Shown one piece after another: positions 1-64,000 of a stretch of 64,000 bases of DNA. Source of the DNA: Eledone cirrhosa (Eukaryota). Positions within the stretch are counted from its first letter, which is position 1; every line of letters begins with the position of its first letter. Where the stretch lies: positions 334,490,001-334,554,000 of the forward strand of contig OZ024740.1 in NCBI GenBank assembly GCA_964016885.1. The letters are read 5' to 3'. Made by a program: the position numbers and the translations under genes. The notes beneath the pieces are model-generated. The model did not search any database and was not told where the DNA came from. It worked only from the letters and a program-made list of their open reading frames with translations.

Positions 1-94
1 TATGTATGTATGTATGTATGTATGTACGCACGTATCTGTTTGCATGTGTATGCATGTGTATGTGTGTACATATGTATTTTCATCTATCTTTCTT

Positions 95-165
<71 letters not shown>

Positions 166-185
166 ATATATTTATATATATATAT

Positions 186-300
186 ATATTAGAAAGTGAG
201 GTTTTTTTACAAAATGAAAAAAACCGAGGCGTCCTACACGAGTGAAAGTATAAAGAAAAAAAGATGAAATCGAAAATGCAACTGGAGTCTTATTTAAAAA
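186..300. repeat. Dispersed ~115 bp repeat flanked by (TA)n; second copy at 26157-26275
   Basis: TTAGAAAGTGAGG...GTCCTACACGAGTGAAAGTATAAAG...GCAACTGGAGTCTTATTT recurs at 26157-26275, where it is followed by a short inverted copy (26276-26313). Confidence 0.75.
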
Positions 301-313
301 AAAACAAAAAAAC

Positions 314-371
<58 letters not shown>

Positions 372-1639
372 TTACATATATATGAAACTGTATGTGAATT
401 TGTGTATGTGTCTGTGTGTATGTGTGAATATGTGTGTTTGGTGCTCAGTGTGTGGGTGCAAATCTCTTGTTGAACTTGTCACAACTATTCTCTGAAAGCA
501 TCACATTATTTTCTTGAATGAACCATAACTTAATCATAAAACGGAAAGTAATTATTGCCAAACTTCAACGATATCGAGCAGAACAACTCTAATGAACTAG
601 ATTTTCAACACTGGTTAGTCCAGATCGCAATGAAAGAAAGTGGTAATCTCATTTGAATTTTCTTTCATAGTGAAATTAAATATTCTTTCTGGCGGTCCTT
701 CGAATTATTTCGGTGCTTATAAGATTTAAACACCTTTAGAATTCCTGTTATCTTTAATGGAATTCTGTATGACCAATTTGTTGCTTAGTGTCTGTGATAA
801 CCCGGCCACCTGATATTTTTATATTGAATCTTCTTATGTGTAGAATATATTTAATATTCCATGGCATATAACAGTGTATTGTGTTTTTTTATGATAATTC
901 ATCTCATAACTTCGTTAATTATCAGTAAACCTCTCTATATGAATGACGTTTCCAAATTTAAATTTCTAAATTAATTATTATATAATAATCTTATAATTAT
1001 TGCGTGTTTTGATACGATATCCATCCGCATTTTGCTCCTTACATCGAAAGAAGTACTGTACAAGTTTAACTTTTGGCCAGAGTAACTACCCATATTTTAT
1101 TCCGATTAGAATTACCATACCCAATGTGACCTTTTTCATATGCTGTCATTTTTGAGTCATTTCAGTCATAATATTAGCAGGCAGATTGACCGTATAGAAA
1201 TTTCCTTCCTGATATACGTTTGAATTACATTTTAAATTAATTTTATTCTATGTAACATAATTTCAGTACATCTATTGCCATGTTATGTATGTTCCATATA
1301 CGGTTATGCCCATACAATCAAGTTACATTTTTCCTCGTTCTGTTTAAATTGTTCTCAAGTCAACTTTTTTTATTGAAATCGCAAAATGACATTTAGTTTC
1401 TTATCGTGTCATCTATTTTACCCGACCTGCGCGAACTGCATCTATGACATTCTGAATGATGTCGGTAAAAGTGACATGCCGTGGGAGGTGACAGTCACTT
1501 CTACGACATGTCAGTGGGAGACAGTCGAAAGCAACCACTGTGGATCCACAGCGACATTTGTGTTGCTCGCAGATTCGAAGGTGTAGCTTCAAAGAAACTC
1601 CAATGCGCAGACACTGATACGGGCTATACATACGGAGCG

Positions 1640-2075
1640 AAGGTTATGACAGGTAATCTCCGTAGGGACACCATCTGTGGCCTCATCTAGATACCTCACT
1701 TTGAATGAAACCGTTATGCTATGAGCAACATTGTCTACCCGATATTGAAGAGGAGATTGCCTGCCGAGTCACCCTATGGAAAATCGATATAAGATATGAT
1801 TTTATTGGTGGTGAAGTGCTTGCACAGGTAACTTTACCATAAATAAGCCAGTGATCATACGCAAGGGGCACAGTTATTGGACGCTTAGAGCAAGGCTCAT
1901 GGTTCAGACGGCTGAAGGCATTTCTCTTTTCTATCGGTGTCTTTACATCCTGAATCTAGGTCATCCCCAAGCTTTGCAGTGCCAAAATCTGAAGCCATGG
2001 ACATAACATTACCCACCGCAATAAGCCGCATGCCACCACCCTTCTTCATTAGAACAGTGTCCTAGTTAGGGGAAA
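1640..2075 (-). pseudogene. Highly degraded non-LTR RT fragment, CRE/RLE-type
   Basis: Manual minus-strand translation gives LMKKGGGMRLIAVGN (cf. KKDGGIRPIAVG), RNAFSRL, P*GDSAGNLLF (cf. QGDPLGPLLF) and RYLDEAT (cf. WYLDDGT) in the correct order, with stops and frameshifts. Confidence 0.6.
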
Positions 2076-4874
2076 CTGAATGCGTCCTTTCTGGCGCGGA
2101 AATAACAGAATAATACAGTGACCGGTTAGGTGAAGTAGTCAATCAGGAACTGGCGACGGATACCATATGTAACATTTGATGGGATTCGTTAAAGAGAAAA
2201 TTCATTAAAGAGAAAATTTTGAATTGTATCAGGAAGGTTAAAAACAGAATTAGCAACAGAAAATCGCAGGGTAGTTGAATAATTAGTTAGTCGTTTAGAA
2301 TCGCATTAATGGGGTGTGACAACTAACGTGTTAGTGGTGGGAATAGCCTTTGAACATTTCGATTCAAGATATTAAGGAAGTATTGTCCGGGCTAGGGCAT
2401 GTGCATTCGAAAGATATTCAATGGGCCCGGGTGATAGGAAGCACAGCTCAGCAACATAGCTACAATTCTATTTTTTGATGGACATCAGAGGAGGCGTGAA
2501 ATATGAACCTACATAGATGTGTGCGATGTTCCAGCGTTATACTTCCGAACCTATTGCCAGGAGCGGCGAGCTGAAGTCGTGAGATAACATCTCCTATCTC
2601 AACTGTCTGCCAGGACTTAAAACAAGGATGATAGATGTTTGGCAGCAGGCTGGCAGCTTCTTCAGTCGTGTAAGCCAGGGAATAGGGGCACTGCTAATGA
2701 CTGACCCTAAAAAGAGAGACTTTCATAATGCATGATTGTTTCTGATATTGCTAGTTTCTGTTATAGTTTCGCTCTGATGTAAATCTTTTAATCATTCTTC
2801 ATCATTTCAGTTTCTGTTTTGTTGTATATGTACTGGGTTGTGATTAGGTGTCGAATGTGTCCTGTAAGATGAGTTGCGTATTTTATTGCCAGATGGCAAA
2901 TCTGAAACATGATTTGTTTGAGATGTCAATAATCGTTAATCATTTTTCTCTCAGTTTAGTCGTACCTACATACAGATACAAGCACTTATTATCTGAAGGT
3001 ATACAAGTACATTTTCCAGCGACATGCAGTAAAGTTTATTATTAGTAATCAATGAAAATGAAATATCAAGAATTATTTTTTTTTAATAATATTCTTGATA
3101 TTTTAACATTTTAAAGAAATCTTATTTAATTCTATTCATTTAATAATTATTATCATTGTTATGCGTACATCTCCAGTAGATAACTTTAAAGGTCTTAGTG
3201 GTTTAGAAATGTTAAAATTTTGGAAATATAACGCATATTCAAAGGCATTTTAAATTGATCTTCTGGAATATGATTTTCGCTAAGAGATAATAAATGTCAA
3301 AGTGTTTCGAGTTTGATATTACTATCTCTTTAAACGTTTAACATATCATTAAAAAAAAAATTATCAATATTGATATTATGTACAAGATATTCCCAACGCC
3401 CAGTTTAACAACAGAGTCGCTTTCATTGAAATTTATTGAAGATGTATATGATTTATGCTAATGTCACGAGTTATTGGTAAATTCTTTTAATAGAATTATT
3501 GAGAGTCGAAGCAACTATATCAATAATAATTTTCATTATGAGAAATCTGTATATTTCCCGATAAAATCATTATTTATCAGTTTTGATTTTAAGGCCTTTC
3601 TATTGTTAAAATAAATTCGCATTAACACTTTTTTTTTTGTTTTATCTGTAAAAAAGGATCAACGTATAGATTATTCTGAAAATGGGAAGTAAAGTTTCAG
3701 AAATTTCAATTCTAAATTTTTAATGAATGTCAATATTGTGAATGCTTGACAATGTCACTATTGAACTATCAACCGCTTTAAACGTTTCATTTATAAAATT
3801 CAAAGTAAGTGTATCATAGCTTAATATTTGAATATTATATGAAACTAAATTTAATGTTAGTTATATTCACAGATATGTTTATTTTTTTTTTTATTTGCCC
3901 GTACCCTTCTTAGCGAGAGAGACATTTGTAGATACAACATACTATGTAACTAAATGAAATATGAATTATCAATAACGCTCTCCTGGATTTACCACACACC
4001 TGAGAGGAGTCAAAGTTTATCATATCGAATCCAATATTAAATTGAAATGTCCTATACAGACACTAAATTAATAAAAAATGCAAAACATTAACTGATATAA
4101 TTTGAACTTATAACATAAATGTGACTAAACTCCGGAATCTTTGGCATCTATTGCATCTATAAATGGATACATGGATACATGTGTGGAGCTTATTATATCG
4201 ACTGAATTATTTGTTCAGAATTCCATATGAAATATATATAAATTCACGCTAATCACAAATAAACAAAATATAATACCGTCATCTGCATAGAACAGCTTGA
4301 GAAAGGAAACGTTTTCTCCCGACACACTGAAATATGTTAAAGAATCGATGTGTGCGACTGACTAGATCAATAATTGAATAGCACTATGTGAAAATATCCA
4401 GTAACCTATTCCTGACTTTATTCCAAATGATCGTAAAAAGGGACGTTCATCTTTGAAAATAATTGTGAGATTTGACGTGGATTTAGCTGCTGTTTCTAAC
4501 GTGTTGCCTTATCAGGCAAATAGGCTATCGAATAAATCCAGTTACTTTCTTTCCAAACTCCACGTACATGGAAAAATAAATAGAAACAGTTTTCATGTTC
4601 CGATTTGGCAGTCAGTCCGAAGGAGAAAAAATAAGACAATTTTATATTTCTGCCATACGTATCATTCGAAGTATGACAAAAACAAATTCTTCAAAATTCA
4701 AATTCTAGGTTCCTCGAATTTAACATCAACTTCATAGCGCCTACATTAAACAGGTCCTTTTTATACATGCATATGTATATATCTAATCGTGATCCAATAC
4801 ATTAATATCTATGTACACTCTCAGTAGTACAGCCGCCTTAACTCTGGAATACGACACAAAGGAGACAGAGCTGA

Positions 4875-5607
4875 GCGTGTTGCATGATAAGATATTTAAT
4901 AATATATTACATATGTTTTACTATCGATTAGCTCGAGGAAAGACCTATTACAGATCGAACCTGACTCTGCAATCAAAAGACCGTCAGATATGTATTTCCT
5001 ATGTGATCTCGTCTCCAATTCTATCCGTGAAGATCTCTAGCTATTAGCTATCTACAGCAGATTTCAACAGCGTGGTATTCTACATCCGCTCATTGGTTCA
5101 TTTTCTCATCATCATCACCAGTCTATCCTTGAGGTAACGTCTGTCTCTCATCCAGTCAAGATGTCGTGTGCGTTCATGTATATGTGAGTCGCTATTTTTC
5201 TTGTCTTTCATGTCCACTACCTGCTTGCCAGGGACACCGGCCTCTAAGTGTGACCTACCAACTAAATCTAGCAGTGAAAGGCAGGCCGACGGACTCCACG
5301 CATGAACGCACACGATAGCTTGAGTGGATTAGAGACAAACGTTACCTCGATGATAGGCTGATGATGATGATGATGATGAGATAATGAACCAATGAGCGGA
5401 TGTAGAATACCACGCTGATGAAATGTTCTGTAGATAGCTAATAGCTAGAGATCTTCACGAATAGAATCGGAGACGAGGTCACACAGAAAATACGTATCTG
5501 TCGATCTTTCCATTACAAAGTCAGGTTCCATCTATGGTAGGTCATCCCTCGAGCAAATCGATAGTGAAACATCTGTAATATGTTATCAAATATGTTATAA
5601 TGCAACA
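4875..5607. mobile_element. Fold-back module with diverged inverted arms (~4875-5160 / ~5325-5607), each carrying a decayed HHR
   Basis: Arms are reverse complements, e.g. CAGCGTGGTATTCTACATCCGCTCATTGGTTCA vs TGAACCAATGAGCGGATGTAGAATACCACGCTG; ends at (TA)n. Confidence 0.75.
5492..5583 (+). ncRNA. Degenerate type I hammerhead, long stem II (mirror copy 4902-4993, minus)
   Basis: ACGTAT-CTGTCGA-...-GAAA-CATCTG-TA-ATATGT; the mirror copy reads ACATAT-CTGACGG-...-AAAA-CATATG-TA-ATATAT; the consensus restores CTGACGA/GAAA. Confidence 0.5.
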
Positions 5608-5644
5608 CTGAATACTTGTTGCTTTACTCTTATAGTATATATAC

Positions 5645-5686
<42 letters not shown>

Positions 5687-5688
5687 TG

Positions 5689-5739
5689 AGATTCTACAGG
5701 ACTAGAACTGTTTCATTCATTAGAAATCATCAGGAATCT
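5689..5739 (-). ncRNA. Type I hammerhead ribozyme in PLE-A 3' pseudo-LTR
   Basis: Reverse complement reads AGATTC-CTGATGA-TTTCTAATGAAT-GAAA-CAG ttctagtc CTG-TA-GAATCT; stem I AGATTC/GAATCT, stem III ACAG/CTGT, GUA site. Confidence 0.85.
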
Positions 5740-6229
5740 GGGTATCAAAAAATAAATATGGTATTTATAGGTCTCTACAAGTGGTAGGAGAGGGTGGGGA
5801 GTGGGATGGGTGCAGGTCATTGGTTGATAGAAAAGGGAATTCATTAAAAGCTAATTCTACAAAGCTATAGTTTATTTTTATTTATTTATATTTTTAGAGT
5901 AACAAGGGCAGACAGAATTCTATAAACAGGTTCCGGATGGCATACCATTCCTTGTCATTAAGTTTCTCTTAAGCTAACAGATGTCTATAAAATCAGTGGG
6001 GGGTCAGTCATGGTCGATAGAATTAAAGAAAAGAGAGATTCTTTAAAAGCTAAAATCATTAAGGTTCTACTAAGTGACAAAGGTCTAGAGAATTCTGCAG
6101 ACAGATTCAAAATACTGAGTGCATATCTTACTATTATCTTCGAACTTCTCTTAAACTAATCAACTATATGCCAAAAATCAACAGACACATTCACAAAAAA
6201 AACCACAAAAAAACACATACTCACTCACA

Positions 6230-9050
<2,821 letters not shown>

Positions 9051-9216
9051 CTCAATAAATATACGCATATACGCAGGCACATAAAGACACCTCTACAGGC
9101 AGAAAATGTAGATACGAAAGAGGTACTCACATAACCATAGTGGCCGTATTTCAGGTTGAGGAGGGGTGGGGGTAGGGTGGGGAGGAGGTATAGGGGCCAA
9201 TAGGGGGAGGTCGTTA

Positions 9217-11358
9217 TTAGCCATCAGGCTTTAACACTGGCTTAAAGTGTTTGAAAGTTGCAAAGTTCTTGTGCATGCAGTTCAGGCAGTGTTCAGAGAG
9301 TTTGTTCAGTAGCGGGCCCTTGGCGAATAAAATTTCGTAGCTCTCTGAAATACAAAGGTCGCAGCCCTTGTGTCCTCCGTTGTAAGAGCGCGCTTTTTGG
9401 AGTATTTTCCAATTAAGCGTGAAGGGGGTGGAGTTCCTTTTGAGGTCCCAAACGTAGGAGGCGAGTGTTGTCTGATTTGATTTATCCGGTCTTCTGAAGG
9501 AGTGGGTATGGGCATACCAACGGGTCATAAAGTTGTTGGAGGTCATGCCGATGTAAGTTTTTTTGCAATCCTCGGTGCCTGAGATGACATCGCATTTGTA
9601 TACGATGTCATTTGTGAGGCATTTGTTTTCAAGTGGGCATGCTTCCTTATTTAGGCAATTACATAGAGCCCCAGTCCGGGGATTGGTTTCGGAGGTGGTT
9701 GGCTTATTTAGTTTAGAATTGTGGTTGGCTATATTCCTAGCTAGGTTAGGTGTGGTGGAGTAAGACAGTCTTATAGTGTTCTTATTAAAGATGGTGTAGT
9801 ACCTATGTTGTATGGGGAAGTGTAATTTCAGTAAAGTGAAGAAAATCCTAGCTATCGGAGTAGATACCTCTCTATTGAAGGGAGGGTTGTACCAGCTAAT
9901 CTGCCTATGTCTATTCCTCCTCTGCAATCTTGCGGTGGTTTCTAGGTAAGTTATCTTATCTTTAAATCCGCTACGGGCTAGGGCGTCATTGTAGTAGGAG
10001 GCAGATGCATTAAAAATATCTTTGTTGGCGGAGAGGCCAGATATTCTAATAGAGACGCTTTTTACTAGGTTATCAGTGATGTTTTGGGGGTGGTTTGAAT
10101 TAACATTAATATATTTAAGGGACTCGTTAGGTTTGTGGTACGGGTAATAGAGGGAAGTATCTAGGTCGAGAGTGACATCTAAGAAGTTGGCCCTAGTCAA
10201 ATTAGAATCTATAGTTATACTAAATCCTAGATTAGAGAAGAAAGAGCTTAAGTTTTTCCGAAACCCATCGGTGGTTCTGGGGCTAACCTTATGCAGGGCG
10301 AAGAGGCCGTCGTCTCGGTATAAACCTCCCGTTAGGCCGGTAAAGAGGTTCTTCAGGTTATGTAGGATGTACAGGCCCACAAGGTCGCTAATTTCAGCCG
10401 AGTCACTCGCCCCCATGCTAACGTCAAATGGGGTCTGAGATTTCTTGTTGATCCAGTAAGATCCATCGTGGTATAGAAAGGTCTTACGAGCGTGGAGGAT
10501 AATAACTTGCTCAGCATCGGTAATGGTGGTAAAATTCCTGGCAAAGTTAATTGCGTCCTTCAGGAGGGGCTCCGAGATAGGGGCATAGTAGTTTTCTATG
10601 TCGAGTTGCAGGAAGCGAGTGTGGTGTTTATCGGGTAATTCTTGGAACCATGATATTGCTTCAGATGTTCTACTCCAGAGTGGAAGTGGTGAGGCTGCCC
10701 GCAATGATGGTAGAACTCTATCCAGGATCTTCTTACTGATAGAGCCGATGTCAGAACGAGTGGGGTTGATAAGTCTGACTGATGGTTTGTTGAGGAAATT
10801 TCCCTTATGGTCCTTCAGGGTAAAGTGCGGGGTCTTTACCCTTAAAGGTTCGGTTCGGTCATGTAATTTAAGGGACTTGGCGATTTCTTTTCCGGCCGCG
10901 TTTGTCTCAGTCAGTGCCCTCTCTATTACCTTTTTGTAGGTGGTCGTGATGGTATTTTTTGCCAGCTTATTGTAGGTCTGTGGGTCTACCTCATAAACGT
11001 TTTTGGTTTTATCGGAGGAGACATAAAGATTAGGGGATTTTTTTATATTCCGTAATTCGGCATTTAAGTAGGCCTGGAATGGTGTGGTGGCTCTACGGAA
11101 TTTAATATCCTTGATCGTCTTGAAGAGGTCTTCTTCAAATGGTTGGAGTAGGCTGTTGGTGGGTGGTGTCTTATTCGTTTTCAAGCCGAACTTCTCATCA
11201 TTGGTAGATGCTACATCAGGGTTGTCGAGGAAGAAGGCCCTCCATCTAATTCGCTTGATGAACTCGTCGGTACGTCTGATGAGTGTTTTTAAGTATAGTT
11301 TCCTTGGAGGGATAGGGATGTTCTTCAAGGAAATATCAAGGTCGAGTTTGGTCAGCAT
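9217..11358 (-). CDS. Penelope-like RT + C-terminal GIY-YIG endonuclease (713 aa from first ATG; open frame extends to 11454)
   Basis: RT motifs [36 protein letters not shown]; [10 protein letters not shown] linker; endonuclease IVYKC...TYIGMT...TRWYAH...CDLCISE...LLNK...CMH; uninterrupted frame. Confidence 0.93.
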
Positions 11359-11488
11359 GGTTTCTTGATGATGGTTATAAGGGGCACAGAGAGTGCTAAA
11401 ATGTACGTTATTCCGGGTTGAATCGGAGGTAACCACAGTAAGTAAGGTACTCAATACATAGCAGAGTATAAAAGTTTTAATATAGATG

Positions 11489-11539
11489 AGATTCTACAGG
11501 ACTAGAACTGTTTCATTCATTAGAAATCATCAGGAATCT
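11489..11539 (-). ncRNA. Hammerhead ribozyme in PLE-A 5' pseudo-LTR
   Basis: Same sequence as 5689-5739; lies ~130 nt upstream of the ATG. Confidence 0.85.
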
Positions 11540-12130
11540 GGGTATCAAAAAATAAATATGGTATTTATAGGTCTCTACAAGTGGTAGGAGAGGGTGGGGA
11601 GTGGGATGGGTGCAGGTCATTGGTTGATAGAAAAGGGAATTCATTAAAAGCTAATTCTACAAAGCTATAGTTTATTTTTATTTATTTATATTTTTAGAGT
11701 AACAAGGGCAGACAGAATTCTATAAACAGGTTCCGGATGGCATACCATTCCTTGTCATTAAGTTTCTCTTAAGCTAACAGATGTCTATAAAATCAGTGGG
11801 GGGTCAGTCATGGTCGATAGAATTAAAGAAAAGGGAGATTCTTTAAAAGCTAAAATCATTAAGGTTCTACTAAGTGACAAAGGTCTAGAGAATTCTGCAG
11901 ACAGATTCAAAATACTGAGTGCATATCTTACTATTATCTTCGAACTTCTCTTAAACTAATCAACTATATGCCAAAAATCAACAGACACATTCACAAAAAA
12001 AAACACAAAAAAACACATACTCACTCACACACTTACGCGCAACCATAAACACACACACAAACACATATACACACATAAAAACACACACACATATATAAAA
12101 ATATATTCATGTACACACACATACATACAC

Positions 12131-13108
<978 letters not shown>

Positions 13109-13334
13109 TAACGACCTCCCCCTATTGGCCCCTATACCTCCTCCCCACCCTACCCCCACCCCTCCTCAACCTGAAATACGGCCACTATGGTTATATGTGT
13201 ACCTCTTTCGTATCTACATTTTCTGCCTGTAGAGGTGTCTTTATGTGCCTGCGTATATGCGTATATTTATTGAGTACCTATTTATTTGTATGTGTATATA
13301 TTTGTTTGTATGTGTGTATATGTATGTGTGTGTG

Positions 13335-13369
<35 letters not shown>

Positions 13370-13553
13370 GTTTGTGTGTATATGTGTTTTATGTGTGTAT
13401 ATTTATGTATGTATATGTATGTATATATGTGTATATATATGTATATATATATATATATGTGTATATATGTGTATGTATGTATGTATGTATGTATGTGTAT
13501 GTATGTATGTATGTTTATGTATGTATGTGTGTATGTATATGTATGTGTATGTG

Positions 13554-13612
<59 letters not shown>

Positions 13613-13617
13613 GTATG

Positions 13618-13682
<65 letters not shown>

Positions 13683-13698
13683 GTATGTATGTGTGTGC

Positions 13699-13758
<60 letters not shown>

Positions 13759-13801
13759 ATATATATATATATATAGTTGTGTGGGCAGGTGTGTATATAT
13801 G

Positions 13802-13833
<32 letters not shown>

Positions 13834-13841
13834 TGTATTTG

Positions 13842-13904
<63 letters not shown>

Positions 13905-13941
13905 GTATATATATATATATGTGTGTGTGTGTATGTGTGTA

Positions 13942-13972
<31 letters not shown>

Positions 13973-14019
13973 GTGTATGTCTGTGTATATGTATGTGTGT
14001 ATATATGTGTATGTGTGTG

Positions 14020-14119
<100 letters not shown>

Positions 14120-14185
14120 CGTGAGAGAGAGAGTGTGTATATATACTTGTGTGTGTGTGTGTGTATGTGTGTATGCGCGGGTGTG

Positions 14186-14278
<93 letters not shown>

Positions 14279-14371
14279 GTGTGTGTATATATGCGTTATA
14301 TGTCTGTGTATATATATATGTGTATATTTATGTATAGGTCTGTGTATGTATGTGTATGTTTGTATATGTAT

Positions 14372-14439
<68 letters not shown>

Positions 14440-14466
14440 ATAGATATTTATACATATGCATGTGTA

Positions 14467-14498
<32 letters not shown>

Positions 14499-14530
14499 TG
14501 TGTGCGTGTATATATATGTGTGTGTATTTG

Positions 14531-14569
<39 letters not shown>

Positions 14570-14778
14570 ATGTATGTATGTGTATATATGTGTGTGTGTA
14601 TGTGTGTGTATATGTGTATATATAATATGTATATGTGTGTGTAAATATGTGTATGAATATGTGTATATATGTATATATATGTGTATATATGTATATATGT
14701 ATGTACATACGTGTATATATGTGTGTATATATATGTTTATATGTATGTATGTGTATAGGTATGTTTGTATGTGTGTTT

Positions 14779-14831
<53 letters not shown>

Positions 14832-14851
14832 TGTATATATATGTATATATG

Positions 14852-14882
<31 letters not shown>

Positions 14883-15043
14883 GTGTGTGTGTATGTATGT
14901 ATATGTGTGTATATTTTTATATATATGTATATATTTGTGTGTATGTATATATATATGTATACATATATATATGTGTATGTGTGTGTATGTATGTGTGTAT
15001 ATATATATATATGTATATGTGTGGGTGTGTGTATATATGTGTG

Positions 15044-15112
<69 letters not shown>

Positions 15113-15213
15113 ATATGTGTATATATATGTGTATATTTGTATATATATATATATATATGTATGTATGGTGCTTTTTCCTTTTATATATGTGTATATGTGT
15201 GTATGCGTGTGTA

Positions 15214-15302
<89 letters not shown>

Positions 15303-15548
15303 ATGTATGTGTGTGTGTGTGTTTGTATGTGTATATATTTGTTTGTGTGTGTATATATATATATATATATATGTGTGTATGTGTATGTATGTATATATGT
15401 ATGTGGTTATATATATGAATATGTATATATATATATATATATGTATATGTGTATATATATGTGTGTGTATGTGTGTGTATATGTATATATATGTGATTGT
15501 ATGGGTTTTTTATATATATATATATATATATGTGTGTGTGCATGTATG

Positions 15549-15589
<41 letters not shown>

Positions 15590-15651
15590 GTATATATATA
15601 TATATATATACGTATGTGTGTGTATATATGTATGTGTATGTATGTATGTGT

Positions 15652-15725
<74 letters not shown>

Positions 15726-15849
15726 ATATGTGTCTCTGTATGTGTATGTATATATGTCTATATGTATACACATGTATATTTGTGTTTGTATGTATGCGTG
15801 TGAGTGTATTTATTTGTGTATATATGTGTGTGTATATATGTGTATATAC

Positions 15850-15909
<60 letters not shown>

Positions 15910-16500
15910 GTGTATGTATGTGTGTGTACATGAATATATTTTTATATATGTGTGTGTGTTTTTATGTGTGTATATGTGTTTGTATGTGTGTTTATGGTTG
16001 CGCGTAAGTGTGTGAGTGAGTATGTGTTTTTTTGTGTTTTTTTTTGTGAATGTGTCTGTTGATTTTTGGCATATAGTTGATTAGTTTAAGAGAAGTTCGA
16101 AGATAATAGTAAGATATGCACTCAGTATTTTGAATCTGTCTGCAGAATTCTCTAGACCTTTGTCACTTAGTAGAACCTTAATGATTTTAGCTTTTAAAGA
16201 ATCTCCCTTTTCTTTAATTCTATCGACCATGACTAACCCCCCACTGATTTTATAGACATCTGTTAGCTTAAGAGAAACTTAATGACAAGGAATGGTATGC
16301 CATCCGGAACCTGTTTATAGAATTCTGTCTGCCCTTGTTACTCTAAAAATATAAATAAATAAAAATAAACTATAGCTTTGTAGAATTAGCTTTTAATGAA
16401 TTCCCTTTTCTATCAACCAATGACCTGCACCCATCCCACTCCCCACCCTCTCCTACCACTTGTAGAGACCTATAAATACCATATTTATTTTTTGATACTC

Positions 16501-16551
16501 AGATTCCTGATGATTTCTAATGAATGAAACAGTTCTAGTCCTGTAGAATCT
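16501..16551 (+). ncRNA. Hammerhead ribozyme in the inverted PLE-A pseudo-LTR
   Basis: AGATTC CTGATGA TTTCTAATGAAT GAAA CAGTTCTAGTCCTG TA GAATCT. Confidence 0.85.
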
Positions 16552-16633
16552 CATCTATATTAAAACTTTTATACTCTGCTATGTATTGAGTACCTTACTT
16601 ACTGTGGTTACCTCCGATTCAACCCGGAATAAC

Positions 16634-16689
<56 letters not shown>

Positions 16690-16814
16690 AGGGTAAATAT
16701 TGATGCAATTCAATTCAAGCACTCAACGTACTTTTTCCACATAGGAGTGACGGAGTAAATATCGAATAAGGAAAAGCAAAGTAGTTTCAGATGTTCAAGT
16801 CCTTTAATAATAAT

Positions 16815-16888
16815 GCTGTGATATATATTTCAGTGACGACACTGGCCACACTGTTCTGTGTGCGAGTGTTGTGTCATCATCAGACAGC
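16815..16888 (-). ncRNA. Type I hammerhead with extended stem II; truncated mirror copy 17132-17200 (plus)
   Basis: Reverse complement GCTGT-CTGATGA-TGACAC...GTGTCGTCACT-GAAA-TATATA-TC-ACAGC; stem I GCTGT/ACAGC, palindromic stem III, AUC site; within inverted arms 16821-16963 / 17058-17200. Confidence 0.8.
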
Positions 16889-17415
16889 TTGTTACATAAT
16901 AAGGTTATGTTTCCGAGGCAATCCAAATTGGATCGACAATGGAACAGGATAAATTGCGTGTTCTGCGGTGGCGAATGGTCAACTTGCTTCGGACATGCGC
17001 TTGCGCAGGCCGGTGGGGGTGAATTGGTACTCACAAGGGAGCGGATGAAAAACCCAAGAACACGCAATTCATCCGTTCCCTTGTCGATCCAATTTGGATT
17101 GCCTCGGAAACATAACCTTATTATGTAACAAGCTGTCTGATGATGACACGACACTCGCACACAGAACAGTGTGGCCAGTGTCGTCACTGAAATATATATA
17201 TATATGTATGACCCCGACGGCAGAGCTCAAGCTGTTACGATGGCTATTTCTAGAGTCCTGTATATATGTATGTGTGTGTGTATATATATATATATATGTG
17301 TGTGTATATATATATAGTATATATATATGGTATGTGTGTGTATGTATGCGTATAATATATATATATGTGTGTGTATGTATGTGTGTATATGTATGTCTAT
17401 GTGTGCGTATATATA

Positions 17416-17478
<63 letters not shown>

Positions 17479-17493
17479 GTGGGTATGTGTATG

Positions 17494-17558
<65 letters not shown>

Positions 17559-17989
17559 GTTGATATGTGTTTGTATGTAGTATATATGGACTGTATATAT
17601 ATTTACATTCAGGGAATGAATATGTGAGCCAGCATGCACCCCCCCCCCCCCCCACACACACACACAAACAAACACTTCTTCTCCCAAACCAATATCAAAA
17701 ACACATCTTTGACAAATGTTCGCAAACTAAACTTCTTTTCTCTTTTTCCTGTCATCCCATTCTTATCAAAAGACATGTATCTTACACCTCTTTAAAACTC
17801 AGACAAACATCTAAATTCATCTTTGATATACAAATTTGTAGAAGATATTCCTTGTGGATTTGGAAGAGTTGATTCAGCTATGCCATTATATACTCATCAA
17901 AGGTCAGCTAATGAAATAAAACCAGCAGTAGAGTATGTTTACAACCCCCTTCTCAAACCCCCTTATCTTAGAACCTCACCATTTTATGA

Positions 17990-18037
<48 letters not shown>

Positions 18038-18675
18038 ATGTATGCTTTAATTTCTCCGGACCTTCATCATCATCAACACTCATTAACACCACACCCACAC
18101 CTCAGACACATCCAAATCTCTCTTATATATAGTCACACATTTCAACACAACCTGATCTCAGTTTGACAATCGCCACAGACAGACGAATGCGAGAAAGTTC
18201 TCCAACCCAAGTTAATCTGGAATCTCTAAAATTCTTCCCACCGAAATTAACAAAGAACTTACTGGATCTACCAACTCATAATATTATAATATGAAATTAA
18301 ATCAAAAATTGTTTAACACTACAAATGAAGTCATTCTTTTCCTTTTTTTAAAATATATATATAGCTTTGTGTTATTGTTGGTTCACCACTGTGAGCACTC
18401 GTTGCGTAGGTGCGTCCGTTTAACTGTAGTACTTGGTGTTGCTCATTTGGAGTTAAACTAAGGTCGGTTTCCCTATTGAGCAGGGAGTAATTTTAAAAAT
18501 AAGTAGCAACACGGTCTCAGAGTATCCTCGTTACGTTTAGACAGTTGTTTCACTATTCATTAGCTGAAGGTTCCATACTTATTGAGTAGGCCCGACGCTG
18601 TAATTAAAGGCAGATCAGATGCCATCATTAATAATGGGAGATATTTTTTAAAAAATGTTATTGTATATATAAATG

Positions 18676-18710
<35 letters not shown>

Positions 18711-19335
18711 ATATATGTGTGTGTGTGTGTGTACAGAGAGAGAGAGAATTACTTATCTCTACAGATAAAAATGAAAATAATTAAGTAAATAAAAGTTAAT
18801 TTAACTCTTTAATAATTAATAGAATAACCGAACAAGATATCCACCGATGCAAAATAATTCAGCAAATGAATAATTAAGTTGAATCTAGGTAAGTACAGAA
18901 AGATTCCAAAGGTTATTATTTGTTAATATTTGCAATATAACTTTTAAAATTGTTTAGAGCTTTGGGTCATCTCAGTGGTTGTGTGGTACAATTGCTGGTA
19001 AAATAATTGTATAGCTGCTGATTTTGATTGGCAAACATTGTTCTGAGGTCCAACTCCTCCACGTGCCAGAAAAAAACCCGAAGATCGTTACTACTATTTT
19101 GTGGATGTGTATACTTTACTAGATCTCTTGATTTATTTGAGAAGGTAAGAAATGTTTAATATATTCTATAATCCGTATTTTTACATTACGGTCAATTGCA
19201 TACAGAGAAATAAAGATGAACTTTTCAAAAATCTATTCATTCGATACGAAAATTAAATGATCGTATTGTAGTTGTGTGTGGGCTCCTTTGTCTCTTCTTG
19301 GTAACCAATAATTTTAGACATAGTCCACCTCTGTC

Positions 19336-19396
<61 letters not shown>

Positions 19397-19597
19397 ATAT
19401 ATATTTATATATATTTAACGGGATCATCTGAAGATCCCGTTAACGGTGAAAGCAGCGATTATTTGCCTAAACTTTAATTTGTTATTTTAATAAATATTTG
19501 CTCTACGGTTCTTATATATTTGATATATATTTATCCTTATCGAGGCCTCTTTGGATTTTAGTCTTCAAATGTTATTATTATTACTATATATATATAT

Positions 19598-20142
19598 AGA
19601 AGTGGTTACACAACAGTTAGTTCAACATACCGAGAACAATTGGTTCACCTTCGCGGATCTTCAGCTCGGGATGTGTAGGTTATAGGAACAGGAAGGACAA
19701 CCGTACGAACGCGCATGCGCAGAGACTCGGTCACTTCACACAGGCAATACTAGACTGCGTGCGGGGGGTATGACTATCCGCCATAGTGATTGCCTAAACA
19801 CGAGAAGTGAATTTTTCACACGTTGTCCACACGTCACCAAACATCTATTGCATAACTACAAGGCTCCGGACTGATTCTTTGTAATTTTATTTTAAATTCT
19901 TTTATTTTATTTTCAACCAAAAAACTTTCCGGACTTTCGCAGTTATCTCCCTTACCCCCCCCCCCCTCCCTCCCCCGCACGCAGTCTAGTATTGCCTGTG
20001 TTTAAGTGACCGAGTTTCTGCGCATGCGCGTTCGTACGGTTGTCCTTCCTGTTCCTATAACCATACACATCCCGAGCTGAAGATCCGCTAAGGTGAAACA
20101 ATTGTTCTCGGTATGGTGAACTAACTGTTGTATAACCACTTC
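19598..20142. mobile_element. Fold-back non-coding module (arms ~19598-19768 / ~19972-20142) with HHR
   Basis: Near-perfect inverted arms between (TA)n tracts. Confidence 0.8.
20072..20111 (+). ncRNA. Minimal type I hammerhead (mirror 19630-19669 has GAAC instead of GAAA)
   Basis: CCGAG-CTGAAGA-TCCGCTAAGGT-GAAA-CAATTG-TT-CTCGG; palindromic ACAATTGT stem III. Confidence 0.82.
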
Positions 20143-22288
20143 TACCTAACTCGTCTACAACTACTGATATTACCTTCCAGTGTTCCACCACTATATATAT
20201 ATATATGAAAAGAGTCAGGATCCCGACCGCTGAGCTCCGGCCGTTTTGACAGCTAGGTCTGAACTGCTCAGACATAGCTGTCGAAACGGCCGGACCTCAG
20301 CCGTCGGGGTCCTGATCGTTTCCTATTACCCACTCTACTACCCACTATCGAGTACTTTGGTGTGTTCTGGCCACCTGGTTACTTATCACACTTCCTTCGT
20401 TATATACGATATATATATATATTATAGTGAGTAAAATCTAAGTTGCACCTGCTATTAGCATCTCTCGAAAACAATCCTCAGAAAATAAGATTTTCACCAT
20501 TGGAAGGGGTGCCAGAAGTGTGCAAGTTCGCGCAGACTCTTGCCTGGTGTACGGTAATAATAAAGGAGAATGGAAACACCTTTGTTTATTCCCACTGCTG
20601 TCATGAAGAATTCTCGATTGTTATCCACGAGAACTATTCTGTTTGAGTACTCGTACTTTTATTTAATTAATTGAATGAGTTAGCCGTCTAATTGAAATCC
20701 TTCATCACTTGACACCAATCCACGTGCGAATCATAATCGAAGGTATTTTGAAATCGATGAGATTGCTGCTGAAGATGTTCTCAGTTAGTATTCTGATGTT
20801 AAATATCTGACACGATCTACGTTTTGGGGCGTGAATTCTTAGTTTTTTATAACGTGTTTTAATCTCTCTTACCCTTAAATCTCTTTAGAAGAACTCATAA
20901 CAATAATGTGCTAGGTTGTTTAATTATACAAATGTATGGGTATCATACGCAATAGGACCGTTCGATTGACCACAGCCTTTTCTCCCATATCTATATATTA
21001 ACAAATAAATAAATAAGTACACACATACATATATATATATATAATTCATACATACATAATTCCATGAACACGTGTACAGATACAAAACAAATGCCCATGG
21101 ACCTTAAGCTTCCACATCTGCACATACAATAACATCCATACCTGCACACACACGCACGCATATAGATTTCTGCACCTAGTTGATTTCTGCTAAATTCCAA
21201 TGAAAGAGTCTTGTATCTATGCTAGAAACCGACTTTCGCTTTATTGGTAAAAAATACATAAAATTATGAAAACAGAACATACGTACATACAAACATACAT
21301 ACACACATTATAGCTGTTCGCCTATGATGTATTTTTATATATTAGATATAGACATGGGCTATCGTGGATATAATTAATATAAAAACAACTATGAGCTATG
21401 TCACCAATAGCCTTTTTTCACTCTCAGATATCTATAGTTAGGAGAATGATATTCTAGAATACGCGGAAGTATAGCTTGAGTTTATATCTATTGCAGGCAG
21501 TGATCTAGATGTGGCAATGGAATGGATAGGAGATTCACTAAATGTCATGTGTTTTGATTTATTGATTTTGTGATAATGTTCAGATACAAAGAGATTCGAC
21601 TGTACACTAAGTAACCAACATTTTCAAAGTGCGCTATGTATGTTGATAAATGTATCTTAAAAATATCACATTTCCAGGATCGACAATTGATGTGGAAACT
21701 TTATTTTTAATGAAATATAGCATTAATGTTATTTCCCAAGGATTTTATGTCTCTAAATTTCTAGATGCGGAACCCAAATATACAATTACGTTTGAAATCA
21801 TAAAAATTCTTTAGGGTATACAAAAAGTATAAATCAGTATTATTGACACCAATACAATATAGAAGCTCATGCTACTGACGGGAAATATCAGAATCCATCT
21901 ATGATATATGTATGCATGTATATATGTATATATATATATATATCTATATATATACATATATATATATATATATAAACACATAAGCATATATAGAGTGCAG
22001 AATCATTAAATAGTTTAATGTGTTTCTACTATAGATTGACGGCTGAATGCATTGGTTGCGACGTATTCAAATATAGCGCAAGCCACATCTAATTTATGCT
22101 AACACGAGGAATTCTTCAAACATTGTATAAATAATTTTATTTTGATCAAATCCCACCAGATAGACAAATTAAAGTTATGGAGGCAGCGTTTAATATACAC
22201 ATGCATATATACCTTCATACATATATACATACGTAAATATATATATAATATATATATATATATTATATACATATATACATACGTAAAT

Positions 22289-22343
<55 letters not shown>

Positions 22344-22498
22344 CATATATATATTATATATTATATATATATGTTATATTATATATATATGTATTATATA
22401 TTATATATATATTATATATTATATAAATTTATGTTATATATATATATTATATATATACTATATATATATTATATATTATATATATATATATATATTAT

Positions 22499-23430
22499 AT
22501 AAAGAATTAGTATATCTACCAACATATATATACAGATGCATACCTATGCTAGCAAATATATAGGTTTTGTTTTAGTAAATTGTGGTTCAATGCAAGGGGA
22601 TGCAGAGCAATTATATGAAAGACGTAAAATAAGGAAATTATAAAAATTAAATTGCTAAAATTTCACTCCAACTAATTAGTTTCTGAAAGGGAATAAACAT
22701 GTTTTCCAAATGGAAAGCATGGAAAAGCCTTTCGTCATCAGGGAGTCTGTTCTCAGCTAAGTTCCCAGGCGATGCGTGGACACAGAGAACATATACAAAA
22801 ATAATTCAGTGGATGGAAAAAAGCAAGCGTGGTCTAAATTTCAAGACATTGAAAAAATCACTGCCTACTTGGTCGGTGGCAAATTCAAAAGAATCAATCA
22901 CGTGACATTGAGGTTAATCGGTGATGAGTGGGGTGTTTAAAAGACAATAGCCGAGCCATTACTATGAACTATAGTAGCAGTTTTGGCAAATTTTTGCTCA
23001 ACGAAATAATTTGGAGATAATTATAAAGAATTAGTATATCTACCAACATATATATACAGATGCATACCTATGCTAGCAAATATATAGGTTTTGTCTTAGT
23101 AACGTTGTGGTTCAATGCAAGGGGATGCAGAACAATTATATGAAAGACGTAAAATAAGAAAATTATAAAAATTAACTTACTTACTAAAATTTCACTCCAA
23201 CTAATTAGTTTCTGAAAGGGAATAAACATGGTTTCCAAATTGAAAGCATGGAAAAGCCTTTCGTCATCAGGAAGTCTGTTCTCAGCTAAGTTCCCAGGCG
23301 ATGCGTGGACACGGAACTTATACAAAAATAATTCAGTGGATGGAAAAAACAATCACGTGACATCGAGGTTAATCAGTGGAGTGAAATTTGAGTAAGTTAA
23401 TTTTTATAATTTTCTTATTTTACGTCTTTC

Positions 23431-23432
<2 letters not shown>
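22499..23432 (-). mobile_element. Tandem ~529 bp HHR-containing non-coding units (retrozyme or pseudo-LTR-like); family also at 62560-64000
   Basis: 22499-22920 repeats at 23023-23375 (HHR offset 529); short terminal inversion at 23378-23432; (TA)n on both sides. Confidence 0.8.
22665..22746 (-). ncRNA. Type I hammerhead, long stem II (second copy 23194-23275)
   Basis: Reverse complement ACTCC-CTGATGA-CGAAAGG...CCTTTCA-GAAA-CTAATTAG-TT-GGAGT. Confidence 0.85.
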
Positions 23433-23461
<29 letters not shown>

Positions 23462-23539
23462 ATATATAATATATAATATATATATATATATCATATATAT
23501 TATATATATATAACATATAATAAAAAAGATTGGGTTGGT

Positions 23540-25960
23540 AACCATCCATCTCACATCCCCTTCTTCATTCTTACTGAGACTCACCTACACAACTCTCACT
23601 TGGAGGCCGTAGTATGAGGGGAATTGCACAACCATCCGCCTGGATCGTGTTGGCAGAAGGACGGGTGGAATTGCCATTTTCCTGCATGATTTCTTTACAG
23701 CAGATGGTAACACAACATTCTCTAATGGCTACTGTCATTCAGTCACTGTGCACAACAAAGCCAATGACATGATATTACTTGGGCTCTATAAGCCTCCCCA
23801 AACACCTATAATCTGCTTCAAAGAATGACTGAACAGCATTAAATAATTTATTCAACAGTGCCATTCTAGCAACATACTTTTGAAGGGAGACTTTAATCTA
23901 CCCTGTGTCGAATGGTCTACAAACAGCTTGAACCCAGGCATTCCAACCTCAACCACTGACAAAGAAACAGTCGAGTTTATGAATGAGTTTTTCTTGTCTC
24001 AACTTGTCCTTGCACCAACAAGGCATTAGACGAACATTCTGGATCTAGTGTTTAGTAACTACACTAACACTATACATAATATTACAGTAGAAAAAACCCT
24101 TCTCTCAGACCATGACATGGTTCTTTGTAATCTAAGATTCCACCAGCCGAAAGCTGATCCTAGGGATCTCTTTCCACCCCACCCATTTGATAACATGGAT
24201 CTCTATAATGGCAACTGTGATGCACTTATGAATGAACTATCACATGTTGACTGGTCTTTTACACACGCACACATTTTCACCAACATCAAAATATCTTTGC
24301 AGATCTTTGTAGACACTGTCACAAATATACGTACAAAACACACCCACGAAAACCTGTTAACAAAATCAAGTGCAGTATCCCCCAAAACAGAAAAACAATT
24401 ATCTGAAAAATAAAATGATCAAACAAAGAAAATTCAGCAACACACACATTCGACGACAATCTCCCTGCTGCAGTCAAATAAATATAACCTCCAGCAATGC
24501 ATCATGACCATCATCAATAACCAGAGAACAGCTGAAGAGAGGTGGGCCATTGAGAAAATCAAACTCAACCCTAAAGTGTTCTTTTCATTTGCTAAAAAGC
24601 ACAAGGTCACAGTCTCCACTGTTGGCTCTCTAGTTGATGAAAATAGCACTCTCCAAGATAATGCCAAAACCAGGGGCGAGATACTGCAGAAACAATACTG
24701 CCCTGTTTTTAGCAATCCCGATAAGGCCGATCTGGGCTGTATTAGTGATGTTAATCCCCATCACACTATATCGGACATAACGTTTGGCGCCCCTAATATC
24801 TTAGTGGCACAAACGAAATTAAACACAATTCAGCACTAGGCCCCGACAGGTTCCTTGCTGGTGTCCTGAAGGTGTGTCGACACCAACTTGTATCCCCTCT
24901 TGCTAATCTGTGGATGAACTCACTGGATACTGGCTATATTCCTGAAAACATTATGTCCCAGTCTTCAAAAAGGGAAATAAGTCCCTTGTAGTGAACTACC
25001 ATCCGATCTCACTCACCTCTCATATCATCAAGGTATTTGAGAGGGTGGTGAGATCACGAATAACCCACTTTCTTGAAAGCAACGGCCTGCTGAACTCCAA
25101 TCCGTAATGGAAGGGATTGTCTAACGCAGCTCCTGCATCACTTTGACGATGTTTTGAGAGCCTTGGGAGAGGGCTCCAACACTGATGTCATCAACCTTCA
25201 TTTTAGAAAGTCTTTTAACAAGGTTGATCATAAGATTCTACTGAAAAGACTATCCAATATTGGTATCTCTGAAAGTTACTACAGTGGATCAAATGTTTTC
25301 TGCCAGACAGAACCCAACATGTTGTAGTCGAAGGAGTAAAATTAAGTCCTGCCAAAGTCAGCAATGGCGTTCCACAAGGCACTGTGTTGGGCCCACTTCT
25401 TTTCATCATGTACATTAATGACATTACTAACATCATCAAGCACAGCATTATAAGAATCTTCGTAGATGATTCCAAGCTCCAAAGGATCATCAATGAGGTG
25501 GGTGACCGGACATGCCTTCAGTCAGACCTACTGGCTGTTATCCAATGGGCATAAAAGAACATTATGCTGTTGAATGAGGATAAGTTTCAATTAATCTACT
25601 TTGGAAAAAAGGATGCCCTGAAACTACCACACACTCTTCCTTTGGCTGAAACTCTCGTGGCATCCAATAACATCAGAGACCTGGGAGTAATCATGGACAA
25701 CAACATAAGCCGGACAACTCATATAAACAGCAAAGTTGATATGGCCCGCAGAATGTGTTCCTAGATTCTCAGAACTTTCCAGTCGAGAGATATCCACATT
25801 GTTATCCTTCTCTTCTACACATTTGCCCGACCCCACCTTGAATACTTTTGTCCACTGTGGTCTCCCCAGACGAAACAAAGTATCATGAAAGTTGAAGCAC
25901 CCCAAAGATCGATTACAAAAAAGATAGATGGCACGACAGGCCTTGACTATTGGAGTCGAT
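23540..25960 (+). pseudogene. Degraded CR1/L2-like LINE ORF2 (APE endonuclease + RT)
   Basis: GGIAIF, KGDFNLP, NILDLVFSN, SDHDMV (APE); YHPISLTSHIIKVFERVV, NKVDH, GVPQGTVLGPLLFIMYIND, FVDDSKL (RT); many stops and frameshifts. Confidence 0.85.
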
Positions 25961-26309
25961 AATAAAAACTCAAAAAGATGAGTATTGACGTACGTCAATA
26001 CTCATCTTTTTCCATTTCTCCGAGGGTTCTTAACCCCACTATCAGGCTAAATAATTTCTTTAATTTCTTTAGTCAAAATACGGCGATAGCTAACATTTCT
26101 AATAATTTCAAATCCACTCGCTGTTTCGAAAATATTCTTACTTGATATATATATATATATTAGAAAGTGAGGTTTATTTTACAAATTGAAAAATAACCGA
26201 GGTGTCCTACACGAGTGAAAGTATAAAGAAAAAGAGATGAAATCGAAAATGCAACTGGAGTCTTATTTTTAAAAAAAATAAGACTCCAGTTGCATTTTCG
26301 ATTTCATCT

Positions 26310-26348
<39 letters not shown>

Positions 26349-26389
26349 CGAAACATATGTCAATTGCATGAACTCATAATCCTTTATTT

Positions 26390-26445
26390 ACTGCTATATA
26401 TATTTCGATGATAGCCATTGAATGGCTATGACCTCATCAGGCAGT
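26390..26445 (-). ncRNA. Type I hammerhead in a ~150 bp solo island between (TA)n
   Basis: Reverse complement ACTGC-CTGATGA-GGTCATAGCCATTCAATGGCTATCATC-GAAA-TATATA-TA-GCAGT. Confidence 0.85.
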
Positions 26446-26491
26446 TAATCAGTTCTTAGATATGCCTGCTCTGTGTTTATGGTGTCAGAGG

Positions 26492-26551
<60 letters not shown>

Positions 26552-27022
26552 TTAAAATATATAATAAACACGAAATGTGTTTATATTGCAACAGACAAAG
26601 TTAGCTATTAATGAAATAAACTAATTAAAGTGAATACAATTTGTCTGTCTCGATATAAGTCAATAAAGACAAGCTTATATTGGCAACGGCCATGATTCCT
26701 GGACATATTTAAATTTCAAAATTCAAACCTGTTCTGTAGACGAATTTGAACCTCGAAACCCAAATAAGTTTCGCAACGGTGGTATGTGAATTGAAAAATA
26801 AAGAGAATCGAAATGGAATAGAAATAAAAGAGTGAAATATCCAAATCTTCTGTGCTTATCAACAGGAATCCAGTAAAATTAGTCTATCTCACATCAAAAA
26901 TTTTGCAGGTCTGACTACACATGTGCAGGCAGGCCAAAACTAGCTATCCGGCATTCACGGTGCTAGAAATAACAGCGGCTTATGCAGGATTAAGGATCAG
27001 CTCTACAATAAAGGAGCTATAC

Positions 27023-27151
27023 ATTATATTATATTTTGAGAATAAACTCTCAGTCGTTTATCATATATTTTAAATGTATTTAACTGCTCGGAAGAGCCCC
27101 TTCCTGGAGCTTAATTATTGTAAACGACTGAGAGTTTATTCTCAAAATATA

Positions 27152-27158
<7 letters not shown>
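27023..27158. repeat. Short inverted repeat (~38 bp arms) ending in (TA)n
   Basis: TTATATTTTGAGAATAAACTCTCAGTCGTTTA vs TAAACGACTGAGAGTTTATTCTCAAAATATAA. Confidence 0.7.
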
Positions 27159-27232
<74 letters not shown>

Positions 27233-27246
27233 ATACATATATATAA

Positions 27247-27304
<58 letters not shown>

Positions 27305-27305
<1 letters not shown>

Positions 27306-28339
27306 CTCTCTCGTCTACGATTTCTCAGAACTTACGTTCACCGAAATCACAGACTAGATCCCTTCTTCTTCCCGTTAGACCTGTACGGAATTCCTTCCTT
27401 GCCTACATTCCAACCAGGTTTGATGGTCTTTATTCTCTCTCGTTCACAATTTCACCGAATTTAAATTCATAGAAATTTGGGACTTGACTCCTTCTTCCTC
27501 ACTTTTCGTTGCTTCACTATTTGTGTTTGTTTACACTCGTGTTCCCTTTATTTACGTGTCCCAACGACTTTTTTTAGCCGTTGCTCGCACCAACCGGAGG
27601 TATATGGTCTTTAAAGCGATGAAATACCAATGATGGTTGGAAGATCACTGATGAAGGACTAACTTTATTCATATGTAACCCATTAGCAACGCCACAGCAC
27701 GTTTTTCTCATATTTACACATATTATTTTCCCCGCTGTTACACGTCTATTTCGTTCTTGCTGCTTCCTCTTTCTCTGTATCTTTACCCTCTCTAGCAGTC
27801 ACTCTCTCTGTTAGCCTCTTCCTCACCCTTCACACTCATTGTCTGTTACTACCTCTCCGCCTCCTCCTTCTTGCCGTTTGACCTGTGCGTAATTCTTTTC
27901 TTTCGCACCCTTGGTCTGGCAGGTCGCTTTTTTTCTCTCTCTCGTCTACGATTTCACAGAACTTACGTTCACCGAAATCACAGACTAGATCCCTTCTTCC
28001 TCCCATTAGACCTGTACGGAATTCCTTCCTTGCTTACATTCCAACCAGGTTTGATGGTCTTTATTCTCTCTCGTTCACGATTTCACCGATTTAAATCCAT
28101 AGAAATTTGGGACTTGACTCCTTCTTCCTCACTTTTCGTTGCTTCACCATTTTTGTTTCTTTACACTCGTGTTCCCTTTATTTACGTGTCCCAACGACTT
28201 TTTTTAGCCGTTGCTCGCACCAACCGGAGGTATATGGTCTTTAAAGCGATGAAATACCAATGATGGTTGGAAGATCACTGATGAAGGACTAACTTTATTC
28301 ATATGTAACCCATTAGCAATCTCGCAGCACGTTTTTCTC

Positions 28340-28340
<1 letters not shown>
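27305..28340 (+). repeat. Partial tandem repeat (period 630 bp), pseudo-LTR-like; related sequences at ~41020-41360 and ~42040-42590
   Basis: 27305-27710 repeats at 27935-28340; shared GATGAAATACCAATG...ATCACTGATGA.GGACT motif. Confidence 0.7.
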
Positions 28341-28395
<55 letters not shown>

Positions 28396-28417
28396 ATACA
28401 TATATATATACATATAC

Positions 28418-29790
<1,373 letters not shown>

Positions 29791-29802
29791 CATATATATA
29801 TA

Positions 29803-30330
29803 GGTAATTTATTCCGGGTTGAATCGGGGGTAACCACAGTAAGTAAGGTAATCAATACATAGCAGCGTATAACATTTTTTATATAGATGATATTCTATAG
29901 AACTAGAACTGTTTCATTGTTTAGAAATCATCAGGACTCTGGCTTTCCAAAAATAAATGTTGTGGTATTTATATCTTTTCAGGTGGAAGGAGAGGGTGGG
30001 GAGTTGGATGGTTGGAGGTCATTGGTTGAAAGAAAAGGGAATTCATTGAAAGCCAATTTCTTAAGGCAATAATTTATATTTAGAGTGACAAAGGCAGAAA
30101 TAATTCTATAAACAAGTTCAGAATAGGGTGCCACTCCTTATTTTTAAGTTTCTCTTAAGCTAACAATGCCTATATTTCAGGTGTCTATAAAATGGTTGGG
30201 GGTCGGTCATGGTTAATGGATTTAAAGAAAAGGGAAATTCTTTAAAAGCTAATTCTTTAAACTCTACTTAGCGTGACAAAGGCCAAGAGAATTCTATAAA
30301 CAAGTTCAAAATATTGTCGTATTTTTCTTA
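29803..30330 (-). mobile_element. Diverged solo pseudo-LTR of the PLE-A family with HHR at 29891-29940
   Basis: Similar to 11405-11930 (TTATTCCGGGTTGAATCGG...CTAGAACTGTTTCATT...ATCATCAGG). Confidence 0.8.
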
Positions 30331-30471
30331 AGCTTTATTCCAGGTGTCACCAGACACATTCACATACACACACATATATATATATATTAATATATGTGTG
30401 AATGTATATATGTATATATATATGTATATATATATGTATATATATATGTATATATATATGTATATAGATAT

Positions 30472-30517
<46 letters not shown>

Positions 30518-30597
30518 ACACATATACATACATATATACATACACATATATATATATATATACACATATATTTATACATATATATACATACATACAC

Positions 30598-30638
<41 letters not shown>

Positions 30639-30650
30639 GGAACAAGTAAG

Positions 30651-30744
30651 ACCCCGACGGCTGAGCTCAAGCCGTTTCGACGGCTAATTCTGGACTGAAT
30701 GAAAATTTATTCTGGTATTTAAATAGCCGAGCTTATCAAGGGGT
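30651..30744 (-). ncRNA. Type I hammerhead with U3:A8 core; 3'-half copies at ~17210, ~20220, ~20280, ~40775, ~50260, ~50320
   Basis: Reverse complement ACCCC-TTGATAA-GCTCGGCTA...TAGCCGTC-GAAA-CGG cttgagctcag CCG-TC-GGGGT. Confidence 0.72.
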
Positions 30745-30859
30745 AATTCCATATATGGTCAAAGAGACAATCACCAGGATTGGTCACATCACAAGTTAGT
30801 TAGTTTTGCGACAATCAGGACTTCGGTACCAAGGAGAGATTCGGATTTATTACCTACAC

Positions 30860-32824
30860 ATCTCCCCCCCCCCGAACCCTTTGCTCTCACCCTTCGAGAA
30901 TGACCTCTTCCAACTGGTCAAGACCCTTAACTTGAAACCCAGACACAACCGATTCCTACAAAAACCCCGTAGCAACTTAACAGAGTATGATAACACCAAT
31001 GACATCATGGTGCATTCGGATAAAACTGGGAACCTATAGTTTGTCAACCCCGACAAATACCACACACTGATCAGGAGCAGCCTAAACTCCACCTATAAAA
31101 AGGCTAACCACTCATGCATCGAGGACATTAATCGAGATGGACAACAAATTACCTCCAGCCTCGGGGTCGCTGACCGCACCGAACCCCTAGACCCACGGAC
31201 ACCATATTTCACACTGAAGGACCACAAATCCGATTTCGACCGTAAACCATCTATCAGGCTTATAAACCCAACGAAGTCCGACATAGGGAGAATCAGCAAA
31301 AAAATCCTAGACCGCGTGATACCAAAAGTCAAGCAACACGCCCGACTTAGCCTATGGATCAACACCCAGGAAGTTATGTCATGGTTCAGCAATATGGAGG
31401 ATAAACGAGACACTAAATTTATCCAGTTCGACATAGAGAGCTACTATGCTTCAATCACCTTACCGCTACTTACTGCCGCCTTGGACTTCGCCGAAGCACT
31501 TGTGCCCATCACCGACCAGGAAAGAAAAATCATCCTCCACTCCAGGAAGACAGTCTTACTCTTTGACAACTCCAAATGGATAAAAAGAGCTCCCGACTCA
31601 CCCTTCGACGTCAGCATGGGCGCGACGGATTCGGCGGAGGTCACAGACCTTATAGGATTATTCCTTATAGCCAAACTCACCGATATGTTTTCTGCTTTCG
31701 GTGGTGGATTGTACCGTGATGATGGGCTGCTTACCCTTAAAGGGTACAACCCCAGTAGTACAGATCGGGTCCGTAAACAATTAATCAGCCTATTCCGCGA
31801 CTGGGGATTTAAAATAACCCTACAAACGTCCCTGACCCAAGTTAATTTCCTGGACGTTACCCTTGATTTTAATAATGACCTGTACTACCCGTACAGGAAA
31901 CCCAATAACAACCTGCACTACATCCACCGCCGATCTAACCATCCTAGGAACATCACCAACAACCTGGTCAAAAACATCTCCCTCCGCATATCCCGTTTGT
32001 CAGCTAATGAGAATATATTCAATGAACATGCGCCTTACTACAACCAGGCCCTCAAGCGGAGTGGTTTCCGGGAGGAAATATCCTACTGTCCAGCTCCCAT
32101 TAGCGGAACTAGCAGGCGACACCACCGCTCACGCAATGTAACATTGTTCAATCCTCCCCACAACGCCGAGGTGACAACTCCCATCGCGAAAATTTTCTTT
32201 AGGCTCATTGAAAAACACTTCCCACCACAACACCACTACCACAACATAATTAACAAAAATACCATCAAACTCTCTTACAGCACTACACCTAACTTCGCAC
32301 AAAAGATCGTCTCCTCCAACAACAAAAAACTCAACCCCGATGGAAGAAACAACCTAAATAGCAGTGGAGAGCCGACCAGGAGGTGCAATTGTCCTGATAG
32401 ATCCAGTTTCCCCCTCGACAACAGATGCAGAGACCGTAATGTGATCTACCAGTGCAACGTGAGCACGGACACCTCCAACAAAGCTTATATAGAATTAACC
32501 TCATGTGACTTCAAGACCCGGCTATACCAACACAGACATACCTTCCGAAACCCAGCCCGACGTCACGCCACTACACTTTCGGGCCACATATGGGACCTCA
32601 AGGACAACAACATCAACTATGATCTCACTTGGAAATTACTGTCCAGAGCCAACTCTTACAAGGGAGGACGCCGTCCGTGCAATTTATGCTCGGAGGAAAC
32701 TTTACAAATGCTGTTTTCGACGGACCAACTCCTAAACAAGAAAGATGAACTGGTTACTGCATGTAAACACCGATTACGTAGGACTTACCACACCCTCAAA
32801 CCCCATAATGACCAAGGGAGGTAG
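30860..32824 (+). pseudogene. Penelope-like element B: RT + GIY-YIG, same type as A, N-terminus truncated and disrupted
   Basis: ORF 31316-32824 has FIQFDIESYY, MGATDSAEVTDL, LYRDDGL, CNCPD, CNLCSEE, CKH; upstream PFENDLF/SDKTGNL homology is interrupted by a TAG at ~31037; YIG is altered to YIE. Confidence 0.88.
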
Positions 32825-33386
32825 ACTAGGGCTATAACAACCCACTTACCTATTTTGTAATGGGTAATCCCTGCTTGCCAATGGAGACGTAAGATCTTCT
32901 TTTACATTCTTTTATCGCTTCCTCTATATTTCCTTCTTCCCCCATCACTCCATAGTCCTTCTACCCCAGTTCCTTTTCTTTGTCGTCGTCTTTTTCTCGC
33001 CCACCCGAGGTATCCCCTCGGTCCCTTGTAGCTTCAACACCCCCACCGCCTTCCCCTATTCTTTGATAGATTTGGCTGGCTCCGCTTTTTATAGCAGAGG
33101 TGTTAGACTTCGGATACTTGCCCCCTTCTCCGACCGCTGTCCCTTTTTTCCGTGCCTTCTATATCTCTTAGTGGCTTCTTTGCTTTAATTTCTCGTTTAT
33201 CCAATATTTCTTTCTTCTTTTTCCCTTTTTTTTCAGGGGGGGGGGGTGTTTTTGTATTAATTTTCCGTTCTTTACTTTTACTTCGTACGATCTTTCATGT
33301 AGCGTGTATAAGACTTTTCGTTTCGTGGCGGTACCCTTAGAGTTAGCACTAGTATTTTTTTGCGGGACCCTGAATTATATTCTCGT

Positions 33387-37958
<4,572 letters not shown>

Positions 37959-37979
37959 TATATATATATAAATATATAT

Positions 37980-38931
37980 TTAATTTCGTTTCGTTATTTG
38001 TTTTTATCGTCTCCGTTGAACCGGTACGTACTCACACTCTATGCAAATTAGTCTGCCCACTACTAATTTTCATAGAAAAAGCATATAACGATATGTGCTT
38101 TTACGATTCTCCAGAAAGGCCGGTAGATAGGTAAATATTGCTGATGAGTTGTAACAACAACGAAACTAGTTCAATATTCCTTGTCTGGCTTTCTGGAGAA
38201 TAGAGGAAAGGTGTTTCCTCAAAAACCAGTATGACTCTAAAAACCGGTTTGTCTGTGTGTTTACATACAGAATAGCTGGACACTCACGGTAAAGTGACCA
38301 GTGAAAAACTTGGTACATCTACATATGTATACGTGTGTGTATTCATATGCATACTAGTATTTCAGTATACATATGTGGATGTACATTTTTAACTTAATTG
38401 TTTAAGCGTCAGTCATACAAAAGTGAGTTACAAACGAAACGAAATTTAATTTCGTTTCGTTATTTGTTTTTATCGTCTCCGTTGAACCGGTACGTACTCA
38501 CACTCTATGCAAATTAGTCTGCCCACTACTAATTTTCATAGAAAAAGCATATAACGATAGGTGCTTTTACGATTCTCCAGAAAGGCCGGTAGATAGGTAA
38601 ATATTGCTGATGAGTTGTAACAACAACGAAACTAGTTCAATATTCCTTGTCTGGCTTTCTGGAAAATAGAGGAAAGGTGTTTCCTCAAAAACCAGTATGA
38701 CTCTAAAAACCGGTTTGTCTGTGTGTTTACATACAGAATAGCTGGACACTCACGGTAAAGTGACCAGTGAAAAACTTGGTACATCTACATATGTATACGT
38801 GTGTGTATTCATATGCATACTAGTATTTCAGTATACATATGTGGATGTACATTTTTAACTTAATTGTTTAAGCGTCAGTCATACAAAAGTGAGTTACAAA
38901 CGAAACGAAATTTAATTAGGTTTCGTTATTT

Positions 38932-38935
<4 letters not shown>
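37980..38935 (+). mobile_element. Retrozyme-like tandem dimer, 466 bp period, one minimal HHR per unit
   Basis: 37980-38445 repeats at 38446-38911; flanked by (TA)n; no coding signal. Confidence 0.85.
38134..38178 (+). ncRNA. Minimal type I hammerhead (second copy 38600-38644)
   Basis: AATATTG-CTGATGA-GTTG taacaa CAAC-GAAA-CTAG-TT-CAATATT; palindromic ACTAGT stem III. Confidence 0.9.
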
Positions 38936-38982
<47 letters not shown>

Positions 38983-39315
38983 TATATGTATATATATGTA
39001 TCGTATTGTATATTGTATTACATTATATATATGTTATTATGTTACGATAATTTTACCGTCATTATACTGTTTCTATTGCATAATGTAATTTTAACTGTTC
39101 CCTTACAGGTGTGTTTTTATATATGTATATGTGGTAGCACTTTGGTGTGTGTGGGCAGATGTGCATGCGTGCAGGTGTATGCATGCGGAAACACGTATGC
39201 GTATGCATGTGTAGATGTATGTATATCGGCATATGCAGGGTATGTGTATGTATATGTGTGGATGGGCGTACGCATGTTAAGTTGTCCCTTTTCTTTCTTT
39301 TGTGTATATATATAA

Positions 39316-39409
<94 letters not shown>

Positions 39410-40183
39410 ACGTGGGTAAGTAATGTTTATCTACTTATGTGTATTCGTATGTATGTGTGGACACGTGTGAGTATATATTTACGTATATACGTGTGTGCAT
39501 ATATGTATATATATATGTGTATACACATGTGTGTATATATGTATGAATGAGTCTGTATGTGTGTATGTATATATGTGTGTATATGAGTGTGTATATATAT
39601 AGATATATATAGATATAGATATATCTATATATATAATTGTATAGAAGGCTGCGCGAGTGTGTATGTACGCGCGTATGTATGTATATATGTGTACGTTTGA
39701 TTAAGATATGCTTTTCCTAAGTGATACAAAACGCGACGTAAACAGCTGTTTGAAGGCTTGTGCCGATATATATCAACAAGTGGGTGTCACTGTGTCCGTG
39801 GAAGTGAGGGAGAGAGGGTATGTGAGTATATATACTGCGATGTGTGGGTCTGCGCGCATATAAGCGTACGAGTGTGTATGCGTAGATGGGTATCTGTCTG
39901 CATGTGTGTGTGTGTTTTTATGTGTGTATTCTAGTACGTGTGAGCAGACGTGTCAGGAGACGTGTGAGCTGAAGTGTGAGCAGACGTGTGAAGTACTGAA
40001 CCCAGCATGACTCCATTGAAATGTGTCGGACGGGAAATGGTTGATGAACCGTGTGGCAGCAGATACTGACCAGAACTTGTGATGACGTGGAGTAAAAACA
40101 GCCAATGGCATGATTAGGTTTTTTTGAGGGTGGTGTTTTAATGATAACACCCGAGTGATAAAATTTGCTCCGGACGTAACACC

Positions 40184-40274
40184 CGTGTCTGAAAGAATCC
40201 GCAGAAGTAGAATCAGCCAGATCCATACAAGGACCATGACTCGAGCTACATTCCGGCGAAACATTTGTAACACG
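40184..40274 (+). ncRNA. Type I hammerhead with long stem II and one extra core nucleotide; 3'-half copies at ~35250-35290 and ~37517-37557 (minus)
   Basis: CGTGT-CTGAAAGA-ATCCG...CGGC-GAAA-CATTTG-TA-ACACG. Confidence 0.62.
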
Positions 40275-40406
40275 AAATAAACTAAGTCCAGATGCATCAC
40301 TGATTTTTCGTTTCCTTTATAATATCTACACTCTACTGTGATGAATATCGAGTGCTAATGTTAGCATACCGCCTATGGAAGCACCATAACTACCAATATA
40401 CGCAAC

Positions 40407-40512
<106 letters not shown>

Positions 40513-40586
40513 CCATGTGCAACCATGCAGTATTCTTCTCCCCTTAATGTTCATATATATATATATATATAAATATGTGTGTGTGG

Positions 40587-40643
<57 letters not shown>

Positions 40644-40645
40644 TA

Positions 40646-40765
<120 letters not shown>

Positions 40766-40903
40766 AACCAGTAAGACTCCGACAGCTCAGCTCAAGCCGT
40801 TTCGACGGCTAATTCTGGACTTTGACGTACACTATTAAAATGCAACAATGATTGCATTTTAATAGGGTACGTCAAAGCTTATTTGTAAAACTGTTATATA
40901 TTG

Positions 40904-40968
40904 TATTTTGTCTGATGAAGGCATACCATAATTTAATTTGGTATCCCTGAAATATGTATAATGAAATA
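40904..40968 (+). ncRNA. Type I hammerhead preceded by a 58 bp hairpin (40820-40877)
   Basis: TATTTTGT-CTGATGA-AGGCATACCA...TGGTATCCCT-GAAA-TATGTA-TA-ATGAAATA. Confidence 0.78.
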
Positions 40969-41363
40969 AATATGGTTTTATAAATATAGTTTTTATTTAT
41001 TAATATCGTATATATATAATGCAATGAAATATCTATGATCGTCGGCAAATCACTGATGAGGGACTTATTTTATTACATGTTATCCATGTGCAACCTACAG
41101 TATTCTTCTCCCCATTTTTTCACATATATTTACCTAAACTACGATTCTGTTTTTTTATCTCTCTCTCTCTTACTGCTCCCTCGTTCTCTCTGTTTCTCCT
41201 ACTTTCTTTCGCCTCCTCTGTCATGTCAGTTAACTCTTCCTCACACTTCCACTCACTCACTCACTGTTTCTCCTCTTCTCACTTCACCCCGTTCGTGACG
41301 AAAACATTTTCTCTCTTTCTCACATTTGGATTCGTTCCCGAAAGGTATTTTTTCTAAGCGCTC

Positions 41364-41440
<77 letters not shown>

Positions 41441-41466
41441 ATATATATATATATATATTATATATA

Positions 41467-41547
<81 letters not shown>

Positions 41548-41819
41548 TAGAGAGAGAGAGGGAGAGAGAGAGATATATATATATAGTAATAATAATAAAT
41601 TTGAAGACTAAAATCCAAAGAGGGCTCGATAAGGATAAATATATATTAGATATATAAGAACCATAGAGCAAATATTTATTAAAATAACAGATTAAATTTT
41701 AAGCAAAGAGTCGCTGCGTTCACCCTTAATGGGATCTTCTGGAACTCTGACTTTCAGAAGAACCGGTATAGGGTGAAAGCAGCGATTCTTTGTTTAAACT
41801 TTAATCTGTTATTTTAATT

Positions 41820-41871
<52 letters not shown>

Positions 41872-41963
41872 CACATAAACATACACATATATAAACATAT
41901 ACAAACGCATCTACAGAAATGCACATATATACACATATACAAAATACATAAACACATACACAA

Positions 41964-42042
<79 letters not shown>

Positions 42043-42596
42043 GAGAAGAAAGAGGAATACTGCGTGGTTGCACATGGGTTACATATTATAAAATTAGTCC
42101 CTCGTCAGTGATTTGCCAACCAACATTGGTATTTCATCGCATTAAAAATTATATACCTCAGGTTGTGCGAGCAATAACTAAAAAAAGCTATTGGGACAAT
42201 TGAATCGCGTAAAGCGAGTGAGACAAGTAAGCAACATAGAAGGATAAAACCAAATCGAAGATAGGAAAAAAACAAGCAAAATGGTTATCCGGTCAGCATA
42301 AGCTGGGTGCATTTCATGAGCGATCAAAATACAGACCGTCCGTCGTGAGTGAGATGTCAGCAAGAAGGGACCCCACAACTAATCAAACGAGAGGAAGTGA
42401 GAAGGGGAGAAACAGAGAGTGAGTGAGTGGAAGTGCGAGGAAGAGGTCAGTCGAGAGAAAGTGTAACTGACAGACGGGGCGAAAGAAGGTGAGAGAAACA
42501 GAGAGAACGGGGGAGCAGTAAGAGAGAATGAGAGAAACAGACAAACGCAGCTGAGGTAAATATGTATAAAATACATGAGAAGAAAGAGGAATACTA

Positions 42597-42766
<170 letters not shown>

Positions 42767-42825
42767 ATATATAATATATATATACATGTATATACATACA
42801 CACACACATACATACACATATGCAT

Positions 42826-42888
<63 letters not shown>

Positions 42889-42908
42889 TACACATATATA
42901 TATACACT

Positions 42909-42942
<34 letters not shown>

Positions 42943-43114
42943 CAAACACATATACACACACATATATACACACATATACACACACATATATACACACATA
43001 TACACACACATATATATATATATATATATACACACACATATATACACACATATATATACACACATACGCACATAACATGTATACATAAATATATACATTT
43101 ATATATATAGATAT

Positions 43115-45800
43115 ATTTCTTTATTTACCATAAAGGCATAAAAAGAAGGGACAAATACAAAGGGGGAGTTTACAGGAAATCGAGTAAAAAGGGTATAAAT
43201 TGAAAATAATCGAAAACAACCTCAAAAGGGAGGAGACGTGATGGGGGTTGCACCCCCCCCCCCCGAAAAAGTGTGCAATCCTTTGCCCGGGGAGCACATG
43301 GAGAAGGTGCTCCCCTCTCCTTCACTTCTTTACCTACAGGATGGTATACAGAGAAGGCCCATTTACACGAGCCATTCTCGCCACTATCACCCACCCTTCA
43401 TAAAACTGCCTGTGGCCAAGCACCTCTCTCTCCATTCTTATCCTTCTTCCGAGGTGATATCGGAAGAAGTAGACCAGACTATGGCCTCAGACCTTTCAAT
43501 CGTGTCCACCAAACAACCTCTTTCAACATGGCTATTAAGCATAGAAAAACCGCCTTTGCTTCCTTTGTGAAGAGGGGAGGCGGCTTGATTGTCATCACGG
43601 ACACGGTGGTCAATCAAATCGGCGCCACCCGCGATAGCAGTCGTTCGGCGTAGCCCCACAGATCAGCCACGCCCGGACATTGTACCAATGCGTGCGCAAC
43701 GGTTTCTTCGTGACGCACGCATCTAGGGCAAATCTTTTTCGAGGGATCCCTGCCCGGCCGCCCGTGTCTGTAGAGCCTCTCTCGAACGGGTAGAGCCCCC
43801 CCCCCCCCCCCTCCGGTAGCACTGCCAGGCTAGTGACTTCTGGAATTTGTCCATTGTCCCGGGCCGAAAGTCCGACCGAACAGGCTGGCCAGTTCGTCCT
43901 CTTCCATGTCCAGCGACTCTCCAAGGGTGTCATCGCCCCTGCTAGCCACCAGCCCTCTATAGAATGATGAGGTGGATTCTCCACCGATGGCCGGGCCCGC
44001 TTGCCAGAGAGCCCTGAGCGCCTGGGCACACTCAGTGTGCCAGTCTCCCAGTTTTTCCGGATCTTTGCTTGACCCAGGACTGCAGTTCGGTGAGCGAGAC
44101 GAGTCTCGGAAAGGCTCGTTTCACCAACGGAGCCCACACCGGTTGACCAGTGAGGAATACATGTAGGTGCCGTAGCCTTAATGCGTGCCTACGCATCATC
44201 AACCACGGCATCCCCAGCCCTCCTTTCGAAGGTTGTTGGCAGCAGATGGATCTTCTCACCATAGGAGGGCGCTTCTTCCAAAGAAATTGGAAGAGCATGC
44301 GTTCCATGGTGGTGAGTGTTTCCTTAGAGCAAGGCACGACAGTCAGGCGGTAGTAAGTGACGGACGCTATGTAAATGTTCGCCACCTCCGCCCGACCTTT
44401 TAGGGACAGCTTACACTTGGCCCATTTCTGGGTTAGTGCAAACACCTTGTTCGTAACCTCGTCCCAGTTCTTTTCCACCTGGAGGTCCGGTCCAAACCAG
44501 ACCCCAAGCAACTTCACCTGGCCCTCCGTCCAGTGTGCGACGACACCGTCAGGAGGCATCGGTCTGCCTCTCCACGTTCGGAGCTGCAGCCCGATGGATT
44601 TTTCCCGGTTCAGTTTCGCTCCTGACAACCTTTCGTATTCCTCCAGTAAGGTACTGATCGCCTCGATCTCCGAATCGGTCGATACCATTACTGTTACGTC
44701 ATCGGCGTAGGCCGACACCGCTTTGCTCAATCCTGGTTCCAGGGGGATACCCTGCAACAACTCCAACTTCCTCAGTAAAGGCTCGAGAGTCAATACGTAC
44801 AGAAGAGAGGAGAGAAGGCACCCCTGTCGAATGGATCGTGCGATTTCGAACGGCTTCGAAAGGTAGCCGTTCACCTTGATCCTAGAACAGATCTGGTTGC
44901 TATGTAAGGCAGTGATCCAGCCTCTGAAAACAGGACCGAACCCAGCCGCCGCTAGCACCGCATCCAGGTAACCATGGTCGACCCTATCGAAGGCCTTAGA
45001 CTGATCCAAGTTGATCAGGGCCCCACCGAAGCCGGGTTTGTTGCCAACTCTCTCTATGATGTATCGCATGAGGTGGAGGTTATCGTGAATGGACCTGGAT
45101 GGGATAGCACATGTCTGCGCATCTCCCACCAGGCCACCCACGACAAGCGCCAACCTCTTTGCTAACACCTTGGCCAAAATCTTTAACTCTGTGTTTAGCA
45201 GGGTTTTGGGCCGAAAATTATTTATACTATCCCCCTTGTTCTCGTCCTTCCTCACCAGCGAGACTACGCCCTTGGCTACAGAACAAGGAATTCTCCCGTT
45301 CTGCTGCCAATTGCAGTAGACCGCTTCGAGGAGTTCGGAGAAGAAGACCGGCATTGCTAAATAAAGTTCGTAAGGTATATCATCGAGACCTGGAGATTTG
45401 CGTCTGCTGCATTGGCTCAGCGCCTCCCCGATCTCATCAGCCGAGATTGGTCCCTCGCAGGACTCTGCCTCTTCGCTCGAGAGACGCGGCAGGCCGTCGA
45501 GGTATGGACCGAAATCCACGTCCCCGCCCGGAACCTCGCCTCCCCCGAATAATCGGGCAAAGTGCCTTTGAAAGACCTCGCACATCTGCTTAGGCTTCCG
45601 GATCACCCGTCCATTCTCGTCTTACAAAGACCGGATGGTGGATCGATTTCCACTCTTAGCTTCTGTCACGCGGGCCCAGCCAACGGCTTTGGCCCCCTCA
45701 TTACCTAGAGCACGTATTCTACTTCGAATGACGCAGCCTTCGTGCTTTGCATCGAAAAACTGGTTCAAGGCCGTCCTCGATGCCAGCACTCTGGCCACAT
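43115..45800 (-). mobile_element. 5'-truncated Tx1/L1-clade LINE (RT + CCHC), 3' end in (TA)n
   Basis: RT ORF 44032-45606; downstream CPRC..EETVAHALVQCP zinc knuckle (~43680-43730); AATAAA just before the (TA)n. Confidence 0.85.
44032..45606 (-). pseudogene. L1/Tx1-type reverse transcriptase domain (partial ORF2)
   Basis: KSPGLD, NFRPKTLLNTELKILAK, LDQSKAFDRVDH, RQGCLLS, AYADDV, GGLG; lacks the APE N-terminus; frameshifted C-terminus. Confidence 0.88.
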
Positions 45801-45846
45801 CTGAGATAGATTCTGAGTTCTTTTACCCATATAAGATGGATAAAAG

Positions 45847-46536
45847 CTAAAATTTGTCGAACGAATCGGTGACAAAGCACATTTTTTTTGCCGCCGATTC
45901 GTTCTTCATAATAATCGCTAGCCTTCCATACAGTCTGTCTCTTCTTATGAAAGTGGTTTCATTAAGTACTTCTGTAAGTACTGCTTTGATTTCTATTTGT
46001 GTTGGCTGTTGAGGTTTTTTAGAAATGTTGTTGATGGTGCCGAAAACGACCGTCCGACTTTCAATGACTTTGGTGAGTTCTTGAGGCATTTTTACCGATA
46101 AAATACCATTTTCCCCTTCAGTTATGTATTGTTTGGCGTCTGTAATTCTTTGTGCCACATCTGAAATATTTTCAGGTATATATGTCAAAGATTTCTTTGT
46201 TGTTTGTGCAAATGAAATATTATTGGTGTTGACTTTGTCGTCTGCTTTGCTTTCTGTTATGATGTTGTTTTCAAATGTTATTTTTGTGTTTTTTGTGTCT
46301 TTGTTTGTGGTATTAATATTGTCATGCAATTTAAAAAATTTTTTTTTTCCGTTGTTGGATTCATTGTCCAGATTTGTGTTTTCGTCATTTTTCTCCGCAG
46401 ATTCGTCTGTTTTTATTTTATTTTTTCTTTCCTTCTCTATGACGTTAGTTGGGAAGGAAGGGGGGACTAAAGCGTACGAGCTTACAACTCTTACCGCTGT
46501 CCCCCCACCACTATTTTCGTTAGTTTCGTTTAACAT
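45847..46536 (-). pseudogene. Possible truncated ORF1 of a LINE (low-complexity N-terminus, then a globular segment)
   Basis: 229 aa ORF directly upstream of and co-oriented with the RT fragment; identity inferred from position only. Confidence 0.4.
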
Positions 46537-46933
46537 TTCTGTCAGACGATTGAAATTTGTTATGCCACAAAATTTTTAAAAACAGGTTTTTCACCCCTGG
46601 GTGGGGGCAAAGATGAGCTGACCCACCGCCTGACAGTTCAGACGGGGGGTCAAGCAACACAATAGTATCAAAATTAAAATTCAACTTACAAAATTTCCGC
46701 AATAAATTTGAACAAAACTTCTGCGCCTATTACATCTACGCTGTAGAACAGACGACAGCTAGATTATATAAATATATAGAGAGAGAGATAGATAGATAAA
46801 TATACACGGGTGTGTATGATTGTGTATAGAAGGTTATATTAATAAGAGGAATTCCAACTTTGTCTGATTTACTCGTTTTATTTACGATCCTTTAGAAGTT
46901 TAAAATTGCAAACTTGACTGTCACCACACATTA

Positions 46934-46972
46934 TGAACCTGAAGATTGCGAAAGCATGAAAGTACTTGTTCA
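46934..46972 (+). ncRNA. Minimal type I hammerhead inside a short fold-back (arms ~46837-46893 / ~47031-47089)
   Basis: TGAAC-CTGAAGA-TTGC gaaa GCAT-GAAA-GTAC-TT-GTTCA; palindromic AAGTACTT. Confidence 0.85.
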
Positions 46973-47113
46973 ATTAAAACTTAACATTTAATATTCTATC
47001 ATACTATTTCATTATAATACCATTATACATTTTAAAGGATTGTAAATAAATCGTGTAAATCAGACAAAGTTGGAATTCCTCTTATTAATACATATATATA
47101 TATATATATGTAC

Positions 47114-47298
<185 letters not shown>

Positions 47299-47489
47299 CA
47301 CATACATATACATACATATACATACACACATATACATATATATGCACATATATATATCTATATCTATATATATACATACATATATACATATATATATACA
47401 TATACATACATAGACATGCGCATATATATACAAGCACATACACATATATATATACATATACATACACACACATACACATATATATACAT

Positions 47490-47530
<41 letters not shown>

Positions 47531-47595
47531 TATATACATATATATATACGCATACACACATATATATATATATAAACACACACACACACACGCAC

Positions 47596-47673
<78 letters not shown>

Positions 47674-47867
47674 TTATTAAAATAACAGATTAAAGTTTAA
47701 ACAAAGAATCGCTTTTTCCTCCCTTAACGGGATCTTCTGTAACTAACAAATTCAATCTTTGAACGTAGAATTGAATATTTCAAAAACGTTGCAACCGGAG
47801 GAAGACAGGAACACGATACTTTGGTTCGTGGAAACGTTCTCTGGCAAAGAACCCATACATATATATA

Positions 47868-48922
47868 TAGTATAAAAGAGAAAACACAGGTAAGCATTAA
47901 GAGAAGGATTTTATCCAGGTATTTACGACCGTTTCATTGGTAAGTGCAACCTTATATTGCTATACTGCAAATAGCAGCCACTCAATTATAATTGCTGTTC
48001 ACAGTCAAAATTTTCAAATTAGTAAGTTACTCTTGAACGCGCCCCCATATCGGAGTGGTATGAGAAGCTGTCGATTATGCGACCTTGAGCTGTTCCACAT
48101 CTTAAGTTCGAAGAATAAGTTATTCAACAATAAAATCGAGAGATCAATTTATTGTAACCATAGACTCAAAGAGAAGTTTTCGCACTACATGTCGAACCCT
48201 TAATCTACCAACTGACAAACTATATATACTTAGACTTTAAAACCTCTTGTTGTATCTAAACCCTTTAATTACCCACAAAACCAATATATATCCCCCTCTT
48301 CTCCCTCATTCCTCTTCTATTTCTTCGTTTTCTTCCTTCCTTCCCTCCCTTCTTGGCTATCTTTTCTTTTCTTCTTTCTCACCCCCTTCTTTGCTTTTAT
48401 TTTTGTCATTATTATCTTTATCTTTATTTTATATATATATATATATATATTTATCTCTTTATATCTCCCAGCCTCTCTCTCTCCCTCTCTATCCATCCCT
48501 CCCACTATGATCAATTTAATTCTCTTTAACTCACTTCATTCTATGACATGAAGTCTGCTATCAAAACTGACCAAGGAATCCTTCAACCTCTACCTCTCCC
48601 TCCATCTCAGTTTGTCACTCTACTTCCCACCTCTTCCCCCTTCCTCTCTCTCTATACTATTCCGTCTGTCCCCTCAACTTCTGATTCCTTTCTCTCTATA
48701 CTAGTAAATACAATTCCAAATAAATGTTTTTCTCAATATATTAAGAATTATTTCAAGAGTAACTTACTATTTTCAAAATTTTGACTGTGAACAACAATTA
48801 TAAATGAGTGGCTGCTATTTGCAGTATAGTAACATAAGGTTGCACTTACCAATGAAACGGTCGGAAATACCTGGATAAAATCCTTCTCTTAATGCTTACC
48901 TGTGTTTTCTCTTTTATACTTT
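47868..48922 (+). mobile_element. Severely 5'-truncated PLE: GIY-YIG C-terminus (~48020-48203) with 5' inverted copy of the 3' end
   Basis: PPYRSGMRSCRLCDLE...KLFNNK...YCNH matches the A/B endonuclease end; 47868-48020 is the reverse complement of ~48772-48922. Confidence 0.72.
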
Positions 48923-49049
48923 ATACTCCAACATTGAACGGAATTCTTACAAACTTGTGGAGTTATCCCTAACCGTACGTTGAAACCATCCATGAAAGTG
49001 GCTTTCTTAACCAAAATCTGGATCACAATAAGCAATTTTTTGCTTCTCC

Positions 49050-49120
<71 letters not shown>

Positions 49121-49123
49121 CAT

Positions 49124-49172
<49 letters not shown>

Positions 49173-50058
49173 CACACAGATATATCCACAGTATGTTGTT
49201 GTGTCCATACACAGAGATACATGAATACATATATATATATATATTTGGATTTTACCAACTTTTCAACCATCCTCTTACGTAATCACCTATATAACTCAAC
49301 CACACACACGCCCCAAACAATTTTTTTCTCCACACGCCACCTACACCCACAACACGCTTAAACCCCACACACACGTGCTTTCCACCACATATTTACACCC
49401 TCGGCCTCCTGATTCCTCCCCCCTCTATCCACACACGCACAGACACTCCGACCCCCCCACACACACACACACACCTCTTCCTGAACAACCCCGTTCTTCC
49501 CCCAACCCTTACTTTCACATACACACACACACACACACACACACGTACACCTACACACACCCACCACCTTCAGCCCTCCCCGCTCGGACACCCCGTCTCC
49601 CTCTCCCCACTCCACCCGCCACCACCCCTACACACCCCACACCCTTCCACCACCTGTTTTAACCCCCTTTAATTTCAGTTTATTTTGATCATGCTTTTTT
49701 ATTTCAATTTATTTCATTCCTTGTATTTTGATCATGTTTATTTTTATTTTTATTTTTATTTTTTTCTTTCGCACCGTTTCCTTTCGCTATATGTCTCTCC
49801 ACCACTCCCCTACACACCCTTTGAACTCTGTTCCCACACACTTCTCACCTGAGGAAGGGCTTATGCCCGAAACGTCGTCCCCCACCAGAGCGTGAAATTA
49901 ATAAACATTCGTTGTACTGCCCCTCTGTTTTGTCCCTGTTCAAATTTTTCCATTATATATATAAATATATATATACATATAAATATATATATATATATAT
50001 ACATACATATACATACATACATACATACATATATATACATATATACACATATACAAAT

Positions 50059-50116
<58 letters not shown>

Positions 50117-50186
50117 ACACACATACACATATATATATACACATACATACACATCGAAATATACGTACACATACACATATATACAT

Positions 50187-50249
<63 letters not shown>

Positions 50250-50509
50250 AACAAATAAGACCCCGACGGCTGAGCTCAAGCCGTTTCGACGGCTAATTCT
50301 GGACTCGGTCCAGAATAAGCCGTCGAAACGGCTTGAGCTCAGCCTTCGGGGTCTTATTTGTTCCTATTACCCACTCTACTACCCTAAGTATTGAGTACTT
50401 TGGTGCGTTATGGTACACTTGGTTCCTTACCACATTTCCTTCGTTATATATATATATATAAACATAAATACACACATATATATACACATATACATACACA
50501 CACACATAT

Positions 50510-50548
<39 letters not shown>

Positions 50549-50846
50549 TAAACAGACTAAATAATGATGCGTAGGCATACAATGCAACGAGAGCGCACAT
50601 AATAGCACCACTGACCACGTGCAGATGTGCAACGAAAGAACTTTGTTAGACTATATATATGTGTTTGTGTCTATATTGTATCTGTATTTTTGACCGTTGT
50701 TCAGTCAATGGCAACATTGAGGACCGAATAAATTAAATTAACCGATATAAAGGACACAGAAGCGAAAAGCAACCAAGCAGTGATTGTGTTCTGTTATTAA
50801 TTCGGGCAATATTATTACACAAATATCACCCTCCCCAAGTATAACA

Positions 50847-50953
<107 letters not shown>

Positions 50954-51025
50954 AACACACATATACATACATACATATACATATAATCATATACATACAC
51001 ACATATATATATACACATATATACA

Positions 51026-51109
<84 letters not shown>

Positions 51110-51114
<5 letters not shown>

Positions 51115-53483
51115 AGATCAAAAGATGGTTAAAAGAGTTCCAAGTATTTTATTATGCGCATTTCAAAAACAAATATCATCATGGGATGCTATCTGCGTTT
51201 TCATCAGATAAAATAGGGATACATGATATGGAGCTTAAAAAACACTTGTGAATATTGAAGTTTTAAATCAACATATGAAAAATAATTTAAGATTGATGTA
51301 TGAGATTGGGAAAAAGTGAGGGGTGTGGAAAAGGTAAGCAAGAGGAAGAGAGGAGAGTAAAGAATGGTGGGGCAGGAGTATATGAAGCAAGGATGAGAGA
51401 GGAGGAATGATGGGTGATAGAGAGAGAGAGATAGCCTTTACAACTGAGAAAAAATATATATTGTCTCACAGAGAGAAGTTAAAAAGCCGTTGGAAGATAA
51501 TAGATAATTTAAAAGTATTTGAAATTAAAAGTTAATGAGGTTTATGCATGATGAGAAAAAGGGAATTAAGAATAATATTAAATTAAGGTTTGTATATTGA
51601 AGGGTTTAATAATATGTGCGAGGAAAAGAAATTGTTAATATGTATTATTAAAATAAAAATATTAATGTTATTAAGGATATAATGTGAAAAGAAGTAGGAG
51701 AATGAATGAGTTATGAATTTAGAAGAATTAGTTAGGGTTTAAGTTTGTTTTTATGTAATGTAATATGTGTGCGTAATATGTGTACGTAAATAGCTTGTTT
51801 AAAAATGAGCGCAGAAGGTAAAGAAGAAAAGAATGTTTAAGGAAGAAAATATCTAACATCAAAAAATATATATGTTTACGAAATATTTTCTAATGTTAAT
51901 AATATAATATATTAAAAGAAATATAGGTAGGGTTTAAGGTTGTTTTTATGTATTGTAATATGTAAAAGTCAAACGAGCATGAGGAATTTAAGGAAGAAAA
52001 ATCTAACGTAAAAAAAAATGTTTATGTTTACGAAGGACTATTAAAGGTAATACTATAATGTATTAAAAAAATAATAATAATTTTTATGGCCAATGATATG
52101 AGGAAAGATGGAAGAATGGATAATGTTGTGGTGAGTAATAATAAGAATTGAGAAGTAGTTAGAAAGAAAAAGTACAGATTAGAGGCTAGAGGTTAAAAAG
52201 AAAAGAGGTAGAAAGGAAAGTGATAAAGAGGAATGATATAGAATGAGTAATTTGTATTATATAATATATAATAAATAATATTGAAATAAGACAGAAAGAT
52301 GGGTATATTTTTAAAAGATATATAAGCCTTTGAGAAAAAGGATTTTAAACTAGTAAGGTATTAGATATTAGCTGTATACTTTATGTGGAATTCATGCAAG
52401 CAGAGAGAAATCCGTGCGTCTATTTATTATAGAATTGAAATTAGATATAATGGTAAATTTCTCAGCTAGGCAAAGATTACATGTTCTGGAGTAGGGAGAG
52501 GCAGAACAAACTTTTCTCCAAGAGATGTTATAGTTAATAGTTTTGTCTTTCAAGGACCATATGAGTTCTGAGAGTGCCGTGTTAGTTCTTTTAAGTTGGT
52601 ATTTAAAAGACGACTTGTGATTATAAAATCTAGCATTGAAGGAGGTGGAAGTGGAACCGAAAGAGGTAAAGGAATTGGTATCAGTTATAACCTTACATTC
52701 ATAGACTGAGTTTTTATCAAGACAATGGCTATTGAGAGGACATTTAGTTCTAACAGGGCAATTACAATTCCGATTAGAGAAATTAACAGAGTTATTAACA
52801 AGTGATCTTGTGTTATTTATAGGAGGAATTGGATTGGAGAAGTTATTTACAATAGGAATAATAGTTTCCTGATTTAGATTGGTATTATGAACATTCAACG
52901 TTTAACGTCGTATTTGAGTTTACAGAATCTATCCTAGAGTTAACAATGACGTCGAGAGTACTACTACTATTATTATGACGCTCAGTGTTGGAAGGATGTG
53001 ATTTAATATTTAATATTGTATTGTTGTATTTAGAGATAATGTTAGAGATGTTGGAGGAGGTGGAATAGGAACATTTTATTGTATGTTTATTAAAGATTTT
53101 ACTATAGATATGTGAGGGAGGGAAACATTTATCTAAGGCCCTAAAGAATAATTTAGGATATTATTATTAATAGAAATAGAATAAGGATCATTATACCAGA
53201 TTATATTTTTGTATCTAGGTCTTTACCATTCTTTACTCTCATCTCCTCCTCTTCCTTACCTTTTCCAACCCCCCTCACTTTTTCCCAATCTCATACATCA
53301 ATCTTAAATTATTTTTCATATGTGGATTTAAATCTTCACTATTCACAAGTGTTTTTTAAGCTTCATATCATGTATACCTATTTTATCTGATGAAAACGCA
53401 GATATCATCCCATGATGATATTTGTTTTTGAAATGCGCATAATAAAATACTTCGAACTCTTTTAACCATCTTTTGATCTTATA
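51110..53483 (-). mobile_element. 5'-truncated PLE D: linker + GIY-YIG (~52360-53220), 3' UTR, HHR, and 5' inverted pseudo-LTR (53222-53483)
   Basis: IIWYNDPYS...IFNKHTIKCSYS; CNCPVRTKCPL...VYEC...FYNHKSSF...CNLCLAEK; inverted arms 51110-51370 / 53222-53483. Confidence 0.85.
53379..53449 (+). ncRNA. Type I hammerhead (mirror copy 51145-51215, minus)
   Basis: TATTTTAT-CTGATGA-AAACGCAGATATCATC ccat GATGATATTTGTTTTT-GAAA-TGCGCA-TA-ATAAAATA. Confidence 0.88.
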
Positions 53484-53570
53484 TTATTTATACTCCAGTC
53501 CTACAAACTGTAGAGTGCTACATATCCGATATTTGCATTGCTTTATTGTGCTACAATAAAACTCACCTCC

Positions 53571-53619
<49 letters not shown>

Positions 53620-53626
<7 letters not shown>

Positions 53627-54180
53627 AACATACACAAACATGCCCATATGCAGGTACATGTGAACGCACGTACACACAGCGATATGCATACACACGAACG
53701 GACACTCATACAAATACATACAAACATGTACTCATAAATATACACAAGCACATAAAAACACCTCTACAAGCAGAAAATGCAGATAGGTAAGAGAGCTTTA
53801 AAGAATTAACTTTTAAAGAATTTCCCTTTACTTTAAATCCATCAGCCATGAGCGACCCCCAACCATCTTATAACCACCTGAAATATAGGCTTATTAGCTT
53901 AAGAGAAACTTAAAAATAAGGAGTGGCACACCATTCTGGACTTGTTTATAGAATTATTTCTGCCTTTGTCACTCTAAATATAAATTAAAGCCTTAAAGAA
54001 TTGGCTTTTAATGAATACCCTTTTCTTTCAACCAATGACCTCCATCCATCCCAATTCCCACCCTCTCCCACCACCTGAAAAGATATAAATACCACAACAT
54101 TTATTAGTGGAAAGCCAGATTCCTAATGATTTCTAAAGAATAAAACAGTTCTAGTCCTGTAGAATCTCATCTATATTAAA
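53620..54180. mobile_element. Diverged PLE-A-family fragment: 3' UTR piece (minus) joined to an inverted pseudo-LTR (plus) with a decayed HHR at 54117-54167
   Basis: 53730-53790 resembles 9045-9120; 53795-54180 resembles 16190-16560; core mutated to CTAATGA/TAAAAC. Confidence 0.7.
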
Positions 54181-54349
54181 AAAAAAAATGTTGTTAAATA
54201 TATATATATATAGTTCTGTTCGCATGCCAACACAGGAGAAAGAATGAAGGCTTCATTCTACTGACATGGCTATAAAATTGAGTCTTGTTTGGATAATTGC
54301 AAAGGAATCGAATATTATTATTAATATTCGAAACCTCAGATTACATACA

Positions 54350-54399
<50 letters not shown>

Positions 54400-54419
54400 A
54401 TGTATAATTATATATATAT

Positions 54420-54481
<62 letters not shown>

Positions 54482-54567
54482 GAGAGAATTGGGAGTGTGT
54501 AACACTCCACTTATCAAATAGGCAGTATATGGTTAGCTCAATGTCAGAGGACAGAGCCGTAATACAA

Positions 54568-56293
54568 TTAACAACAAAGAGCGCTTAGAACATAGGTATA
54601 TCTTTAATTGCTAACAGTGTTTCGTCCACACTAGAAGTGGGACTCTTCAGAGCATAAAGAGTAAATACAAAGTATACAAGCATTGACAAAGCCAAAACAG
54701 AAGAATATATGTGGGGATACCATAAGTTGGGAGGAGTTTAAGGAGTAAAGTAAAAGGAGCAAAATAAGAGGAGTAAAATAAGAGGAGTAAAATAAAATAA
54801 ACATAAAAATAAGAATAAGATTAAGAATAAAAAAAGAATAAGATTAAGAATAAAAATAATAATAAAAATAATAATACTATTAATAATAAAAATAAAAATA
54901 AAAATAAAAATAAAAATAAAAATAAAAATAAAAATAAAAAATAAAAATAAAAATAAAAATAAAAATATGAAAAATGAAAAATGAAAAATGAAAAATGAAA
55001 AATAATAAAAAATAATAAAAAATAATAGATAATAAAAAATAAAAAATAAAAAATAAAAAATAAAAAATAAAAAATAAAAAATAAAAAATAAAAAATAAAT
55101 AAAAAATAAAAAATAAAAAATAAAAAATAAAAAATAAAAAATAAAAAATAAAAAATAAAAAATAAAAAATAAAAAATAAAAAATAAAAAATAAAAAATAA
55201 AAAATAAAAAATAAAAAATAAAAAATAAAAAATAAAAAATAAAAAATAAAAAATAAAAAATAAAAAATAAAAAATAAAAAATAAAAAATAAAAAAAAAAA
55301 AATAAAAAAAAAATAAAAAATAAAAAAAAAAAAATAAAAAATAAAAAAAAAAAAAAAAATAAAAAATAAAAAAAAAAATAAAAAATAAAAAATAAAAAAA
55401 AAAAAATAAAAAATAAAAAATAAAAAATAAAAAATAAAAAATAAAAAATAAAAAATAAAAAATAAAAAATAAAAAATAAAAAATAAAAAATAAAAAATAA
55501 AAAATAAAAAATAAAAAATAAAAAATAAAAAATTAATAAATAAAAAATAAATAATAAAAAAATAAGAGATGTTATCACTCACAGTTGGGCAGGGTTACGT
55601 TAACATAGCTACATACAATTATATGCATAAGCATGAGCACCCGCATGCACCTACACACAAGCACCCGTATGCAACACATACAGTATACACTAATACAAAT
55701 AACATATCATATACGGATGGGCACAAGTTAAGAGGTAGAGATAGATAAAAAATAGATAAGAGGTAGATAAAAAATAGATAAGAGGTAGATAAAAATAGAT
55801 AAGAAGTAGATAAAAAAATAGATAAAAAATAAATAAAAATTAGATAAGAAATAGATAAAAAATAGATTAAAAATAGCTAAAAAATAGCTAAAAAATAGAT
55901 TAAAAAATAGATAAGAAATAGATAAAAATAGCTAAAAAATCGATGAAAGCTAAATAGTAAAAAAATAATAAAAAATTATAAATAAATAATAAATACTAAA
56001 AAATAAAAAATATGATAAAATAAAATAAAATAAAATAAAATAAAATAAAATAAAGTAAAATAAAATAAAATAATATAATAAAAGGTAAATTAAAATATAA
56101 GAACAACAATACACCAAAGAAAATGGAGTAAAATATACACAATAAAGGAAGGTGTGTGTAAAGATAAGACTGGCAAATGCATAAGCTATCAAGCTATGTT
56201 CAACAAAGGATAAACGTATAACACATAAAATACACAAAGATATATATACAAAAATATATATAAAAAATATATATAAAAGAGACGCATATATAA

Positions 56294-56342
<49 letters not shown>

Positions 56343-58858
56343 TATATACATATATCAGTCCAAGTAATGTATATTTATAAAGATGTAACTGGGGGTAAAA
56401 AGATGTAATAAGGGTAATCAAGATGGTAATTATTAGGGCATGTAAAATAATATTATTATAGAAATCCTAAGGTGACACTAGTGTTGACTCATGGTGATAT
56501 ATGGAATATATCAGGACACGAACGCCTTAGGTGTTGCAGTTAGCCACAGTTCAACAATAGAGTGTTCAAATGAGATTTTCCGTGAACAGATGCTATGTCC
56601 GCGATAGATTGAGTTGGCCATTACAATGCAATGGAAACATCCCAGGTTGGACAGTCTCTGAAGTTCACACTCCACAGGTGTGCATTCATAGAGTTGAGCG
56701 GTTGGGCAATCCGAAAAAGTTTACACTACAAAGTTCAATACACATACGTGCATTCACAGAGTTGAGCACTCAGGCAAGAATTAACTGGTCAACAAGGTGT
56801 ATCCATATCACAAGCAGGAGCATATGCTGGGAAGGTTGCAGGCAAATTCACATACAGCAGCACGAACATCAAGATATTTGCCAGTCTTATCTTTACCCAC
56901 ACCTTCCTTTATGGTGTATATTTTACTCCATTTTCTTTGGTGTATTGTTGTTCTTATATTTTAATTTACCTTTTATTATATTATTTTATTTTATTTTACT
57001 TTATTTTATTTTATTTTATTTTATTTTATTTTATCATATTTTTTATTTTTTAGTATTTATTATTTATTATTTATTTTTTATTATTTTTTTACTATTTATC
57101 TTTCATCGATTTTTTAGCTATTTTTATCTATTTCTTATCTATTTTTTATCTATTTTTTTTAGCTATTTTAGCTATTTTTAATCTATTTTTTTATCTATTT
57201 CTTATCTAATTTTTATTTATTTTTTATCTATTTTTTATCTATTTTTTATCTACTTCTTATCTATTTTTTATCTACCTCTTATCTATTTTTTATCTATCTC
57301 TACCTCTTAACTTGTGCCCATCCGTATATGATGTTATTTGTATTAGTGTATACTGTATGTGTTGCATACGGGTGCTTGTGTGTAGGTGCATGCGGGTGCT
57401 CATGCTTATGCATATAATTGTATGTAGCTATATGTTAACGTAACCCTGCCCAACTGTGAGTGATAACATCTCTTATTTTTTATTATTTATTTTTTATTTA
57501 TTATTTATTTTTTATTTTTTATTTTTTATTTTTTATTTTTTATTTTTTATTTTTTATTTTTTATTTTTTATTTTTTATTTTTTATTTTATTTTTTATTTT
57601 TTATTTTTTATTTTTTATTTTTTTATTTTTTATTTTTTATTTTTTATTTTTATTTTTTTTTTATTTTTTTTTTATTTTTTTTTTTATTTTTTTTTTTATT
57701 TTTTTATTTTTTTTTTATTATTTATTTTTTTTATTTATTATTTATTTATTATCTATTATTTTTTATTATTTTTTATTTATTATTTTTCATTTTTCATTTT
57801 TCATTTTAAAAAATAAAAAATAAAAAATAAAAAATAAAAAATAAAAAATAAAAAATAAAAAATAAAAAATAAAAAATAAAAAATAAAAAATAAAAAATAA
57901 AAAATAAAAAATAAAAAATAAAAAATAAAAAATAAAAAATAAAAAATAAAAAATAAAAAATAAAAAATAAAAAATAAAAAATAAAAAATAAAAAATAAAA
58001 AATAAAAAATAAAAAATAAAAAATAAAAAATAAAAAATAAAAAATAAAAAATAAAAAATAAAAAATAAAAAATAAAAAATAAAAAATTAATAAATAAAAA
58101 ATAAATAATAAAAAAATAAGAGATGTTATCACTCACAGTTGGGCAGGGTTACGTTAACATAGCTACATACAATTATATGCATAAGCATGAGCACCCGCAT
58201 GCACCTACACACAAGCACCCGTATGCAACACATACAGTATACACTAATACAAATAACATATCATATACGGATGGGCACAAGTTAAGAGGTAGAGATAGAT
58301 AAAAAATAGATAAGAGGTAGATAAAAAATAGATAAGAGGTAGATAAAAATAGATAAGAAGTAGATAAAAAATAGATAAAAAATAGATAAAAAATAAATAA
58401 AAATTAGATAAGAAATAGATAAAAAAATAGATTAAAAATAGCTAAAAAATAGCTAAAAAATAGATTAAAAAATAGATAAGAAATAGATAAAAATAGCTAA
58501 AAAATCGATGAAAGCTAAATAGTAAAAAAATAATAAAAAATTATAAATAAATAATAAATACTAAAAAATAAAAAATATGATAAAATAAAATAAAATAAAA
58601 TAAAATAAAATAAAATAAAGTAAAATAAAATAAAATAATATAATAAAAGGTAAATTAAAATATAAGAACAACAATACACCAAAGAAAATGGAGTAAAATA
58701 TACACAATAAAGGAAGGTGTGTGTAAAGATAAGACTGGCAAATGCATAAGCTATCAAGCTATGTTCAACAAAGGATAAACGTATAACACATAAAATACAC
58801 AAAGATATATATACAAAAATATATATAAAAAATATATATAAAAGAGACGCATATATAA

Positions 58859-58913
<55 letters not shown>

Positions 58914-60810
58914 TATATACATATATCAGTCCAAGTAATGTATATTTATAAAGATGTAACTGGGGGTAAAAAGATGTAATAAGGGTAATCAAGATGGTAA
59001 TTATTAGGGCATGTAAAATAATATTATTATAGAAATCCTAAGGTGACACTAGTGTTGACTCATGGTGATATATGGAATATATCAGGACACGAACGCCTTA
59101 GGTGTTGCAGTTAGCCACAGTTCAACAATAGAGTGTTCAAATGAGATTTTCCGTGAACAGATGATATGTCCGCGATAGATTGAGTTGGCCATTACAATGC
59201 AATGGAAACATCCCAGGTTGGACAGTCTCTGAAGTTCACACTCCACAGGTGTGCATTCATAGAGTTGAGCGGTTGGGCAATCCGAAAAAGTTTACACTAC
59301 AAAGTTCAATACACATACGTGCATTCACAGAGTTGAGCACTCAGGCAAGAATTAACTGGTCAACAAGGTGTATCCATATCACAAGCAGGAGCATATGCTG
59401 GGAAGGTTGCAGGCAAATTCACATACAGCAGCACGAACATCAAGATATTTGCCAGTCTTATCTTTACCCACACCTTCCTTTATGGTGTATATTTTACTCC
59501 ATTTTCTTTGGTGTATTGTTGTTCTTATATTTTAATTTACCTTTTATTATATTATTTTATTTTATTTTACTTTATTTTATTTTATTTTATTTTATTTTAT
59601 TTTATCATATTTTTTATTTTTTAGTATTTATTATTTATTATTTATTTTTTATTATTTTTTTACTATTTATCTTTCATCGATTTTTTAGCTATTTTTATCT
59701 ATTTCTTATCTATTTTTTATCTATTTTTTTAGCTATTTTAGCTATTTTGAATCTATTTTTTTATCTATTTCTTATCTAATTTTTATTTATTTTTTATCTA
59801 TTTTTTATCTATTTTTTATCTACTTCTTATCTATTTTTTATCTACCTCTTATCTATTTTTTATCTATCTCTACCTCTTAACTTGTGCCCATCCGTATATG
59901 ATGTTATTTGTATTAGTGTATACTGTATGTGTTGCATACGGGTGCTTGTGTGTAGGTGCATGCGGGTGCTCATGCTTATGCATATAATTGTATGTAGCTA
60001 TATGTTAACGTAACCCTGCCCAACTGTGAGTGATAACATCTCTTATTTTTTATTATTTATTTTTTATTTATTATTTATTTTTTATTTTTTATTTTTTATT
60101 TTTTATTTTTTATTTTTTATTTTTTATTTTTTATTTTTTATTTTTTATTTTTTATTTTTTATTTTTTATTTTTTATTTTTTATTTTTTATTTTTTATTTT
60201 TTATTTTTTATTTTTTATTTTTTATTTTTTATTTTTTATTTTTTATTTTTTATTTTTTATTTTTTATTTTTTATTTTTTATTTTTTATTTTTATTTTTTT
60301 TTTATTTTTTTTTTTATTTATTTTTTTTATTTATTTTTTTTTTTTTTTATTTTTTTTTTATTATTTTTTTTTTTTTATTTATTATTTATTTATTATCTAT
60401 TATTTTTTATTATTTTTTATTTATTATTTTTCATTTTTCATTTTTCATTTTTCATATTTTTATTTTTATTTTTATTTTTATCTTTATTATTAATAGTATT
60501 ATTATTTTTATTATTATTTTTATTCTTAATCTTATTCTTTTTTTATTCTTAATCTTATTCTTATTTTTATGTTTATTTTATTTTACTCCTCTTATTTTAC
60601 TCCTCTTATTTTGCTCCTTTTACTTTACTCCTTAAACTCCTCCCAACTTATGGTATCCCCACATATATTCTTCTGTTTTGGCTTTGTCAATTCTTGTATA
60701 CTTTGTATTTACTCTTTATGCTCTGAAGAGTCCCACTTCTAGTGTGGACGAAACACTGTTAGCAATTAAAGATATACCTATGTTCTAAGCGCTCTTTGTT
60801 GTTAATTGTA
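54568..60810. mobile_element. ~6.2 kb nested palindrome/tandem element with terminal HHRs and internal (AAAAAAT)n arrays
   Basis: Outer arms 54568-~55000 / ~60400-60810 are inverted; the inner arm-spacer-arm block is duplicated with a ~2570 bp period. Confidence 0.8.
60719..60764 (+). ncRNA. Type I hammerhead (mirror copy 54609-54654, minus)
   Basis: TGCT-CTGAAGA-GTCCCAC ttcta GTGTGGAC-GAAA-CACTG-TT-AGCA. Confidence 0.82.
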
Positions 60811-60909
60811 TATATATATATATATATATAGTACTTATATATATATAGTACATATATATATATATATATAAATAAAAATAGAGAAATTAATGTGAGCAAG
60901 AAGCCAAAA

Positions 60910-60973
<64 letters not shown>

Positions 60974-61086
60974 GTTTGTATATGTATAATAAAGCCAAAA
61001 CAATGCAGGTATGGACATAGAATAAAGAATGCAAATGCAAAAGTTATTGTTGACAATTAGTCTTTTACCTTAGATTTATTTAAATG

Positions 61087-61123
61087 TCCTTAATTTTCGA
61101 GATAATTTCTCTTCTTCAGAGGG
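61087..61123 (-). ncRNA. Ultra-minimal hammerhead downstream of PLE C
   Basis: Reverse complement CCT-CTGAAGA-AGAG aaatta TCTC-GAAA-AT-TA-AGG; stem III possible only as a dimer. Confidence 0.55.
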
Positions 61124-61445
61124 AAGTAAAGCTGTTAATGCAGTGTTCTAAATAGCTTGCCAAGTCATACTGACAGGAAATGGTATAGAGTATCTGTTCT
61201 ATCTCTAGTGTCAAAGAGTTAAGATTAGGTGGATAAAGAGTAGTCTCCCTTTAAAAGGGATTTGTTTTTGTTTTTTGTACATGCCTGTTTAAGTGTGTGG
61301 GAGAATGCATGAAGGTGTAAGTATGTGATTGTGTGTGTGTGAGTGTGAGAAGATATGTCTATACGTAAATGTGGGGTATAGATGTTATCTCGTGTTAGAA
61401 TTGGTTTTGTGTGTGTATGTGTGAGAGAGAATAAGTTTAGGTGTA

Positions 61446-61482
<37 letters not shown>

Positions 61483-61534
61483 GTGCGTGTGTGTAAATAT
61501 GGGGCTAGAAGCTCTATCAAGTTATAAATTGGGT

Positions 61535-62540
61535 GTTGAGTTCTAGTCTATTATTGATTGGTGGTTGTGTTTTGTCTATAATTAGTGCTTCCTTAATTCT
61601 AAGATTGCCGAGGTTTCTTTCCTTAGTTTATATCCTAACTGTTATGGTTTTGTCGGTGCTTTTGCATTTAACTAGGTGTTACTTAAATGAGGAAGCGTTA
61701 GTATTGAGGTGTTCTTTTATTCTTATGTGGAGTGGTCTGGTGGTGCTACCTACGTAGAAGTTGTTGCATTTGTCACACTCTAGTCTGTATACGACGTAAG
61801 CCTGGTGGCATAGGTCTGTGTCGTTGATGGGGCAGTTGGCTAGTCTGCAGCAGTTGTCATGTCTGGTGGAGTGTCTTTTGGTTAGCTGTCCGCGTAGAGA
61901 AGGACCTGAGTGGGCCAGTTGGATATCTAGTCCCTCTCGTCTGATAGCTCTGAGGATGGCTGTTGTTGTTTCTTCACTGAAGTGTGGGAGCTTCAGGAAG
62001 CAAGTGTTAGTGCCTCGGATGTGGTGTCCTCTGTTCTTTCTGGCACGGTTTGTGGTGGATGTCGTGTATCCGTTCAGTTTGAGTATTTACAGGAAATGTG
62101 TGGTGTGTGTGTCTCGGTCTCTAGCATCGGTGCATTTGTTCCGGATACGTGTCAGTTCGTTCCTTATGTATCCGAACTTAGCGCCGGCTGGGAGGGCCGA
62201 TCTGAAATGTACGAACAGGTCCCTGCTGCCGGCTCTTTTATAGAAGCAGGTGTGGATGCTGCCTTCCTCTGTTACCCTGGGTTGGAAGTCCAGTAGGGAT
62301 AGGGATCCGCGGTTATCGGGGTGTTCCATGCTGAACTTTATACTGGCGTCCAAGCTGGAGAATGTTGTGTATATTTTATCTGCCTCCTCACGGGATGATG
62401 TAAGGATGAGTATGTCATCTACATATCAGGTGAAGAAGGTATGGGAATGGCAGGTGTTGAGGGCTCGGCATTCTAGCTGGTACATGTAGGTGATGGCCAG
62501 CGGGCCCGATAGGCTGGATCGCATGGGTAATCCTGTTGTC
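61535..62540 (-). pseudogene. Penelope-like element C (different clade from A/B/D): RT C-half + GIY-YIG, degraded
   Basis: GLPMRSSLSGPLA, YVDDILIL, IKFSME...LSLLD, FYKR; VVYRLECDKCNNFYVGSTTRPLHIRIKEH...KEALII...PINN; in-frame stops. Confidence 0.85.
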
Positions 62541-62559
62541 ACCACACATACAGACAGAC

Positions 62560-63355
62560 AACGCAGTAGGCAGTGATTTTTTCAATGGCTTGGAACATAG
62601 TTCACGCTTTGCTTTTTTCCATCCACTGAATTAGTTTTGTATAAGTTCCCTGTGTCCACGCATTGCCTGGAAACTTAGCTGAGAATAGACTTCCCTGATG
62701 ACGAAAGGCTTCTCCGTACGTTTCTTCGGAAACTATGTATATTCCCTTTCAGAAACTAATTAGTTGGAGTGAAATTTTAGTAAGTAAGTTAATTTTTATA
62801 ATTTTCTTATTTTACGTCTTTCATATTATTGTTCTGCATCCCCATGCATTGAACCACAAAGTTACTAAGACAAAACCTATATATTTGCTAGCATAGGTAT
62901 GCATCTGTATATATATGTTAGTAGATATACTAATTCTTTATAATTATCTCCAAATTATTTTGTCGAACCAAAATTGGCCAAAACTCCTATTATAGTTCAT
63001 AGTAAGGGTTCGGCTGCTGTCTTCTTAACAAACCACTCCTCAATGATTAAACTTGATGTCACGTGATTGATTCTTTTGAATTTGCCACCGACGTAGTAGG
63101 CAGTGATTTTTTCAATGGCTTGGAACTTAGTCCACGCTTTGCTTTTTTCCATCCACTGAATTAGTTTTGTATAAGTTCCCTGTGTCCACGCATTGCCTGG
63201 AAACTTAGCTGAGAGTAGACTTACCTGATGAAGAAAAGCTTCTCCGTACGTTTCTTCGGAAACTATGTTTATTCCCTTTCAGAAACTAATTATCTGGAGT
63301 GAAATTTTAGTAAGTAAGTTAATTTTTATAATTTTCTTATTTTACGTTTTTCATA
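62560..63355 (+). mobile_element. Tandem ~530 bp HHR units (family of 22499-23432); HHRs at 62689-62770 and 63219-63300 (decayed)
   Basis: CTGATGA-CGAAAGG...CCTTTCA-GAAA-CTAATTAG-TT-GGAGT; repeat offset ~530. Confidence 0.82.
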
Positions 63356-63886
63356 TATATATATATATATATATATAGATAATTTAATATATCAACTAAC
63401 ATAGGCGCACAGATGTACGTCCATGCCAGCAAATACACAGGTTATGTCATAGTACCTAGGTGGTTCAATGCAGGAGGGTGCAGAACAATAATATAAAAGA
63501 CGTAAAATAATAAAATATTATTTTTTTTTTTAATTTAAAAAAACTTTTTTACTTACTTACTTAAATTTTCACTCCAACTAATTAGTTTCTGCAATGGGAT
63601 AAAGACAGTTACATAATCCAACTGTCGAGAATTCATTGCGTCATCAGGGAGTCTATTCTCAACTGAGCCTCCAGGCAATGCGCGGACACTGGCGGCTCAT
63701 ATAAAAATAATAATTCGGTAGAAAGAACAGCTAGGCGAGGACTGGATTCTATGTACTTTGACTGGAAGCAGTGAGAATTTCAGTACATAGAATCCAGTCC
63801 TCGCCTAGCTGTTCTTTCTACCGAATTATTATTTTTATATGAGCCGCCAGTGTCCGCGCATTGCCTGGAGGCTCAGCTGAGAATAG

Positions 63887-63968
63887 ACTCCCTGATGACG
63901 CAATGAATTCTCGACAGTTGGATTATGTAACTGTCTTTATCCCATTGCAGAAACTAATTAGTTGGAGT
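63887..63968 (+). ncRNA. Hammerhead subfamily with covaried stem II, in a fold-back centred near 63772 (mirror 63571-63652)
   Basis: ACTCC-CTGATGA-CGCAATG...GACAGTT...AACTGTC...CATTGCA-GAAA-CTAATTAG-TT-GGAGT. Confidence 0.88.
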
Positions 63969-64000
63969 GAAAATTTAAGTAAGTAAGTAAAAAATGTTTT

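Follow-up and report, generated by a model that had tools for sequence, protein, structure and literature searches.

The question raised by this locus is how a short tandem repeat that carries hammerhead ribozymes and encodes no protein comes to be copied and inserted between TA runs of the Eledone cirrhosa genome. On balance, we think it probable that the repeat is a retrozyme with two fixed ends, and that the enzyme of a Penelope-like element (PLE) uses both ends of a DNA break to start copying a 466-nt RNA that is predicted to be circular. The parts of this proposal differ in strength: a two-ended insertion of the PLE type is very likely and, given such an insertion, a circular template is fairly likely. 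Throughout, "the window" denotes the whole stretch of 64,000 nucleotides that was analysed.

Structure of the window copy

Repeat finding in the 64-kb window located the tandem repeat (period 466, 2.1 copies, 98%), the features of which are collected in Table 1. Its two units show only 2 mismatches (38094/38560 and 38198/38664) and TA runs lie on either side, as had been described in an earlier reading made from the letters of the window alone (the sequence-only reading), which saw two near-identical non-coding hammerhead units inserted in (TA)n and a small hairpin at the unit junction, here found to comprise 13 bp. The longest stop-free stretch of the 466-bp unit is 57/60 codons, its GC content is 36%, and it is strongly self-paired, with a circular MFE of -156.8 kcal/mol and z=-11 for the + strand against 60 dinucleotide shuffles (z=-8 for the minus-strand fold, against 60 shuffles). 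A unit that is non-coding, tandem, low in GC and strongly self-paired, with ends adjoining TA runs, fits the non-LTR retrozyme that had been proposed.

Table 1. Features of the window copy, with positions counted from the first nucleotide of the window.
Feature	Position	Strand	Remark
Whole insertion	37978..38939	+	2.06 units, one-armed; 5'-truncated at junction hairpin; 3' end is fixed site A
Unit 1, 466 bp	37982..38447	+	unit position 1 is 37982
Unit 2	38448..38913	+	unit positions 113 and 217 unlike unit 1
(TA)n target, left	37844..37979	.	repeat annotation
(TA)n target, right	38935..39001	.	repeat annotation
13-bp junction hairpin in tail	38433-38445/38449-38461 (38433..38461)	+	pairing of window sequence
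Long AT-rich hairpin, unit 1	38313..38384	+	second copy at 38779-38850
Octamer ATGCAAAT	38041..38048	+	second copy 38507-38514; also present in sister family
Tail, end B to end A of next unit	38398..38473	+	homologous stretch in sister families
Type I hammerhead 1	38123..38194	+	predicted cut after 38171 (GUU)
Type I hammerhead 2	38589..38660	+	predicted cut after 38637 (GUU)
Predicted self-cleaved 466-nt monomer/circle	38172..38637	+	66% paired in MFE fold; prediction only

The octamer ATGCAAAT could possibly act as a promoter element; newt satellite 2 has a promoter of the snRNA type. That it is an essential promoter is doubtful, as three A>G changes in the octamer have not kept one subfamily from reaching 7 loci and up to 26 units. 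This is a very young 468-bp subfamily (L042, L083-L089; 7 loci, 69 units), in which the three changes are clustered and destroy the octamer.

The hammerhead ribozyme

Both units contain the motif AATATTG-CTGATGA-GTTG-TAACAA-CAAC-GAAA-CTAG-TT-CAATATT, with core starts at 38141 and 38607, and the descriptor for this hammerhead had 0 matches in 50,000 shuffles of the unit. The predicted cleavage triplet is GUU, not GUC, and GUU is cleaved more slowly than GUC. Helix I is extended, helix II has 4 bp and a 6-nt loop, and helix III consists of 1 bp, an A-U pair, capped by a tetraloop that is palindromic (A-CUAG-U; ACUAGU overall). According to predicted fold energies, the active form would be unfavourable in a monomer (+2.2 kcal/mol) and favourable in a one-site dimer (-11.6 kcal/mol). 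In the part of the preprint bioRxiv 10.64898/2026.07.22.740005 drawn on here, only 1 of 9 predicted Xenopus dimers was cleaved in vitro, which, like the slower triplet, counts against the mechanism proposed below.

While the Rfam search of the window gave no match at the gathering level, the model Hammerhead_HH9 aligned to both units with E=4.6e-8 and 38.6 bits, which is below its gathering score of 52. The alignment spans the full model length, including the 4-bp helix II and the extended helix I, which runs on through an internal loop (AGAUAG-GUAA...UCC-UUGUCU). Matches to miRNA and sRNA models were far under the cut-offs and reflect hairpins; they were rejected. The description of the ribozyme as a "perfect minimal" hammerhead has to be revised in the light of the HH9 alignment: as helix I is extended and has an internal loop, the ribozyme is of canonical type I and not minimal in the sense of the definition taken from PMC4209133, and the short helix I, ill-defined loop 1 and enlarged helix II by which minimal hammerheads are recognised do not describe the unit.

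An identical 45-nt hammerhead motif is present in 294 of 324 units from the family at large, among which a compensatory change in helix II (168/179) and a GUU>GUC variant are also seen. These two changes, the compensatory one and the GUC cut site, occur together as a haplotype in L098 and in the inner units of L089. A sister family of ~425 bp has its two ends at the homologous sites and retains both the palindrome at the cut site and GAAACTAGTT-C, though its helix I differs. Taken together, the covariation in helix II, the GUU>GUC variant and the cut site of the sister family would point to constraint on the ribozyme. Older ~425-bp sister retrozymes, with thousands of candidates, occur at L071-L082 and in the flanks of L022, L060 and L067, and have tail, octamer and GAAACTAGTT-C cut site in common with the 466-bp family; the tail is shared by further sister families as well.

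Insertions end at two fixed sites

An exact 37-nt core gave 4,961 matches in the genome as against 0 for a backwards-pattern control, and a DNA search of the genome with the unit returned 124 matches from the best 40 of 567 candidates; the full-length matches among those listed have 98-100% identity. The family is young, has ~5,000 copies and is present for the most part in mirror-image arrays, whose two ends are fixed. Its architecture was read from 77 distinct insertions that were placed on a concatemer ruler after removal of duplicate loci. The sources were the best-scoring loci of the DNA search, the loci containing the first 100 matches to the core on contig C1, and a further 16 loci found by subfamily patterns; this sample is skewed to ribozyme-containing copies and long arrays.

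In the sense of the ribozyme, the 3' ends of the arms coincide with one of two sites in 126 of 131 cases: site A at unit positions 19-28 (mostly 26), or site B at 413-425 (mostly 418 and 423), ~70 nt apart. A TA run adjoins 109 of these 126 fixed ends. Head-to-head arrays with two arms make up 51 of the 77 insertions, and 45 of the 51 combine one A end with one B end, with neither A+A nor B+B being found; in the other 6 one end is off-site, lying in an N gap in one, a few bases from the expected site in two, and elsewhere in three. The remaining insertions are 19 with A only, to which the window copy belongs, 5 with B only and 2 irregular ones, and several of the single-ended insertions keep a 10-25-nt remnant of the opposite end. 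The copy in the window thus represents, within a two-armed family of Penelope signature, a member that has one arm and is truncated at its 5' end. The tail runs from fixed end B (unit 417-423), which sits in a small CTTAA/TTAAG hairpin, to fixed end A (24-27 of the following unit), and we infer that it marks a pair of reverse-transcription start sites.

Target duplications were read at five informative sites that are not TA runs (they are unreadable within pure (TA)n) and measure 12-17 bp: 13, 12 and 12 bp in L017, L031 and L043, and 17 and 14 bp in L083 and L097. Of the 42 two-piece loci listed, 31 have an inversion junction at which the pieces overlap by 1-8 nt. The longest arm has 29.4 units, and the cut site is crossed twice or more by 48 of 126 arms. 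An excess of inner arm ends at unit positions 440-463 was discarded, since the palindromic hairpin affects the alignment there and accounts for part of it. Contigs of the independent run X1, which are of unrecorded kind, agree with the fixed sites, having loose ends in (TA)n at 38473 (12 contigs), 38870 (5) and 38399 (1).

Penelope-like elements in the window and the search for a partner

An inverted truncated copy together with a tail at one end is the signature of PLE insertions as given in sections of PMC8557442, and extracts of PMC11167929 describe a PLE protein that cuts and extends both strands from two internal RNA sites, which define the tail. The window itself holds an autonomous Hydra-type PLE (5680-16639) of this layout, with two opposed arms in (TA)n and ends ~75 nt apart. 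Its ORF (9217-11493, minus strand) is a 758-codon stop-free frame that looks intact, and the protein motifs RWR, DKT, CxCX5C and GIY-YIG match the Hydra list in section 11 of PMC8557442. Because its tail is unlike that of the retrozyme, we treat this element as a comparator and not as a proven partner. It also has hammerhead-like motifs at 5733 (-), 11533 (-) and 16507 (+) and a 2.6-kb TA-rich 3' region, and its arms are 97-98% alike at the ends. A second, diverged PLE frame of 594 codons (31040-32824, +), with its start upstream in another frame, has RT and GIY-YIG-like motifs and no Pfam match; Pfam matched neither of the two PLE ORFs, both of which were recognised by the motifs set out in PMC8557442.

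A search for a linked PLE ORF, which the sequence-only reading had suggested, gave a divided answer: Hydra-type PLEs of the same layout are present, but none was found that shares the retrozyme tail. In 696 kb of loci, tblastn with a PLE N-terminus and a two-sequence tail profile revealed no autonomous partner among the matches listed, and none of the matches to PLE proteins that occur in the first 70 loci falls within an arm. A genome-wide pattern of tail plus K(N/D)IP had 24 matches; judged by their 80-base starts, which are the tails of these non-coding families, no partner is among them.

Several other repeats of the window carry hammerhead-like motifs. A 2.18-kb tandem element (33400-37370 and 49244-50111; motifs at 33576 (-), 35754 (-) and 49849 (+)), all copies of which end at the same base before (TA)n, is likely to be another family of the PLE type. 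Tandem units of ~525-530 bp (22498-23349 and 62561-63991) have a larger hammerhead-like motif at 22741 (-), 23270 (-), 62695 (+) and 63225 (+) and are probably another retrozyme family. At 54359-60970, inverted and direct repeats are nested in a large structure with a period of ~2.57 kb; its hammerhead-like motifs lie at 54650 (-) and 60723 (+), and it includes long tracts of (AAAAATA)n. A 529-codon frame at 44032-45621 (-) matches RVT_1 with E=1.6e-25 and belongs to a different retroelement.

The rule of one A and one B end, the target duplications, the PLE of the same layout in the window and the haplotype shared by both arms (see below) together make an insertion of the Penelope type well supported.

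The template of the arrays

The two arms of an insertion are alike, with no more than 1 difference, in 38 of 42 cases, compared with 176 of 1,705 cross-locus pairs (10%), and the 71 loci with full coverage represent 35 haplotypes. Minority variants number 0, 1 and 3 in arrays of 20, 26 and 38 units, respectively. Over 17,970 sites, none of the minority variants was shared in register between arms as against 62 unshared, a comparison of low power if the source arrays are young, and the cut site has no indel or added base in 324 units. Uniform arrays, the lack of in-register sharing and a scarless cut site are what repeated copying round a monomeric circle would predict, and copying round one such circular monomer is likely the origin of the arrays.

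The same two-ended PLE insertion might, however, have used a linear template, namely a multimeric transcript of some existing array that had stayed uncut, with length and uniformity stemming from young source arrays and unequal crossing-over, and with the ribozyme a passenger or active in some other step. We consider this rather unlikely. In four tests of privateness, every array-fixed variant turned out to be a multi-locus subfamily marker (69, 288, 164 and 189 genome matches) with multi-unit sister arrays, so that there is often a homogeneous array of greater length that may have served as the source of a linear template; for this reason linear multimers are possible templates. Periodic minority variants (period 2 in L051, period 3 in arm B of L055, a spacing of 8 in L093-94) show either block duplication after insertion or multimeric templates, although some could be artefacts, and L096 has 2 adjacent variants shared in another register. 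Local amplification is favoured by the preprint (bioRxiv 10.64898/2026.07.22.740005), and the PLE ribozyme proved dispensable for insertion in vitro (PMC11167929), as far as the excerpts of these two sources go. Against a linear multimer stand the 0 of 62 minority variants shared in register and the covariation of helix II. Moreover, 35 haplotypes that are each fixed across two-armed arrays require repeated bottlenecks of one unit, and as many as 29 intact ribozymes in one transcript would have to leave it uncut.

It is improbable that covalent circles are dispensed with and that the reverse transcriptase, on reaching the 5' end of a linear monomer released by self-cleavage, instead jumps to a 3' end, be it of that molecule or of another. 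Such jumps are compatible with the haplotype switch in L089, which lies between unit positions 190 and 299 and may fall at the cut site, and with the 15 inner arm ends (of 131) that lie shortly downstream of this site, at 196-217, but the switch in L095 lies elsewhere (after 307, before 330) and the cut site is scarless. Jumps between molecules should also mix haplotypes, whereas the long arrays are uniform. Haplotype switches, which tell against copying from a single circle, occur within arms in L067, L089 and L095 and between arms in L038, where the two arms of a single insertion carry different haplotypes, which suggests that they were copied from two template molecules.

Heritable variants are A>G on the sense strand in 19 of 46 cases, as compared with 17 of 114 singletons (Fisher p=6e-4), and heritable A>G outnumber T>C by 19 to 6 (p=0.02), position 307 and its two variants being omitted from the A>G count as ambiguous in polarity. 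This excess would fit editing of a double-stranded RNA intermediate, to which a tolerance of G-U pairing could contribute; no ADAR neighbour preference was seen among the A>G variants.

That the repeats are orphan pseudo-LTRs, i.e. 5'-truncated ends of autonomous PLEs that expanded as satellite DNA and have no RNA cycle of their own, is very improbable. Truncation and inversion are common among PLE insertions (PMC8557442), and the preprint (bioRxiv 10.64898/2026.07.22.740005) relates retrozymes to pLTRs, with 24 of 57 Xenopus families matching known elements, according to the parts of both that were drawn on. Yet the arms of the 77 insertions repeat the complete unit and never enter an ORF, and no RT/GIY-YIG ORF lies between the repeats. 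The sequence-only reading had reserved the name pseudo-LTR for a unit that is always attached to an RT ORF; with its ends at two fixed sites, most of them next to a TA run, the unit is not always so attached. The non-coding tails found by the tail-plus-ORF pattern and the strand bias of heritable A>G changes also argue against this origin. Fold-back chimeras or collapsed repeats of the assembly can practically be dismissed: assembly is difficult where inverted repeats lie in (TA)n, and some periodic variants could be of this kind, but the arms stop at different fixed sites and differ in length, target duplications are present, and the same ends recur in contigs of an independent run.

Proposed mechanism and its implications

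Returning to the circular template that we favour, tandem copies would be transcribed from the + strand, and adjacent hammerheads in the transcript are predicted to pair via the ACUAGU palindrome and to cut at GUU. The monomers would then be ligated to circles, in which a lone ribozyme is predicted to be poorly active. A PLE protein with RT and GIY-YIG domains would nick (TA)n or AT-rich DNA with a stagger of 12-17 nt, whereupon one DNA end would prime at A and the other at B, ~70 nt off on the same RNA, leaving the footprint that is seen. Each RT would circle its template for anything from less than one turn to 29 turns, and the two cDNAs would be joined head to head via short microhomology, as the observed junctions suggest. 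Where one arm failed or stayed tiny, a one-armed array such as the window copy would result. A stricter version, by which each insertion is the print of a single ribozyme-made circle, copied simultaneously by two Penelope RTs, one per break end, for up to 29 turns, with edits of the circle becoming subfamilies, has about an even chance of being right.

The family provides sequence-level evidence on how retrozymes spread, namely a two-end rule that matches the two RT start sites of PLEs and one haplotype per insertion. Mobilisation by PLEs and reverse transcription on circular RNA have been proposed, not demonstrated (PMC7229834, Discussion; bioRxiv 10.64898/2026.07.22.740005, within the portions used). 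As the RNA signal can now be named (the 70-nt tail) and the window offers an intact-looking Hydra-type ORF, this step is testable in vitro. Our data suggest that the tail and the inverted copy of PLEs may themselves stem from two-ended priming, each DNA strand using its own start site. To build a concatemer of 13.7 kb out of units of 466 nt, the RT would have to be highly processive and strand-displacing.

Comparison with known systems

In twin priming of L1, both target strands prime on one RNA, and an inversion, a microhomology join and a target duplication result; the position of the second site varies, and there is no overlap between the arms. The double priming and the inversion at microhomology are similar in the Eledone family, but here both sites are fixed and each arm repeats the whole unit.

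The minimal hammerheads of PLE pseudo-LTRs, as treated in part of PMC4209133, are alike in type I topology and in the predicted need for a dimer to form helix III. More extensive is the likeness to EN+ PLEs, especially Hydra, in the sections of PMC8557442 and PMC11167929 that describe them: these, too, have partial tandems and a 5'-truncated copy in inverse orientation, carry a tail at only one of their ends, target (TA)n, and have a type I hammerhead and a stem-loop with two internal RT start sites. These elements differ in carrying an ORF and a tail of 30-40 nt, whereas the retrozyme has no ORF and a tail of ~70 nt, and both of its arms can be long concatemers of up to 29 units. The strict rule of one A and one B end, counted in the Eledone family, is a further difference from those accounts. 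At informative sites, the target ends overlap the ends of the retrozyme by a few bases, while the Anolis PLE is reported to start without homology.

Within the portions of the metazoan retrozyme literature covered here, we found no description of head-to-head arms, of two fixed ends or of one haplotype per insertion, and no two-armed, tail-defined retrozyme. Expression and cleavage have been demonstrated for known metazoan retrozymes, as reported in part of that literature, whereas both are predictions for the Eledone family, and its GUU cut site sets it apart. The unit of 466 nt exceeds the 170-400 nt given in PMC7229834 and is within the 51-972 bp of bioRxiv 10.64898/2026.07.22.740005. In other respects, and as far as the relevant parts of these two sources allow a comparison, metazoan non-LTR retrozymes are alike in non-coding tandems, a canonical type I hammerhead, low GC (<50%), a highly self-paired fold, target duplications of >4 bp, thousands of copies and PLEs in the same genome, and the axolotl/newt type has a similar helix III of one pair and a palindromic tetraloop. 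The element would thus appear to work like the metazoan non-LTR retrozymes and, by its testable features, to belong to them.
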